A DNA stretch of 64,000 nt, from positions 2,619 to 66,618 of IMG/VR virus record IMGVR_UViG_3300037751_000382. The stretch is one strand, 5' to 3'. A program made the translations under genes and the position numbers. The notes beneath the pieces were generated by a model. It was not told the DNA's origin. It made no database searches and was given only the letters and a program-made list of their open reading frames with translations. Shown here piece after piece: positions 1 to 64,000 of the stretch (position 1 is its first letter; every line of letters starts with the position of its first letter). The DNA comes from a virus (taxonomy: Duplodnaviria; Heunggongvirae; Uroviricota; Caudoviricetes).

Positions 1-256
1 AAAAATGGAATACACGTCACTGATTGTATGATGAACAACATGCAACAGTGCCCTGACATGAAATCCATGAACAAAATGATGGGGCAAATGTAATGCCACT
101 AAAACAAGGATATCCAAAAAAGAAAGCCCCGACCCTTAAAAAGGAAAAGGACACTATTAAAGCGATCCTGGAATCCAATCGCCAAAAGAAACAAATGCTT
201 TTAGGAAAATCTAAGACCACTTCCAAGTAACAAAGGAAAAGTTAAAGGAAAATTAA

Positions 257-535
257 ATGAGAAAGCTAATACTTATAATCTTACTTACAGGTATTTTAGG
301 GATGAGTAAACCTATTTACCGGGCGCCTATTTACCAAGCACCTACTTACCGGGCATCTACTTACCAAGTACCTATTCGCCAAGCACCTACTTACCGAGTA
401 CCCATAAAAATACAAGATAGAAAAATCAAACCTATTCTAGGACCAATCCAATGGGTAGGACAACTTACCAAAAACATAATTGACCAAGTAATAGAAGTTG
501 TTCCTGATCAACCTATAATGAGGAAAAGTAAGTAA
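257..535 (+). CDS. secreted repeat protein (signal peptide plus six P-x-Y-x-A pentapeptide repeats)
   Basis: N-terminal hydrophobic signal MRKLILIILLTGILG. Repeats PIYRA/PIYQA/PTYRA/STYQV/PIRQA/PTYRV are encoded by 15-bp tandem DNA repeats. Confidence 0.5.
   Translation: MRKLILIILLTGILGMSKPIYRAPIYQAPTYRASTYQVPIRQAPTYRVPIKIQDRKIKPILGPIQWVGQLTKNIIDQVIEVVPDQPIMRKSK
311..400 (+). repeat. six tandem 15-bp repeats (consensus cctacttaccragya) inside a coding region
   Basis: Direct reading: cctatttaccgggcg / cctatttaccaagca / cctacttaccgggca / tctacttaccaagta / cctattcgccaagca / cctacttaccgagta. Confidence 0.85.
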
Positions 536-708
536 TGGCTAAAGAAAAGTTTATACAAGCTGCGATTAAGAAACCAGGTGCCTTAACCGCAGCCGCTAAA
601 GCCAAGAAAATGTCCATTAGTGAATTTTGTGCTCAACCAGGTCTCTCTACTCTTTCTAAGCGACGATGTAACTTAGCAAAAACTTTAAATAAATTAAGGC
701 CCAAATGA
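535..708 (+). CDS. small basic protein (57 aa, Lys/Ala-rich)
   Basis: ATG overlaps the upstream stop (TAATG) and the downstream start (ATGA). Resembles the small ORF at 1384-1527. Confidence 0.35.
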   Translation: MAKEKFIQAAIKKPGALTAAAKAKKMSISEFCAQPGLSTLSKRRCNLAKTLNKLRPK

Positions 709-1343
709 AATTATTTACTGGTATCCTACTTACAAGTGTCCTACTTACCGGTAACTTATTTACTAGTAACCTATACTCACAAGACATACAAAATGTCCAA
801 ATCGGTGAGTTAGTTAAATTTGAGGCACCAGAAGCCGAAAGTTATAAATGGTTCGCTGATCTTAACACCAAAGACTTTCTATCTTATAACGGTGATAAGA
901 ATGCAGTGTTCTCTGGAAGGTCCCCTGGTATATATAAATTCTTTTGTGCTTATTACTTACAAGGTAAAATTGACCTGAAAGTGTTTGTGGTTAATGTAAT
1001 AGGACCACCCACTGAACCAAAAGACACAAATGCTCTAGATAAATGGATTCCTTATTGGTTAGGCTCAATGAATCTACCTAAGGATCAAGTTGAGTTACTT
1101 GCACAAGCATTTGATAAAACAGCTCTAAGAATTACAGCGGGTATGACCGGGGAGCAGATCATTCCTATAATGACTGAGGAAACAAAGAAGGCTCTTGGTG
1201 ACAATGTAACTCAATGGGTACCCCTATTAACTAAACTTAAAACAGTCTGTGAAAATAAAGCAAAGGAAGGTAAGCTTAGTACTCCAAAAGACCACATCGA
1301 TTTATTCCAAGAAATAAGTAAAGGGCTACGAACTTACAAGTAA
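705..1343 (+). CDS. secreted protein with N-terminal signal peptide
   Basis: MKLFTGILLTSVLLTGNLFTSNLYSQD. The 5' end is built from the same 15-bp repeat family as ORF 257. Confidence 0.5.
   Translation: MKLFTGILLTSVLLTGNLFTSNLYSQDIQNVQIGELVKFEAPEAESYKWFADLNTKDFLSYNGDKNAVFSGRSPGIYKFFCAYYLQGKIDLKVFVVNVIGPPTEPKDTNALDKWIPYWLGSMNLPKDQVELLAQAFDKTALRITAGMTGEQIIPIMTEETKKALGDNVTQWVPLLTKLKTVCENKAKEGKLSTPKDHIDLFQEISKGLRTYK
725..784 (+). repeat. four tandem 15-bp repeats related to the array at 311-400
   Basis: cctacttacaagtgt / cctacttaccggtaa / cttatttactagtaa / cctatactcacaaga. Confidence 0.8.
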
Positions 1344-1383
1344 TAGGTAATAAGTAACCGGTAATAAGTAACAGGTAACAATT

Positions 1384-1527
1384 ATGCCCGTTGTCTCTCA
1401 AAAACAATTTAAGCTAATGAAGGCTATTGAAAGTGGTACCATAAAAAAGAAAGGACTTTCTAAGGCCAAAGCTAAAGAGTTCACTAAAGGGGTAAATTTT
1501 AAAAATCTTCCGAAGAAAGCAACGTAA
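1384..1527 (+). CDS. small basic protein (47 aa), paralog of 535-708
   Basis: MPVVSQKQFKLMKAIESGTIKKKGLSKAKAKEF... occupies the same position relative to the upstream secreted-protein gene. Confidence 0.3.
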   Translation: MPVVSQKQFKLMKAIESGTIKKKGLSKAKAKEFTKGVNFKNLPKKAT

Positions 1528-1539
1528 CAAAGGAACATA

Positions 1540-2571
1540 ATGTTAAGAAGAAGTTTCTTAGGAACATTAGCTCTACCTTTTATCCCTAAACTTTTAAAGG
1601 CAAATGAATATACTCCTATTTACTCGGGGTGGATAAACGACCCTTTATCTGTTCATAGATATATAAACTCAAGACCGTTGCCTTTCATTTCTCAACAGAA
1701 TCAACAGATAAAGAATTCAGGTAACGGGAAAGTGGTAATGCTCCACCCGTTCCTTGAGAAGGCTCAAGGTCACCCAATTATTCCCAGGAAACAAGGAACA
1801 GGAGATTGTGTAGGCCAAGCATTTGCAAATGGCGCAGACATACTAACCGGGGTACAGATAAATTTACACAGTAAACCAGAGAAGTATATTGCTCCAGCTA
1901 GTGCTGAGGTAATTTACGGCGGAGCAAGAATAGAAATTGCTAAAAATAAAGATAACTTAAGGATACCCTCTTCAGGTAGTGCAGGTTCCTGGGCAGCTGA
2001 TTGGGTAGTAGAATATGGGGTTCTTCTCCAACAGAAATATATTACTAAGAAGAGTGAACATGATCTATCTACTTACAATGCACAAGTATCTAAGGAATTT
2101 GGTAAAATAGGTATACCGGATGATTTAGAACCATTTGCTAAAGAGCATCCTATAAAAACTACTGCTCTTGTAAAAACTTGGCAGGAACTAATCGACTCGG
2201 TTGTTAATGGGTACCCCGTTGTAATTTGTTCTGGACTTGGATTTGGACCAACAGATAGATCATGGGTAAGAGATAAAGATGGATATTTAAAAAGACAAGG
2301 TAATTGGAACCATGCCCTATTGGTGATCGGGTTTGACGACGCTTCACCGAGGAAGGGTGCTTGCTTCCTTAATTCTTGGGGCAGTTCACATAGTGGACCA
2401 ACGCTTCACAATAATCCCCCTACTTGCGCCTTTTGGGTTGATAAAAATGTAGTGGAACAAGGATTAGTGAATAGGTTTAGGGGAAAGAGTTCACCAGATA
2501 GCTTCGCACTTTCAAACTACATTGGGTATCCTTTCCAGGCAGATAAAATCCTTGATTATACTTTTTGGTAA
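1540..2571 (+). CDS. papain-like (C1-family-like) cysteine peptidase with twin-arginine (Tat) signal
   Basis: N-terminal MLRRSFLGTLALPF is a Tat motif (RRxFLG). GDCVGQAF is a Cys nucleophile box, NHALLVIGFDD a His box, NSWGSSHSG an Asn-Ser-Trp box, in papain order. Confidence 0.5.
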   Translation: MLRRSFLGTLALPFIPKLLKANEYTPIYSGWINDPLSVHRYINSRPLPFISQQNQQIKNSGNGKVVMLHPFLEKAQGHPIIPRKQGTGDCVGQAFANGADILTGVQINLHSKPEKYIAPASAEVIYGGARIEIAKNKDNLRIPSSGSAGSWAADWVVEYGVLLQQKYITKKSEHDLSTYNAQVSKEFGKIGIPDDLEPFAKEHPIKTTALVKTWQELIDSVVNGYPVVICSGLGFGPTDRSWVRDKDGYLKRQGNWNHALLVIGFDDASPRKGACFLNSWGSSHSGPTLHNNPPTCAFWVDKNVVEQGLVNRFRGKSSPDSFALSNYIGYPFQADKILDYTFW

Positions 2572-2574
2572 ACT

Positions 2575-3124
2575 ATGAAAAAGTGTTCAGATTGTCACGA
2601 AATCAAATCAGCGGAAATGTTCTCAAAAGCTAGTTCTAAAAAAGATGGTTTACATAATATCTGTAAAAATTGTGATGTAGAAAGAATTAGGAAATATCGT
2701 AAAAATAATCCTGAAAAAGTTAAAGAAACTCGTCAAAAATATTATAAAAATAATATAGAAAAAATTAGAGAAACCCAGCAAAAATATTATACAAATAATA
2801 TAGAAAAAATTAGAGAAATCCATCAAAAATATTATAAAAATAATGCTGAAAAAATTAGAGAACAGAAGTTAATAAATAACTATGGGCTTACCACCAATGA
2901 TTATGAAAATCTTTTAAATTCTCAAAAGCATAAATGTGCAATCTGTGGTACAAATGATCCCGGCAAAAAATGGATGGAACATTGATCATGATCATGATAC
3001 AGATTTAGTGCGTGGTATTCTATGTACCGCATGTAACATAGGTATAGGTTTGTTTAAAGATTCTCCTTACACTTTACTTAGTGCGGTCAATTATTTACAA
3101 TTTACAAGTAAAATGATTATATAA
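2575..3124 (+). pseudogene. HNH homing endonuclease (endonuclease VII family) with a +1 frameshift in an A6 tract
   Basis: ORFs 2575-2985 and 2936-3124 are the two halves of one HNH: the zinc ribbon CSDCHEIK...CKNC plus KYYKNNxEKI repeats ...CAICGTNDPGKK, then NGWNIDHDHDTDLVRGILCTACNIGIGLF. The frames meet at the A run 2965-2970. Removing one A restores PGKNGWNIDHDHD, matching paralogs. Confidence 0.6.
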
Positions 3125-3600
3125 TGAGTAAAACACTTAGGAAACTGGTTTATGCGTCCATTACGATTATTACAATTATTGCGATGGTGGAAGGAATTCA
3201 AAACCATTTTGGTAAAACCAACATCATTCAAAGAATTGTTGGTGCTGATAACCCGTTTGACCCATCTATCCCACTCCCTAATGGACCTGCTGAAGTACCC
3301 CAGGTTACCAGTGAAGTCACAATTACAACCTACACTGCAAAATGGTGCGCCGCCTGTCATCAATTTAAACCAGAACTCGAAAAACTCAGAAAACTTGGAT
3401 ACTCAGTCACATACATTGACGTTGACGAAAACCAAGAAAACGCTGACAAAGAAAAGGTCTTATCGCTCCCTTTTACAAAGATTACGAGCGACACGGGGAA
3501 AAAAGTGACTTTTTATGGGTTTCAAAGTAGTGATCAAATCATTGAAATGATTAAGCAATTGACAAGTAATAATGAACCAAATAACTCTGAACATAATTAA
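3124..3600 (+). CDS. membrane-anchored thioredoxin-fold protein (WCxxC)
   Basis: N-terminal TM helix ASITIITIIAMV. WCAACH redox motif followed by a thioredoxin-like layout. Confidence 0.5.
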   Translation: MSKTLRKLVYASITIITIIAMVEGIQNHFGKTNIIQRIVGADNPFDPSIPLPNGPAEVPQVTSEVTITTYTAKWCAACHQFKPELEKLRKLGYSVTYIDVDENQENADKEKVLSLPFTKITSDTGKKVTFYGFQSSDQIIEMIKQLTSNNEPNNSEHN

Positions 3601-3859
3601 TTGTGGAGCAATAGTAGCTGTAATAGCTACTGTAATTTCGTTTTCTAATTTGTTTACACCGATTAGGGAAAAATTACCTTATTTAAAGGGTCTGTTTTAT
3701 TGCCCATTGTGTCTTAGTTACTGGATTTCATTACCTATTACATTGTTACTTAGTGAAATAAAATACTGTTTCCTAGTAATTTTGATCAGTAATATAATGA
3801 CACTGTTAATCGTATTGTTATATAATCAGATAAATATATTTGAGAATGAGGAAAAATAA
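3572..3859 (+). CDS. small integral membrane protein (2-3 TM; holin-like candidate)
   Basis: 95 aa, hydrophobic segments AIVAVIATVISF, WISLPITLLL, FLVILISNIMTLLIVLL, charged C-terminus. Confidence 0.3.
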   Translation: MNQITLNIINCGAIVAVIATVISFSNLFTPIREKLPYLKGLFYCPLCLSYWISLPITLLLSEIKYCFLVILISNIMTLLIVLLYNQINIFENEEK

Positions 3860-4146
3860 TGGCACAACGTGTGATAGATGCAGAGCTAAAACCTAGAGGA
3901 TACGAACAATTAGACTCATTAGCTACAGCAACAGGACTTTCCAATGTGCCAAATGGTGCTATTGGAGCACTTCTGCAAGCTGAAGACCAATTTATCCGAT
4001 GGAGTGATGCAATAGTCCCTACTACCTCATTAGGTATGGTGTTAGCCGCTGGCGACACGATATGGTACGTTGGAAGCCTCGCCAAGATAAAATTCATCGA
4101 AATGGCTGCTTCTGCTAAATTAAATGTCTCTTATTACTCCTTGTAA
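3859..4146 (+). CDS. hypothetical protein
   Basis: Intact ORF tightly packed between neighbours. Confidence 0.3.
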   Translation: MAQRVIDAELKPRGYEQLDSLATATGLSNVPNGAIGALLQAEDQFIRWSDAIVPTTSLGMVLAAGDTIWYVGSLAKIKFIEMAASAKLNVSYYSL

Positions 4147-5118
4147 ATGTTACGACTCTTTAAACGATATACCAGTAACAAAGAAACCTTTAGAAATTAC
4201 TCTAAAGCTAATGCTGCCTATTTAAAAGCAACCAATACTACTTACTTAGTAACAGAAAACGCAGCAACACAAGATGGCCCAATCACAGTTACTGGTTGGT
4301 TTAAAATAGATATAGTTGGCGGAACCAAACCAATATTTTGGATCGGTGATAAGGATCAAGCCAATGAATATAAAGGGATATTTGTTACTGGTGGTGGAAT
4401 TTACAGGGTAATTTCTATCAATGCCACTGTTGCTCAAGGTTTATCTGATATAGCTGGTACTTGGAATGATGGAGGTTGGCATTTTTTTGCCGGAGTATGG
4501 ACCTCAAATACCAGTAGGCATGGACGTTTAGATGACACAGTTAGCTCGGCCAATACTAATAATGTAACTAGAACCGCTAATTATGACCGTACATCACTTG
4601 GATCACACTTAGATAGTACACCCGTTTATTCTCAGGCCACGGCTCTAGATAATATTACGCTATGGAATAGTGAACTAACTAATGATGAACTTACTTGGTT
4701 ACGCGATAACCAGACTCCAACATTATATTATGATTTACAATCTCAACAAGGATCACCAAATGTACCGGACACAACTAACCTAAAAGGTTTCTGGTCACTT
4801 GATGAAAGGCACGGTCCAAGAAAAGACTTTTCATCCTCTCGATTAGATATGGCTATGGTTAGAGGAACAGGATTAAGTGATTTTGATGATGTCATTATAG
4901 CTGTTCCTGGTAAAAACACAAAAAGAAATGCAAGAGCATATAATGATCTAGTTCTCAGTGATTTAGTTGATTGGGCATGGGGAGGAATAGGAACAGAGAC
5001 ACTTAATTTTAGTCAAACTATCGATCTTACAGGTACAACTAACCTGTCGTGGGCAGGTATAGTATCAAGTCAGTTAACATTAAACCATATAGCAAATTAT
5101 GAGGTTATTACTCCATGA
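4147..5118 (+). CDS. concanavalin-A-like lectin/LamG-fold domain protein
   Basis: WNDGGWHFFAGVWTS ... pattern typical of LamG/Laminin_G_3 domains. A related domain sits in the C-terminus of 16097-17578. Confidence 0.4.
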   Translation: MLRLFKRYTSNKETFRNYSKANAAYLKATNTTYLVTENAATQDGPITVTGWFKIDIVGGTKPIFWIGDKDQANEYKGIFVTGGGIYRVISINATVAQGLSDIAGTWNDGGWHFFAGVWTSNTSRHGRLDDTVSSANTNNVTRTANYDRTSLGSHLDSTPVYSQATALDNITLWNSELTNDELTWLRDNQTPTLYYDLQSQQGSPNVPDTTNLKGFWSLDERHGPRKDFSSSRLDMAMVRGTGLSDFDDVIIAVPGKNTKRNARAYNDLVLSDLVDWAWGGIGTETLNFSQTIDLTGTTNLSWAGIVSSQLTLNHIANYEVITP

Positions 5119-5435
5119 GACAACGAATGACAAATCGCAGGCTTGCTAGGACAATTCGTTCAGCAGCGAAGCAAAGTTTAGACAAGAGTGAAATTACTAC
5201 CGATCAATATTATCAACTTTCTGGTGCCTCGCATAGTAGGGAGTATTTAAAGGAAGCAAGAAAGCAATTAGAAAAGGAAGGTGCTCCGTGGGCAAAGAAA
5301 GGAATTAGTGAACTAAATTTCCAGTCAATTTGGGATTGGTTTATTGAGAATTGGCCCACAATTTTAAAGATTTTACAGGCACTACTTACCGTGGTTCCTT
5401 TATTTATGGATGATTTAGAGGGAGATAATCAATGA
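5115..5435 (+). CDS. hypothetical protein (position compatible with a small terminase subunit)
   Basis: Basic N-terminus, located just upstream of TerL. No motif support. Confidence 0.2.
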   Translation: MRQRMTNRRLARTIRSAAKQSLDKSEITTDQYYQLSGASHSREYLKEARKQLEKEGAPWAKKGISELNFQSIWDWFIENWPTILKILQALLTVVPLFMDDLEGDNQ

Positions 5436-5755
5436 TTTTAGAGTGCCCTTTTAGAGGTTTACATAGAGTAGGTTACACATGTTACGATCAACATGGAGAG
5501 CTATATGGAGGTAGCTCAAGTTTTTCTAGCAAAATTGAAATAGAAGTACCTGACTCCGTAATTTCTGTTTTAGTTAAAGTTATGGATCAAGGTAACACTA
5601 TTACAAGTGCTCATCTTTGGGAAAACAATAAATGGAAGATGGTGGAATTAGATGATATGGATAAATTGATCGAAAGACTCTCTAAACCAAAGAAACAATT
5701 ACCTCCGAAAAAGTTAGACATGAACAAGTATCCGTTTACAACAATAGATGGCTGA
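5432..5755 (+). CDS. hypothetical protein
   Basis: ORF overlapping both neighbours by 4 nt (translational coupling). Confidence 0.3.
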   Translation: MILECPFRGLHRVGYTCYDQHGELYGGSSSFSSKIEIEVPDSVISVLVKVMDQGNTITSAHLWENNKWKMVELDDMDKLIERLSKPKKQLPPKKLDMNKYPFTTIDG

Positions 5756-7433
5756 AGACCTCGCACAAATATTTCGGGAAGCAATAGTCCAAGGACTTGT
5801 AAATAAAACATTGTCCACACCCTCTAGGTGGGCGCTCAAAAAAAGGATCATGGGTGAACCTTTTATTGGACCATATTCCTTTAAATATCATCCTTGGTGC
5901 AAGGAATTACATGATGCAAAAACAAGTTTTGTAACAACGATGAAAGCTGCCCAGATGGGGGTGACTGAAGTAGCAATTAATTTAGCTTTTTATGTTGTTG
6001 ATGTAGCAAAGAAAGATGTTCTTTACGTACTTCCTACAGCCCTTGGAGCAAGTGATTTTTCCAAAGCCCGGTTTAGTACTGCTCTTTTATATAGCCCCCA
6101 TTTAAAGAATCTATTTACAGATACAAACACAGTTGGTTTAAAACAAGCCGGAGGAGTTAATTTATATATTCGCGGATCAAGAGGTGAATCAAATCTTGTT
6201 TCCATTCCTGTCTCTACATTAATTCTAGATGAGGTTGACAGGATGGATCAAAAACAGATATGGTTAGCCTTGGAACGTCTTTCAGGACACATTGATAAAA
6301 CGATATGGGCAATTTCTACCCCGACTGTTCCAGAGCACGGTATTCACAATTTATATTTACTAGGAACTCAGGAACATTATACATTTAAATGTCCACACTG
6401 CGAAAAACTTACCGAGTTAATTTGGCCAGATTGTATTGAAATTTGCGGTGAGTCAATAACAGATGAAAATTGTAGACGTTCTTTTTTAAAATGTAAAGAA
6501 TGTAAACATAAATTAGATCAAGAAACTAAACCAGAATGGTTGAGCCCAGATACCAGTAAATGGGAACCAACGGTCACTGGTATAAATGATCATAGAAGTT
6601 TTTACATTAACCAACTTTATAGTTACACGATAAACCCCTGCGAAATAGTAATCGCTTATTTTAGAGGTCAACAATCAGAAACTGCTGAAGTAGAATTTCA
6701 CAATTCAAAATTAGGGGTTCCATTTGTTCCTGAAGGTGGACAGGTAACAGTAGACGAAATATTAAAAGCAAAGCGTTCCTATACAATGAAGGACCCTAGA
6801 CCGGCACCCGGACAAGGAACTCAATTAATTTGTATGGGTATAGATCAAGGAAAGAAAAATCATGTTGTTGTAGTAGAATATTTGATTATGGATAGGGAAG
6901 GAAGAGATATAAATGCTTCTACAGGGGCAAAAGTACTATTTACAGGGACATTTCCAGGGGAGGATTTTGGTACTTTGGATCATTTAATGAGGGAATGGCA
7001 AGTTTTAGCTTGTGTTATTGATGCTGATCCTCAAATAAATGACGCCCGCAGATTTGCACGACGTTTCCCCGGTTATGTGCACTTGTGTAGATATAGACGA
7101 GGTGTAACAGGTGGTGAACAAAAAGTAGCTGAAGAAGACAGTGGAGCACCTATAGTTACAGTTGATCGAACGAATTGGTTAGATGCTACTTTAGGTCGAT
7201 TTCACAGTGATCGGATTCATTTGCCTCTTGATATACCCAATGAATTTATTGAAAATATAAAAGTTCTAGTGAGAACTTACGAGCGAGATGATCAAGGAAA
7301 CCCGAAAGCAGTTTATATTAACACTGGTATGCGACCAGATCACTATGCTCATGCACTTAATTATGCTGAAATAGCATTACCTTTTGCTGCTGGAATCGGT
7401 ACCAGTGAAGCAATAACTGAGAGAATAATATAA
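5748..7433 (+). CDS. terL: terminase large subunit
   Basis: ATPase-like N-terminal half (Walker B-like LILDEVDRMD). C-terminal RNaseH-like nuclease half with acidic residues (ICMGIDQGKKNHVVVVEY, ACVIDADP). Immediately precedes the portal. Confidence 0.7.
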   Translation: MAEDLAQIFREAIVQGLVNKTLSTPSRWALKKRIMGEPFIGPYSFKYHPWCKELHDAKTSFVTTMKAAQMGVTEVAINLAFYVVDVAKKDVLYVLPTALGASDFSKARFSTALLYSPHLKNLFTDTNTVGLKQAGGVNLYIRGSRGESNLVSIPVSTLILDEVDRMDQKQIWLALERLSGHIDKTIWAISTPTVPEHGIHNLYLLGTQEHYTFKCPHCEKLTELIWPDCIEICGESITDENCRRSFLKCKECKHKLDQETKPEWLSPDTSKWEPTVTGINDHRSFYINQLYSYTINPCEIVIAYFRGQQSETAEVEFHNSKLGVPFVPEGGQVTVDEILKAKRSYTMKDPRPAPGQGTQLICMGIDQGKKNHVVVVEYLIMDREGRDINASTGAKVLFTGTFPGEDFGTLDHLMREWQVLACVIDADPQINDARRFARRFPGYVHLCRYRRGVTGGEQKVAEEDSGAPIVTVDRTNWLDATLGRFHSDRIHLPLDIPNEFIENIKVLVRTYERDDQGNPKAVYINTGMRPDHYAHALNYAEIALPFAAGIGTSEAITERII

Positions 7434-7434
7434 G

Positions 7435-9249
7435 ATGACTGCACGTGTTCCTAATATAATGTCTATTCGTCATCCTCTGTACTCCCAAGATGAACTTTAT
7501 TGGTGGCAATGGCGAGAATGTTATGAAGGTGGAGAACAATATCTTAATAGAAACCTTAAAAAATTTAGTGACAGAGAAACAGAAGCAGAGTTTGCGGACA
7601 GAAAATCCATGTCTCCAATTGAAACATTCGCAAAATCTGCTGTAGATGATATCCGTAATTCCATTTTTCTTAGATTAGGTGATATAATTAGGAAAGATGG
7701 TAGTGATTCGTATATGAGTGCAGCTCAAGGAGAAAATGGTGGAGTAGATAACAATGGTTCCACAATGCAAAATTTCATGGGCATTGAAGTTGGTACAGAA
7801 TTATTGGTAATGGGTCGAGTTGGAATTTATGTAGATGCTCCAGAGATAGCTGGTCAAACACTTATAGATGCCCAAGGAAAACGTCCCTATATTTATAAGT
7901 ATGATGTAGAAGATATATTAGCTTGGACAGCTTCTAAACCAGAAGAACCAGGTCAATATCAGGCTCTATTGCTTCGTGATAAAGGAATAGATTTTACCGC
8001 AGAAGTTGTTCCCGGAGTGGATTTGCCGAGCGGAATATTTACCAGGTATCGATTACTTTGGATCGATAAAATTACCGGGAGGGTTAATTTGCAATTCTTT
8101 GATGAACAAGGCACTCCTATTGATAAAAACGGTAATAAAGTTTTAGAAATAATAGAGCTTGATCTTTATAAAATTCCTTTTGTAATGCCAGATATAAAAG
8201 GATCAATTTTAAAAAATGTAGTTAATCACCAAAAAGCCCTTCTCAATTTAACTTCTAGTGATGTTAGTTACGCTTTAAAAGCAAACTTTCCCTTCTTCAC
8301 TATGCAGAAGGATACAATGGCTGCTGGAGAACATTTAAAGGAATTTGTTAGTGATGAAGGAACTACAGGAACCACTAGGAATGAGAAACAAGGTAAAGAA
8401 AAGAAAGTAGGCACTAGATTAGGGATGACCTATCCCTTAAAGGCTGATCGTCCCCAGTTTATTCATCCCTCCTCTGAGCCTTTGGAAGCTTCTATGAAGC
8501 TTAGGGAGAACATTGAAGATAATATTAGAAAGTTAGTAAATTTAGAAGTACAAAATAAAATTGGAACTAAAGCAATTTCAGCCGAAGCTTTAAAGTTAAG
8601 TGATCAAGGATTAGAAGCCGGTTTAGCATTTATTGGATTAGTTTTAGAAGGTGCTGAACGAGGAATAGCACAACATTGGGCTTCTTATGAGAATAAGAAT
8701 CCCAAAAAGCGTAAGGTAGCAGTAATTAAATATCCTGATCGATATAGTTTAAAGTCCGATAAAGATCGTTTAGATGAAGCTAAACAATTAACTGAAATTA
8801 TTACATCAATACCAGGGCGCGAAGCCAAGCGAGAATTACAAAAGACAATTGCAAGTGCATTACTTTCAGGGAAAGTTAGTTCAGATAAATTAGTGGCAAT
8901 TTACAAGGAAATTGATAATGCTGACTATACGACAAGTGATCCTGAAATAATTTTACAAGCTGTGGAAAAAGGTCTTTGTGATGAAAAAACAGGGTCAATT
9001 GCATTAGGTTTTGCTGAAAGGGTTCATATTCAGGCTAGAAAAGATCACGCTGAAAGAGCTAAACGTATATTAGCGGCGCAAACTGCGGCTAAGGAGAGTG
9101 ATCCCGCTGCCCGTGGTTTAAATGATTTATCTGCGAATAATAAGGCTGGTGAAGAGGAAAAGGAAGAGTCTCGCGAGACTACTTTAAAGGAAACTAAAGA
9201 GGTACCAGTGAGGGGCGAAGGTAAATCTAACAATGAAGAAAACGAATGA
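7435..9249 (+). CDS. portal protein (candidate)
   Basis: 604 aa, directly after TerL, acidic Glu-rich C-terminal tail. Call is positional. Confidence 0.45.
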   Translation: MTARVPNIMSIRHPLYSQDELYWWQWRECYEGGEQYLNRNLKKFSDRETEAEFADRKSMSPIETFAKSAVDDIRNSIFLRLGDIIRKDGSDSYMSAAQGENGGVDNNGSTMQNFMGIEVGTELLVMGRVGIYVDAPEIAGQTLIDAQGKRPYIYKYDVEDILAWTASKPEEPGQYQALLLRDKGIDFTAEVVPGVDLPSGIFTRYRLLWIDKITGRVNLQFFDEQGTPIDKNGNKVLEIIELDLYKIPFVMPDIKGSILKNVVNHQKALLNLTSSDVSYALKANFPFFTMQKDTMAAGEHLKEFVSDEGTTGTTRNEKQGKEKKVGTRLGMTYPLKADRPQFIHPSSEPLEASMKLRENIEDNIRKLVNLEVQNKIGTKAISAEALKLSDQGLEAGLAFIGLVLEGAERGIAQHWASYENKNPKKRKVAVIKYPDRYSLKSDKDRLDEAKQLTEIITSIPGREAKRELQKTIASALLSGKVSSDKLVAIYKEIDNADYTTSDPEIILQAVEKGLCDEKTGSIALGFAERVHIQARKDHAERAKRILAAQTAAKESDPAARGLNDLSANNKAGEEEKEESRETTLKETKEVPVRGEGKSNNEENE

Positions 9250-9566
9250 GCGGCATAGTAGAGCTGGGCAAAGAAAGTACACAAGCCAGTAGTTTAAAAT
9301 ACGGCCGAACATTAGTTGGATTAACCGCTGTTCCAGTTAATTTATACGTTGAAAATTTACGATATAACATTGTAATTAGAGCTAATGGTTCTGGTGATCC
9401 TTTACCAAATACCGCTTTTATATATGTTGGTGATAAAAATGTAACTGTAAATACAGGCTTCCCTATCCCACCTGGATCAAGCGTAGAGTTATTTATAAAC
9501 AATGTCAATGAAATATATGTTATTAGTTCAGCTATAAATCAAGAAATAGCTTGGATTGGATTATAA
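9246..9566 (+). CDS. hypothetical virion protein
   Basis: Small ORF in the head module. Confidence 0.3.
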   Translation: MSGIVELGKESTQASSLKYGRTLVGLTAVPVNLYVENLRYNIVIRANGSGDPLPNTAFIYVGDKNVTVNTGFPIPPGSSVELFINNVNEIYVISSAINQEIAWIGL

Positions 9567-10777
9567 TGGCTGGAATCGCTGTCGATAATGGATTATATCC
9601 GTATACTGCACCTAATTTAGATGCTTTTACTAGATCAAGAGTAAGCCAATTATATACATTTTTTGACGGCAAAACAATAAATGATGATCAACCATTAAAT
9701 TGGGATGATCAAGAAACATCAGGAGCAAATACTTCAAGTACATTTATGTCTAATCAGGCTAGTGTAATTTTAGGAGTAACAAATAATATTGCCGGCACAA
9801 GAGTTAGACAGACATTTAAACGATTTAATTATCAACCAGGTAAATCTCAAATTATTTTAATGACTTTTAACCTAAATGAGGGCGCTGAAGGTATAATTAA
9901 ACGATTAGGTTATTTTACTAATACAAATGGAATATTTTTACAACAAAAAGATGACATAGTTTATATTGTTAGAAGAACAAATGCCACTGGTAATGTTGTT
10001 GATAATGAAGTGGCTCAAAGTAATTGGAATTTGGACCCTATGGACGGAACAGGACGCTCCAAAATCACAATAGATTGGACAAAAGCACAATTATTAGTCA
10101 TAGATTTTGAGTGGTTAGGAATAGGTAGAGTTAGAGTTGGACTTTATATTGCTGGTGAGCCCATTTATTTTCACCAGTTTTTAGCTTCCAATTTACTAAC
10201 TACTGTTTATATGTCCTCGCCAAATTTACCAATAAGATATGAAATAACTAACAACGGTGTAGGGCCTACTAATAATTTAACATGTATTTGTTCAACAGTT
10301 GCTTCTGAAGGGGGTCAAGAGGCGACAGGATTTCTACGAGCCGTTGATAGTAACAGTGATTTTACTTTACAAACCGGTACTCAATACCCATTAATTAATT
10401 TACGATTGAAAAGTACACATTTAGATTCACTTGTGAAATTTATCACTTTTTCAGCGGTTTCTAATGCTACATCTAGGGAAACTGTAAAAATTAGATTAGT
10501 ATTAAATGGCACAATTAATAATTCTGCAAATTGGGTAGATATTACAGATAGCCCATTACAATCAATGCTTGGAACGATAAACACTACCTTAACAGGTGGG
10601 ATTATTTTAAGATCGATAACGGCTCCCTCTCAAGTCTTTATCTCTTTACCGTCGCAGGAAGCAGAAATTTTAGGATCAACTATAAATGGTACACCTGACG
10701 TAATTTCACTTGTAGCAGAACCAATTACCCTTAACATGAAGGTATTTGCTGATCTCAACTGGCGAGAGGTCGCGTGA
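9566..10777 (+). CDS. hypothetical head-module protein
   Basis: ATG at 9566 overlaps the upstream stop (TAATG). 404 aa. Confidence 0.35.
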   Translation: MAGIAVDNGLYPYTAPNLDAFTRSRVSQLYTFFDGKTINDDQPLNWDDQETSGANTSSTFMSNQASVILGVTNNIAGTRVRQTFKRFNYQPGKSQIILMTFNLNEGAEGIIKRLGYFTNTNGIFLQQKDDIVYIVRRTNATGNVVDNEVAQSNWNLDPMDGTGRSKITIDWTKAQLLVIDFEWLGIGRVRVGLYIAGEPIYFHQFLASNLLTTVYMSSPNLPIRYEITNNGVGPTNNLTCICSTVASEGGQEATGFLRAVDSNSDFTLQTGTQYPLINLRLKSTHLDSLVKFITFSAVSNATSRETVKIRLVLNGTINNSANWVDITDSPLQSMLGTINTTLTGGIILRSITAPSQVFISLPSQEAEILGSTINGTPDVISLVAEPITLNMKVFADLNWREVA

Positions 10778-10786
10778 ATCATAGCT

Positions 10787-11240
10787 ATGAAACAATGCAC
10801 TAGGTGTAAGGAAATAAAAGAGAAAAAAGAATTTTCAAAAAAACAACGCTATGAAAGATAGGTTGAGTTCATATTGTAAACAGTGTATAAAAATTAAATA
10901 TTCAACGTATTATAAACACAATAAAACAAAAGAAACGAAACGAAAACGAACACATTTCCATAAAAATAAAGAAACTGAACGAGCGCGTCCAAGAAAATAT
11001 CTATACGGTATTGATCAAAATGAATTTGACCAACTTTTTAAGAAACAAAATTTCAGTTGTGCTATCTGTAAAACTACTGAAATAGGTAAGTTATGGTGGT
11101 GTGTTGATCATGATCACGAGAGTAACTGTGTTCGAGGTATTTTGTGTCACAGTTGCAATTGTGGACTTGGTATGTTTAAGGACAGAGCAGAAAACTTACG
11201 TGTAGCAGCTGATTATTTAGACTATTTTAACAGTAAGTGA
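10787..11240 (+). pseudogene. HNH homing endonuclease (endonuclease VII family) with a +1 frameshift in an A7 tract
   Basis: Short ORF 10787-10861 (MKQCTRCKEIKEKKEFSKKQ...) carries the family zinc ribbon. The downstream frame 10851-11240 continues KDRLSSYCKQC ... FSCAICKTTEIGKLWWCVDHDHESNCVRGILCHSCNCGLGMF. Removing one A from 10837-10843 joins them as FSKNNAMKDRLSSYCKQC. Confidence 0.55.
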
Positions 11241-11248
11241 AAGATTAG

Positions 11249-11776
11249 ATGGCCTATTACGGAACAATAACTGAAGCGGATACTTATTTTGGGGAACGAT
11301 TACATTCTGAATCGTGGGATGATGCCTCAACTATTGATAAAACTAAAGCCCTTAAACAGTCAGCTAAAATAATTGATCAATTAAATTATAAAGGGGTGAA
11401 AGCAGCTGTTTATGATGTTCTTTACGATGTAGATAATGAATTACTTTCGCCAGTACCAACTGAAACTGAAATATTGGCGGCAGCTGCTACACAAGAGTTG
11501 GAATTTCCCAGGGGTGCTGATAGTGATGTCCCAATTACAATTGAATATGCAGCTTATGAAATTGCATTTAGTTTATTAGATGGAATTGATCCAGAATTAG
11601 AATTGCAAAACCTTAGAGTTCGTCAACAAAAGTATGCTGTTGTGCAGACTACCTACGCTGACACAGCTGATAATGTCGAGTATTTATTATATGGTGTGCC
11701 GAGTAGTATTGCTTGGCGATGGTTATTACCATATCTAGACAATGATCAAAGCATTTTCTTAAGTAGGGTAAACTAA
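11249..11776 (+). CDS. head-tail connector/adaptor-like protein (weak)
   Basis: N-terminal TITEADTYFGERLHSESWDD...ALKQSAKIID resembles gp6-type adaptor N-termini. Position is before the scaffold. Confidence 0.3.
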   Translation: MAYYGTITEADTYFGERLHSESWDDASTIDKTKALKQSAKIIDQLNYKGVKAAVYDVLYDVDNELLSPVPTETEILAAAATQELEFPRGADSDVPITIEYAAYEIAFSLLDGIDPELELQNLRVRQQKYAVVQTTYADTADNVEYLLYGVPSSIAWRWLLPYLDNDQSIFLSRVN

Positions 11777-11795
11777 CAAAAGGTTAGGAAGTGAT

Positions 11796-12635
11796 ATGTA
11801 CATGAGTGATTTGTTTCTTGATTTGTCGTTAACGTATTTTGATGGAGAAGGAGATGGCGATGGAGGTGCTGGTGAACTTGGCGCTGGTACTAGTAATATT
11901 AGTAATACTAGCGGAGGGGATGTAAAGACTGCTTTTACACAAGAAGACATAAACAAGTTCCTTGCTGAAGATCGTAGAAAGCACCAAGAAAAGTATAAGA
12001 ATTTAGAGACACGGCTTGCTCAGTTAGCTGAAAGCAAGAACATTGAAGAGAAGGAACGAGCAAAGTATCAAGAGGAAGTGGAATCATTGAGGGCACAATG
12101 GTTAACTAAAGAGCAACAAGCTGAATATAATCGGAAGAAGGAAAAAGAACAGTATGAGCAAGAACTTAAGACTGCCAAGGATACGGCTACTCAGTATCAA
12201 GGTCTTTATACTTCCCATGTAATTGATGACTCGATACGGAGAGCCGCATCACCTGATGAAGTGATGAATCAAGAGTTAATTGTACAGTTACTTCGACCTA
12301 AGACACAAATTAGACCAATCACCAATGAAGAAGGTAAACCTACAGATAAACAGGCTCCAATGGTGGAGTTTGACGACATTGATGAGAATACTGGTCAACC
12401 GATCACAACGCTTCGTACACCTGCAGATGCTATTCAACGTATGAAAGAACTACCTAGTCAATATGGTGGTCTTTTTCGAGCCAACGTTATTAGTGGAGTA
12501 GGTCAAGGAGCCGCTACTGGTGGTGTAACATCAGGTACAGGCAAAGTTGATATATCGAAGATTGCACGTGATCCAGCGTTATATCGTAAGTACAGGAAAG
12601 AGAACCCAGCTCTACTTGGACTTAAGCCACGCTAA
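11796..12635 (+). CDS. scaffolding protein (candidate)
   Basis: Gly/Asp-rich N-terminus then long charged coiled-coil (EEKERAKYQEEVESLRAQW...). Located upstream of the major capsid gene. Confidence 0.45.
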   Translation: MYMSDLFLDLSLTYFDGEGDGDGGAGELGAGTSNISNTSGGDVKTAFTQEDINKFLAEDRRKHQEKYKNLETRLAQLAESKNIEEKERAKYQEEVESLRAQWLTKEQQAEYNRKKEKEQYEQELKTAKDTATQYQGLYTSHVIDDSIRRAASPDEVMNQELIVQLLRPKTQIRPITNEEGKPTDKQAPMVEFDDIDENTGQPITTLRTPADAIQRMKELPSQYGGLFRANVISGVGQGAATGGVTSGTGKVDISKIARDPALYRKYRKENPALLGLKPR

Positions 12636-12841
12636 TTGGGGTGTTGTTTAAACCAATAGTAGTAACAATTTTGGAGATTAAAAAATGAGTATTTTTACAC
12701 TGCCGGATTTGGCACTGTTTGCAAATAGCAATGATCCGATGTTCCCGGAACAATGGGCTTGAATTTTGGGTCCCTTACACAGTAATGTGTAAGTAAAAAA
12801 ATGGGCTATATGCTGGAACCTCCTGTTAAGCAAAAAGTACT

Positions 12842-13366
12842 ATGAATAAATCAAGTGAAAATCTTTTTGATAAGGACAATCAGCAGGGAAGGAAAGAAAT
12901 TTCCCCCTCAACGACTACACGCCCATCTCCTAAGAAATTAAGTACAAAAAACATGGAAGGATACCATTTTGATGTTATAAAACGTCGATGGGTAAGAACA
13001 GTAAAAGATGGAAAAGTTTGTTGTAGAGACTGTAAAGAATGGAAAACAGTTGAAAATTTTCCGTGGGCCAAACGTAGCACACAAAGATTATCACAATATT
13101 GCAGAAATTGTAAACGATTTTATAAAGCTGCAAAACGCTACAATATAACAGTTGAAGAAGTTAAGAAACTTTATAGCGCGGAAACTTGTGATTGTTGTGG
13201 AGAAAATTTTCATAATCAAACTCATCAACATATCCATCATTTAAAAGATAGTGTTATTGGAACACTTTGCTTTTACTGTAATTTAATACTTAAAGATGAA
13301 TCACCACAACAGTTACATAGACTTAAGAGTTGTGTTGATTTCATTGAAAATAGGATGAAGATATAG
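12842..13366 (+). CDS. divergent HNH endonuclease of the same zinc-ribbon/endonuclease VII family
   Basis: CCRDCKEWKTVENFPWAKRS...CRNC ribbon plus CDCCGENFHNQTHQHIHHLKDSVIGTLCFYCNLIL. Confidence 0.5.
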   Translation: MNKSSENLFDKDNQQGRKEISPSTTTRPSPKKLSTKNMEGYHFDVIKRRWVRTVKDGKVCCRDCKEWKTVENFPWAKRSTQRLSQYCRNCKRFYKAAKRYNITVEEVKKLYSAETCDCCGENFHNQTHQHIHHLKDSVIGTLCFYCNLILKDESPQQLHRLKSCVDFIENRMKI

Positions 13367-13736
13367 TCTGAACACTATGGAAACATAGTGAGGTAAGCAG
13401 AAATGTCTTGCCCCGTCCAATAGGATGAGTAACAAACTTGCAAGAGTCATTGGCTATCCTTGAAGAAAACATGGTTTCCTAAATTATTGGCTAGACCATG
13501 TAAAACGCAACTATATGCGGGAAACACTGGTTAAGACAAAAGTACGAACGCTAAATTTAACTTACAAGTAACAAAGAATGAATTTACAAATGTTTAGCAC
13601 ATGTAACAATCTTTTGTATACAGTCAATCCGCAGGAAAGACCTATCAGTACGGAAACTGAGCCGGAATCCTCAGAGACTACACGTTGCGAAACTTTTAAG
13701 GTATAGAAACCTTTAGAGTTTATGATATAGTCCGAT

Positions 13737-13774
13737 CTGCATGGGGACATGCAGAATTGAACAGAAATGTTCAA
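13737..13774 (+). promoter_or_regulatory. two adjacent 7-bp-stem hairpins with GNRA tetraloops in the capsid-gene leader
   Basis: ctgcatg-GGGA-catgcag, then aa, then ttgaaca-GAAA-tgttcaa, ending 28 nt upstream of the ATG at 13802. Confidence 0.5.
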
Positions 13775-13801
13775 TCGCTGTTTATAACAGTAGTAACATA
13801 A

Positions 13802-15106
13802 ATGATGCCATTCCTCGTTCACACGGACTTTAGTGATGAGGTCGCAAATGAAGGAGATATTGTTAACACCCGGCGTCCTGCCGAGTTCGTAACAAAGCGT
13901 AAGGTTGACGGTGATACGGTTGTGGCACAAGATGCCAATACAACCAACGTGCAAATCCCCCTGGATCAGCATGTTTATGTCACCTATGTGATCCATGACG
14001 GCGAGTTTTCTAAGTCTTTCCAAGACTTGGTTAATATGTTTGTTCGTCCGGCGTCGATGCAAATTTCTCGGTCAGTGGACAGGATTCTTTGTGGTCAAGC
14101 CCCTCAATTCCTGGCCAATTCGGTTGGACGGCTTGAGGAAATGACTTCCTCGAATGCAAAAGACTTCCTGATTGCAGCTGACCAGAAGCTGAGCGAGAAT
14201 AAGGCGTATATGGAGGGACGTAGCCTAGTTCTTTCACCGGCTTCTCGTGCCGATCTTCTGGGCACTGAGTTGTTTGTAGCGGCTAACACTCGTGGTGATG
14301 GTGGGGTTGCTCTTGAGCAGGCTCGCTTGGGCCAACTTTATAGCTTTGTGACCTATATGGACCAAAATGTTCCGTTCCGCACCCGGACTACAGCGGAAAC
14401 GGCGTCTGGTAACCATAACACTGGGGCTGCAGCTGGGGCTACAGGTAACATTGCCATGGTGGTGGCGAGTTATGTCGTGAAGGTTGGAGAGTACATTTGG
14501 ATTGAGAGTGAAGGTCAAGCCCACGAGATTAAGGCTGAGACCAATGCAGCTGGTGATACTACTGGTATTACTTTGGTTAATCCTTATGTAAATACAGTGG
14601 CTGCTGGCTCTGATCTGCTTGTTTACAAGGCGGCAGATGTCAACGGTGCATATGCTTCTGGCTATTCCAAGGCAATTCTGATGGATGGCTGGGCCGCGAA
14701 CACTGGGCCGATTGTCGGTCAAATCTTGTCCTTTGGAACAAGTAACGGAAGCGATCGTCACACCTATACCATTATAGAAACGACTGCTGACATTTCGACA
14801 AGGCATTATGTTTGGTTAGATCGGCCACTTGAAGCTGCTTTAGCTGACAATGATCTTGCGTTCCCTGGTCCTGCGGGAAGCTTTAACCTTGCTTTCCATC
14901 GGGACGCTATTGCTCTTGTGAGCCGTCCTTTGGCACTGCCGTCTAGCAATACTGGTGTTCAGGCTGGTTTGGCTGTTTACAACGGTGTTGGGATGAGAGT
15001 CACAATGCAATATGATAGCTCTATTCAAGGCACTCGTGTGACGCACGATATTCTGTGTGGCACTCAGGTTTTGGATACGAACTTAGGTTGCGTTCTGCTT
15101 GGTTAA
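13802..15106 (+). CDS. major capsid protein (candidate)
   Basis: 434 aa after the scaffold gene. Visibly higher GC and GC3 than the rest of the window. Followed by a strong intrinsic terminator. Confidence 0.55.
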   Translation: MMPFLVHTDFSDEVANEGDIVNTRRPAEFVTKRKVDGDTVVAQDANTTNVQIPLDQHVYVTYVIHDGEFSKSFQDLVNMFVRPASMQISRSVDRILCGQAPQFLANSVGRLEEMTSSNAKDFLIAADQKLSENKAYMEGRSLVLSPASRADLLGTELFVAANTRGDGGVALEQARLGQLYSFVTYMDQNVPFRTRTTAETASGNHNTGAAAGATGNIAMVVASYVVKVGEYIWIESEGQAHEIKAETNAAGDTTGITLVNPYVNTVAAGSDLLVYKAADVNGAYASGYSKAILMDGWAANTGPIVGQILSFGTSNGSDRHTYTIIETTADISTRHYVWLDRPLEAALADNDLAFPGPAGSFNLAFHRDAIALVSRPLALPSSNTGVQAGLAVYNGVGMRVTMQYDSSIQGTRVTHDILCGTQVLDTNLGCVLLG

Positions 15107-15116
15107 GTAAACCTTT

Positions 15117-15157
15117 ACACTCTCTACCCGCTTGGGTAGAGAGTGTCTTCCTTTTAA
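15117..15157 (+). terminator. rho-independent terminator after the capsid gene
   Basis: acactctctaccc-gctt-gggtagagagtgt (13-bp stem), followed by cttccttttaagg. Confidence 0.7.
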
Positions 15158-15398
15158 GGATATAGATAAGGATATAAACGTGGAAGAATTTTTCGGGTTA
15201 TGTAGAGATTTTGGTCCGTTAGTTGGTTTAGTGCTTTTTTTCGTGTGGAGGGATTGGAAAAGAGAAGACATTTTAATGGTAAGAATAACTAACCTTGAGG
15301 ACTATCAAAAAAATATTTTAGTGAAGCTTGTAGAAAGCACTACTAATGTTATAGCTCAGAACACTGCAATAATTTCAAACTTTCACCGAAATGATTAG

Positions 15399-16100
15399 AT
15401 GCGTAAATTAAACAATTTAACAGGTCAAATTTTCGGTAAACTTACTATTCTTGAACGATCAGAGAATAAACCTAATTATCCAAATGCTCAATGGTTATGT
15501 AAATGTGAATGTGGAAACACTACAATTGTTAGTTCTACAAATTTGATACACGGAACAACTAAAAGTTGTGGTTGTCTAAGAGGTAAGAAAAGAATTAAAG
15601 ATTTAACAGGCCAAACTTTTGGAAAACTTGTCGTTATTGAAAGAGTAGAAAATAAATCTACTAGTACAAATGCTCAATGGTTATGTAAATGTGCGTGTGG
15701 GGATATGACAATTGTTAGTTCCGGAAACTTACCTAAGACTAAAAGTTGTGGTTGTTTAGTAGGTCAAAAACACGGGCTATCAAGTACGTTTGAATACAGG
15801 ATGTGGAATTCAGCTAAAAACAGAGCAAAGAAAGAGAATATTCCGTTTACTTTGAGGCTTGAAGATTTAATTGCGTTAAAATTTCCGGACAAGTGTCCAA
15901 TTTTCAACATACCATTAAAACAAAATAAACAATTTCATAAGGACAATAGTCCAAGTTTAGATAGAATTATACCTGAACTAGGGTATGTTAAAGGAAATGT
16001 AGCAATAATAAGTTGGAAAGCTAATAGTTTAAAAAGTAATGGAACTATTGATGATTTCTTAGCAATTATTACCTATTTACGAAAACATCAAGTACAATGA
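15399..16100 (+). CDS. HNH_3-type homing endonuclease with duplicated N-terminal motif
   Basis: Two copies of LTGQxFGKLxxxER...AQWLCKCxCGxxTIVSSxNL...KSCGCL. C-terminal SLDRIIPELGYVKGNVAIISWKAN (HNH_3 signature). Confidence 0.6.
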   Translation: MRKLNNLTGQIFGKLTILERSENKPNYPNAQWLCKCECGNTTIVSSTNLIHGTTKSCGCLRGKKRIKDLTGQTFGKLVVIERVENKSTSTNAQWLCKCACGDMTIVSSGNLPKTKSCGCLVGQKHGLSSTFEYRMWNSAKNRAKKENIPFTLRLEDLIALKFPDKCPIFNIPLKQNKQFHKDNSPSLDRIIPELGYVKGNVAIISWKANSLKSNGTIDDFLAIITYLRKHQVQ

Positions 16101-17578
16101 CTCATTCCAATTACAATTTGACCCGCTTTATTAGGCGGGCAATTTACAGTTTAAAGCGCGAATATGGGTTACCCATTGTATTATACAAACTACTTACAAC
16201 TAACACTGATCGTGATACAGGTGTAAAAACTGAAACACATGCTTCTTACCCAATTTCAAGAGCTGTAGTTCTTCCATTAAAAGAAATACCTGAAGTAATT
16301 AAAAATATTTCAATATTAAGTGCTAATAAACGATTTGCATTTGGAGGATACTTTGATACCGGAACTAGAATGTTCCTTATAGACCGGAAAGATATACCTA
16401 ATGTAGAAGATTTAACAGTACACGATTGGATCATATACCACAATAAACGCTACGATATAAAGAGTTTAGAGGAATTAGAGGATAATACTTCGTGGATAGT
16501 TATTGGAAATGTTCAAGAGGGTGTTGTTCCTGTTCAAGATAGACTAGGACCAATAAACCAAACCCTTAACCTAACTCAAGAAGCCGCCTATATATTAGAA
16601 CAAGCCACACGATATTTTGAGTTAGTGGATGTTCTTAGTTTTACACACAACGCAACAGGGAATACGGGTCAAGAATTAAATGAATCTGGCAACAATACAT
16701 TAAACTTAATACAAAATGCCACAGTCATAAGTATTCTTAATAAACAATTAAGTGACACGTTAAACTTAACCCAAAACGTCACAGTTTCTGGGATTTTTGA
16801 CAAACAATTAAGTGAAACATTAAACTTAACACAAAATGTTACTGTTACAGCTACTTTTAATAAACAATTAAGTGACACATTAAACTTAACACAAAATGTT
16901 ACATCAACAACAGCTAACTCTCTTACCAGTAACCTTGTTTCTTCATGGCATTTAGAGGAAACAGGAAATGCTACTCGTGTGGATAGTTTTGGAACAAATG
17001 ATCTTACACCGTTTAATGATCCGAGTAGTGTTTCTGGAAAAATTAATAATGCATTAAGATGTGTTTCAGATACCGATGATCAAATGGTTTACCGGGATGC
17101 TTTACAACCATTAGATACTGATTTTTCTTTCGCTGGTTGGTTGTATTTACGTGATGTAACTCTTGCACGTCCAATTTTAACGGAACAAGGAAACACAAAC
17201 ACTAGATATAGACTTTTTTATGATCAAACAGCATCTAGGTTGCGGTGGGAGGTTCAAAGTAATACACCAACAGTAACAACTGTTAATGCTAATGCTTTTG
17301 GGGCTTTGAGCGTAAATACTTGGTACTTTTTTACAGTTTATAATGATTCAGTCAATGATCAAATTGGTATTAGTGTAAACAATGGTACAGTTAACACTGC
17401 TGCGCATGGTAATGGAGCTAGTAGAGACCCAGGGGATGGTGTATTTAGATTAGGTGCGGGTACTATAAACAACGCTGGAAGTAATGTTGACTTAGATGCT
17501 ATCCATTACTTTAGTAAAGTTTTAAGCAGTGCTGATATAACAGCCCTTTACAATAGTGGGACTGGAATAGAATTATAA
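16097..17578 (+). CDS. tail fibre/virion surface protein with internal 20-aa repeats and C-terminal LamG-like domain
   Basis: Repeats LNLTQNVTV...NKQLSDT. C-terminal FAGWLYLRD...WYFFTVY pattern typical of Laminin_G_3. Confidence 0.4.
   Translation: MTHSNYNLTRFIRRAIYSLKREYGLPIVLYKLLTTNTDRDTGVKTETHASYPISRAVVLPLKEIPEVIKNISILSANKRFAFGGYFDTGTRMFLIDRKDIPNVEDLTVHDWIIYHNKRYDIKSLEELEDNTSWIVIGNVQEGVVPVQDRLGPINQTLNLTQEAAYILEQATRYFELVDVLSFTHNATGNTGQELNESGNNTLNLIQNATVISILNKQLSDTLNLTQNVTVSGIFDKQLSETLNLTQNVTVTATFNKQLSDTLNLTQNVTSTTANSLTSNLVSSWHLEETGNATRVDSFGTNDLTPFNDPSSVSGKINNALRCVSDTDDQMVYRDALQPLDTDFSFAGWLYLRDVTLARPILTEQGNTNTRYRLFYDQTASRLRWEVQSNTPTVTTVNANAFGALSVNTWYFFTVYNDSVNDQIGISVNNGTVNTAAHGNGASRDPGDGVFRLGAGTINNAGSNVDLDAIHYFSKVLSSADITALYNSGTGIEL
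16700..16910 (+). repeat. roughly 3.5 copies of a 60-bp in-frame tandem repeat
   Basis: Unit ttaaacttaaYacaaaatgYYac...aataaacaattaagtgaMacR, repeated with period 60. Confidence 0.8.
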
Positions 17579-17595
17579 CCGGAAAGTAGTTAAAT

Positions 17596-18078
17596 ATGAA
17601 TGAACATCTGGCTCGATGGACGCTTATATCCATAATCAAGTATTTTGAAGCTATTTCTACCGGGATTAGTTTACCGTTCTTCGTTGAAGGCATTGATGAA
17701 CGAGATGAAGATAATCAACGGGAAAATCACGCGGAGTTGCGTGTAAATGGTCCTGATGTATCAATTCCTAGTAGCGGTTGGTATAGTGTTGAGGTTGCGA
17801 TTAACATTCTTCTCACTGAACAAATGTTACTATCTGGCTCGGATAGTTATAACATTATTCGATGGTGTGGAGAATTTCAAAACGCAATGTTATCAACAAT
17901 TCCTATTAAGAAATATGGTAACGGTGTAGACGATGATCAATCTCTTATCGGGTGCCTCACTGTTCGTAATAGGGAACCAAAAGCTATTATGATTTGGCAT
18001 TTTGGTCAGATTGACAAAGATAATCGTATAAGGCAATCAGAAGTTGATGCCTTATTTGATCTAGATATAAAAAGTTAA
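17596..18078 (+). CDS. hypothetical tail-module protein
   Basis: Intact 160-aa ORF. Confidence 0.3.
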   Translation: MNEHLARWTLISIIKYFEAISTGISLPFFVEGIDERDEDNQRENHAELRVNGPDVSIPSSGWYSVEVAINILLTEQMLLSGSDSYNIIRWCGEFQNAMLSTIPIKKYGNGVDDDQSLIGCLTVRNREPKAIMIWHFGQIDKDNRIRQSEVDALFDLDIKS

Positions 18079-18094
18079 CTTGGAGATTTAAAAT

Positions 18095-18844
18095 ATGGCG
18101 CGTATTGAACTCAGGGATGTTACAATCTTTTTTGAAGATGGTTTTAGTGGAAATGCAGTGATTGAGGCAAACGTATCCATTAATGCTACTACAATGAATG
18201 TTAACACGGTCAACGTGACCTCTGTTAACACAAGTGTGGAGAAAGTAGCAGTGGGGACACGATTTACTACAAATACTGCCAATGACTCGACCATCTACAC
18301 TGTCACCGCTACTACGGAGGATGGTAACGGCGACACAAATACAATGAACTTTTCACCCGCGAAAGTTGTTGCATCAGTGACAGGTGACGTTGTTACCTTC
18401 TCTGGTCAACATCTTGAAATTAAGATTGGTGAAGGTAATTTAACATGGACTGAAACTAAGGAATATGAGTATGTTCTTGATCGTGGTGATCTAGATACTG
18501 TTAAGGAAGGTGATGAGATACCTGTAGAAGTGAACTTGGAATTTGCTTATGAATTCATTAAATCTTCTTCAGGGACGGATATTACGCCTGTCGATGCCCT
18601 TAAGCAAACAGGAAACGCGAGCGAATGGGTTTCTTCAAGCACTGACCAATGTGAACCTTATTGCATTGACATTCTTGCCAAGCACTGTGTTCCTTGTGGT
18701 ACAGATGAAGATGAAGATGTTCTTCTACAATTTTTCCGTTGGGAAACATTGGATTATGATGTTGGTGAAGCTACAATTGCTGTCACTGGACGTTGCAATA
18801 TTAGTTCTGCCACAGTTACACGATCCACTGATGCTGAGTGTTAA
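18095..18844 (+). CDS. major tail protein (candidate)
   Basis: 249 aa, Thr/Val-rich beta-like sequence. Followed by a terminator, then chaperone-like ORFs and the tape measure. Confidence 0.35.
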   Translation: MARIELRDVTIFFEDGFSGNAVIEANVSINATTMNVNTVNVTSVNTSVEKVAVGTRFTTNTANDSTIYTVTATTEDGNGDTNTMNFSPAKVVASVTGDVVTFSGQHLEIKIGEGNLTWTETKEYEYVLDRGDLDTVKEGDEIPVEVNLEFAYEFIKSSSGTDITPVDALKQTGNASEWVSSSTDQCEPYCIDILAKHCVPCGTDEDEDVLLQFFRWETLDYDVGEATIAVTGRCNISSATVTRSTDAEC

Positions 18845-18852
18845 TTGATTTT

Positions 18853-18893
18853 ACACCTTCACCCAATTTTGGGTGAAGGTGCCTTTTACTTTT
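18853..18893 (+). terminator. rho-independent terminator
   Basis: caccttcaccc-aatttt-gggtgaaggtg, followed by ccttttactttt. Confidence 0.65.
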
Positions 18894-19431
18894 GGAGAAT
18901 TTTATGAAAATAGGCGGAGTAGAAGTTAATGGTCCGAGTGAAGAGATTCTTGTTTTGACAAGAATGGATAGTGAGGATATTGTAATTAAGGCTGTAGCGG
19001 TTCCCGATATGGATGAATTTAATAAACTTTGTCCAGAACCTAAACCACGTGGAATTAGAACCAAGAAAGAAGGTTATAAATTAGATTATGATGATCCAAA
19101 TTATAAGAAGCAAAAGGATCATTATAATGAACTTCATACAGCTTACATTGTACTTAAATCCTTAGAACCTAGTGAAATTGAATGGTCTCGTGTAAAAATG
19201 GACCAACCTTCTACTTGGCTTGAGTGGCAAAAAGAATTAAAGGAAACTGGTTTCTCAATTTTTGAGGTTAACCGAATTGTGATGACAGTTATGTCGGCTA
19301 ATGCTTTAGATGAAGGGAAACTTGAAAAGGCCAGAGAGGTTTTTCTACTTGGGCGCAGTCAGCCCGAAAAATCTTGTGGCCTACAGGACGAACAACAGAC
19401 TACGCTATCTGGCGAGCCTGTGAACGGTTAA
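18892..19431 (+). CDS. tail assembly chaperone-like protein (G-like)
   Basis: Upstream of the tape measure. Overlaps a -1 frame ORF that lacks its own ATG. Confidence 0.35.
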   Translation: MENFMKIGGVEVNGPSEEILVLTRMDSEDIVIKAVAVPDMDEFNKLCPEPKPRGIRTKKEGYKLDYDDPNYKKQKDHYNELHTAYIVLKSLEPSEIEWSRVKMDQPSTWLEWQKELKETGFSIFEVNRIVMTVMSANALDEGKLEKAREVFLLGRSQPEKSCGLQDEQQTTLSGEPVNG

Positions 19432-19613
19432 GTGTTCGACCACCAGGTGTAAAAGATGACTGGGACGAGTGTAGCGTATGGACACAAGCAAAAATATTAG
19501 CTTATAACCAAGTGAGGGAGCGCGATGAAATGGAACTTTTGAAAGCCCAAACTGGGGGAGGTAAATCTTCAGGTGAAAGTAGATCGTTTAAAAAACCTAA
19601 AAGACGTAGATGA
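19374..19613 (+). CDS. -1 frame extension ORF (T-like) with no ATG start
   Basis: Open in the -1 frame from 19326. Overlaps the 3' end of 18892-19431 across cccgaaaaatct (A5 at 19367-19371). Confidence 0.3.
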   Translation: MWPTGRTTDYAIWRACERLSVRPPGVKDDWDECSVWTQAKILAYNQVRERDEMELLKAQTGGGKSSGESRSFKKPKRRR

Positions 19614-20119
19614 TGAAGTTTACACCTAAATTTAAATTACTGGCGTTTGATCTTCAAGCTTGTTTTCGAGCAATCCATGAACGTCTTATAGAACAAACAA
19701 AACTTTCCGGGCAAATATGGATCAATGCTACTGTAATTTCCGTTCCTATTCCAACTTGGAGCGGGGCTTCAAGGGCAACTTTTCAGGAATTAGCGAGAGA
19801 ATTAGGTACCACTGTGCCAATTGGGCCTATTAAAGCTAAAAAAGACAGAACATCATTAGGAAGATCAGTTAGTAGTGGTGGATTTACGAAGGACAGAGTT
19901 ACATTCAATTATTCTTTCTTTTATGAAACTGATTTAAGATATCTTGCTTACAATGAATTTAATCGAGCGGTAAAAGGACCACCTCCACAACCTTTTAGTG
20001 ACAAGGTAAGATTTACCCCGTATCATTTTCAGGATAAAGGTTTAAAAGCCTGGAAAGAATTTGCAAAAGGCGTTAGGTTACCTAATCCTTATAACTTTTT
20101 AACTCCTGTGAATATATAA
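19610..20119 (+). CDS. hypothetical tail protein
   Basis: ATGA-coupled to the upstream ORF and 1 nt before the TMP start. Confidence 0.3.
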   Translation: MMKFTPKFKLLAFDLQACFRAIHERLIEQTKLSGQIWINATVISVPIPTWSGASRATFQELARELGTTVPIGPIKAKKDRTSLGRSVSSGGFTKDRVTFNYSFFYETDLRYLAYNEFNRAVKGPPPQPFSDKVRFTPYHFQDKGLKAWKEFAKGVRLPNPYNFLTPVNI

Positions 20120-20120
20120 A

Positions 20121-23100
20121 ATGCCAGCAATTTCACAAACACTTGGTTTTAATGCAACTGGTGCCATTAATGCTTTAACACGGTTAAAGTCGGCTTTGGA
20201 CGCTGTTAATGGTTCTTTAGTCGCTTTTTCCAATAGTGCTAAACAATTTCAAGGTGGATTGTTTACAACTGCTTTGCAAAAATTAAATACGCAATCTAAA
20301 ACTACTGCCCAATCAGTAACTCAAGTAGGAACAGCAGCACAAAAAACAGGGCAACATTTACATCAAGCTGGTCAAGCGGGCGCAGCTGCTGGTCACAATA
20401 TACAATTAAGTTGGGAAAATGTTTCAAGAATAATTGCTGGTCAGTTAATATTTAGGGCACTTACAACTTTAATTAGTGCTTTTACTGATGCTATTGGACG
20501 AGCCAGGGAATTGGGACTTGCTGTTGCTGAAATTGCTACGATTGACAGTGACGCACTTGGCCCACAAAAAGCTATAACAACAGAAATTTTAGCGATGTCA
20601 GATGCTCTTGGCATCACTGCAGAAACTATAGCGGAAGGTGTTTACCAGACACTTTCTAACCAAGTAGTAGAAGCAGGTGATGCTCTTAAATTTACAGCTG
20701 AAGCCGCTCAATTAGCACAAGTAACAATGTCTTCAACTGGCGCGGCCGTTGATGCTTTATCTTCTGTTATGAATGTGTTTGGTAAAGAAGCGGGAACGGC
20801 CCGAGAGATATCTGCTCAATTATTTGAATTGGTCAATTTAGGTCGTTTTCGTCTGGAGGAAATTGCTAATCAATTAGGAAAAGTTACTGGTTTAGCTAAA
20901 ATTGCAGGTATATCTTTTCAAGAGGTTGGTGCTTCATTAGCAACAATGACTCAAAGTGGATTGGATGTCCGCGTAGCTGTTACACAATTACAAAGTGTTA
21001 TTACTGCGATTCTAAACCCAACTGACGAAATGATGGAATTATTTAGAAGATGGAATGTTAGGGATGGTGTAGAAGCTATAAAGAAGTTTGGGGGACTAAC
21101 CGGTGTCCTTGCTAAAATGTCTCAAGAAACTGGGGGCAATGCTGCTCAAATGAGAGACCTCTTTAAAAGGGTCAGGGCTTTAGCTGGTTCACTAGGGATA
21201 TTAAATAAAGAAGGTAAAGTACAAACCGGTATACTAGAACGGTTAAAAGTAGCAACAGATGCATATAATAAGGCTATAGAGGAGTTTAATGAGGCACCTG
21301 CTCAACGTTTGACGATTGAGATGAATAAATTAAGGAATGAATTTACAAGGTTAGGAATTGAAGCTGGTCCAATACTTACACTTATTATAAAAGGAATTAA
21401 TGATTTAGTTGTGAGTACAGACCATTGGATAGACATATTTTCAATAGGCATCCATTCATTAATAACTGGTTTCAAAGAATTGGCTGCTGCTCCTGGAGCA
21501 TTCTTATCAGCCGATTTTTCAGCAATTGATAGATTAGAAGCTGAAAATGATGCATTTACAGATCGAGTTATTGCTAAATGGGATCGAAGTGAAAAAGTTA
21601 AAAGGACCTTATCAGCAGAAACCGGTGACGTGTTCGCAGCAACTCTCAATGGTATGGAGGGTAATAATGCGGTTGCTGTGGAAAATATTGCCAAGAAATG
21701 GAAAGAAGGATTAAGTAAAGTTGAAGTTGCTTGGGATTTGCTGAATGAGAATTTCACCGCAACACTAGCTTCTTTGGAAAAAGGTTTTGAAAATGCCACA
21801 GCCCCTTTGAAAGATTTTGTTAGTGGAGTAGATAATGTAATAAAGCAATCTGAGCAACGTGTCCTAGATTTTGAGCAAAAGTTAAAAGACATTAAGTTTG
21901 GAGAAGCTTTAGCTGGTAAAGATGCTTTTCAACAACAACAATTTCTTGGTCAAGAAGCTGCAAAGGCATTGGCTGAAGCTAAGAGCAATTTACTTCGTAA
22001 CGATTTAGATGAAACTAAACGTAATGAAGCTTTAAAACGAGCCGATCAAGCTATAACTTTAGCAGAACAAAGAGTAGCTGCTTCTGAAAAAACAAAATTT
22101 GCTGGGGACGATGTACAAGCAAGTAATCAACTCAAACGTTTACTAAATGAAAGAATTGAATTAGAAAAAAATCTTCAAAGAAGTCTTAAAACTGAAAAAG
22201 AACAAGTAATTATATTAGAGAATAAAGTTTTAGCAATCACAAAGGAAAGAGAAACAATTGAAAAACGGATCGGTGAGTTAAGAAAAGAATTTGCCAAAGC
22301 CCCTGAATTTGATAAAGGACCTATTCTTGCTGCTATTGAAGAGGCGAAAGCACGTATTGGTGAACTTAAATTTTTCCCTGAAACAGGTGGCGAAGCAAAT
22401 ATCCTTAATAAATTAGGAATAACACCTGAAGCCTTAACACTCGCTCAAACAAAAATACAGGAAGCTATAAACAATGTTAATTTTTCATTAGAGGAAAAAT
22501 TAATTGGTCAACTTGATACTGCTTTAAAAGGTAAAGAGTATAATGTGCAAATTACAATTCCAGCTGGAATTGAAGCACAATTAAGTCAAGTTGTAACACA
22601 AACAGATACTTTAGCTGAAGCTGTTGTTAGGTCTGGATCAACACCAGTAATCGATAGTAACAGTTTAATTACAGGTGGTCAACAAATTGTAAATGCCACT
22701 ACATCCACTAATACATTAACACAAGCTTTTAACAATACAGCTCAAACTGTTAATAGAGTTAGTGAAGCAGTAGCACAATTGAATATTGGTACCCAAAGGA
22801 CTGTTGATACAGCAAATCTTTTAAAATCAGCTTGGGATAGGGTTGCGGCTGCGGCGCGAGCTGCTGCAGTTGCTTCAGCTGCTGCAGCGGCAGCAGCTGG
22901 TGGTGCAGCGTATCACGGAGGATTCCCACAATATTTGGCAAATGGTGGTGTTAGAGGACAAGACGTAATCAATGCTCAATTAGCTAAGGGTGAATTTGTT
23001 GTAAATTCTAGGTCTTCAGCTAAATTTTTCTCAGAATTAAATGCAATGAATGCTGGTTCCCAACCTGTGTTCCGTGAACAGGGTGGGGCAGTAACGAATG

Positions 23101-23213
23101 TCGGCGAAATCAATGTCACGGTAAAAGGTGGAGATAGTTCCCAGCAAACGTTACGTGAAATAGGTAATGGTTTACGAAGGGAAATTCTCCGAGGTAATAT
23201 TCGTCTTAACTAA
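20121..23213 (+). CDS. tail tape measure protein
   Basis: 1030 aa, predominantly helical/coiled-coil, poly-Ala segment AAAARAAAVASAAAAAAAGGAA. Placed between chaperone-like ORFs and distal tail genes. Confidence 0.75.
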   Translation: MPAISQTLGFNATGAINALTRLKSALDAVNGSLVAFSNSAKQFQGGLFTTALQKLNTQSKTTAQSVTQVGTAAQKTGQHLHQAGQAGAAAGHNIQLSWENVSRIIAGQLIFRALTTLISAFTDAIGRARELGLAVAEIATIDSDALGPQKAITTEILAMSDALGITAETIAEGVYQTLSNQVVEAGDALKFTAEAAQLAQVTMSSTGAAVDALSSVMNVFGKEAGTAREISAQLFELVNLGRFRLEEIANQLGKVTGLAKIAGISFQEVGASLATMTQSGLDVRVAVTQLQSVITAILNPTDEMMELFRRWNVRDGVEAIKKFGGLTGVLAKMSQETGGNAAQMRDLFKRVRALAGSLGILNKEGKVQTGILERLKVATDAYNKAIEEFNEAPAQRLTIEMNKLRNEFTRLGIEAGPILTLIIKGINDLVVSTDHWIDIFSIGIHSLITGFKELAAAPGAFLSADFSAIDRLEAENDAFTDRVIAKWDRSEKVKRTLSAETGDVFAATLNGMEGNNAVAVENIAKKWKEGLSKVEVAWDLLNENFTATLASLEKGFENATAPLKDFVSGVDNVIKQSEQRVLDFEQKLKDIKFGEALAGKDAFQQQQFLGQEAAKALAEAKSNLLRNDLDETKRNEALKRADQAITLAEQRVAASEKTKFAGDDVQASNQLKRLLNERIELEKNLQRSLKTEKEQVIILENKVLAITKERETIEKRIGELRKEFAKAPEFDKGPILAAIEEAKARIGELKFFPETGGEANILNKLGITPEALTLAQTKIQEAINNVNFSLEEKLIGQLDTALKGKEYNVQITIPAGIEAQLSQVVTQTDTLAEAVVRSGSTPVIDSNSLITGGQQIVNATTSTNTLTQAFNNTAQTVNRVSEAVAQLNIGTQRTVDTANLLKSAWDRVAAAARAAAVASAAAAAAAGGAAYHGGFPQYLANGGVRGQDVINAQLAKGEFVVNSRSSAKFFSELNAMNAGSQPVFREQGGAVTNVGEINVTVKGGDSSQQTLREIGNGLRREILRGNIRLN

Positions 23214-23230
23214 AGAAAGAAAGGTAAAAA

Positions 23231-23725
23231 ATGATAGAAAAACTTGGTTTCCAGGGTCGTTTTCAGGTTGAACACAGGGATGAAAAGGGTGATCTTAAGG
23301 GAATTTACGATGTCCCGAATGGTATTGTTGATGTTGGATTAAACCATATCCTAGATGTTGAGTTTAATGGCACAACTCAAGTTACTACTTGGTATATTGG
23401 TGCTGTTGACAATGTTGGTTTTAGTGCATTTGCTGATGCAGATACTCTTGCCAGTCACTCTGGTTGGACTGAAAATACCAATTACACAGAAGCTAACCGT
23501 GTAACATGGAACTCGGACGCTGCTGCCAGTCGTTCGATTACCAACGGTAATACATCTGACTTCTCAATTAATGCTTCTGGTAACCTGAAAGGAATCTTTG
23601 TGTCCAGTAACAATGTTAAGAGTACGGGTAATACTGGTACTCTTTGGTCCACTGCAGCGTTTAGCTCTGTGGTTGCTGTAAGTAATGGTGATACTCTTAA
23701 GGTCACCTACACAATTAGCGGTTAA
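23231..23725 (+). CDS. distal tail protein (candidate)
   Basis: First ORF after the TMP, Ser/Thr/Asn-rich. Followed by a strong terminator. Confidence 0.35.
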   Translation: MIEKLGFQGRFQVEHRDEKGDLKGIYDVPNGIVDVGLNHILDVEFNGTTQVTTWYIGAVDNVGFSAFADADTLASHSGWTENTNYTEANRVTWNSDAAASRSITNGNTSDFSINASGNLKGIFVSSNNVKSTGNTGTLWSTAAFSSVVAVSNGDTLKVTYTISG

Positions 23726-23737
23726 GTTTCACTTACT

Positions 23738-23779
23738 CCTAGTTACCAGTTACCGCTACTGGTAACTAGGTTTTCTATT
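23738..23779 (+). terminator. rho-independent terminator
   Basis: cctagttaccagt-taccgct-actggtaactagg (13-bp perfect stem), followed by ttttctatt. Confidence 0.75.
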
Positions 23780-23803
23780 CACCTATTATATAAGGTTCTA
23801 TAA

Positions 23804-24475
23804 ATGAGTTTTTGGCAAAATTATACTGGTTACTCGGCTCGTTATGATCTATCTGATGTAGCAAATATGGTCCTCGATGAAAATGGACGTGTAAAAAGAG
23901 CCTATGATCTTAGTGGAAATAAAAGAGGCGTTTTTCAAGATGATCCTACAATGCGTCCAACACTAGAATCTATGACGGGAAATTTAACAGGGATAAAGGG
24001 TAATATTACTGAGGAACCTTATAAAAGATATTTAGCTGTTACTGGTTTATCTTTGCCGAGCCCACGAACTATTTTTATTGTTCTTAAAGCTTCAGCACAT
24101 ACTTGGTTAAGAAACTTTTCAGGGGGTACTTTTAGTAGAATAGCTTTACGACAAGCCTTAAGACGTATGCAAGGCAGTCTTATTCTTGAAGGCGGAACAT
24201 ATGTCCCGGACGCTCTTGAAATTTGGCTTTGCACTTTTAATACGTATACGAGTTCACTTTATGTTAATACGGGTCAGAAAATAGCTGGCGCGATAGGGGG
24301 CGCATTTCCAGACACTTCTATTAATTTATTATCTAGTGGTAGTGGAACATCTCCTACTGATGGTATAGTTGGAGAATATGTTCGATTTGGGCGTTTACTG
24401 GAAACTACTGAGAAAAATGAAATAGGAAGCTATTTAGCTAATAAATGGGCAGTTAACTGGGTTCCTGTAATATAA
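23804..24475 (+). CDS. hypothetical tail protein
   Basis: Intact ORF, ATGA-coupled to the next gene. Confidence 0.3.
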   Translation: MSFWQNYTGYSARYDLSDVANMVLDENGRVKRAYDLSGNKRGVFQDDPTMRPTLESMTGNLTGIKGNITEEPYKRYLAVTGLSLPSPRTIFIVLKASAHTWLRNFSGGTFSRIALRQALRRMQGSLILEGGTYVPDALEIWLCTFNTYTSSLYVNTGQKIAGAIGGAFPDTSINLLSSGSGTSPTDGIVGEYVRFGRLLETTEKNEIGSYLANKWAVNWVPVI

Positions 24476-25506
24476 TGGCCCTTCTCTGGATAGACAGTTT
24501 TGATAATTATGGTACCAGTACTGGTAATGCTCCTTCACCCACTGGAATCATCGGTAGAAAATATGTTACTTCTCAAGAAAGCATTTTAACCATTGACAGT
24601 GGTCAAACAATTGGTTATAGTTTAAAATTAAATACTGGAACAGCACGCCTTCAAACCCCAGTTTTTAATACGACAAATAAAACTTTATTTGTTGGTTTTA
24701 ATTTTAAACTTTCAGGAGTTAGTTCTAACGATGTTTTGTTCCTTTTTACAAATCAATCTTTAGTTCAGACTTCATTTCAAGGTGTTAATGTTAGAAATCG
24801 TACTGGTGGTGAATTAGCAATTTATAGAACAGGCACACAAATAGGAGTAACTTCAGGGTTAGGTTTAACTGCTAATACTTGGCACTATCTTGAAACCAAA
24901 TGTTATTGTGATAATTCAGGGGCGTTTGAATTAAAGTTAGACGGGGCAAGTATTTTAACTGGGAACGCGGATACTCAAGAGGGCTCTGTTGCTTACTATA
25001 ATTATATAACATTTCTTTCCCCCGGTGTTGTTGATATGCACATGGATGATTTATATATTTGTGACGGAGCAGGAAGTATAAATAATGATTTTCTAGGTAA
25101 ACGAAAAGTAGTGACGCTGCGGCCGAATGGAGATGATACTACTAACTGGTCCATATCATCAGGTGGAAATCATTATGGAGGATTAGATGAAGAAATAGAG
25201 GATGATGATACTTCGTATATTGAAACTGGAACATCTAATCATAAAGATTTATTTAATTATGAAAATACATCCGAGACAACTATTTTAGGTGCAATGTTAA
25301 CTACGGACGCAAAATTAACAAGTACCCAAGGATACGCATTAAAACACGTTGTAAATTCAAATGGAAATGAATTAATCTCCTCAAATCAATACGTAGGGGA
25401 AGGTTACAATTCTTTAAGTGAAATTTTTGAACAAGATCATGATGCCAGTGCAAATTGGACGCAAAGCACAATTAATTCAGCTAAATTTGGAGTTCAAGTA
25501 GGATGA
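24475..25506 (+). CDS. tail fibre/receptor-binding-like protein, paralog A
   Basis: N-terminal MALLWIDSFDNYGTSTGNAPSPTGIIGRKY and C-terminal SANWTQSTINSAKFGVQV are shared with the next gene. Confidence 0.4.
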   Translation: MALLWIDSFDNYGTSTGNAPSPTGIIGRKYVTSQESILTIDSGQTIGYSLKLNTGTARLQTPVFNTTNKTLFVGFNFKLSGVSSNDVLFLFTNQSLVQTSFQGVNVRNRTGGELAIYRTGTQIGVTSGLGLTANTWHYLETKCYCDNSGAFELKLDGASILTGNADTQEGSVAYYNYITFLSPGVVDMHMDDLYICDGAGSINNDFLGKRKVVTLRPNGDDTTNWSISSGGNHYGGLDEEIEDDDTSYIETGTSNHKDLFNYENTSETTILGAMLTTDAKLTSTQGYALKHVVNSNGNELISSNQYVGEGYNSLSEIFEQDHDASANWTQSTINSAKFGVQVG

Positions 25507-26543
25507 CATTACTTTGGGCGGACGGATTTGATACTTACGGAAACACTAATAATACGGCTCCTTCGCCCTCGGGTATTATTGATAGAAAATATCAGGGAGG
25601 AGCATCAGGTACTGCTTCATTTAGAATACGTGCAGGCAGAATTTCTGGTAATTCAATTGCTCTTAGCACGTCAACTACATTTTGCCGAACCACAAATTTA
25701 AACACAAGTAACACGTTTATTGTTGGGGGCGCATATAAATTTGCCAGTCCAGGAGGTAATAATTTTTCCTATGATTTGTGGCGAGCAAGAGATCATTCTT
25801 CAAGTGAATTTTTAATTGCGCGTATGCAATATGGAGAAATAGAACTTCTGACCGGTGGAGTCAGTCAAGTTAGAACAACTAATTTACATTTGAAACTTAA
25901 TACGTGGTACTATATTGAATTTAAAATTTTTATTGATGGATCAGCTGGCACATGTATAATAAGACTTAATGGAATTGAAGTATCAAATGCTACTGGTCTA
26001 GATACCCAAACGAATTCCCCGGCTTCAGTTATGGATTTTAGATTAATCGGGTCAGTAAATCTTGGATTTGAAGTTGATGATTTTTATATCGCCGACGATT
26101 CTGGTTCAGTTAATAATGACTTCTTAGGGTCTATTGAAGTTCATACAATTAGACCAAACGGAGATGATACCGCGAACTTTACTACATCTACCCCTAGTGC
26201 AAATCATTTTGAAAATGTAGATGAAGTTGTGACCGATGATAACACTTCTTATGTTGAAAGTAATACATCAGGACATAGAGAATTATATGATTATGGAAGT
26301 ATTTCGGGGTTCACAACTATAAGAGGTGTAGGGTTAAATGTAGATTTAAATGATGGTGGAGCAAATCAAAATTTTCAACATTTACTAAAATCAAATACAA
26401 CTGAAAATAGTTCAGGAAATGTCACAATAAATAGCTCTACCTATAAAACTTATCTTTATATTTCTGAACAAGACCCTGATGCCAATGCTAATTGGACCCA
26501 AACCACAATTAATGCGGCTAAATTTGGATTTCAAATTCCATGA
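25503..26543 (+). CDS. tail fibre/receptor-binding-like protein, paralog B
   Basis: N-terminal MTLLWADGFDTYGNTNNTAPSPSGIIDRKY and C-terminal ANANWTQTTINAAKFGFQI. Tandem duplicate of 24475-25506. Confidence 0.4.
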   Translation: MTLLWADGFDTYGNTNNTAPSPSGIIDRKYQGGASGTASFRIRAGRISGNSIALSTSTTFCRTTNLNTSNTFIVGGAYKFASPGGNNFSYDLWRARDHSSSEFLIARMQYGEIELLTGGVSQVRTTNLHLKLNTWYYIEFKIFIDGSAGTCIIRLNGIEVSNATGLDTQTNSPASVMDFRLIGSVNLGFEVDDFYIADDSGSVNNDFLGSIEVHTIRPNGDDTANFTTSTPSANHFENVDEVVTDDNTSYVESNTSGHRELYDYGSISGFTTIRGVGLNVDLNDGGANQNFQHLLKSNTTENSSGNVTINSSTYKTYLYISEQDPDANANWTQTTINAAKFGFQIP

Positions 26544-27925
26544 CAATTCGTGGCACTACACATTATGTTGAAGTTGCTGGGGAAGGTTCCGGTAATGTTC
26601 GTGTCACACGACAATATATTGAGTTATTGGTTCCCGCTTCAACTACTCACAATGAATCTGTAACCAGCAATTTAAATTTTGTACAACAAGTAAACCTAAT
26701 TCGCACTGCAAATGCTTCTAGTACCCTTAATTTTACCCAAACTGTTTCAACGTTACCCACACAAAATGCGAACAATGTATTAAGTTTAATAGATTCAGGG
26801 GATTTTATCCATCTCCTTTTAGATAGAAAACCAGCTGAAAACACACTAAATTTTATACAATCAGTATTTTTAAGCTCAAATCCACAAGTAACACAGAATC
26901 TTAATTTTAGTGATACTGTTACATTTGTGGGGCCACGTCCAGTTTCAATTTATCAACCAGTAAATTTTACCCAAGTAGCAAGAAACACGGCCCATAATAT
27001 ACGATTAGAGGATACTCTTGAATTTACAGATTTAGCGCGTGTTCCTATACCAATAACTGTAAATCAAGTAATAAATTTTACTGATGTAGCCACTATAACT
27101 AATCCTGTTCATACATTAAATTTTTCACAATCTGTGACTTATGGTAAATCAATTGGTGTAGAGGTATCCCATCTTGAATTAACTGATAATGTTGTTTTTC
27201 ATGGAACTTGGGTCCGGGCAATATCGCAAGATTCAGAATTAGGTCATGCAATGACCTACTTTCTTGATTCAATGTGTGCTAAGAAATCATTTAATCCTTT
27301 TATAGGTGAGGATACAGTTAATTCCAAAACACAAGATGAAAATCCTCCTAAAACTCAAATTGATTTTGCGACCCGTAAATTTTTAATGTATTATCCTGGC
27401 ACAAATGAAAGAACTTCAACAGTTGAATTACGGGCACCTGAACTTGATAATCGAGATAGATTGGCTTTTACAAGAGTTAATCAAGAAACAAGAGGAGGGT
27501 ATTTAATTGTTTTTTCGGACCCTAGTTGGCCAAAAATTACAACTTTAGTTTTTACCTTTGTTGCTTTAAAGAAAAGTGAAATTAATGAAATACAAACTTT
27601 CTTTGAAAATTATCTTGGATTAGAAATTGGTATAACTGATTGGGAGGGAAGAGAATGGTTAGGAATCATTACTGATCCCGATCAACCTGCAAGTGAAGAT
27701 GGGAGAGGTCGTTGGACAATTTCGTTTACCTTTGAAGGTGCTAGATTAGAAGAAGAACCGGATCAATTAACATTAGTAGACCAGTTAAGTTTTAATATGG
27801 TCAGGGCTAGAAGTCTTGATGATACTTTAACATTAAACCAGGAAGCAACTTACACGTTAATAAGAAATATTAGTGAAAGTATGACATTTACACAGAACCT
27901 TGTCCATGTTGTGGTGCCACCATAA
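26540..27925 (+). CDS. tail/baseplate protein (hypothetical)
   Basis: 461 aa, ATGA-coupled within the tail module. Confidence 0.3.
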   Translation: MTIRGTTHYVEVAGEGSGNVRVTRQYIELLVPASTTHNESVTSNLNFVQQVNLIRTANASSTLNFTQTVSTLPTQNANNVLSLIDSGDFIHLLLDRKPAENTLNFIQSVFLSSNPQVTQNLNFSDTVTFVGPRPVSIYQPVNFTQVARNTAHNIRLEDTLEFTDLARVPIPITVNQVINFTDVATITNPVHTLNFSQSVTYGKSIGVEVSHLELTDNVVFHGTWVRAISQDSELGHAMTYFLDSMCAKKSFNPFIGEDTVNSKTQDENPPKTQIDFATRKFLMYYPGTNERTSTVELRAPELDNRDRLAFTRVNQETRGGYLIVFSDPSWPKITTLVFTFVALKKSEINEIQTFFENYLGLEIGITDWEGREWLGIITDPDQPASEDGRGRWTISFTFEGARLEEEPDQLTLVDQLSFNMVRARSLDDTLTLNQEATYTLIRNISESMTFTQNLVHVVVPP

Positions 27926-28305
27926 TGTTTCAATTTAGGGCACCATATCCCGCGTATTCTACGACATTATTATTACCAAGTCCTTTGTTTGGTGATTCAA
28001 ATGCATTAAAATCACATATTACTTCATTAAGATCAATGAATGGAACTCTTTATACTTATGTAAGAAAACTTGGAAAAAGAAAATTAAGATGGGATTTTGA
28101 AGTTAGTCGTGATAAGGCTCTTGAAATACAAGCATTTATGAATGCTTATTACGATCTTAAAATACAGGCAGTTGATCATAATAATGATAAATGGATAGGT
28201 TATCTTAAAAATAATCCGTTTGAATTTGTTGGTGCGGGTAAAGCATTACCTTGGCCAGGTAATGAAGCAATGACTATCTTGATAGAATTTGAGGAAGCTT
28301 CATGA
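27925..28305 (+). CDS. hypothetical tail protein
   Basis: 126 aa, coupled to neighbours. Confidence 0.3.
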   Translation: MFQFRAPYPAYSTTLLLPSPLFGDSNALKSHITSLRSMNGTLYTYVRKLGKRKLRWDFEVSRDKALEIQAFMNAYYDLKIQAVDHNNDKWIGYLKNNPFEFVGAGKALPWPGNEAMTILIEFEEAS

Positions 28306-31268
28306 GAACAGTTACCGCTAATATGTCAAGTAAATTAACACAAAAACTTGGCACAGAACCACTATTGATTGTCGAAGTCGAATGGGTTGAAGGTTCAAAT
28401 ATTCAATATTGTGATCGTAAAATCAATAATTCTCCATACCCTTATCCAAAAGTAATTAGCATTGGCGGATTTGATTCCTCAATGAAATTAAGTGGCGCCT
28501 CAGATAGCCAAGAAATAGTAGTCACTTTAGATGATACAGATGGCTCAATAAAAACTATTTACAGTGAAAATGATATACATAAAAGACCTGCAAGCATTTA
28601 TCTAGTTTATGATAGTCCAAGCGATTTTAACATTGTTACTGATAAAGTATTATTATTTACAGGTGAAATAGTAACACCTTTTGAATGGGGAGAAAGTGAT
28701 AGAACTGTTTCATTTACAATTCTTTCTAAATTAGAAGATACTGAAGTAGGTTTTTCAATGGAAGAGGGAAACTTTCCAAATATACCTGATGAAGCGTTAG
28801 GGAAAGCGTGGCCATTGGTTTTTGGACAAGTTTGTAATATCCCAGCTGTACAAGTAAGAGCCCCTAGAAGAGGTTATTTATTACATGGTACAGGTATCCA
28901 TGATTTTACTTTACGCGATCGATTGGCACAAGCACATTTAATTCAGTGTCCGGTAACTGACGCCGGCACACAATTAACTTTAGAAAGAACACCTGAAGGT
29001 GTGACCAAAACATCTGAACGAGTATATGTACCTGAAAAAAATTGTGTAGTTCGTCGAGCCAGAGAAATTTGTAAAGTCAATGATTTACTTACACAACAAT
29101 TATCCTTTGAAACTGCTACTATTGATATTTACAATGGCATAAATTTTCCACAAGCCCAAGTACTTACACTTCATGTTAATGATGCAAAATTTACTGGATC
29201 GTTTAGCGGGAATATTTTCACCATAACAAATCGAATACATCCTGATTTTGATGATATTGGAATACAAACAGTAACTGATACAGGTACCCGGCATTATACC
29301 GCGATTTATAGTGTTCCTACTACTAATTGGGTGCCAACGGGTAATATCACTACATTAGCTGATGCGACACACGTAAAATATAATGGAAGTGTAGAAGATT
29401 CTTTAAATGAGTGTGGTACAACTGCACCAAGATTAAGTTCAGACGGAGGTCCAGCGGAATCTTGGGATGCTTATGCAAATATGAAAACTTCCAATTTCTT
29501 TTGGGCAGCAGCTGGAAGTGAAGTTTATATTGAAGCTGAAGCAGAAATTCTTTTTATTGTAAGTCTTTTGCCGGGTACAGTTGATAGAGTTTGTGCTTAT
29601 AGAACACTAACAGATGGCTCGAAACTTCTTATGGAAGTTCCTCCGGCTTATTATACTGTTTATGAAACAGATTATATAGGTTACCAGGTAGTTGAAATTG
29701 GTTTAGCGAAAAAATTAAGCTCTATTGAAGATAATTGGGATGATCAATTATTTGTGTCTTTTACGTCAAGTGTAGGCCCTAACCCAGTCGATATAATTGA
29801 ATATTTAGTTGAAAAATATACTGATTTAACAATAAATACTACATCTTTTGATTCTGTTAAAACAGATATGACAAATTATCCTTGTAATTTTTACGTGTTA
29901 GACAGGAGAAGTGTTTATCAAGTAATACAAGATATTGCTTATCAAAGTCGATGTCAAGTTTTCATAAGAAATGAAGAAATTTTTATTGTTTATTTGTCCC
30001 GCGAACCTAGTTCAGTTAGAACAATTAGTGAGGATGACATTTTATTAAGTTCGTTTAAAGAATCACTTAGTGACACTAATGATATTTATACAACACACAA
30101 AATTACATATCAAAAAGGTGGCGCGAGGTTACATGAAGCTGATCCAATTGATTTTAGATTCTTTTTAAAATATAATGTTAAAAAATATGGGACAAGAATT
30201 TTAGAAGATAATTTTTATATATATAATTTAAGTAGTATTGTGTTAAAATCAGCTACTTTCTGGTTAATTAGGAAATCTAATGTCTGGAAAAAAGTCGAAT
30301 TTAAAGTTCCAATGCGACATATTGATCTCGATGTTACAGATTGTATTACAATTAACATTGCACAATTTTCTTCTACTTTGGTTAAATGTATTATAGAACA
30401 AATGCAATTTGATCCGGTCCAAAATATTATTTCCATAGTATGTTGGACTCCTATACGAATAGGCGAAACTTCCCCTTATTTTTGGGCTTGGCCATCACAA
30501 CAAAATCAATTGACAATATGGCCTTTACCTGGGGATATTAATGGAGGGGCTGGATATGATTTTGAAGTTACTCCTCCAATTGGTCACATATTAACAGGGG
30601 GTCAAGATAATGAAGATCAATTACAATTAATTACGGGAGATCAACACCCTTCTGATTTAGATGACACCATACCCACTTTATTTTGTGAATTTTCAGAGAC
30701 GTTTGATCCAAAGGATATTGATCCTAATATTGGTGATGCTGATGGTCCATTGGACCCAGAACCCTTACTTAATGAGACAATAACCACTGGTTTAGAAACA
30801 CCTATGAGTGATGGCCCAAGCACCGGTGCATTGGACACAGGATTTAATGCTAAAGATGATGATAAACAAGCCGAAGTTTGTGGGCACCCCATATACGGGG
30901 GATGTGGTTTCGGAGTGGTCCGATACTTTCATATGAGTACAACTCAACATAACAATGGTGCATGTGTATGTGGAGGTGGAAAAAGTTGTTCTGGTCCAAT
31001 ATGGAGTTTTTGCAATACATTTGGAACAAAATGGGCGGCACAAATGATGTTGGATTATGCTAGAGCCAATGCTAAAACATTTGCTGATAACTGGGATTGT
31101 ATGGAGACCCATGAAATACCTCCAAGTGGAAATATTCTATCTGCACGATCCGAAGACCCTATAACAGGTCACCGTTGTGATTCTGATGCAGTTGGAGAAG
31201 GAATTGGCACCGAAGTTAATAGTGGCGTGCCCGGACCTACAGCTCCTGAGGGTTTTACACCCCCATGA
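28302..31268 (+). CDS. large tail (tip/spike-like) protein with Cys-rich C-terminal domain
   Basis: 988 aa. C-terminal CGHPIYGGCGFGVV...NGACVCGGGKSCSGPIWSFC cluster. Confidence 0.4.
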   Translation: MRTVTANMSSKLTQKLGTEPLLIVEVEWVEGSNIQYCDRKINNSPYPYPKVISIGGFDSSMKLSGASDSQEIVVTLDDTDGSIKTIYSENDIHKRPASIYLVYDSPSDFNIVTDKVLLFTGEIVTPFEWGESDRTVSFTILSKLEDTEVGFSMEEGNFPNIPDEALGKAWPLVFGQVCNIPAVQVRAPRRGYLLHGTGIHDFTLRDRLAQAHLIQCPVTDAGTQLTLERTPEGVTKTSERVYVPEKNCVVRRAREICKVNDLLTQQLSFETATIDIYNGINFPQAQVLTLHVNDAKFTGSFSGNIFTITNRIHPDFDDIGIQTVTDTGTRHYTAIYSVPTTNWVPTGNITTLADATHVKYNGSVEDSLNECGTTAPRLSSDGGPAESWDAYANMKTSNFFWAAAGSEVYIEAEAEILFIVSLLPGTVDRVCAYRTLTDGSKLLMEVPPAYYTVYETDYIGYQVVEIGLAKKLSSIEDNWDDQLFVSFTSSVGPNPVDIIEYLVEKYTDLTINTTSFDSVKTDMTNYPCNFYVLDRRSVYQVIQDIAYQSRCQVFIRNEEIFIVYLSREPSSVRTISEDDILLSSFKESLSDTNDIYTTHKITYQKGGARLHEADPIDFRFFLKYNVKKYGTRILEDNFYIYNLSSIVLKSATFWLIRKSNVWKKVEFKVPMRHIDLDVTDCITINIAQFSSTLVKCIIEQMQFDPVQNIISIVCWTPIRIGETSPYFWAWPSQQNQLTIWPLPGDINGGAGYDFEVTPPIGHILTGGQDNEDQLQLITGDQHPSDLDDTIPTLFCEFSETFDPKDIDPNIGDADGPLDPEPLLNETITTGLETPMSDGPSTGALDTGFNAKDDDKQAEVCGHPIYGGCGFGVVRYFHMSTTQHNNGACVCGGGKSCSGPIWSFCNTFGTKWAAQMMLDYARANAKTFADNWDCMETHEIPPSGNILSARSEDPITGHRCDSDAVGEGIGTEVNSGVPGPTAPEGFTPP

Positions 31269-31717
31269 TAGAATGTTCTAAAAGACAGAAAATTGTTAGT
31301 AGGCCCAGTAATAATATTAAACATAAATGTTTAAATTTAGCTGCTAATGATTACTTGCAAATAGTTACTGAGGAAATATGTAATAATTGTCCTGTAAGAG
31401 TTTATAGTAAAAAATCGCTTTGTAAAAAGGTATTACCTAAACCAGATTGTCCAGATTGTAATAAAAAACCGGCTTGGCCGAGTTTATCTAATTTGGCAAT
31501 GGTTTGGAGAGAGGCTATTAATAAATGGAGAAAAGCAGGTAAACCTAAACGATCCGATGACGAAGTACATAATATAGTTGTTAATCACTGTGAAAAATGT
31601 GATTGGTATGAAAACAGAAGGTGTAGAGGTTGCGGATGTAATGTTAATGAATGGTCAGTAGCTGTTCTCAATAAAGCTAGAATGGCCACTGAACACTGTC
31701 CAAAAGGATACTGGTAA
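31265..31717 (+). CDS. Cys-rich zinc-binding protein
   Basis: Several CxxC pairs (CNNCP, CPDCN, CEKCDW, CRGCGC). Confidence 0.35.
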   Translation: MIECSKRQKIVSRPSNNIKHKCLNLAANDYLQIVTEEICNNCPVRVYSKKSLCKKVLPKPDCPDCNKKPAWPSLSNLAMVWREAINKWRKAGKPKRSDDEVHNIVVNHCEKCDWYENRRCRGCGCNVNEWSVAVLNKARMATEHCPKGYW

Positions 31718-31729
31718 AGGTAATAAGTT

Positions 31730-32278
31730 ATGGATGCTTTTGCATGGCTAGGGGAAGTATTCCAAGCATTACTTTCTTTTGTTCCAAGAAGAGTAATTGT
31801 TAGATCAACTCATGGGGGCGTAAAATGGAGAATGTTACGAGGGCCGAAGGAATTAAAACCAGGGGTACGATGGTACTGGCCACTAATAAGTGAAATAGAA
31901 ATTATTCCGGTGGCGCGTCAAACTCTTAATTTACAACCACAAGCTTTAGTCACAAAAGAAGGAAAAGAAGTAGTAGTTGGAGGAGTTGTAGTATATTCCA
32001 TAAGTGACGTGGTAATGGCGATTGGCGAGCGCAATTTTGATGTTGATACAACAGTCAACGATATTTCTCAATGCGCGATAGTCGAAGTCATTACCACTGT
32101 AGAATTTAAAGAGTTACTAAATAACCTTAAAAAGATAGAGAATGAATTAACTAAAACTTGTAAAAGGCAATTAAAACATTTTGGTGTTTTGATTCACAGG
32201 GTTGCATTAACTGATTTCTCGCCCTGTAGATCATTAAATATTATGGGTATTTATCCATCTCAAGTACTAAGCCCTTAA
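31730..32278 (+). CDS. SPFH/band-7 (stomatin/prohibitin-like) domain protein
   Basis: RVIVRSTHGGVKWRMLRGPKELKPGVRWYWPLISEIEIIPVARQTLNL...VVVYSISD follows the SPFH core pattern. Confidence 0.45.
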   Translation: MDAFAWLGEVFQALLSFVPRRVIVRSTHGGVKWRMLRGPKELKPGVRWYWPLISEIEIIPVARQTLNLQPQALVTKEGKEVVVGGVVVYSISDVVMAIGERNFDVDTTVNDISQCAIVEVITTVEFKELLNNLKKIENELTKTCKRQLKHFGVLIHRVALTDFSPCRSLNIMGIYPSQVLSP

Positions 32279-32405
32279 AAAGGAACCTATTAATGTCGTG
32301 TAAAACATGTGGTCGTCCTAGTAAACCAGGGAATAAAATAAAGACACAAGGCAGTTTGCGTAAAGCGAAACGGGCCGAGCAACGGGCAATGTCACGCGGT
32401 AAATA

Positions 32406-33041
32406 TTAATATTTAGCGCCAAGGGCTAATATTAATTTCTTGTAAACTTTAGCTGTGGCAATTGCGTCATCCAATGAGTTATGTTTATTTGTATATTCTA
32501 TCCCTAATTTAGTACAAACCTTGGACAAACTGACACTTGCAAATGGGCATAATCTGCCGTGCCAAGCTGCTAGATCATTTAATAATGTGGTGATTACCAT
32601 TGGGTCTCTGTACTGCCCTAGAAAAAATTGGTTAAATGTTTCTAAACCCAACCAATGCTCAATAAAAGCTTTGTCGAATGGCCAATTAAAAGCTAAAGGT
32701 GCGATTCGCTTACCTTCTGGTAATTCTAGGTTTGTGAACCAATCGTCAAGAAGATCGGCTACTCTATATTTGTCAAGAGCGTTTAGCTCCAAAAATTCTT
32801 GTGTGATTTTTGTCTTTTTTTGTGCCTCAATCTCATATCGATCAAAATGTTTAGGAAGAATATAAAAAGAGAAAAAGGGATATTGTTCACTTATTTCAAA
32901 TTCATTATTTAAAGGGATTATAGAGATTTGAGTTAGTTCATTATATCCAGACATGAGACCAGTAGTCTCTGAATCAATTGCACAAAGAAGATTTCCATTA
33001 AGTGTAAGTAGCCCTGAAGGAACAACCATTTTGATCTCCAA
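32406..33041 (-). CDS. DEDDh 3'-5' exonuclease (DnaQ/epsilon-like)
   Basis: Exo I AIDSETTGL, Exo II NWPFDKAF, Exo III HNSLDDAIATAKVY (H-x4-D). Confidence 0.7.
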   Translation of the reverse strand: MEIKMVVPSGLLTLNGNLLCAIDSETTGLMSGYNELTQISIIPLNNEFEISEQYPFFSFYILPKHFDRYEIEAQKKTKITQEFLELNALDKYRVADLLDDWFTNLELPEGKRIAPLAFNWPFDKAFIEHWLGLETFNQFFLGQYRDPMVITTLLNDLAAWHGRLCPFASVSLSKVCTKLGIEYTNKHNSLDDAIATAKVYKKLILALGAKY

Positions 33042-33083
33042 TAAAATGTAAAAGTGAAATTGTTTATGTAACTTAATTGTAAT

Positions 33084-33707
33084 TCAAGTTACTAATGACT
33101 TCAAAAGATATTTAGTCGCAGTTTCAGTGATCGTCGGCGAATTTTTAAGCATTCCAATTCCTACATTACAACAGTTACAGAGTATACCACGAATACTCCT
33201 TGTTTCATGACAGTGATCAATACACCAACCCTTTTTACCTGGTTCTAAAGTACCGCAAATCTTACAAGTTCCATTTTGCTCTTGCAACATTTTATTAAAA
33301 CACTCATTGTCAACCCCATATTTTCTTAGTTTCTTTTGAGCTGAAATCTTATCTTTATTCTCTTGATTGTATTGTTTTGTTTGGGTTAAAATTTTCTCTC
33401 TATTATTTTGATAGTGTTCCTTCTTTTTGGCTTTGACTTTTTCTTCATTATCATGTCTATATTGTTTCATTTGGATTGAAATTTTCTCTTTATTATCTTG
33501 ACAGTATTTCTTTTGTCGGGATACTAATTTTTCTTTATTATTGTGTCTATATTGTTTAACACGAGCTAAAATTTTTTCTTTATTAGTTTGATAGTAGTTC
33601 TTACTTCGGGCACTAATTTTCTCTTTATTATCTTGATAGTATTGCTTCTTGTAAGCCACCACTTTCTCTTTATTGTCGTGATCTTGATCTTGATCTTTTG
33701 TGTTCAT
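33084..33707 (-). CDS. HNH homing endonuclease (endonuclease VII family) with six KxYYQxNKEKI repeats and no zinc ribbon
   Basis: GTCKICGTLEPGKKGWCIDHCHETRSIRGILCNCCNVGIGMLKN. Repeats encoded by roughly 60-bp DNA repeats at 33330-33690. Confidence 0.65.
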   Translation of the reverse strand: MNTKDQDQDHDNKEKVVAYKKQYYQDNKEKISARSKNYYQTNKEKILARVKQYRHNNKEKLVSRQKKYCQDNKEKISIQMKQYRHDNEEKVKAKKKEHYQNNREKILTQTKQYNQENKDKISAQKKLRKYGVDNECFNKMLQEQNGTCKICGTLEPGKKGWCIDHCHETRSIRGILCNCCNVGIGMLKNSPTITETATKYLLKSLVT

Positions 33708-33756
33708 CTATACATTCTCTCTCTCTTTCTCTAATGTTTAAAATTTTCAAGTTAAT

Positions 33757-34176
33757 TTAATTGTTTTCATTATGACCTTTAAAAGCATGTTCAAGGTATG
33801 ATTTAAATTGAGTCCATTCCTTTGGTCTATCATCGCCTTCCTTGAAAGTGTAATAATAGTGAATTAACATAAGAAGATTTGCCATAACATGATCCAAATG
33901 TAATTCACCTGATTCGGGATCATTGTCTTCTAAACAATACCAAAACTTTTCTAAGTGGCGTTGTAAACACTCGAAAGGTATTGACCAATTACTCCCCTTG
34001 GTCCAATTCCAAGCTGCATACTTTTTATACCCAAATTCAAATACTCTGGCGACTCCTGAAAATAAAATCATTGGTACTAGGGACAGTTTTACCTTGCCTT
34101 TAGTGGCCCGCGCTGTAGTTCCCCTATCCGTACTATCAATATCTCCTACATTATACTTATTTTCCAAATTTTTCAT
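33757..34176 (-). CDS. dATP/dGTP pyrophosphohydrolase-like protein (PF04447-like; by recollection)
   Basis: KVKLSLVPMILFSGVARVFEFGYKKYAAWNWTKG...DPESGELHLDHVMANLLMLIHYY resembles the phage dATP_dGTP_PPHyd N-terminal domain as recalled. Confidence 0.4.
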   Translation of the reverse strand: MKNLENKYNVGDIDSTDRGTTARATKGKVKLSLVPMILFSGVARVFEFGYKKYAAWNWTKGSNWSIPFECLQRHLEKFWYCLEDNDPESGELHLDHVMANLLMLIHYYYTFKEGDDRPKEWTQFKSYLEHAFKGHNENN

Positions 34177-36952
34177 AAATTATTTCTCTTTCTTCTTTGA
34201 TCAATTTACCATTTCTTACTATAAAATTACTACTTTCCTTTAACTCTTCAAACGATAAATTTCCAATGGCGACTTGATTATTATTAAATCTTCCTACTGG
34301 GAATCTCTCGGAGAGTTTTTTTCGTACTATATTTTTAGTAAATCTGCTTTTTTCAAAAGCATCTACTTTTTCTATAAACTTATCATAGAACTCTTGTAAT
34401 AAAATAAATGTTCCAGATATCTCAAAACAATGAGCATTAATAAATTCTTCTAAAGCGTCCCTATTGTTAGCAGCTGCAGTTAACTTTGTTTCAGTGTTAA
34501 TATAGGGAAGTCTTAATCTACCAGTAGCAGCTGAAGGGAAAGGCATTTTCATAAATGTATGCATGATATCCGGGGCTTCATCCCTTAAATGATCTATTAG
34601 TGTTCCTTTTGGAATTTCGTTCTCAATTTGATCTACATATAAAGCAGTAACTCTTTTATCATCGCCAAAAATAGGTAAGGATGAAAGAGTGTTTGACATT
34701 TGAACTAAATGTAATGAACTCCGCATTTGGATTACAGGTTTAAATTTTGCATGTATGCTTATGTTCAACCCGGTAGTCCACTCCTTCAACTTATTATAAG
34801 CATTTAACCCAGCTCGACTAACATCAACCTCATCGACAACTCCGAGCACCGCATTTGCCAGCTCCCCATTAAAATCATTTTGATTAGTTAACGCCCTATC
34901 AGCTTTCACCACCCCATTACTAATTAATAGATCAATAGCTTCATGAAAAACAGATTTACCAGTACTTTGTTCCCCATAAAAGAATAAATATGGAAGTTTC
35001 TCAAAAGGCTCTCTAAGCATAACAGAAACCCATGCCTTTAGATAATCTCCGCCTGTAACGATTCCCCAATCACTACACCAAGGATATTGAGGAATATATT
35101 CATTTAACTCTTGTCCAAGGTGTTCAAAAATTAAATCCCAGTGAGGGTGATTAGGTGCTTCATCATTATCTAATGCTCGTGGGGAATAGATTAATTGTGG
35201 TGCTTTGTAATTCCATTCCCTGCCACCTGGATACTCTTCCCTAAAAGGAATGTTTACATGTGTCCAGGCATTATTAGCTGCTAACCCAAAATATTGTGTT
35301 AAGAGATTATTATTTAATCCATATACGCCTTTAAGAATTTTTGAGATATTTGCTTCTGTATGTATTACCCATTTACCAGTTGCATCTTTAAAGAACCATG
35401 TAGAAGCAGAACCTCCCATGCTCCCAGTATCAGTCACATCGACTTCTTTTACCAATCTTAATTTATTATCTATTGTAACAAATAAATCTGGATCATCTCT
35501 TTCATTTGTTATTTTTTCATTTAAGACTTTTATGAAAAATTTACCTTTGCGAATCCAGGTTTTAAATTCTGTAACAAAATCTTCTTCATCCCGTGACTTA
35601 GCTTCAGTTTCAATAACTAACCTATTTTCGGCTCCCTTATTAGAAAGATAGAATGTTCTTATTAGTTCTTCAGGTACTTGGTAATCTGCCCCTATATAAG
35701 ATAAAGCTAAATTTAGTGAAGATACATTATCAAACATAAATTTATTCTTATCTAAATGATCTTTTCCTCCGGCCCCTATACAGGCCAATCGTAATGTAGG
35801 GATTTGATTATAAGGTAAAAAAGTCCATTTCCCTTGATCACTCCATAAAGGATGTTCTTTTGTGCCTTCTCCAAAACGGTAAACATTCCAGCCGCCGTTA
35901 ACAACTGGGCGTAGAAAACAATTCGGTTTACCTGGATCACTTCCAGGGGCGTTCGTTTCAAAAGGACCTTTCATTGGATGTCCATTTTCTGCCCATTTCC
36001 TATGTACATTTTTTAAAGCTACTGTATGAGTCTGAAGTAAATGGTGATCGTGTACCCAACATACACTATAACCTGATTGTTCTAAATCATTGATAATGGC
36101 TTTGTGGACATCATCAAGTTCAATTTTCAGACTTTCCTTAGTCATATCATCTAGTTCATCACCTTTAGTTAGACCATTAGAAGTGTATCCTTGAACCTTT
36201 ACTTTCGTTCTGTTACCTGTTGTTACATCCAAATGATCTTTCCAGTTAGGAGGTACATCTTTACTAATTAATATAGGTCCAGAAGATGGCTTTAAAAGTT
36301 TATAACCTTCGGGAGTAGAGTTTTTATGATATAGCCAAAGTATCTGGCCACAAACATCCATGTGAATTTGAAAATTAAACCCAGTATCAAAAGACATTTT
36401 AGATAACATGGCTCTGGCAAGAGCAGCATGTTCAGTATGTGTATTAGTCTTTGGAGCGTCCAGTGGATTAAAAAAGATGTACAAATGTCTCCCATTACCT
36501 CTGGTAGATTTAAAAACTGTACAATAAGGAGGAGATTTTTCAACAATTTTAACTAAATCATTTTCTGTGACTCCGATACCGTTTGCATGGCCTATAATAG
36601 AATCAAAATCAAAACCAACCCAATATGATTCTTTAGTTTTCCAATTCCAACCAGTGCTACCGATTGCTTGAAGATGTTTGGAAAGATCAAAAGTAATTGG
36701 ATAATCGTTCCATTCAGGGGAGGAGGTATTAGCTTTGTACGGCCAACGAACATGTTTCCAAGTCTCATCTCCATCAGACCAGATATTTTTACTATCTATT
36801 TGTTGTTGCTTTGTGCCAGGTACAACCATTATCTGGGTTTCAAGGGCTTCCAATTGAGTGTGCCAAAGATCAAAAAGATCAGGGTTATTATGATTTAAAC
36901 GAATATGATTACCATATTCCTTGAAAGCGGTCCATATCGTATTATTATTCAT
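34157..36952 (-). CDS. bifunctional primase-polymerase (AEP)/SF3 helicase, D5-like
   Basis: N-terminal GFDFDSI...STRGNGRHLYIFF (Prim-Pol motifs). C-terminal Walker A FFYGEQSTGKSVF and Walker B VLGVVDEVD. 931 aa. Confidence 0.65.
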   Translation of the reverse strand: MNNNTIWTAFKEYGNHIRLNHNNPDLFDLWHTQLEALETQIMVVPGTKQQQIDSKNIWSDGDETWKHVRWPYKANTSSPEWNDYPITFDLSKHLQAIGSTGWNWKTKESYWVGFDFDSIIGHANGIGVTENDLVKIVEKSPPYCTVFKSTRGNGRHLYIFFNPLDAPKTNTHTEHAALARAMLSKMSFDTGFNFQIHMDVCGQILWLYHKNSTPEGYKLLKPSSGPILISKDVPPNWKDHLDVTTGNRTKVKVQGYTSNGLTKGDELDDMTKESLKIELDDVHKAIINDLEQSGYSVCWVHDHHLLQTHTVALKNVHRKWAENGHPMKGPFETNAPGSDPGKPNCFLRPVVNGGWNVYRFGEGTKEHPLWSDQGKWTFLPYNQIPTLRLACIGAGGKDHLDKNKFMFDNVSSLNLALSYIGADYQVPEELIRTFYLSNKGAENRLVIETEAKSRDEEDFVTEFKTWIRKGKFFIKVLNEKITNERDDPDLFVTIDNKLRLVKEVDVTDTGSMGGSASTWFFKDATGKWVIHTEANISKILKGVYGLNNNLLTQYFGLAANNAWTHVNIPFREEYPGGREWNYKAPQLIYSPRALDNDEAPNHPHWDLIFEHLGQELNEYIPQYPWCSDWGIVTGGDYLKAWVSVMLREPFEKLPYLFFYGEQSTGKSVFHEAIDLLISNGVVKADRALTNQNDFNGELANAVLGVVDEVDVSRAGLNAYNKLKEWTTGLNISIHAKFKPVIQMRSSLHLVQMSNTLSSLPIFGDDKRVTALYVDQIENEIPKGTLIDHLRDEAPDIMHTFMKMPFPSAATGRLRLPYINTETKLTAAANNRDALEEFINAHCFEISGTFILLQEFYDKFIEKVDAFEKSRFTKNIVRKKLSERFPVGRFNNNQVAIGNLSFEELKESSNFIVRNGKLIKEEREIIYEKFGK

Positions 36953-37388
36953 AAATTAAGAGGTCCTATTATCTTATCCTATCAAAATTTGTTATTTGTA
37001 AAAATAAATTTAAAACAAAACAAAGTATAAAGGATACAAAAGTCTTTTTATTATAAAATTTTTGGTTAATTGCGTACATTTATGTGTATTATAATAATTA
37101 TTTCTGTATAAAATATAAATTATAGGGATTATAGGATTAATCATAATGATTCTAATGATTATAATTTGGTGTTACTCTACCCTTTTATTACTATATAAAT
37201 ATAACTTTTACTTTTACTTTTACTTTTACTTTCATGTGATTAGAATAATAGTAAAATGAGAGTAACATAATAAAAGGACCTCCGAATCTTTTTAGTTTAG
37301 TTTAATTTACAGTAACTTTTATTAAAATTATGTTCACTTTATTTCGACGCGGTGGGAATTTTGATAGGATAAGTTAATAGAGGCAGTA
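36953..37388. promoter_or_regulatory. origin-like AT-rich intergenic region between divergent replication genes
   Basis: Bounded by a 17-bp perfect inverted repeat (cttatcctatcaaaatt at 36973-36989, aattttgataggataag at 37357-37373). Contains (ttttac)x4 at 37206-37229 and the palindrome aatcataatgatt. Confidence 0.5.
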
Positions 37389-38330
37389 ATGGGAACAATA
37401 ATTGGCACTAAAGATATTTTGGTTAAGGAAATACAGGAATGTAGATTTATGCTTCGTTCTGTACTTCCTTTATCCATGGATTATCAAGAATTAAAAACAT
37501 CTGTACGAAGACATGGAATTTTACAATCTTTATTGGTTCGACCAATAACGACAAATGAAATTAAATATAAATATGAAATAGTTGATGGAAGTTGGAGATT
37601 TGATGTCGCAAAAAAGTTGCACATGGCAGAAGTACCATGTATAATTGGAGAGTTTACTGATGAGGAAGTACTTGAGCTACAAATAAATACAAATTCAATT
37701 AGAGCAATTACGCCCGACATAAAGTATGCGGAACGTTTACACTATATTTTTGCAAATTCTAATATTACACTAAGTGAACTAGCTTTTAAACTAAATAAAA
37801 GTGAAACTTGGATACGAGGTGTTTTAAGATTAATACATTTAGATAAGGATGCAGAACCCTATTTACAAAAAGGGACAGTATCTCTAGCTGCCGCAGAAAC
37901 TTTAGCACGTGTACCATTGGGTTTACAAAAACCTTTAATACATGATGCTGTGACAATGAATACCAATGAATTTGTCACAAAAGCACGAGAAGTGATAAAA
38001 AAGTATAGGGAGGATGTTAAGGAAAGCAGAGTTCTTGCTGAGGTTGACAGACAAAAAAGTCCACAACCTTCGTTAAGGTCTTTCAAAGTTATTGTGGAAG
38101 AGTTTATAAATAAACCAAATATGTTAACAGTTTTAAAAGAAGAAGGAGCAAACACAGCTGAAGAAGGGTGGTTGGCAGCCATAAAATGGGTTGTAAGCAT
38201 GGATAAAAGTGCTTATAGGAGTAAGCAAGAAGGAATCTATACTACAGGACGTGAACGTATGAATTCAATTAAATTACGACAAGAAAACAGACGATTTTTA
38301 GAAGAATTGGAGAAACAAAATGAGCGGTGA
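37389..38330 (+). CDS. ParB/sulfiredoxin-fold nuclease domain protein
   Basis: GILQSLLVRP...YEIVDGSWRFDVAKKLHMAEVPCII matches the ParB N-terminal domain. Confidence 0.6.
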   Translation: MGTIIGTKDILVKEIQECRFMLRSVLPLSMDYQELKTSVRRHGILQSLLVRPITTNEIKYKYEIVDGSWRFDVAKKLHMAEVPCIIGEFTDEEVLELQINTNSIRAITPDIKYAERLHYIFANSNITLSELAFKLNKSETWIRGVLRLIHLDKDAEPYLQKGTVSLAAAETLARVPLGLQKPLIHDAVTMNTNEFVTKAREVIKKYREDVKESRVLAEVDRQKSPQPSLRSFKVIVEEFINKPNMLTVLKEEGANTAEEGWLAAIKWVVSMDKSAYRSKQEGIYTTGRERMNSIKLRQENRRFLEELEKQNER

Positions 38331-38973
38331 ATTAGTTCCTTTTAGTGTTGATCAACTTCCGGCAGTTAGCACTGATCAACTTACAGAGTTAAAGAAATCA
38401 GCAACTGATTATCTTAAGCGACTTCAATTATATGGGTGTAATACTGACGTTTGCAAGGCAGGTAAGTTCCCTGCTGGCAATTGGGGTATTCCTTTAGGCG
38501 ATGAGAATATTCTTAATTTGGGTACTTCAATCGATATTCTCCCTATAGCCTTTGCTTATAAGGCTATGGATTTCACTGTAGGAGAGGAGCCTATCACAGT
38601 TTGGGGTAAAGATAAGGATGAGTATAAGCGTATCGCAGGACGTACAGGGAAGGGTTTTTATCACGGTCCTTCTTTCTTAGTGATTGAGCGTAGTACAGAT
38701 AGTTTGTATGAGTTATACTTTGGTAACACTTCCGGGCGACAAGAAGCCGGTAAGTTGGCACCATTTATTGCTGAACGTAAGCCATGTACTATTAGCATTT
38801 TCCTGAAGACTGGTAAGTATACATACCATGTGCCGGTTGTCAAGAAATGCTCAGAACCTATTGTAACAAAGCTTACTGGTGCCTCGGTATTGGATGCTAT
38901 TACAAAGTTCTTAGCCCCTAAGGAAGGCCCTGAGAAGGTTAAGGACGAAGAGAAGAAAGGTCGTGCTCGTTAA
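38320..38973 (+). CDS. hypothetical protein
   Basis: 217 aa, coupled to the ParB-like gene. No recognisable motif. Confidence 0.3.
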   Translation: MSGELVPFSVDQLPAVSTDQLTELKKSATDYLKRLQLYGCNTDVCKAGKFPAGNWGIPLGDENILNLGTSIDILPIAFAYKAMDFTVGEEPITVWGKDKDEYKRIAGRTGKGFYHGPSFLVIERSTDSLYELYFGNTSGRQEAGKLAPFIAERKPCTISIFLKTGKYTYHVPVVKKCSEPIVTKLTGASVLDAITKFLAPKEGPEKVKDEEKKGRAR

Positions 38974-39044
38974 TTCCTAGTAACACAATGACTACTATGT
39001 AGGCACTGTGTTACATTCTGCCCGGTGCCGCTTGTCGGCTTAAT

Positions 39045-39323
39045 ATGGTTCGCCCAGCCGGGACTATTTTATATAGAAATAATAGTAAAATGCAAATCAA
39101 TAAAGTAGCTTTAGATCGTTTGTGCAATAACACTGATTTAGGACAACGGTTAGCTTATGCAGCTAACGAGTTACTAGAAAATGTTAAGCAAGGTGTAGAT
39201 GTTAGTTTGGAATCGGGTGGTATATTTTGTTTTTCATATGATAGTGATGCTCATGAAGAAGGGGATTATATACCTTTTGTAACTATTACGTTGGAACCTT
39301 ATTTTAAGCCAAAGGGCAACTAA
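39045..39323 (+). CDS. hypothetical protein
   Basis: 92-aa ORF after a hairpin. Confidence 0.25.
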   Translation: MVRPAGTILYRNNSKMQINKVALDRLCNNTDLGQRLAYAANELLENVKQGVDVSLESGGIFCFSYDSDAHEEGDYIPFVTITLEPYFKPKGN

Positions 39324-39403
39324 TGACAAAAGAACTTATATATTTGATGTGGTTTTATTTTGTGTTTTGTGGTTTTCTATGGTATTTACTTAAGGATTAA
39401 TTT

Positions 39404-39532
39404 ATGGGTAACGTTGTAACTGTGAAAGTGAGTCCACTCACTATTCTCGGGGTTTTTGTTGCTTGGTGGTGTGTAACTCATGGTCTTGATTGGTTGATGT
39501 TCATGTTATTATTTCCAGGAGCGCCTTGTTAA
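39404..39532 (+). CDS. small hydrophobic peptide (42 aa)
   Basis: MGNVVTVKVSPLTILGVFVAWWCVTHGLDWLMFMLLFPGAPC, preceded by aaggattaatttATG. Confidence 0.25.
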   Translation: MGNVVTVKVSPLTILGVFVAWWCVTHGLDWLMFMLLFPGAPC

Positions 39533-39624
39533 TGTTAAGTTGTTTAATAAATGTAATATTACTAATGATATTAGGTTGTTTAACTGTAGTGTTTCTTGTT
39601 CCTCTTTTAATGAATAAGGATTAA
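39532..39624 (+). CDS. small hydrophobic peptide (30 aa)
   Basis: MLSCLINVILLMILGCLTVVFLVPLLMNKD. TAATG coupling to the previous peptide. Confidence 0.25.
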   Translation: MLSCLINVILLMILGCLTVVFLVPLLMNKD

Positions 39625-39627
39625 TTT

Positions 39628-40065
39628 GTGAAAACTATTTTATTTTTACTGTTATTTACTTCGGTTAGTTATGGTCAAAGTTTCAACATTCTTTCACCGC
39701 TTCCGGATGAAGTATATTCTATGTCACGGAACGAGTATGAGCAATGGTGTTGGGATCAAAATGAAGAAGCCCTTAGTAAAGCGCAACATGATGCTAGTAA
39801 ATTTAACGCGACCCGACGAAGTAGTTACTTGCGAATAGGAACATATCCAAATGATACTTTGATTCGATCTTATTCTGAACCGTCTTGGGGTGGTGGACCG
39901 GTAGTAGTTTTGAATCCTTATGCTAAACGCCATCCTAAGATTGTTAATAGGAATCCTGATAAGAGGCAATTTAGTATACTTGACCCTGATGGTGCTGTGA
40001 ATGATAAGAATTTACCGGAAATTATTACTTTGGAATTGAATCGTTTGAACAAGGAAACTCATTAA
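39628..40065 (+). CDS. secreted protein (GTG start, signal peptide)
   Basis: MKTILFLLLFTSVSYGQSF. Preceded by aaggattaatttGTG, the same spacer as 39404. Confidence 0.4.
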   Translation: MKTILFLLLFTSVSYGQSFNILSPLPDEVYSMSRNEYEQWCWDQNEEALSKAQHDASKFNATRRSSYLRIGTYPNDTLIRSYSEPSWGGGPVVVLNPYAKRHPKIVNRNPDKRQFSILDPDGAVNDKNLPEIITLELNRLNKETH

Positions 40066-40457
40066 TGATTTATCTCTGTTCCCCATACACACATACTTCT
40101 GAAGTAGTTAGAAATGACCGTTATCTTAGGACATGTGTAGCTACCTCTAAACTGATTAAAAAGGGTCAAGTTATATTTAGTCCAATTGTTCATAGTCTTC
40201 CGTTAGTTAAGTTCGGGGAATTAGGAACACTTTGGAGTGATTGGATTGAGTATAATAAAGCTATGATGGATATTAGCGTTGCGGTAGCAGTGTTACCGTT
40301 AAGTGGTTGGGCAGAAAGCAATGGAGTGGCATTTGAAATTGACTATGCATTAAAGAATAACATTACTTTATGGAAAGTGGACTTAGAGAAATATGAATAT
40401 GTAGCTTTCAGTACAAATATAGTCCCTGATACAATTAAGGAATATTACATTGAATAA
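40065..40457 (+). CDS. nucleoside 2-deoxyribosyltransferase-like fold protein (DUF1937-like)
   Basis: N-terminal IYLCSPY and C-terminal LSGWAESNGVAFEIDYA (catalytic Glu-type motif D/S-G-x-x-F-E-x-G-x-A). Confidence 0.45.
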   Translation: MIYLCSPYTHTSEVVRNDRYLRTCVATSKLIKKGQVIFSPIVHSLPLVKFGELGTLWSDWIEYNKAMMDISVAVAVLPLSGWAESNGVAFEIDYALKNNITLWKVDLEKYEYVAFSTNIVPDTIKEYYIE

Positions 40458-40683
40458 TTATTCACTACCTTTTGATCTTAGTATATCTGATCTTTTAGAG
40501 TGGTCAATGAAAAACAATGTAACGTTTACAATTTACAAGGAAAATGGTGAATATTGTTTAAGGGGCAGTAAAGGTTGTATTGGAGCCATTATTCCTTTTG
40601 ATGTCGAAAATTACAGCGAAACTTTAAAATGGCTTATCTATTCGCTCAAAACTGGTGTAGAATATCGTGCTACAAACCCCTAA
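40450..40683 (+). CDS. hypothetical protein
   Basis: 77-aa ORF. Confidence 0.25.
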   Translation: MNNYSLPFDLSISDLLEWSMKNNVTFTIYKENGEYCLRGSKGCIGAIIPFDVENYSETLKWLIYSLKTGVEYRATNP

Positions 40684-40990
40684 AGAAAACATAGTGAATA
40701 TGGTAGAGGAACTTAGTGATAAGGAACTTGAGAAGGTTAAAATCGGGTTACAAATTAAAGTGGAACAAACTAACTTGGAAACGTGCCAGTACGCTTTACA
40801 TAGAGTTAAGATGAGTTTACGTCCTAGTATGTATTTCCCTGTCACTATTTCCTGGGATGATGTTAGATCAGAATGGAAATGTCAACATGCTTTAATTGAT
40901 GAAGCTGTGGGTTTTGGGAAGAGCCCAAATGATGCAATGGTTGATTTTGACTATGTATGGTTAGGAATTAAAGGGGAAGGTAATGAATAA
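40667..40990 (+). CDS. hypothetical protein
   Basis: 107-aa ORF. Confidence 0.25.
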   Translation: MLQTPKENIVNMVEELSDKELEKVKIGLQIKVEQTNLETCQYALHRVKMSLRPSMYFPVTISWDDVRSEWKCQHALIDEAVGFGKSPNDAMVDFDYVWLGIKGEGNE

Positions 40991-41462
40991 TGTAGTTTTA
41001 GTGATGTTTTCTGATTATGATTTAGCTACTTTAGCTACATTAACACATACAATGTTTGGGCAAAGTATTTGCAGGGAAGCCGATAAAAAAGAATTACCAG
41101 AAAAGTTACATAATTTAGAATGTTTAAAGAATTTTGGTGAGAATCAGAACATAAATAAAATTTATTTTGTCTCTTTCTTGATTTTAGCTGATTCGCGTGA
41201 TATACTTGATCTATTAACTATTTGCAATGGATTATCCTTTATACATTCTCCTACACGTAATAGGGACTGTGAGACTTTAATAGTGACCGGTAGTTTATGT
41301 GCTTGGGATCAAGTTTTGGTTAATGCTTTTAGTGTAGTTAGGCGGTATGAAATAGAAAATATATTTAAAACTATTTATAAAGAAGTAGAAAAACTCGGCA
41401 TTTATTCTTTCAAAATTCCTAAACCAATTTCCACTGTTAGTGCAATTGAGTATATACAATGA
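40983..41462 (+). CDS. hypothetical protein
   Basis: 159-aa ORF coupled to the downstream HNH. Confidence 0.3.
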   Translation: MNNVVLVMFSDYDLATLATLTHTMFGQSICREADKKELPEKLHNLECLKNFGENQNINKIYFVSFLILADSRDILDLLTICNGLSFIHSPTRNRDCETLIVTGSLCAWDQVLVNAFSVVRRYEIENIFKTIYKEVEKLGIYSFKIPKPISTVSAIEYIQ

Positions 41463-42016
41463 AAACTTGTTCCAAATGTAAACTGTCTAAAGATACTAAT
41501 GAATTTCATAAGAATAAAAGTAGAAAAGATGGCTTTAATTGTCAATGTAAAGAATGTATAAAAGAATATAGTAATCGCCCAGACGTAAAACAACATAACA
41601 AAGAATATATTAAGGAATATGGTAAGGGATATCGTGATCGCCCAGAAGTAAAACAACGTAACAAAGAATATAATAAAAAATATTATAAGGAATATTTAAA
41701 TCGTCCAAAAGTAAAACAACATAAAAAAGAATATTATAAGGAACGTGGGTATAACACAAAATATGGTTTAACATTAGAAACAGTAAATCAATTAAAGATT
41801 TTGTTGGAAAATAAATGTTGTCTTTGTGGTTGTTTAACAGAAGAATTAGTAATTGACCATGATCATAATACAAATGAAATTAGAGGATTACTTTGCCATA
41901 ATTGTAATTTAGGGTTAGGAAGATTAGGTGACACAATTGAAGGACTTACAAAAGCTATAAAATATCTACAAAGTAAACTTGGTCAAAAATTACTTTTAAT
42001 GATAGGAAACTCATGA
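41459..42016 (+). CDS. HNH homing endonuclease (endonuclease VII family), intact
   Basis: CSKCKLSKDTNEFHKNKSRKDGFNCQCKEC ribbon, KEYxKxY repeats, CCLCGCLTEELVIDHDHNTNEIRGLLCHNCNLGLGRLGD. Confidence 0.7.
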   Translation: MKTCSKCKLSKDTNEFHKNKSRKDGFNCQCKECIKEYSNRPDVKQHNKEYIKEYGKGYRDRPEVKQRNKEYNKKYYKEYLNRPKVKQHKKEYYKERGYNTKYGLTLETVNQLKILLENKCCLCGCLTEELVIDHDHNTNEIRGLLCHNCNLGLGRLGDTIEGLTKAIKYLQSKLGQKLLLMIGNS

Positions 42017-42690
42017 CGAAAATTACAGTGGTTGAACCCTCGTTCACTGTCCCTCCACATACAATCAATACGTTAAAAGGATTACCTGAACATATTGAAT
42101 TGTGTGGACGAAAGTGTTATCAGTCCGAGGATCGGATCACAAAAGACAGTGCTGAACGTTTTATCAATATGATCTGTAAAAATCAACATTTGTCCGTGTT
42201 AGAACATTCATGCCTTACGGTTTTTATAGTTTGTTCAAGATGTTGTTCACACCAATTGGTACGCCACCGTTTGGGCTCATATAGTCAGTCCAGTCAGAGG
42301 TATATTAATTATAATAAGAAGGGTATTGAGGTAATTTGTCCGTCATCTATTGGTGCCCCTGTTGGCGAGTATGAAATAGATGTTTACAGGGGGCTTATTA
42401 ATGGTGAACATAAATCAGAATGGAATTGGCTTTTAGCTGTAGCAAATACGTATAATGAATATAATTATCAAATTGAACAAGGCATTAAGCCAGAAGATGC
42501 TCGTTACATACTTCCAAATTGTGTGGCAACACAAATCGCAGTCACCTTCAATTTACGAATGTGGAAATATGTCTTCAAGGAGCGCGCATTGAATAAATAT
42601 GCCCAGTGGGAGATTCGTCAATTGTTTTCAAGTATCCTTGAACTATTTTCTAAAGAGTTGCCTTGCTTTTTTGGGGATTTAATAGTATAA
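42013..42690 (+). CDS. thyX: flavin-dependent thymidylate synthase
   Basis: ThyX signature RHRLGSYSQSSQRY (RHRxxxxxxxSxR). Confidence 0.8.
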   Translation: MTKITVVEPSFTVPPHTINTLKGLPEHIELCGRKCYQSEDRITKDSAERFINMICKNQHLSVLEHSCLTVFIVCSRCCSHQLVRHRLGSYSQSSQRYINYNKKGIEVICPSSIGAPVGEYEIDVYRGLINGEHKSEWNWLLAVANTYNEYNYQIEQGIKPEDARYILPNCVATQIAVTFNLRMWKYVFKERALNKYAQWEIRQLFSSILELFSKELPCFFGDLIV

Positions 42691-42697
42691 TATTATT

Positions 42698-42892
42698 ATG
42701 GCACGAAAGAAAAAGGAATACATTCCGAAGGAAGCCCAGTTAGCTTTTAGCGGGGTAACAAAAGAAGAGTTACCTAAACTTATTAAATGGTTAAAGTCAG
42801 TTGGAGCCAAGGAAATTGAAGTTAGTGATGATGATGGCGATTATGAAGGTTATGATCCTGGACCTTATCACATAGTGAATTATAAACGATGA
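42698..42892 (+). CDS. hypothetical small protein
   Basis: 64-aa ORF. Confidence 0.25.
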   Translation: MARKKKEYIPKEAQLAFSGVTKEELPKLIKWLKSVGAKEIEVSDDDGDYEGYDPGPYHIVNYKR

Positions 42893-43101
42893 TTCTTTAT
42901 GCTGTTATTGCAATGAATCGTGCTTATGTTAATGTTGTTTCTGTTTGGACAACTAGGGAACAAGCTGAAAAAGCAAAAGCGATTGTTGAAGATTATAAAT
43001 TTACAAGTCACGATAAACCCCGGTGGGATAAAGTTGAAATTTATGAATGGTTAGTGGATGATGATGTTTATGGTGGGTTGTTTGAATGGAGTGAATGCTA
43101 A
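42889..43101 (+). CDS. hypothetical small protein
   Basis: 70-aa ORF, ATGA-coupled. Confidence 0.25.
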   Translation: MILYAVIAMNRAYVNVVSVWTTREQAEKAKAIVEDYKFTSHDKPRWDKVEIYEWLVDDDVYGGLFEWSEC

Positions 43102-43168
43102 GTATACTATGAATAAGAATATTTGGCTAGTAGTGGCATATAACGGCGAATAATTAAGGGTAAGGAAG

Positions 43169-44947
43169 TTGATCGAAAATATTAAGTTACTTTCACCTGA
43201 TGGTAAGTATTGGCTACCTTCACAAATAGAAAGAGTAGAAGGGAAAATTCGTTTTATAAAATCACCATTTGCTCTTAAGGATGAAATTAAGTCTATGAAA
43301 GGAAGCAGGTGGATGGGTTATGATGACGATGACCCTGAGAATATTTGGATAGTGGATGATTGCCATAGAAACAATTTTCAACTTTCCTATTTACAAGGAA
43401 AAGACCCTTATGCTTTTTGGGATAAGGAAATAGTAGAATACAACTACATTAGGCCATTAATGTCCCATCAAGTTGATATGGCCAATTTCATGTTAACGAG
43501 GCACTTTTGTATAATGGCTGCTGCTACAGGTGTAGGGAAAACACTCAGTGCTATTGAGGTGATGGAGAAATCAGGAAGTAAAGATTGGTGGTATGTAGCA
43601 CCTAAATCTGCTCTTTATGCTGTTACTAAGGAATTTGAGAAATGGAATGTTTCTTTTATCCCTAAGATGATGACATATGAATCAATGAGGGCCACCATGA
43701 AAAAGTGGCCAGGAGGTGATGCACCTTTTGGGGTAATTTTTGACGAATCCCAAAGACTTAAATCTATTAAGTCTCAAAGGACCAAGTGTGCTCAGTACCT
43801 GGCGGATGCTATTAGAGATGAGTATGGAGTAGATGGTTATGTGTTACTAATGAGTGGAACCCCATCTCCTAAATCACCTGTTGACTGGCACTCACAGATG
43901 GAAATAGCTTGCCCCGGATTCCTTAAAGAAGGGAGCGAAAAGGCTTTTAGGTGGCGGTTGGGGATTTTTGAAAAGAAACAAAAGGAACAAGGTTTCTTTT
44001 GGGATAGAGTTTCTTGGAAAGATGATTCTAATAAATGTAATATTTGCGGGAAGTTCAAAGAGGAGCATGAGGGGATAAATGATATTGATCATGCGTGGGT
44101 AGAGAGTATTAATGAGGTTGCTTTTCTTAATGAACGACTTGAGGGAGCGGTTTTTAAAGTAAATAAGGATGTTCTTAATCTTCCTGATAAGCATTATAGG
44201 GTTGTTGAGTGTGAGGTTTCATCGACAATCAAACGTGTGGCTAGTATTCTTGCTGAGAACGCGCCCACCGCGATCCAAGCGTTAACGTGGTTAAGAGAAT
44301 TAAGTGATGGTTTTCAATATAGAGAGGAAGAAAATGGAATCAGAGATTGTAATGTGTGCTGTGGCACTGGGACTTTTGAGTGTGATGGCTGCGGTGGCGC
44401 TGGCAAAATCCCTAATAAAGTAAGAGTAGCTAAGCAAATTACATGCCCAAAAGAACAAGCATTAGTCGATCTTCTTGACGAAAATAGTGACCAAGGAAGA
44501 TTGGTAATTTTTGCAGGATTCACTGGCTCCATTGATCGGATCACAAGTATTTGTTTACGAGAACAATGGGATGTTGTTCAAGTAGATGGACGTGGCTGGA
44601 AAGTAATTACTCCTAAAGGAATAATGGATAAACCTTTAGATTATTGGAGTGATGTAAGTAATGAGAGAGTAGCATTTGTGGCACACCCTCAAAGCGGAGG
44701 AACCGGATTAACCCTTACTGAGTCACGGATGGCAGTATTTTATAGTAATGACTTTAATCCTGATTCTAGGATGCAAGCTGAAGATCGTATCCATAGAATA
44801 GGAACAGACATTAATAAAGGGGCCACAATAGTTGATATTATCCATTTACCAACGGACTTGAAAGTTCGAGAAGTGTTACGAGAAAATAGAAAATTAGAGC
44901 TATTAACTTTAGGTGAAATCATCAATGTTTTTGGCAGTAAAGAATAG
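43169..44947 (+). CDS. SNF2/DEAD-like superfamily 2 helicase with zinc-finger inserts
   Basis: Walker A AATGVGKT, DEAH-like FDESQ, motif III LLMSGTPSPKSPVDW, CNICGK...CNVCCGTGTFECDGCGGAGKI. Putative TTG start. Confidence 0.55.
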   Translation: MIENIKLLSPDGKYWLPSQIERVEGKIRFIKSPFALKDEIKSMKGSRWMGYDDDDPENIWIVDDCHRNNFQLSYLQGKDPYAFWDKEIVEYNYIRPLMSHQVDMANFMLTRHFCIMAAATGVGKTLSAIEVMEKSGSKDWWYVAPKSALYAVTKEFEKWNVSFIPKMMTYESMRATMKKWPGGDAPFGVIFDESQRLKSIKSQRTKCAQYLADAIRDEYGVDGYVLLMSGTPSPKSPVDWHSQMEIACPGFLKEGSEKAFRWRLGIFEKKQKEQGFFWDRVSWKDDSNKCNICGKFKEEHEGINDIDHAWVESINEVAFLNERLEGAVFKVNKDVLNLPDKHYRVVECEVSSTIKRVASILAENAPTAIQALTWLRELSDGFQYREEENGIRDCNVCCGTGTFECDGCGGAGKIPNKVRVAKQITCPKEQALVDLLDENSDQGRLVIFAGFTGSIDRITSICLREQWDVVQVDGRGWKVITPKGIMDKPLDYWSDVSNERVAFVAHPQSGGTGLTLTESRMAVFYSNDFNPDSRMQAEDRIHRIGTDINKGATIVDIIHLPTDLKVREVLRENRKLELLTLGEIINVFGSKE

Positions 44948-45341
44948 ATCAATATATCTAGCGATAAGACCAAAACATGACTATACCTTGGTTCATTTTA
45001 CTTGTAAGTGTGGTTGTGATTCTATTTGCATGTCAGCTATACTTGGGGAAAGTGGATTAATATGTAAGTATGTTTGCTTGGGTTGCAGAGAAGAGCAAAT
45101 TGTGCCGTTTTCAGGTGTGGAAGAATTTACGTGTTATTTAGTGTACGTGTATAAAGGTAAAGTTGTAAAGTGGAGGTTGTTAAAAGTGACTGATGAACGT
45201 TAACAGATTGATAAGTGAAATTGAATCCTATGAAGGAAGAATATTCATTGAAGTAAATGATGTTGTTTACGATATTGAAAGAATAACAGATGATAGTCAA
45301 GGCGTGTATATTATCGCTAAGACTAGTGATAGGGATTATAG

Positions 45342-46481
45342 ATGAAGTGCCCCATTTGTAATAGTAAAAATATACAGCGTTTTTACAATCTTGGTCTTAG
45401 GCCTTTAAGCGTATCACACTTAAGTGACACATTTGTAAAATCTCTTAGTCTACCTAAACATGAAATCGATATGTGGACGTGTAGAATTTGCTCACATGTT
45501 TTTAATATTAGATATGATGAACGCAATATTAATTATGGTTGTTCAAGTTGTACTATGTACAATAGTGGTAAGCTTTGGGATAACACAGTAAAAAATTGGT
45601 ATAAAGATTATAATATTTTTACTGAGAAAGATGTGATTGTAGAGATTGGCGCGGGTAATGGTTCTTTTTTAAAGTGGTTACCAGGCAATAGTACAAAAAT
45701 TGCTTTTGAGCCGGGACCCGATAATGAAAAATGTAAAGAAAAAGGTTTAAATACTGTGGAAGGTTATTTTGATCCCGAAACAGATATTCAATTTTTTAAA
45801 CCCACTTACATAATAATGCGGCATGTTTTAGAGCATATAACTAATCCTAAAGAATTTATTGATAGTATCTTGGAAAATTGTATTAAAGAAAATATTTTTC
45901 CTACGATGATCATAGAAGTCCCGTTAATAGAGAATGCTTTAACAGACGCTAGGATCGAGGATTGGGTATATGAACATCCCCACCATTTTACTATAACTAG
46001 TTTGAAAAAGTTATTTGCTAATTGGAATGTTTTTAAGATTGATACTATTTATGACAATGAAGTAGTGATTATAAAAGCAAATCCGAAACCAATTTTAAAC
46101 AATTTTTCTATTGTAGCTCTTAAAAATTTTGCTAATTTAAGTTTAACTAATGCTCGTGAGCAACTAATTAGTTGGATTAAAGCGGAAAAGAAAATAGCAC
46201 TTTGGGGTGGCGCCGGTAAGAGTTCTATGTTCCTTTATGCCTTAGGTATAGATGATTCCTTTGGTATAGTAGTTGATAGTGATGAAAGGAAGGTTGGCAA
46301 GTATGTTCCTGGGAAAGCAATAAAAATACACTCTGTTAATGAGTTAATAAATAATCCAGTTGACATTATTATTGCGACTACCAGCTGGCGATCAGATGAT
46401 ATTTTTGAGGAAATTAAAAATAAAAATATTAAATGTGAAAGTTTTTATATTTTTAAAAATGGTAAATTTGTAAAGGTATAA
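45342..46481 (+). CDS. TylCIII-family NDP-hexose C-methyltransferase-like SAM methyltransferase
   Basis: N-terminal zinc ribbon CPICNS...LGLRPL...CRICSHVF. SAM motif VIVEIGAGNGSFL. IIEVPLI and EHPHHF. C-terminal domain KKIALWGGAGKSSMFLYALGIDDSFGIVVDSDERKVGKYVPGKAIKIHSVNEL. Confidence 0.7.
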   Translation: MKCPICNSKNIQRFYNLGLRPLSVSHLSDTFVKSLSLPKHEIDMWTCRICSHVFNIRYDERNINYGCSSCTMYNSGKLWDNTVKNWYKDYNIFTEKDVIVEIGAGNGSFLKWLPGNSTKIAFEPGPDNEKCKEKGLNTVEGYFDPETDIQFFKPTYIIMRHVLEHITNPKEFIDSILENCIKENIFPTMIIEVPLIENALTDARIEDWVYEHPHHFTITSLKKLFANWNVFKIDTIYDNEVVIIKANPKPILNNFSIVALKNFANLSLTNAREQLISWIKAEKKIALWGGAGKSSMFLYALGIDDSFGIVVDSDERKVGKYVPGKAIKIHSVNELINNPVDIIIATTSWRSDDIFEEIKNKNIKCESFYIFKNGKFVKV

Positions 46482-46484
46482 ACA

Positions 46485-46658
46485 ATGAGCAGAATTAGTG
46501 ACGGCGAAGTGTATCGTATTGATGATGAAGGAAGTATTATTTATATGGCAGATGTAATTGCCGAAATGATGGGTTATAAGAAACCTTTTGTAGTTCATTA
46601 TTTTGATGGCAATCCTTTAAATAATACACGTGAAAATTTACGAGTAATGGAGTTATAA
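46485..46658 (+). CDS. mini HNH-motif protein (57 aa)
   Basis: VVHYFDGNPLNNTRENLRVM resembles the H-x-D-G-N-x-x-N-N...NL core of HNH_3 nucleases. Confidence 0.3.
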   Translation: MSRISDGEVYRIDDEGSIIYMADVIAEMMGYKKPFVVHYFDGNPLNNTRENLRVMEL

Positions 46659-48442
46659 TGGCCAAGAAAGACTTAATACTTTACCCCGCAGATTTTACTA
46701 AAGCAACACCGATAGCAAAACGTAACCTATTCCTGAGGAAGTTACTTGATCAAGATTATCATACAATTGCTCAATCTATTATCAAGTATCTTATTTTCTT
46801 TGAGGAAAATCACTATTTTGCCTATAACCTTGAAGATCAATTAAGATTTGATGAGTTTGTTTCAGCAGTATTTTCTACTATTGTTGACCCTAATTTTGTT
46901 CCGAATGATAATGATGCAAAGTGCTTGGTAGCATGTAACCATTTATTCAGTAATGTTGTAGCTACTTCTTCCTACGGCACTACTGATGGTCCCTTGCTCC
47001 ATATTCTTAAGCAACAGAACAACGCCGCTAAAGTGTTATTTCTTTATAACTCACGGTGTAAAATTAAAATTGATCTTAAAAAGTTTTTTGATGTATCTCC
47101 ATTAATTGCTTCTATTTGGTATAATACTTTTATGTTGGGAACAAGTTGCCCTTCTCTGATCCAACAGGAGAATCTATTCTTACATTTAGAAAATATGGAT
47201 GAACGCTGGACACCTCCTAATAGGCACGTGAGTTCATTGTATTTTACTTGTACATACATGAATCCTATAAATGATAGACGGGTAAAAGGAATAATTAATA
47301 AATCGCTTAAGAATCATTTAACTGTAAAGATAGTTAATGAACCTAATCCAAATAAAATTGCCATTGTTACTAGTAAATGGCATCGTAATCACGCGGTGTA
47401 CAAAAGCGCAGGTCCATTAGTAGAACAATTAAGAGGTCACTATGATTTAACTCTTATTCATTTAGGTTGGAAACTTCCTGATAATTTGTGTACAGAAGGT
47501 TTTAATAAAGTGATACGGGCAGCTTTTCCTCAGGAAACAAATAACAGTGATCTTAGATTGCCGGATGAATTGTTGAAAAATGATTTTGGTTTAATCTATT
47601 TCCCAGATATCGGCATGACGGACGAGTGTACGTGGATGAGCAATATTAGAATGTCACCTATTCAAGTTGTAGGGTATGGTCATCCAGCGACAACTGGCGA
47701 TAACAACGAAATTGATTATTTTCTTGGCGGAGATATCGAGAAAGATGTAACAGATTGTTATTCAGAGAAAATGATACTTATTCCAGGGTTAGCTCAACAT
47801 CCTGCTTGGCCAACATATGCACGGAAGTATAACTGGAAAGAGAATGAAGCTGTCCAGATCAATTGTGTCTGGGGTCCCGATAAGTTTTCATATACACTGT
47901 TAAAGGTACTTCAAAGAATTAGTCAATTATCTACTGTTCCTCATACTTATAATTTTTATCCTTCACCAGGTATAAATCGTTATGCTGGATTTGTGCCTTT
48001 TAAAAAGGACATCCAATCTATACTCCCTAATTCAATTATTCACGGTGATAAAGAATATTATGACTATATGGAGAGTGCTGAGAAGGGGGACTTTAGTATT
48101 AACTCTTTTATTTTTGGAGGATTTAATACTATTATAGAGTCTTTATTCTTAGGATTACCTGTAACGACTATAGAAGGTGATAGATTTTACAATAAGGCTG
48201 CTAGTTTCTTACTGCGAAAGATTGGTTTCGGAGAACTTAGTTCCACAAATATTAATGAGTTTATTAATATCACAGTTAGGATGATAAATGATAAAGATTA
48301 CAGAGGAGGAAAAAGGAAGGAATTAGCTGAAATGAATATTAAGGAATTATTATTTTGTGACCCTGGAGATAGTTTCAAAAGAGCTATTGATTATATAATT
48401 GCTAATCACCCTATAAAAGAAAAGTGTACACTGATATCATGA
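46658..48442 (+). CDS. GT41-family (O-GlcNAc transferase-like) glycosyltransferase
   Basis: IAIVTSKWHRNH, SPIQVVGYGHPATTG...IDYFLGGD...YSEKMILIPG and DFSINSFIFGGFNTIIESLFLGLPVTTIEGD...ASFLL align to OGT catalytic lobes ([61 protein letters not shown]..ASRVA). Confidence 0.65.
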   Translation: MAKKDLILYPADFTKATPIAKRNLFLRKLLDQDYHTIAQSIIKYLIFFEENHYFAYNLEDQLRFDEFVSAVFSTIVDPNFVPNDNDAKCLVACNHLFSNVVATSSYGTTDGPLLHILKQQNNAAKVLFLYNSRCKIKIDLKKFFDVSPLIASIWYNTFMLGTSCPSLIQQENLFLHLENMDERWTPPNRHVSSLYFTCTYMNPINDRRVKGIINKSLKNHLTVKIVNEPNPNKIAIVTSKWHRNHAVYKSAGPLVEQLRGHYDLTLIHLGWKLPDNLCTEGFNKVIRAAFPQETNNSDLRLPDELLKNDFGLIYFPDIGMTDECTWMSNIRMSPIQVVGYGHPATTGDNNEIDYFLGGDIEKDVTDCYSEKMILIPGLAQHPAWPTYARKYNWKENEAVQINCVWGPDKFSYTLLKVLQRISQLSTVPHTYNFYPSPGINRYAGFVPFKKDIQSILPNSIIHGDKEYYDYMESAEKGDFSINSFIFGGFNTIIESLFLGLPVTTIEGDRFYNKAASFLLRKIGFGELSSTNINEFINITVRMINDKDYRGGKRKELAEMNIKELLFCDPGDSFKRAIDYIIANHPIKEKCTLIS

Positions 48443-48954
48443 AAACTATTAAATTAACTAAAGGTAAAGAAGCCATTATTGATAAGAAAAATTATGAACA
48501 TTTCATGAAATGTAAATGGAGTTATAGCGGTAATGGATATGCTATTAGACGTTTAACAATAGCCGAACGAAATTTAAAGCAAATTAAATGTAAACATGTT
48601 GGTATGCATAGAGAAGTACTTGAATTAATGGGATTTAAAAATTTTCAAGATTCGGAACACATAAATTTTAATAAACTAGATAATAGAGAAAGTAATTTAC
48701 GGATAGCTACACGTAGTCAAAATATTGCACACAGGCCAAAGTTTAATGGTTGTGTTTCAATATATAAAGGGGTATCTTGGCAAAATGACAAACAAATATG
48801 GAGGGCAAGAATAGCCCCAAATAGAAAAGAGATTTTCTTGGGCACTTTTAAATGTGAAGAAGACGCCGCTAAGGCATATGATAAAGCTGCATTAAAAATT
48901 TATGGTAAATTTGCCGTTTTAAACTTTCCAGGAGAATTAAATGTTAACATTTGA
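48439..48954 (+). CDS. HNH endonuclease with C-terminal AP2 DNA-binding domain
   Basis: AP2-like YKGVSWQNDKQIWRARIAPNRKEIFLGTFKCEEDAAKAYDKAA. Paralog of the partial gene at 63563. Confidence 0.55.
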   Translation: MKTIKLTKGKEAIIDKKNYEHFMKCKWSYSGNGYAIRRLTIAERNLKQIKCKHVGMHREVLELMGFKNFQDSEHINFNKLDNRESNLRIATRSQNIAHRPKFNGCVSIYKGVSWQNDKQIWRARIAPNRKEIFLGTFKCEEDAAKAYDKAALKIYGKFAVLNFPGELNVNI

Positions 48955-50173
48955 TCAAGTAAAAGAATTAAGAAAAGACGCTAAAGAAAAGATTTTAACT
49001 CAAAAGGAAATTGGGAAGAAATTCGGACTTTCAAGGTCCACAGTTTCAGATATTTCCTGCGGCAGAATTTACAAGCAACCTTCTACTAAAGACTTTATTA
49101 CTACCGACCCTCTTACTAAACTTCAAGCTGAAAATATTCACCTCAAAGAAGAACTTTCAATTTACAAGCAACAAACAAAAAAGTTATTAAAATGCCAAGG
49201 TCTTTATCAGGAGATAATGGGAAATCTATCAGATGTAATTAAACCTTTTACATCATTACCGTTAGCTAGGAAACCTTATAAGAATAAGAACATTAGTATT
49301 GAACATTTAGTGATGCATCTTTCTGATGGTCATCATGATCAAATAGTGACTCCTGAGGAATGTGGAGGATTAGAGAAGTATGATTTCTCTATTAGTTGCT
49401 GTAGAGCTGAGAAGTATGTAGATACACTTCTCAAATGGACTCAAGAAACATTATACCCTAACTTTCGGTTTCCCTCTCTCACTGTTTTAGCTTATGGAGA
49501 CCACACATCAGGGGAAATTCATAACAATGTGCCAAGAAGTCAATTCAGGAATCAATTCCAAAATTGTCTTGCAATTGGTCAATTACATGCTATGATTTAC
49601 CGGGACCTTGCACCGTATTTTGAGCAGATAAATGTACTTTATGTTCCGGGTAACCACGGAAGACGATCCTTTAAAAAGGATTATCACGGTGCTCATGATA
49701 ATTGGGATTATTTAGTAGCAAAGACGGCTGAAATTTATTGTAGGAAGTTAAATAATGTCTCTTTCACAATACCCAATGCGTATTCGATCAATATTGAAAT
49801 TGCTGGAAACGGATTTTCTGTGTTCCATGGAGATGACATCCGAAGCCAAATGGGAATCCCCTGGTACGGGTTGGAACGAAAGAAATACCGATTACTGGCA
49901 CTTAATTCTTTGTCTATCTCCACCCCCATACGATACTCGTGTTGTGGACATTTTCACCGCCCCACAACCATAGCAAATTTAAATGGAGAAATGCTTATTA
50001 ACGGGTCATGGGTAGCTACTGACGCCTTTATTTATGAGTCATTTGGTGGTTACACTGAACCCACTCAACTACTTCACGGGGTAAACGAGAAAGGGATTAC
50101 CTGGAAGCTACCGGTGAGATTGAAGTGTGATTATGAGAACGAAGGTCCTAAAAGGTATAAGGTGACAATATGA
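48941..50173 (+). CDS. calcineurin-like metallophosphoesterase with N-terminal HTH
   Basis: HTH KEIGKKFGLSRSTVSDI. Motifs DGHHD, GDHTSGE, GNHGR, HGDD, GHFH in canonical order. Confidence 0.55.
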   Translation: MLTFDQVKELRKDAKEKILTQKEIGKKFGLSRSTVSDISCGRIYKQPSTKDFITTDPLTKLQAENIHLKEELSIYKQQTKKLLKCQGLYQEIMGNLSDVIKPFTSLPLARKPYKNKNISIEHLVMHLSDGHHDQIVTPEECGGLEKYDFSISCCRAEKYVDTLLKWTQETLYPNFRFPSLTVLAYGDHTSGEIHNNVPRSQFRNQFQNCLAIGQLHAMIYRDLAPYFEQINVLYVPGNHGRRSFKKDYHGAHDNWDYLVAKTAEIYCRKLNNVSFTIPNAYSINIEIAGNGFSVFHGDDIRSQMGIPWYGLERKKYRLLALNSLSISTPIRYSCCGHFHRPTTIANLNGEMLINGSWVATDAFIYESFGGYTEPTQLLHGVNEKGITWKLPVRLKCDYENEGPKRYKVTI

Positions 50174-50448
50174 ATGAATTTATAATTTGTTTTTATGTAG
50201 GATGGGTAGTTGGGATTATAATGGGTTTTATTATAGTGGCGATTTTTTCATAATGAAAATTTTATCAATCGATATTGAAACTGCTTGGAGAAACAAATGA
50301 AAGATATTTACGAGATTCTGGATGACTATGTAGAAAATTGTTTTCCTCTTTACACTATGAAGAAGGCAATTGATGAGGGAACAATCACAAAAGAAGATTT
50401 GTTAGGTTACATTACTTTATCGTTACAAACTTTATTAAAGGAAACCAA

Positions 50449-50793
50449 ATGAACATTGACTGGAGAAATGATAAGTTTGAAGAGTTGTTGCTTACTGAAA
50501 ACATTCCACATGACAAGCGAAAGCGAATCATGGTCAAATTGCAGCAATTTGGTGATTCATTATTTGATGAAGGGTATCAGCTTGGGACACAAGAAGCAAA
50601 TTGTGATGCGAATTGTGATGCGAATTGTGATGAGAATTGGCAGGACGTGTATAAGGATGGTTTTAACGATGGTTACACAAGCGCATGTGACGATATAGAT
50701 GGAGATTATGATGAAGGAAATTATGGTGAAGAGGACTTTGAAGCAAATGATAATAATGTTGTTGTGAACATTACTAATAATTTTTATCAATAA
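50449..50793 (+). CDS. acidic repeat protein (ANCD x3, DGFNDGY motif)
   Basis: Very Asp/Glu-rich. Contains the 12-bp x3 DNA repeat. GY motifs shared with the small ORF at 50821-50995. Confidence 0.4.
   Translation: MNIDWRNDKFEELLLTENIPHDKRKRIMVKLQQFGDSLFDEGYQLGTQEANCDANCDANCDENWQDVYKDGFNDGYTSACDDIDGDYDEGNYGEEDFEANDNNVVVNITNNFYQ
50599..50634 (+). repeat. three tandem 12-bp repeats (aattgtgatgMg)
   Basis: aattgtgatgcg / aattgtgatgcg / aattgtgatgag. Confidence 0.85.
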
Positions 50794-50996
50794 TTTTTTA
50801 CTTTTAAAAAGGAATTAATTGATGACTGATATCTATGATTTTCTTAGATTAAGATTACAACCCGGCGAATTTCTCGAAGTTAAGAATGAAATTTCCTTGT
50901 TGTTAGCTGCAAGCTATCATAATGGTTATGCTGAAGGATATTTTAATGGTAATTCTGAGGGTTATGATGACGGACTTGTAAAAGGGAATATTTAAG

Positions 50997-52682
50997 ATGG
51001 AAATATTTAAATCAGAACAAAATCCCATGTTCCGCAACAAATTTAGCGATGACATTTTTAATGCTAAATATGCACATGAAGGTTGTGAAACATGGGAAAA
51101 ATTAGCTAATACATTGGTAAACGATGTTTGTGGAGATTATTTATCTAATACTGAACAGGAACAGCTTAAAGAGTATATTAAAGATTTAAAGTTTATACCT
51201 GGTGGTAGGTATCTTTATTATGCAGGGAGACCAAAACGCTTTTGGAACAATTGCTATACTCTGAAAGCAGAAGAGGATACGAGAGAGGATTGGGCTGATC
51301 TTTCGTGGAAAGCTGAATCTTGTTTATTAACTGGTGGTGGTATTGGAATTGACTATAGCCGGTACAGGGCATCAGGTAAAACATTAAAAGGTACAGGAGG
51401 AATTGCCAGTGGACCAATTCCTAAGATGTTGATGATTAATGAAATAGGTAGAAATGTAATGCAGGGTGGTGCCCGCCGCAGCGCATTGTACGCTTCATTA
51501 AATTGGCAACACGATGATATACCCCAGTTTCTTAAAGTTAAAAATTGGCATGCAATTAATATTCCAGGAACCAAATTAACTTTATCTGATGTAAAGGAAT
51601 TCGATTTTAATTGGCCGGCTCCTTTGGATATGACTAATATAAGTGTAAATTATGACACTAAGTGGTATTTAGATTTTTGTAAAAACAATAATCCAGGTGA
51701 AATATTTTATGGAAATGTTTTACAAGCACTTAGTACCGGGGAACCAGGATTTAGTTTTAACTTTTTTGAGAAAGAAAATGAAACACTTAGAAACGCTTGC
51801 AGTGAATTAACTAGTGAAGATAATTCAGATATTTGTAACTTGGGCTCTATTAATCTCAGTCGAATAGAAACTTTAGAAGAGTTCAAAGAAATAGTAGAAG
51901 CAGCCACTAAATTTCTATTGTGTGGAACATTGAAAGCTGATGTCCCTTATACACAAGTCGCTAAAGTAAGGGAAAAGAATAGACGGATTGGCTTAGGTTT
52001 GATGGGCATTCATGAATGGCTCCTTAAAAGAAATAATCGCTATGAAGTTACGCATGAGTTACACCAGTGGTTGAGAGTGTATCGTGGAATAAGTAATGAT
52101 GTTACCCGAAAGTTTTGCCATAAATTAAGTCTTAGTGAATCAGTTGGTAAGAGGGCTATTGCGCCTAATGGGACGATTTCAATTTTGGCAGGAACTACAA
52201 CAGGTATTGAACCCCTTTACGCAGTAGTATATAAACGTAGATATTTACGTGAAGGACGTAAATGGCATTATCAATATGTTGTGGATAGCACAGCCCAAGA
52301 ACTTATTAGTAAATATGGTTTGAATCCTGATAATATTGAAACTGCAATTGATTTAGCTGTTGATTATAAACGAAGGATGAAGTTTCAAGCAGCGGTTCAA
52401 GAGTATGTTGACCATGCGATAAGTAGTACAATCAATCTTCCTCAATGGGGGAGTAAACATAATAACGAGGACACTGTTAAGGAGTTTGCTGAAACCTTGG
52501 CCCATTATTCACCCCGATTAAGAGGATTTACATGTTATCCTGATGGTGCACGCGGTGGACAACCTATTACAAGTGTCCCGTATAATGAGGCAAAGGATAA
52601 TTTAGGTAAGGAATTTGAAGAATCTCTAGAAACTCATGATGTGTGCCAACTTACTGGGCGCAGTGGAATTTGTGGTGTTTAG
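50997..52682 (+). CDS. nrdJ: ribonucleotide reductase, probably class II (adenosylcobalamin, monomeric phage type)
   Basis: GGGIGIDYSRYRASG...GTGGIASGPIPKM nucleotide-loop motif, CNLGSINLS active-site region, RIGLGLMGIHEWL. No adjacent small subunit gene. Confidence 0.6.
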   Translation: MEIFKSEQNPMFRNKFSDDIFNAKYAHEGCETWEKLANTLVNDVCGDYLSNTEQEQLKEYIKDLKFIPGGRYLYYAGRPKRFWNNCYTLKAEEDTREDWADLSWKAESCLLTGGGIGIDYSRYRASGKTLKGTGGIASGPIPKMLMINEIGRNVMQGGARRSALYASLNWQHDDIPQFLKVKNWHAINIPGTKLTLSDVKEFDFNWPAPLDMTNISVNYDTKWYLDFCKNNNPGEIFYGNVLQALSTGEPGFSFNFFEKENETLRNACSELTSEDNSDICNLGSINLSRIETLEEFKEIVEAATKFLLCGTLKADVPYTQVAKVREKNRRIGLGLMGIHEWLLKRNNRYEVTHELHQWLRVYRGISNDVTRKFCHKLSLSESVGKRAIAPNGTISILAGTTTGIEPLYAVVYKRRYLREGRKWHYQYVVDSTAQELISKYGLNPDNIETAIDLAVDYKRRMKFQAAVQEYVDHAISSTINLPQWGSKHNNEDTVKEFAETLAHYSPRLRGFTCYPDGARGGQPITSVPYNEAKDNLGKEFEESLETHDVCQLTGRSGICGV

Positions 52683-52694
52683 AAAGGAAATTAA

Positions 52695-53135
52695 ATGAAA
52701 CTTTTAGTGAAATTATTACACCCAAACGCTAAGTTACCAAAAGTAGCTTATGGAAGAAATGAGAACGGACGATATGGATCAGCGGGCATTGATTTATTTA
52801 GTGTAGAAGATGTTACTATTTTACCATTTAATATTGGAATAGTTAGGCTAGGAATTGCAACTGAATTTCCTCCTGAATATGTGGGAATTTTAAAAGATCG
52901 TTCTAGTATGGGTAAACGTGGTTTCCACGTTTTTGGAGGGGTATTTGATTCAAATTATAGGGGAGAATGGATACTTCTTCTCTATAATGCAACATCTTAC
53001 TTGTCTACTATTTTCTCAGGCGAAAAAGTGACACAAGTAATTTTTCAAAAATTACCAGAAGTATCTATTCACTTAGTTAATGAGTTAAGTTCAACCGATA
53101 GAGGTGAAGGAAAATGGGGAAGTAGTAATGAATAA
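52695..53135 (+). CDS. dut: dUTP diphosphatase
   Basis: dUTPase motifs GSAGIDL, KDRSSMGKRG, FDSNYRGEW and a C-terminal Gly-rich arm. Confidence 0.8.
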   Translation: MKLLVKLLHPNAKLPKVAYGRNENGRYGSAGIDLFSVEDVTILPFNIGIVRLGIATEFPPEYVGILKDRSSMGKRGFHVFGGVFDSNYRGEWILLLYNATSYLSTIFSGEKVTQVIFQKLPEVSIHLVNELSSTDRGEGKWGSSNE

Positions 53136-53670
53136 AGAAACAATTGAAACATATATGTCGGCAGCGTATCGTTTAGCTAAGCAAAGTTCCGATAGTTCCT
53201 GTCAAAATGGAGCTATCATACTTTTAAATGAGACTTTATTAGGAACAGGTTACAATGAATTTCCCCCCGGAGTTCAATTTGATCTTATAAAAGCCACTCA
53301 ACGACCTGAAAAGTATATTTATTATGAACATGCTGAACGTGCAGCTATTTACCATTGCGCAAAATATGGAAATGGCACAATGGACGGAATAATGATTTGC
53401 CCATGGGCTTGCTGTTGCGATTGTGCCCGAAGTATCATTTGTGCCGGTATTAGGAAAGTTATTGTTCACGCTGAACGTATGGATGTGACCAGAGATTTTT
53501 GGCAGGAAAATATAAAAATTGCTTGGGGAATGTTGACAGAAGCTAAAGTTAAAGTAGAATTGTACAGAGGGCCGGTTGGTGTAAAACCTATTCGAGTGAA
53601 TGGGAAATTGTGGAGCCCGGATACTTGTGACTTTGTGGAGAAAGAAAATGACAGTGACATATGCAGATGA
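53128..53670 (+). CDS. dCMP (deoxycytidylate) deaminase
   Basis: Zinc motifs HAERAAIY and CPWACCCDCA (H-A-E...P-C-x-x-C). Start overlaps the dut stop by 8 nt. Confidence 0.75.
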   Translation: MNKETIETYMSAAYRLAKQSSDSSCQNGAIILLNETLLGTGYNEFPPGVQFDLIKATQRPEKYIYYEHAERAAIYHCAKYGNGTMDGIMICPWACCCDCARSIICAGIRKVIVHAERMDVTRDFWQENIKIAWGMLTEAKVKVELYRGPVGVKPIRVNGKLWSPDTCDFVEKENDSDICR

Positions 53671-53815
53671 TCATGGAAACAATGAGAATTCAAAAAATGA
53701 AAATTGGCGAGATGAATGGTACGATGAAGAGGATTGGTATGATGATTGGGAAGATGATTGGGAAGATAATTGGGAAGATAATTGGTATGATGAATTTGAC
53801 AGGGACGAGGCTTAA
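53648..53815 (+). CDS. 56-aa hyper-acidic Trp-rich protein (DNA-mimic candidate)
   Basis: MTVTYADDHGNNENSKNENWRDEWYDEEDWYDDWEDDWEDNWEDNWYDEFDRDEA. GGAG RBS, overlaps the deaminase 3' end. Confidence 0.45.
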   Translation: MTVTYADDHGNNENSKNENWRDEWYDEEDWYDDWEDDWEDNWEDNWYDEFDRDEA

Positions 53816-54374
53816 GGAGAAAGAAAGATGATTGATTATTGGGATGAATGGGGTGTTTGGCGTGGTTTTACCTGAGGAATATAGATATGATGAACAATAT
53901 GAACCATGTGAAGTTGAGGAGGATTAAGGTGTAATGATGGAAGTTGTTAAAGAACCTTGTTTCAGTGATTTGGATGTTGGGCAGTGTTTTACGTATAAGA
54001 ATCACTCTCACCTTTACCTAAAAATAAGCGGAGATTCTTATTTCTGTTTTAGTTCCAATCTGATATGGAAAATGAATAATTTTGATCTACAGTCCCTAGT
54101 GTCAAAAGTAAATGCTAAACTTACTTGGACATATCAACAATAAAGGATAAACAAATGAAAGTCGAGCAAGAAGAAAAAAGAACAGCTGTACGTTTTCTGC
54201 TCTATTAGTGGGGGAAAGTTTTATCCTTGCCGGGCGGGATAATTATGTAAGAATGAAATTAGGAAAAGATTCTTATTTTAATTTTAATGAGGGTGCTGTT
54301 TACACTACAGTCCGAGGTGTAATAGATAATTCAATAGTAGAACGAGTAGATGTAAAATTGATTTGGAGTAAACT

Positions 54375-56849
54375 TTGAGACGAAATTGCATTTATTTAGA
54401 TACAGAAAGTGTTGGGTTCCATGGTTTAATGGTTCTTATGCAATATGCGTATGATGATGGCCCCATTTCTTTATATGAGCCATGGTTAAATTATCCAAAA
54501 GATACACTTGATCTAATTGAAAAGATATTGGATAAAACGTTAATAGGTTTCAATTTATGTTTCGATCATTTTCATCTTTGCAAATTATATACTACATTTA
54601 GATTGTTACCATTAAATGAGTTACCCGTTAATCTCCCAGTGTTACAGATAGCTGAAGCGGAAAGAGATGGGAGAGATGGTCCGTGTTTAAAGCCAAGAGG
54701 TGCCCTTGACCTTATGCTTCACTCACGAAAAGGTCCTCACCAATTCCTAATGAGCAGAAATGAAGTAAGAATAAGAAAAATTCCTATTCTTATAGCTGAG
54801 GTTCTTAGAGAGGAATTAGAAAAAAGGATCATCTTTGATCCAATTCTTTCAGCTAAATGGGGGATATATGATCGACAACGTAAGGGTATAGTGGACCCAG
54901 AGTTCAAGGACATAGCTCTTAAATTTCATCCTGATAGAGGTTTAAAGTCATTAGCTAAACATTGTTTAGGACTTGACCCTGAGTTTAATTCGTTTCAGGA
55001 AATTTATCCCGAACGGGAATATAAACTGTTTGAATTAGGTTATATACCGTTTGCAACGGGTGCTTCTGATGAAGAATGGAAAGGTTATTCCCGATCGGGA
55101 GAATTTAAAGGTTACACGTGGCCGAAACATATTCACAAGGACATCGAACACTGGAGAAGTAATAATGATGCTAGGAGATATGCTGAAGATGATGTTAAGT
55201 ATACTCGATTACTTGATGAATATTTTGGTTATCCTGACCCCAATGATGATGACTCTATTCTTGCTTGCATGGTGGCTGCTGTAAGATGGCACGGGTTTAA
55301 AATTGATAGTGAAAAGATAAAGGAGTTACTGACTAGTGCAGAGCAATTAATTAAATTGTCACCGGTTAATGTTAATAAACCAACTGAGGTACGGCAATAT
55401 ATTAAAGAGGTAATGGACCCTAGCGAGTGTTTAGCGCTCGATGAAAGCACTAAAAAGGAAAATTTAGAAAAAATTCGGGATAAATTAGTAGTTGAGGAAG
55501 AAGAAATTTGTATAAAGTGTATGGGCGCAGGTTGCCCACGTTGCGACGGCAAAGGCAACCTGTATCCTGGGCCAATGTTAGCATCACTAAGGGCTGGGGA
55601 GATATTAAAGATTAAGTCAGCTGTTAAGGAAGCTGATATGTTTAAAAAGTTACTGGCTGCAGGGCGATTTCACGCTTCATTCAAAGTGATTGGCACGCTA
55701 TCTTCGAGAATGGCGGGCGGGGATGGTTTAAACGCTCAAGGGATAAAAAAGAGCAAAGAAGTAAGAGAGTCATTTCCCTTGGCTTGGGATGGGATGATCC
55801 TGAGTGGAGGAGACTTTGAATCTTTTGAGGTCACAATAGCAGATGCCGTGTTTAAGGATAAAGGTATACGAAGAGATTTATTAACAGGTGTAAGTATACA
55901 TGCCGTGATGGCCACTAAGTTGTATAGCAAGACCATGGAAGAGGTTTTAGCGTCCAAAGGATATGCGGATGGTGGAACCATTGATATGTACACCCAAGGC
56001 AAGCGAGCGATCTTTGGAACACTTTACGGAGGTGACGCGGGCACGATACATAGAAAATTATCTATTCAAATGAAGATTGCAGAGAAGGCATTTAATGAAT
56101 TCCAAGTACAGTATCCAGGGGTAAAGGAAGAGAGAGATAGGAATGCAAAATTATTTAGTGCTCTTATACAGAAAGAAGGCATTGGAACACGCATTGAATG
56201 GAATGAGCCAATTGATTATAGTGAGACATTTTTAGGATTTAAAAGGTACTTTACACTTGAGAATCAGGTAATAAAGGAATTGTATATCCTTGCTCAAACA
56301 ATTCCTGCTTACTGGAATTTGAAAGACGAGAACGGGGACCCTATTAAATTAGTGCGGAGTGATAGGGATCAAACTATAGGGGGCGTTGTCGCCAGCGCAT
56401 TATACGGAGCGGCATTTCAGATACAGAGTAGTAATATTAGGGCAGCTAATAACCACCTGATCCAGTCGCCAGGGGCACAAATTACCAAGGCAGTACAACG
56501 AGCTATCTGGGATATTCAACCGATTGGGATTAATGAGTTCATTGTAGCCCCTATGAACGTGCATGACGAAGTATTGAGTGTGACTAATCCTGATTATATA
56601 ACTATTGTAAAAGAAGTAGTTAAAAATAAAGTCGAAGAATATCGTCCCTTTGTCCCTTTAATTGGAATGCAGTGGAACTCTGGAATGAAATCTTGGGGCG
56701 AAAAAATTGACAGAGATGATCCTAGAGTGTATAATATAGAACCAGATAAAGTTAAGATTTTAAGCGACATGGACGATCCTGACTGTGATGACCTGATGAC
56801 ATTTGAACAAGACCTTGATGAGTGGGAGAGTGAAGATGAGGAAGCCTAA
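54375..56849 (+). CDS. family A DNA polymerase with 3'-5' exonuclease domain
   Basis: Exo I YLDTESVGF. Pol motif A DFESFEVTI, motif B KRAIFGTLYGG, motif C VHDEVL. Confidence 0.8.
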   Translation: MRRNCIYLDTESVGFHGLMVLMQYAYDDGPISLYEPWLNYPKDTLDLIEKILDKTLIGFNLCFDHFHLCKLYTTFRLLPLNELPVNLPVLQIAEAERDGRDGPCLKPRGALDLMLHSRKGPHQFLMSRNEVRIRKIPILIAEVLREELEKRIIFDPILSAKWGIYDRQRKGIVDPEFKDIALKFHPDRGLKSLAKHCLGLDPEFNSFQEIYPEREYKLFELGYIPFATGASDEEWKGYSRSGEFKGYTWPKHIHKDIEHWRSNNDARRYAEDDVKYTRLLDEYFGYPDPNDDDSILACMVAAVRWHGFKIDSEKIKELLTSAEQLIKLSPVNVNKPTEVRQYIKEVMDPSECLALDESTKKENLEKIRDKLVVEEEEICIKCMGAGCPRCDGKGNLYPGPMLASLRAGEILKIKSAVKEADMFKKLLAAGRFHASFKVIGTLSSRMAGGDGLNAQGIKKSKEVRESFPLAWDGMILSGGDFESFEVTIADAVFKDKGIRRDLLTGVSIHAVMATKLYSKTMEEVLASKGYADGGTIDMYTQGKRAIFGTLYGGDAGTIHRKLSIQMKIAEKAFNEFQVQYPGVKEERDRNAKLFSALIQKEGIGTRIEWNEPIDYSETFLGFKRYFTLENQVIKELYILAQTIPAYWNLKDENGDPIKLVRSDRDQTIGGVVASALYGAAFQIQSSNIRAANNHLIQSPGAQITKAVQRAIWDIQPIGINEFIVAPMNVHDEVLSVTNPDYITIVKEVVKNKVEEYRPFVPLIGMQWNSGMKSWGEKIDRDDPRVYNIEPDKVKILSDMDDPDCDDLMTFEQDLDEWESEDEEA

Positions 56850-57464
56850 AGATCATATAACGCCTGCCGGATATAAGTGGTGCAGTGGCTGTAATAAAGA
56901 TGTACCTGTAAATGTGTTCCATAAGGATAAAAATGCTAAAGATGGGTTAAGTTATACATGTAAAAAATGTACAAGAACATACGATCAAAAATACTATAAA
57001 AATAATTCAGATAAAATAAAAGAACAGTGTCAAAAATATGGCCGAAATAATATAGATAAAAGGAAAGAATATAGTAGGAAATATCGTCAAAATAATTTTG
57101 AAAAATAAAAGAAACAAACCGAAAATATAATTATGGAATCACCAATAATGATTTTGATAAAATATTAAATTGTCAAGGAAATTGTTGTATTTTATGCGGG
57201 TCAACTAGCCCTGGTTCAAAACTTAATTGGTGTATTGATCATGACCATAATGATCTTATTAAAGGTAAAAATATTCGCGGAATTTTATGTCATGAATGCA
57301 ATTTTTTACTAGGCAACATTGAAAAATTTGCAAAGAAACTTAATCTTGAAACAAGTGTTGCCCTTTGTGTTATTGTTGATTATCTTAGAAACGGCAAAGA
57401 AAAAGTACAAAACATTTTAAAGGAGAACGAAAGTGGATTTAAACCAACGGAAGTCGTGGCTTAG
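56836..57464 (+). pseudogene. HNH homing endonuclease (endonuclease VII family) with a -1 frameshift in an A5 tract
   Basis: N-terminal part YKWCSGCNKDVPVNVFHKDKNAKDGLSYTCKKC...RKYRQNNFEK stops at 57108. The C-terminal part (YGITNNDFDKILNCQGNCCILCGSTSPGSKLNWCIDHDHNDLIKGKNIRGILCHECNFLLG) is open in the -1 frame from 57102 and has no ATG. Adding one A to 57101-57105 fuses them as NNFEKIKETNRKYNYG. Confidence 0.55.
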
Positions 57465-57808
57465 TGGGCTTTTCACAAATCAGCTAATGGCCCTGGCCGC
57501 CATGCACAATATTAAGGATTATATGGTAAAGACTCGTAGGGAACTAACGGAACAATTAAGTGAAATAGAAGGAGTTGAAATACCGACAAAAGCATGAAAC
57601 CAATTAATTTTCCAAGACAAAATTGTGTTTTCGGTAAACATCAACCGGAATATTTACCTTTACCAGTTTACAGGTCTGATGAAGGCGAGGTGATTTCTTG
57701 TTGGAAACTTACCTGTAAAGAGCGTCTTTATCTACTATTTACAGGTAAACTGTATCTTAGGCAATTAACTTTTAATGAGCCACTACAACCACAATTACCT
57801 CAAGTAAG

Positions 57809-58057
57809 ATGTCCACTATGAATATAGACCAATTAATCGCTAAATTTAAATTAATCTATGGAGATTTTTATGTGACCTTTTTCCGTGAGACTACGCATAC
57901 AGGTGACCTAGAAATAAGATTTAAGGAAGGGTTCCCACCAGTAATTATATTACCTGTGGTTAATTTTAATCCTGATTTTAATGATATTTCTCCTAGTATG
58001 GATGATCCTGGTTGGGAGTTAGAACCTAATTATATTGCTTCTATTGGTTTAAAGTGA
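57809..58057 (+). CDS. hypothetical protein
   Basis: 82-aa ORF, ATGA-coupled to the HNH gene. Confidence 0.3.
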   Translation: MSTMNIDQLIAKFKLIYGDFYVTFFRETTHTGDLEIRFKEGFPPVIILPVVNFNPDFNDISPSMDDPGWELEPNYIASIGLK

Positions 58058-58659
58058 ATAAAAATATAGTGCCCGTTGGCTATAAACGATGTAGTTGTTG
58101 CCATAATGAATTACCGACAGCTCAATTTTCTAAAGATAAAAGTAGAAAAGATGGGTTAAATTGTCAATGTAAACAATGTCGTAAAGAATATAAAAACAAA
58201 TATTATAAAACCCATCATCAACAAAACAAAGATTATTATATAGCCAATAAAATGGCTATTAGAAACTATCAAAATGAATATAATAAAAATTATCGTAAGA
58301 CAAACAAAAATTATTTTAAAGAATATTCGTTAAAATATAATTTTAACCTCACTTTAACGGAGCGTGATTTGATCTTTTCCCAACAAGGAAACTGTTGTGC
58401 GTTATGTGGGAGTTTAACACCAAAAAGCAAACGTGATTGGTGTGTTGACCATGATCATAAAATTGTGGACAAAAGGAACTCAATCAGAGGTATTCTTTGT
58501 CTCAAGTGTAATATGAACATTATAGGGATGGTCGAAAATTTTGCTAATGAACAAGGTTTAGAAATTGACGTGGCAATAGCAAAAATCGCCGATTATCTAA
58601 ATAACCAAGTTTCAAGAACACAAAATTTTTTAAACAATATACCACATAAACGTGATTAA
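58054..58659 (+). CDS. HNH homing endonuclease (endonuclease VII family), intact
   Basis: YKRCSCCHNELPTAQFSKDKSRKDGLNCQCKQC ribbon, NxYxKNY repeats, CCALCGSLTPKSKRDWCVDHDHKIVDKRNSIRGILCLKCNMNIIGM. Confidence 0.7.
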   Translation: MNKNIVPVGYKRCSCCHNELPTAQFSKDKSRKDGLNCQCKQCRKEYKNKYYKTHHQQNKDYYIANKMAIRNYQNEYNKNYRKTNKNYFKEYSLKYNFNLTLTERDLIFSQQGNCCALCGSLTPKSKRDWCVDHDHKIVDKRNSIRGILCLKCNMNIIGMVENFANEQGLEIDVAIAKIADYLNNQVSRTQNFLNNIPHKRD

Positions 58660-58699
58660 AGGAAGGGTTTAATTAAAGCTTTTATACCTCGAAACAGAC

Positions 58700-59055
58700 A
58701 TGGACCAGAGTGGAAAATACAAAAGGACTTTACGAAATTTCTAGAAGATCGAAACTGGCACGTTGAACGTCTTATAGGACACAGTTTACAAGTAGGTATC
58801 CCGGATATATACATCGCCCATAAAAAATACGGGCAAAAATGGGTTGACATTAAGCAAAAAGAACACTATAATTTTACAGCGGCACAAAGATGGAAGTGGC
58901 CAATTTGGGATTCATTTGGAATCGGTATATGGATCATAACAGCATCTACTGAAGAAGAGTATCAAAAATTATTCGGACCTCCGAATTGGAGAAATTACTG
59001 GAAAGAGAGTTACAATGAACGAAGTATTGAAAACGCATTCAAAGACTTACAATGA
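58700..59055 (+). pseudogene. VRR-NUC family PD-(D/E)XK nuclease, frameshifted 1 codon after its ATG
   Basis: The frame open from the HNH stop to 59055 encodes GPEWKIQKDFTKFLEDRNWHVERL...GIPDIYIAH...WVDIKQKEHYNFTAAQRWKW (VRR-NUC D, E-x-K, Q..W motifs) but contains no ATG. The only ATG (58700) is in the +1 frame. catgGGacc instead of catgGGGacc would give MGPEWKIQ... Confidence 0.5.
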
Positions 59056-59611
59056 AAAATTGAAGATTTACGTAGATATGGATGGTGTACTTACGGATAT
59101 GGTTCCCGCTGCTTTGGAGTGGTACGGAGTAGATGATTATACTGATGATATGTGGCCCGAAGAAGCTGGTTATGATATTGTGAAAGCTTATCATATTTTA
59201 ACACGTAAAAATTATATAAAGGAGAATTATTTCTGGAGAGGATTGACACAAGATTTTTGGGCCACAATTCCCAAGACACCTTTTTGTGATGAACTTATTG
59301 ATTTTCTTCTTAGTAATTATTCTAAGGTTTATGTGTGTACGAGCTGTACTTTTGATCCTGAATCGGCAGCTGGTAAATTAGAGTGGATTCAAAAGTTTCT
59401 TCCTGAATGTTTACATCGGAACTATATAATTACTCCTCATAAATATCTGTTAGCAAAATCAGATAGTGTATTAATTGATGACTGTGACTCTCATACTGAG
59501 GATTTTGAAAAGTATGGTGGCCATAATAGTATTCTGGTGCCCAGGCCTTGGAATAAAAACAAAGAGAACCACTTAAATCCATTTGAGTATATTCTTAAGG
59601 CTCTAGGGTAA
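59015..59611 (+). CDS. 5'(3')-deoxyribonucleotidase (HAD superfamily, NT5C-like)
   Basis: HAD motif I KIYVDMDGVLTDM. Size and layout of phage/Bacillus YorS-like deoxynucleotidases. Confidence 0.65.
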   Translation: MNEVLKTHSKTYNEKLKIYVDMDGVLTDMVPAALEWYGVDDYTDDMWPEEAGYDIVKAYHILTRKNYIKENYFWRGLTQDFWATIPKTPFCDELIDFLLSNYSKVYVCTSCTFDPESAAGKLEWIQKFLPECLHRNYIITPHKYLLAKSDSVLIDDCDSHTEDFEKYGGHNSILVPRPWNKNKENHLNPFEYILKALG

Positions 59612-59616
59612 TTTAA

Positions 59617-60078
59617 ATGAATATTTATATACAACCTAATAATCATTCATGTTTAATTACTTCTTCAGCTATGTTGCTAAAAACACCTGTAGAAAATTTA
59701 ATTAGACAAATAGGCCACGATGGCTCAGAACTTATAAATGGTAATCCTAGAGGGCACCACATTCAGGAGATAATTGACCTTTTGGATAATATTCATTGTT
59801 CACTTACTCCTATTCAATTTGAACCTGAGTATAGGGCTTCAGTGGATTCTGTAGCTTATCCCTTGAAAGTTAGAGAATATAGTCGTTTAGAACAACATTT
59901 AGAGGGCGATGGTTTACTAACAGGTAGAAGAGGTAATGTAGGACATTGCTGTGCCTATGTGAAGGGTTTAGTTTTTGATCCAATGAGTTGTTCAAAAACT
60001 ACAGTTTACCCTATAATTGATTGTGCTTTAAATAATTTTTTCCCGACTATTTTTTGGAAGTTAAATGTACACGATTAG
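59617..60078 (+). CDS. papain-fold cysteine peptidase-like protein (C39-like; weak)
   Basis: N-terminal QPNNHSCLITSSAMLL (Gln...Cys) and C-terminal GNVGHCCAYVKGLVFDP (His...Asp). Confidence 0.3.
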   Translation: MNIYIQPNNHSCLITSSAMLLKTPVENLIRQIGHDGSELINGNPRGHHIQEIIDLLDNIHCSLTPIQFEPEYRASVDSVAYPLKVREYSRLEQHLEGDGLLTGRRGNVGHCCAYVKGLVFDPMSCSKTTVYPIIDCALNNFFPTIFWKLNVHD

Positions 60079-60742
60079 ACTATCAAAGAACCAAGTATAT
60101 AAACATAAAAGATTTAAGCATCCTTTATTAAATGATCTTATATCCTATTCACTTGAAGAGATTACTCCTTTAGTTGAAAGAAAATTAAATGGGGGTAATA
60201 GTGAAGAATTAATATTAGCTTTACGCTTAATTTTAAAGATTTTAATTGAAAATTATCTTTATTATTGGCCGGAAACTAGACGAATGATCGATGATATGGT
60301 TAGTGTTGGATTTGTCGCTTTAACCACATTAGTTAACAATTTAACTAAAGAGGAACTTGAAAATAGGGATATTTTCAAATTAACATCTATACGTATCCGT
60401 AGAGCTATTGAGTGTTTTGTAAATACAGAAAGAGGTATTTGTTTACCTTCTTTGCCACAGCAAGATCGTTTAAAAAGAAAAAAAGTAGAATTTAAAGGAT
60501 TCACAGAAATAGTTGATAAAAGTATCTATGACAAACCGATTGAGAATACTGATATAGATATCATTGATACATTGGGCACTTTGAAAAAATTGGCAGGTGA
60601 TGATGAAATTTATACTACGATATTGAAAGAAGAAAATTATTCAAAAACCGCTAAGGAATTAGAATCTGAACTAGGGGTAACGAAAGATAAAATTAAATCT
60701 AAAAGACGAATGTTACATAAAAGGTATAAAAATGAGAGGTAG
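60065..60742 (+). CDS. sigma-70 family (ECF-like) RNA polymerase sigma factor candidate
   Basis: Region-2-like helical segment. C-terminal region-4-like HTH YSKTAKELESELGVTKDKIKSKRRMLHKRY. Confidence 0.4.
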   Translation: MYTIRLSKNQVYKHKRFKHPLLNDLISYSLEEITPLVERKLNGGNSEELILALRLILKILIENYLYYWPETRRMIDDMVSVGFVALTTLVNNLTKEELENRDIFKLTSIRIRRAIECFVNTERGICLPSLPQQDRLKRKKVEFKGFTEIVDKSIYDKPIENTDIDIIDTLGTLKKLAGDDEIYTTILKEENYSKTAKELESELGVTKDKIKSKRRMLHKRYKNER

Positions 60743-60757
60743 TTATGAGGTGTAATT

Positions 60758-61819
60758 ATGAAACGTGAATTTTTAATGTTGGCTAATAAACTTACTCCAA
60801 AGCACAATGTTGCGGGTTGGTACGTAAGCCGTAAACTTGATGGTACTCGAGCATTTTGGGATGGTGGTGTCAGTAGAGATAAACTAGTAACTGATGTGCC
60901 TTATGCCAATATTTATCACCATGTGACCGGTGAACTTAAAGTGGAGGGAAGTGATAAAGCTACTGGTTTATGGTCACGATATGGAAATGTAATACACGCG
61001 CCTGATTGGTTCCTTAATCAGTTACCGTGTTGCTTTTTAGATGGTGAATTGTGGCTTGGACAGGGAAGTTTTCAAGAGTGTCGATCTATTGTTTCTAGGG
61101 ATATTCCTGATGATCGTTGGGATAAAGTTAAGTTTGTGGTGTTTGGTTCGCCGTCTTTAGGAGAATTATTTAAAAGTGGAGAAATAAAGAATCCACAATT
61201 TACTAGGAACATTAGTAAAATAAAGTGTGAAGAATTTTTATTACAATACTCTGGCGATTTTAACTGTGTAAAAGATAACTCTACTTTCGAGGATGAATTA
61301 ACATTTCTCAGTGACGCTATGCTATCAGAAGGACCTGCTTATCTACACAGACAAGTAAAATTAGGCGATAATCCTTGGCCGGAAATAGAAATTGAGATGG
61401 AAAAAGCATTAGCTAATGGAGATGAAGGTTTAGTTTTAAGAGCCCCCAATAAACCTTGGACTCCGAAGCGAGTAAGTTTGCTATTGAAATTTAAACCCTT
61501 CCTGGACGATGAAGCCATGATCACAGGATTTATTAGTGGTAAGGAAACAGATAAAGGATCAAAGTTACAAGGTTTAATTGGAGCCATTATAACAAATTAT
61601 AAAGGAAAAAGATTAGAACTTTCAGGGTTCACAAATGAAGAAAGACTTTTCCTCAATTCTCAGATGGAGGACTATGCTAAAGAGTTTCCAGGTTTGGATA
61701 TGCCGGACTTTTTCCAAGGAAAGCATTTTAAGGTGGGTGAAAAAGTTACATTTAAATATCGTGAGTTAAGTGATGGTGGGATTCCCAAGGAAGCTAGATA
61801 TTGGAGAAAATATGTGTAA
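60758..61819 (+). CDS. ATP-dependent DNA ligase
   Basis: Adenylation motif I SRKLDGTRAF (KxDG). Motif IV/V-like EGLVLRAPNKPWTPKRVSLLLKFKP. Confidence 0.75.
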   Translation: MKREFLMLANKLTPKHNVAGWYVSRKLDGTRAFWDGGVSRDKLVTDVPYANIYHHVTGELKVEGSDKATGLWSRYGNVIHAPDWFLNQLPCCFLDGELWLGQGSFQECRSIVSRDIPDDRWDKVKFVVFGSPSLGELFKSGEIKNPQFTRNISKIKCEEFLLQYSGDFNCVKDNSTFEDELTFLSDAMLSEGPAYLHRQVKLGDNPWPEIEIEMEKALANGDEGLVLRAPNKPWTPKRVSLLLKFKPFLDDEAMITGFISGKETDKGSKLQGLIGAIITNYKGKRLELSGFTNEERLFLNSQMEDYAKEFPGLDMPDFFQGKHFKVGEKVTFKYRELSDGGIPKEARYWRKYV

Positions 61820-61910
61820 AAGTAAAATTGGATATCTTAAGGAAATTATAAAACTTCTTAATGAAATTAAAACCCTTTTAATCATTTACAAACCACATTA
61901 AGGAAACAAA

Positions 61911-62885
61911 ATGAAACAACTAAAACATTTATCACCCACATCTCTTGGACTGTGGGAACAAGATCGTGAACAATTTTACATGAAGTATTTAGCAGAAGGC
62001 ACAGAACGTAAAGATAGTCAATCACCAGCGGCTAGTGTAGGTAGTTCATTTGATGCATATATAAAGAGTGATTTATATAAAAGTTTAATAGGTAAAAATG
62101 ATCCTAAATATTCTTTTGAAAATCTATTTGAAACTCAAGTGGAACCTCAGAACAGGGATTTTGCGCTAAACGCGGGGAAGCATTGTTTTGATTGCTATAT
62201 TCATTCAGGAGCCTATTCAGATTTAATTGATGATCTTGAACAAAGTAAATATGAACCTCAGTTTGAATTTACATTGGAGGGAGAAATTGAAAGGGTCCCT
62301 TTGATAGGTAAGCCTGATCTTAGGTACATTCACTGGACCGATGCTGATATTATTTTTGACTGGAAGGTAAATGGATATTGCTCAAAAGGAAACACATCAC
62401 CAGCTAAACTATACTCCATGGTCAAGGATGGTCAAGACGGAAAGCCAAGCAGGAATAACGGACAAGCACATCCTGATTTTGTGCCTTTTAATTATAATGG
62501 ATTTAAAATAGGTTCTCATTATCTGGAAGATGTTAATAAGGATTGGGGAACACAATTAAGTATTTATTCTTGGTTACTTGGTGAATCTATAGGATCAGAA
62601 GATTTCATTGTTAGGATTGATCAACTGTGTTGTAAAGAAAATAAAAATGGAAATCCGTTCTTGCGTGTAGCCAATCAATATGCTAGAATTTCTAAAGACT
62701 TCCAAGTAACACTTTTAACAAGACTACAAGATTGTTGGAGAGTTATTAATAGTGGACATATTTTTCAAGAATTAACTTTAGAGGAAAGTGAAGAGAAATG
62801 CGAACTTCTGGATCAGATGGCAACGATACAAGATCAATCATTACAGGAACTAAGGGATCAGTCAAAAAGGGGTTGGAAGGGATAA
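61911..62885 (+). CDS. PD-(D/E)XK family nuclease (RecB/Cas4-like fold) with Cys cluster
   Basis: N-terminal LSPTSLGLWEQDREQFYMKY. Core GKPDLRYI...IIFDWKVNGY (D...D-x-K). Cysteines CFDC and CC. Confidence 0.45.
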   Translation: MKQLKHLSPTSLGLWEQDREQFYMKYLAEGTERKDSQSPAASVGSSFDAYIKSDLYKSLIGKNDPKYSFENLFETQVEPQNRDFALNAGKHCFDCYIHSGAYSDLIDDLEQSKYEPQFEFTLEGEIERVPLIGKPDLRYIHWTDADIIFDWKVNGYCSKGNTSPAKLYSMVKDGQDGKPSRNNGQAHPDFVPFNYNGFKIGSHYLEDVNKDWGTQLSIYSWLLGESIGSEDFIVRIDQLCCKENKNGNPFLRVANQYARISKDFQVTLLTRLQDCWRVINSGHIFQELTLEESEEKCELLDQMATIQDQSLQELRDQSKRGWKG

Positions 62886-63340
62886 TGATTCGCTCGGCTA
62901 ATAAACAGGACATTTCTTCTATCCATCATTTGGATATTAAAAGTTATGATTATCCAATGGAAATTGAATTCTTTAGGACTAAGTTTAGTGAAGAGGAAGA
63001 TGTTCCCTGTAAGGCTTATTTAGCTATCATTCAAAACAAGTCTGTTGGCTATATTATGTTAAGTGGCACAGAGATATTAAGATTGTGTGTTACACCTAAA
63101 TTTCAACGAAAAGGAATAGGAACAGCTGTACTAAATCATGCTGAAAATAATTTACGAAATGCCGGTTTTAGGTCCGTAAGTATAGTGGTGCCGGAATGTC
63201 ATTGTAATAAGGATAATCCGGATGATGTAAGTGTGTTTCTTCTTGGAAACGATTACTTGGCTAAAGAAATTTTGTGGAATAAATTTGACATGTACGGACG
63301 CAATTGGGATGGGTATAAATTTACGAAAGGTTTAAAATGA
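62885..63340 (+). CDS. GNAT family N-acetyltransferase
   Basis: Motif A RLCVTPKFQRKGIGTAVL (Q/R-x-x-G-x-G/A). Confidence 0.6.
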   Translation: MIRSANKQDISSIHHLDIKSYDYPMEIEFFRTKFSEEEDVPCKAYLAIIQNKSVGYIMLSGTEILRLCVTPKFQRKGIGTAVLNHAENNLRNAGFRSVSIVVPECHCNKDNPDDVSVFLLGNDYLAKEILWNKFDMYGRNWDGYKFTKGLK

Positions 63341-63576
63341 ATTGGCTTCAAGATAATTACTTGGCATATAAGAACAGACAATTAAAAAGGAAGTTACTTA
63401 GGGACGGTGTTATTGAGAATCGAAGGGAACTATTATGGGATTACACTGTAAATGGTAAAGCTGGGCAAGTTAAAGCTTTCAACAGATCAGAAGCCAATGC
63501 TAGAGTGAAAGATTTGTTAGGAATTAAAGAAAGATTACCTAAAGAAGCAATTGTCACTTTAAATGAAAACCATTAA
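63337..63576 (+). CDS. hypothetical protein
   Basis: 79-aa ORF, ATGA-coupled to the GNAT gene. Confidence 0.3.
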   Translation: MNWLQDNYLAYKNRQLKRKLLRDGVIENRRELLWDYTVNGKAGQVKAFNRSEANARVKDLLGIKERLPKEAIVTLNENH

Positions 63577-64000
63577 TTTAACACAAGGACAATTTACTAT
63601 TGTAAGTGACAAGTATTATAAATACTTGATCCAATGGAAATGGTGGGCTAAGAAAGTAATAAGTGGAAAGTTTTACGTTGTTCGCAATGAACGGGTAAAC
63701 GGTAAAAATAAAACTATTTACATGCATAGAGTAATAGCAGAACTTATGGATTTAGATTTAAGTTGTGATATTGATCACAAAGATAGGGACAGTTTAAATA
63801 ATACTTGTGAAAATTTAAGGTCTGCCACTAAAAGTGGAACTTGTCAAAATAGAGGCAAACAGAGAAATAATACTTCAGGACATCCAGGAGTTTCTTGGCG
63901 TAAGAAAAAGGTAAAATGGGAAGCATATATAAGAGTTAACCATAAACGAAAACATTTAGGCTATTTTGATAACATGGAGGAAGCAGCTAAAGTTTACGAG
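63563..64000 (+). CDS. HNH endonuclease with AP2 domain (3' end beyond the window)
   Basis: HRVIAELMDLDLSCDIDHKDRDSLNNTCENLR (HNH) then SGHPGVSWRKKKVKWEAYIRVNHKRKHLGYFDNMEEAAKVY (AP2). Paralog of 48439-48954. Confidence 0.55.
   Translation, partial: MKTINLTQGQFTIVSDKYYKYLIQWKWWAKKVISGKFYVVRNERVNGKNKTIYMHRVIAELMDLDLSCDIDHKDRDSLNNTCENLRSATKSGTCQNRGKQRNNTSGHPGVSWRKKKVKWEAYIRVNHKRKHLGYFDNMEEAAKVYE

Follow-up and report, generated by a model that had tools for sequence, protein, structure and literature searches.

A short open reading frame in the replication and nucleotide-metabolism operon of a tailed phage is a real gene, and its 55-amino-acid product is a strongly acidic protein dominated by a tryptophan-containing repeat. 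The gene lies in a 64,000-nucleotide stretch of the phage genome, all of which was analysed and which is called the window below. Composition and genomic context, the sole basis for assigning a mechanism, lead us to propose tentatively that the product is a disordered polyanionic decoy for nucleic acid. Such a decoy would stand nearer to the acidic domain of SPO1 Gp44, or to the acidic tails of SSB and gp2.5, than to the folded protein Ocr. We regard this proposal as possible rather than probable.

The gene and the signals around it are arranged as follows.

53128..53670, + strand: dCMP deaminase gene, matching PF00383 at 2.8e-15 and phrog_174 at 8.4e-21.
53533..53560, + strand: sigma-70-like promoter match TTGACA-16-TAGAAT (11/12, consensus scan only), within the deaminase 3' end and 88 nt before the acidic ORF.
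53637..53640, + strand: Shine-Dalgarno-like GGAG, read from the sequence, 7 nt before the ATG of the acidic ORF.
53648..53815, + strand: 55-aa hyperacidic Trp-repeat ORF, MTVTYADDHGNNENSKNENWRDEWYDEEDWYDDWEDDWEDNWEDNWYDEFDRDEA, recognised from the ORF list, gene callers, codon statistics and composition.
53726..53793, + strand: 12-nt tandem repeat, consensus GAAGATGATTGG, 5.7 copies with 83% matches (Tandem Repeats Finder), encoding the (W-acidic3)n core.

The acidic ORF runs from an ATG at 53648 to a TAA at 53813-53815. The original prediction had given it a ribosome-binding site of its own and an overlap with the deaminase stop codon, and both are present; the translation is also exactly as quoted. 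Specifically, the last 23 nt of the deaminase gene overlap the acidic ORF on the same strand, a context that suggests translational coupling. Independent gene finders also called this 55-aa ORF in four further assemblies of the phage (L001, L007-L009), which are base-identical and offer only identical copies of it. The codon log-likelihood is +43.8 bits in the acidic frame versus -22.8 and -122.1 bits in the other two, and the synonymous codon choice fits the phage. Given this ribosome-binding site, correct frame, genome-typical codon usage and agreement among gene finders, 53648-53815 is a real gene. The promoter match should be read against the outcome of the same scan, which found nine sigma-70-like sites where shuffling gives an expectation of 7.9, a number not above chance. 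No terminator-like site was seen in 52500-54600.

The product has 55 residues, not 56 as first counted, and it is not built from Trp, Asp and Glu only. Its seven Trp are accompanied by seven Asn, four Tyr and one Phe, and its first 19 residues are non-repetitive. The earlier figure of roughly 50% acidic lies above the value for the whole protein (24 of 55 residues are Asp or Glu, 44%) and below that for residues 20-55 (20 of 36, 56%), a tract in which 31% of the residues are aromatic. The net charge is -21 and the mass is estimated at about 6.9 kDa. The basic residues are K16, R21, R52 and H9, of which only the two Arg fall in residues 20-55; as the original prediction had said, there is no basic patch. 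Leu, Ile and Pro are absent, Val occurs once, and the chain ends in the non-aromatic sequence ...DRDEA. Successive Trp residues are spaced by 4, 6, 4, 4, 4 and 4 positions, which reflects period-4 W[DE]D[DN] units encoded by the 12-nt repeat. Among all ORFs in the six frames of the window, this is the only one that passes a filter for 24-aa stretches with 11 or more acidic, 5 or more aromatic and no more than 2 basic residues, and a relaxed version of the filter found no such ORF in 1.0 Mb of other viral loci.

A structure prediction, which had been suggested as a check, yielded a low-confidence model: AlphaFold run on the single sequence gives a pLDDT of 54 and a pTM of 0.27, with one helix at residues 30-51 only. 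In a charge-hydropathy comparison, the mean hydropathy of 0.217 versus a boundary of 0.593 places the protein deep in the disordered region. As judged by these models, the 55-mer is probably unfolded or intrinsically disordered. The neighbouring 69-aa paralogue is predicted with a pLDDT of 51, and both values are too poor for fold searches.

Downstream, a second small ORF follows, together with a stretch of similar composition.

53814..53819, + strand: AAGGAG ribosome-binding site of the 15-aa ORF, read from the sequence and overlapping the TAA of the acidic ORF.
53828..53875, + strand: 15-aa Trp-rich ORF, MIDYWDEWGVWRGFT, with its ATG at 53828; codon log-likelihood +9.6 bits versus -9.4 and -19.6 bits in the other frames.
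53868..53927, + strand: +1-frame stretch ending at a stop codon, ..LPEEYRYDEQYEPCEVEED, part of ORF 53832-53927; codon log-likelihood +16.1 bits versus -10.6 and -59.8 bits.

A Trp-rich peptide with a ribosome-binding site had been predicted at this place; both exist, with the coordinates shifted by +2 from the 53826-53873 originally given. The same 11-mer, GGAGAAAGAAA, precedes both small ORFs. Acidic and aromatic composition persists in the +1 frame beyond the stop codon of the 15-aa ORF, and this stretch is identical across the four assemblies. The 15-aa ORF and the stretch together may represent a frameshifted duplicate of the acidic gene.

That no homologue of the 55-mer could be recognised by eye remains true after database searches. 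None was found by a word-indexed search of 5.8 billion clusters or by a full phmmer search of 1.84 billion representatives, and there was no match in Pfam-A (E<=0.01), PHROGs (E<=1) or PADLOC, or among PDB sequences except for a spurious one at E=1. A tblastn search against GenBank phages was empty, and the exact repeat DNA of the acidic ORF is absent from IMG/VR. Our literature search found no description of a class of hyperacidic aromatic-repeat phage peptides. The PolA of this phage is at most 26% identical to that of any deposited phage, and megablast with 7 kb returned no match among GenBank phages. No relatives of the deaminase were found in IMG/VR, and only three clusters (100%, 76% and 42% identity) were found among 5.8 billion protein clusters.

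The neighbouring genes encode a ParB-like protein, ThyX, a helicase, an SbcD-like exonuclease, ribonucleotide reductase (RNR), dUTPase, the dCMP deaminase, PolA and ligase. The acidic gene sits in the middle of a replication and nucleotide operon and not at a leading-end early site. No SSB gene was recognised in the window. The PolA carries an acidic C-terminal tail of its own (...DLDEWESEDEEA). A neighbouring 114-aa ORF also contains a 12-nt coding repeat.

Comparable small ORFs occur in other phages. In the relative whose deaminase is 76% identical (L006), a Tyr-rich 66-aa ORF (47% acidic, 27% aromatic) belongs to the same small-gene cluster, two genes away, and does not adjoin the deaminase. 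Phages whose PolA is 48-50% identical (L023, L028-L032, L057 and L079), a subclade within the polymerase clade of this phage, carry a hyperacidic family of 60-88+ aa whose N-terminus keeps the motif MPxDDLRY..PEDRDDDFED. In L031, the only locus of this family to be mapped, the gene lies between the exonuclease and PolA genes in a module that has no deaminase. Of the 12 acidic small ORFs found in this polymerase clade, every one lies on the coding strand. Two unrelated contigs add a 74-aa WDDD-repeat ORF that is coupled to its upstream gene and adjoins a phrog_62 helicase (L266), and a stand-alone 75-aa Trp-repeat version that ends in ...DEYDF (L203). The recurrence of hyperacidic small ORFs in relatives and in unrelated phages argues for selection on composition, and the conserved N-terminal motif implies a function at least for the MPxDDLRY family.

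The resemblance of these ORFs to the 55-mer appears to be compositional, and homology cannot be shown. A tblastn link among the acidic ORFs was not counted as homology because that search applied no composition correction and the similarity it gave reflects nothing beyond composition. Matches in IMG/VR to the loose pattern W[DE][DE]xW[DE][DE]xW were likewise discarded, since most are WEER or WEEW strings that lack start codons and seem to be off-frame readings of other repeats. It is conceivable, but in our judgement doubtful, that free-standing disordered (aromatic-acidic3)n microproteins form a class that evolved convergently in replication modules across unrelated phages, with the phage described here, L006, the MPxDDLRY family, L266 and L203 as examples. 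Members would act as ssDNA-like decoys in which rings resemble bases and carboxylates resemble phosphates. They would either titrate a host protein that binds ssDNA or DNA (a nuclease, a sensor or a nucleoid protein) or gate the replisome of the phage itself, and their length would be quickly tuned through repeat slippage.

For the 55-mer itself, the mechanism we propose would operate as follows. The gene would be translated in an uncultured phage of ~101 kb, sharing a transcript with the dCMP deaminase gene and translationally coupled to it. Its product would be an intrinsically disordered polyanion made of a non-repetitive 19-residue head and a 36-residue tract with Trp (or Trp-Tyr) at every fourth position, set between Asp, Glu and Asn. 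Slippage of the 12-nt repeat may have made this tract and probably also resizes it. The carboxylates would take the place of phosphates, and the spaced indole and phenol rings would take that of bases or of the aromatic "tip" residues of acidic tails. By filling the DNA- or ssDNA-binding surface of a target protein, the peptide would keep that target off DNA. The likelier candidates for this target are host proteins (a nuclease, a defence protein or a nucleoid protein); a component of the phage replisome is also conceivable.

A different and somewhat unlikely explanation is that the gene is a young, slippage-generated, low-complexity ORF with no specific target, which is harmless or is kept because its translation helps ribosomes to reach the downstream small genes. 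Its core is indeed a 12-nt tandem repeat, and the genome seems prone to such expansions because the 114-aa ORF nearby carries one as well. Moreover, the protein is an orphan with only three deaminase-linked relatives in 5.8 billion protein clusters, the closest of which lacks an ORF at the position of the acidic gene. The same motif also arises independently in hundreds of unrelated proteins: the DNA pattern of the acidic core was matched at 120 or more loci in each of two collections, one of metagenomes and one of genomes. Most of the listed matches are tails or linkers of unrelated proteins such as Obg, ATP synthase gamma, Hsp70, RsgI/PepSY lipoproteins and TAtT, and many of those listed carry signal peptides. 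Because it is common on unrelated housekeeping and secreted proteins, this low-complexity (W-acidic3)n module is not diagnostic of DNA mimicry; it can arise and persist independently of any such role. These generic (W-D/E-D-D/N)n tails have exactly the period-4 motif of the 55-mer and are likewise encoded by a 12-nt repeat. However, they are appendages of folded, often extracytoplasmic proteins, whereas here the repeat accounts for two thirds of a phage protein that stands on its own. A targetless ORF is also at odds with the recurrence of small, hyperacidic, aromatic-studded ORFs in the same module of relatives with PolA ~50% identical and in unrelated phages, with their constant placement on the coding strand and absence from the 1.0 Mb of other viral loci, and with the N-terminal motif that the MPxDDLRY family retains.

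An acidic peptide could also serve a purpose other than mimicry, such as Mg2+/Ca2+ buffering, acting as a solubilising "entropic bristle", or providing an adaptor or scaffold for the nucleotide-synthesis and replication enzymes of the phage. The coupling to the dCMP deaminase, the flanking RNR, dUTPase and PolA genes, the acidic tail of PolA itself and the similar tails on enzymes such as Obg and ATP synthase gamma are all compatible with this explanation. Nevertheless, the L006 analogue is not next to the deaminase and the L031 module has no deaminase at all. We know of no precedent for a stand-alone phage peptide with a buffering, bristle or adaptor role, and we judge this explanation distinctly unlikely.

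Very unlikely, in our assessment, is a folded dsDNA mimic of the Ocr or ArdA type that blocks type I restriction or BREX, although the original prediction held the composition to be typical of such proteins. The 55-mer is small and phage-encoded, and like Ocr and ArdA it is the product of a mobile element and has far more acidic than basic residues. DNA mimics are also highly diverse in sequence (PMC9836394), and the AlphaFold helix over residues 30-51 could be taken as a trace of a fold. However, Ocr is a stable helical dimer that displays its charges in the manner of bent B-DNA. It has 116 aa, of which 34 (29%) are acidic, and it still folds after extensive charge mutagenesis (PMC3439906), whereas the composition of the 55-mer is not typical of this type: it is 44-56% acidic, lacks hydrophobic core residues and is predicted to be disordered. 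It has no Pfam, PHROG, PADLOC or PDB match, including none to the ArdA profile, and at 55 aa it falls short of the ~165-aa three-domain ArdA architecture. Furthermore, the Trp spacing implies geometrically that an aromatic stripe on an alpha-helix would turn by 40 degrees per repeat and leave no clean dimer interface, and the gene lies behind the deaminase in a replication operon and not among the first-expressed genes. The other option that had been offered, an acidic tail that binds DNA-binding proteins, fits this anatomy better, although it too is inferential and the motif is not diagnostic.

It is extremely unlikely that no free protein is made, with the array serving as a DNA element (iterons or an origin) or non-coding spacer, or the acidic frame being reached only as a +1-frameshift C-terminal extension of the deaminase: the 12-nt period approximates one helical turn within a replication module and the acidic frame is open from 53600 across the deaminase 3' end, but the codon signal is strong and frame-specific, the ORF has its own ribosome-binding site and ATG, no slippery site is recognisable in the sequence, the L006, L266 and L203 analogues are free-standing, and the repeats vary while their Trp and acidic codons stay in frame, which indicates constraint at the protein level. 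We rejected iterons because the 12-nt unit is not dispersed in the window beyond chance (13 matches versus 8.3 expected, 4 of the 13 inside the array). A Trp-codon attenuator or leader peptide was also rejected, given that the region has no terminator-like site and its RNA structure does not exceed that of shuffled controls (z = +1.4).

If the decoy proposal is true, this gene would exemplify a minimal, unfolded, repeat-built form of phage nucleic-acid mimicry that has apparently arisen several times beside replication genes. Such peptides escape homology-based annotation, as every profile and sequence search with the 55-mer came back empty, and a rule based on composition plus context could then reveal hidden factors that act against the host or regulate the replisome. 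For trials against DNA-binding proteins, a synthetic peptide of 36 residues would be an easy reagent. If the proposal is wrong, the case would serve as a warning that 12-nt slippage commonly yields hyperacidic Trp repeats and that composition alone is no ground for reading these as DNA mimics.

Among known systems, the UDG inhibitors phi29 p56 (56 aa; PMC2018632) and PBS2 Ugi resemble the 55-mer only in size and in adjacency to dUTP/dUMP genes, with no PDB or PHROG match. Small acidic DNA mimics such as T7 gp5.9 do sit in phage replication and recombination regions (PMC9836394). The RecBCD inhibitors T7 gp5.9 and lambda Gam are similar in being ~50 aa, highly acidic, devoid of detectable homologues outside their own group and placed among replication and recombination genes (PMC9836394). 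The 55-mer, with its charge of -21, likewise shares a module with helicase, PolA, ligase and exonuclease genes, and the nearby exonuclease is SbcD-like. However, gp5.9 and Gam adopt compact helical dimeric folds (PMC9836394), whereas the 55-mer lacks core hydrophobics, is predicted to be disordered and has no PHROG or PDB similarity to them.

The tails of T7 gp2.5 and SSB are tethered to an OB-fold, whereas the 55-mer is a free-standing ORF with its own ribosome-binding site and no tether to a DNA-binding domain. Both tails end in an aromatic residue; the 55-mer (...DRDEA) does not, although its L203 analogue does. The likeness lies in the character of the segment and in its setting within a replication module: these tails are short, flexible, acidic and aromatic, fill the cleft where ssDNA binds and serve as docking sites for proteins of replication and repair (PMC10359462). 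The gp2.5 tail competes with ssDNA for the OB-fold surface (PMC10359462 and reference 31 therein). SPO1 Gp44 differs in that its acidic tract belongs to a larger protein of 237 aa, which also has a folded DNA-binding N-domain (PMC8208478), and the 55-mer shows no sequence similarity to it in PHROG and phmmer searches. A search of the Gp44 paper found no mention of aromatic residues (PMC8208478), in which the 55-mer is rich. Nonetheless, residues 56-122 of Gp44 are 57% Asp/Glu, have no basic residue, are disordered and are proposed to mimic ssDNA and bind RNA polymerase (PMC8208478). As in acidic segments of the Gp44, gp2.5 and SSB kind, residues 20-55 of the 55-mer exceed 50% Asp/Glu, have almost no basic residues and are predicted to be disordered, and with the Gp44 domain the 55-mer shares internal repeats as well as its phage origin (PMC8208478).

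The acidic ORF is a real small gene that is predicted to be co-expressed with replication genes and encodes a repeat-built, hyperacidic, aromatic-periodic peptide. As the original prediction stated, it has its own GGAG ribosome-binding site and overlaps the stop of the upstream dCMP deaminase gene (PF00383 at 2.8e-15; phrog_174). Because the deaminase gene ends at 53670, this overlap is 23 nt. The local features, with the ORF taken from the ORF list, are as follows.

53533-53560: sigma-70-like promoter match TTGACA-16-TAGAAT, strong, yet a consensus match only
53637-53640, + strand: GGAG ribosome-binding site, 7 nt ahead of the ATG at 53648
53648 (ATG) to 53813-53815 (TAA), + strand: acidic ORF, 55 residues, MTVTYADDHGNNENSKNENWRDEWYDEEDWYDDWEDDWEDNWEDNWYDEFDRDEA
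53661-53831, off-frame relative to the acidic ORF: overlapping 56-aa ORF rich in Met, Ile, Gly and Lys
53726-53793: 12-nt tandem repeat, 5.7 copies with 83% matches, encoding the acidic core of the 55-mer
53828-53875, + strand: second small ORF, MIDYWDEWGVWRGFT, 15 codons with the stop at 53873-53875, behind a strong AAGGAG at 53814-53819

The product is 55 rather than 56 residues long, and its description as Trp/Asp/Glu-only needs correction. Specifically, it contains 7 Trp, 14 Asp and 10 Glu, together with 4 Tyr, 1 Phe, 7 Asn and a non-repetitive head of 19 residues. Asp and Glu make up 44% of the whole 55-mer and 56% of residues 20-55, where the aromatic share is 31%. The Trp residues are spaced by 4, 6, 4, 4, 4 and 4 positions, the net charge is -21, Leu, Ile and Pro are absent, and Val occurs once.

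The observation is genuine and cannot be put down to chance. Under a composition filter (a 24-aa stretch with no fewer than 11 acidic and 5 aromatic residues and no more than 2 basic ones), the ORF is unique in the six frames of the window. A related filter found no such ORF in 1.0 Mb of other viral loci, which are an imperfect control because a W-E-E DNA pattern had been used to select them. When trained on 29 long ORFs from the window, a codon model scores the acidic frame at +43.8 bits, versus -22.8 and -122.1 bits in the other two frames. Since these scores favor the acidic frame, the overlapping 56-aa ORF is an off-frame shadow. The GAT/GAC, GAA/GAG, AAT/AAC and TAT/TAC proportions match those of the genome itself. 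Moreover, the JGI and Logan gene finders also call this 55-aa ORF in four further assemblies, which are base-identical to the window. No terminator-like site or unusual RNA structure was found around the ORF. Elsewhere in the window, the 12-nt unit shows no excess over chance, and this lack of dispersed copies argues against reading the array as iterons.

The surrounding genes all lie on the + strand and form a replication and nucleotide-metabolism block.

+ strand: ParB-like protein, nucleoside deoxyribosyltransferase, ThyX and helicase
45342-48442, + strand, between helicase and exonuclease: C-methyltransferase-like protein (PF13489/PF08484) and GT41-like protein (PF13844, weak)
+ strand: HNH endonuclease, and SbcD-like exonuclease with HTH
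+ strand: class II-type ribonucleotide reductase, dUTPase and dCMP deaminase
+ strand, after the deaminase: acidic ORF, then two paralogous proteins of ~60 aa
+ strand: PolA (824 aa), EndoVII-like nuclease, nucleotidase and ligase

From this position within the block, we infer that the acidic gene is expressed together with the replication genes; it does not belong to the first-injected anti-restriction genes. The methyltransferase/glycosyltransferase pair at 45342-48442, together with the deoxyribosyltransferase, ThyX, dCMP deaminase and nucleotidase, could hint at DNA or nucleotide modification. The C-terminus of PolA (56700-56849) is itself an acidic tail, ..SDMDDPDCDDLMTFEQDLDEWESEDEEA, and the clade consensus likewise ends acidic; such a tail is not known to be usual in family A polymerases. 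At least five EndoVII/HNH-like paralogues, probably homing endonucleases, are scattered in the genome (2692-2862, 33342-33632 on the - strand, 41564-41739, 56999-57113 and 58054-58659), and several hold in-frame tandem repeats of 45, 63 or 90 nt (KYYKNN..-type).

The 15-aa ORF begins 2 nt to the right of its original placement, and an identical 11-mer, GGAGAAAGAAA, precedes both its ATG (53828) and that of the acidic ORF (53648). Past its stop, the +1 frame remains open as far as 53927, encoding an acidic/aromatic stretch, ..LPEEYRYDEQYEPCEVEED. Each of the two segments scores positive for codon usage in its own frame and negative in the others. Thus, 53828-53927 may be a tandem duplicate acidic/aromatic gene broken by a frameshift at GGTTTTACCTGA, where no canonical slippery site was found. 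A random sequencing error is unlikely because the sequence is identical in four assemblies.

Between the acidic gene and PolA lie two further small ORFs (53934-54143 and 54208-54378), paralogues with 28% identity and the common motif G..K..DSYF.F..V..V..KL.W. They have no family match, and the AlphaFold model of the 69-aa paralogue is poor (pLDDT 51). Both are kept in the 76-87% relatives (L003 and L006), and the acidic ORF lies beside or between them in both lineages. In the region 54155-54378, an ATG at 54155 with a good ribosome-binding site (AAGGA) opens MKVEQEEKRTAVRFLLY*. The gene's conserved C-terminal part, which has homology to L003 and the 69-aa paralogue, is in the -1 frame, whose only other start is a GTG at 54208 that lacks a ribosome-binding site; the L006 copy begins MKVEYQEPEKSWQKFS. 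The arrangement resembles a single gene broken at the A6 run (54174-54179) by frameshifting, transcriptional slippage or a fixed mutation. Directly after the exonuclease gene, 50449-50793 encodes another small protein of acidic/aromatic character (114 aa, net charge -20, no family match). A 12-nt coding repeat, AATTGTGATGCG x3.4, yields ANCD ANCD ANCD, and the C-terminal half reads DENWQDVYKDGFNDGY..DDIDGDYDEGNYGEEDFE.

As originally stated, no homolog of the 55-mer is recognizable. Searches came back empty against 5.8 billion clusters (word-indexed), 1.84 billion representatives (full phmmer), Pfam, PHROGs, PADLOC, PDB sequences and, by tblastn, GenBank phages. This indicates the absence of a recognizable family and is no proof of uniqueness, because composition-bias correction works against such a query. 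The lineage itself is rare, with just three clusters for the deaminase in a large collection (100%, 76% and 42% identity). A megablast of 7 kb hit no GenBank phage, no deposited phage exceeds 26% identity to the window's PolA, and the longest contig on record bearing this PolA is 101,438 bp (uncultured phage).

The 76% deaminase relative, L006, lacks an ORF immediately behind its deaminase gene. It carries, two genes on within the same small-gene cluster, a 66-aa ORF, MLDDNRGEGDYFDLYSFDDYDDEYDDYDDYDDRYDYEDDDWEDEYDDYADYYWDQYHSSEQELYGD, that is 47% acidic and 27% aromatic, with Tyr mostly in place of Trp. Also in L006, the Logan call at 1154-1591 reads through an in-frame TAG, fusing the 66-aa paralogue with a Cys-rich protein of 74 aa (phrog_22735); because TAG is the stop in 3 of the 48 long ORFs of the window, the standard code seems to apply. 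A PolA-defined metagenomic clade comprises 1539 proteins at E<=1e-10 and 73 IMG/VR loci. Within the clade, L023, L028-L032, L057 and L079, whose PolA is 48-50% identical to that of the window, encode a hyperacidic ORF (60-88+ aa) that combines the conserved head MPxDDLRY..PEDRDDDFED with a DPYF motif and an acidic tract that varies in length and is dotted with Phe, Trp and Tyr. In L031, the only locus with its gene order mapped, this ORF separates the SbcD-like exonuclease gene from PolA. The acidic small ORFs found in these loci, 12 in all, are without exception on the coding strand. The tract has grown to ~50 consecutive Asp in L079 (5126-5510) and is (DE)n/(D)n in L057 (4417-4668), variation showing that slippage rapidly alters tract length in a conserved gene. 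Beyond the clade, a 75-aa ORF, MSNDWDDDNFEVEYEFEFELNDDDWEDNWEDDWDTDPLDEVYDVFDDDFDDDWGDDWDDDWDGDWDDEEEDEYDF, was retrieved from a GC-rich 106-kb viral contig with a specific back-translated pattern. A metagenome scan yielded a 74-aa WDDD-repeat ORF, coupled to the upstream gene's stop codon and adjoining a phrog_62 helicase and a PolA without BLASTP similarity to that of the window. The similarities linking these ORFs came with composition correction off, and the ORFs represent a recurring kind of protein in a recurring place whose homology to the window ORF cannot be shown. Free-standing hyperacidic, aromatic-studded microproteins recurring beside replication genes of unrelated phages are the part worth pursuing.

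We treat this recurrence with restraint mainly because the Trp-acidic repeat is a generic low-complexity module. A DNA pattern for W[DE]D[DN]W[DE]D[DN]W hits at least 120 loci in a metagenome collection and at least 120 in a genome collection. Among the matches listed, 243 ORFs carry the pattern: 66 no more than 45 residues from the C-terminus of a larger protein, 63 internally, 6 near the N-terminus and 62 running off a contig end, with 17 classed as small and hyperacidic (several without a start codon). Obg GTPase, ATP synthase gamma, Hsp70, RsgI/PepSY lipoprotein and TAtT are among the larger proteins, and many others have hydrophobic N-termini that by eye resemble signal peptides. Long WEERWEER/WEEWWEE strings without start codons are also abundant in viral contigs (L084-L202, IMG/VR), presumably representing another 12-nt coding repeat read off-frame or antisense. 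Trp at every fourth position among acidic residues is therefore a common 12-nt slippage product in acidic tails and not a signature of DNA mimicry. The main rival, a young low-complexity ORF without a specific target, is rather unlikely in our judgment. The hyperacidic composition could also serve an acidic role other than mimicry, which we regard as doubtful.

A folded Ocr-like mimic is very improbable, as no fold is predicted for the 55-mer. AlphaFold without an alignment gives a poor model (pLDDT 54, pTM 0.27) with a single helix at residues 30-51. The mean hydropathy (0.245) falls far under the charge-dependent boundary (0.550), which predicts disorder, and the peptide is probably disordered. 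By our own geometric reasoning, Trp at every fourth residue of an alpha-helix would form a stripe turning 40 degrees per repeat, and therefore no flat dimer interface. Least probable of all, and hardly credible beside the codon scores, is a non-coding element or a frameshift extension of the deaminase.

We tentatively favor a putative polyanionic nucleic-acid decoy, in which the 55-mer would occupy the DNA- or ssDNA-binding surface of some protein. The Ocr/ArdA-like label originally proposed from composition is not supported: the 55-mer lacks a profile match to these proteins, differs in size, has no predicted fold and is more acidic than Ocr, which has 34 acidic residues of 116 (PMC3439906). 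The other original proposal, a putative acidic-tail-like binder of DNA-binding proteins, is the better reading. The closest mechanistic precedents include the central domain of SPO1 Gp44, which is 57% Asp/Glu, disordered and free of basic residues, resembles ssDNA in simulations and binds RNAP subunits (PMC8208478). They also include the acidic tails of T7 gp2.5 and SSB, which vie with ssDNA for the OB surface and bring in partners (PMC10359462). In genomic position, the 55-mer is like T7 gp5.9, a small acidic mimic whose gene lies amid those for replication and recombination (PMC9836394). The 55-mer differs from all these examples in being free-standing, in its periodic Trp and in lacking a terminal aromatic residue.
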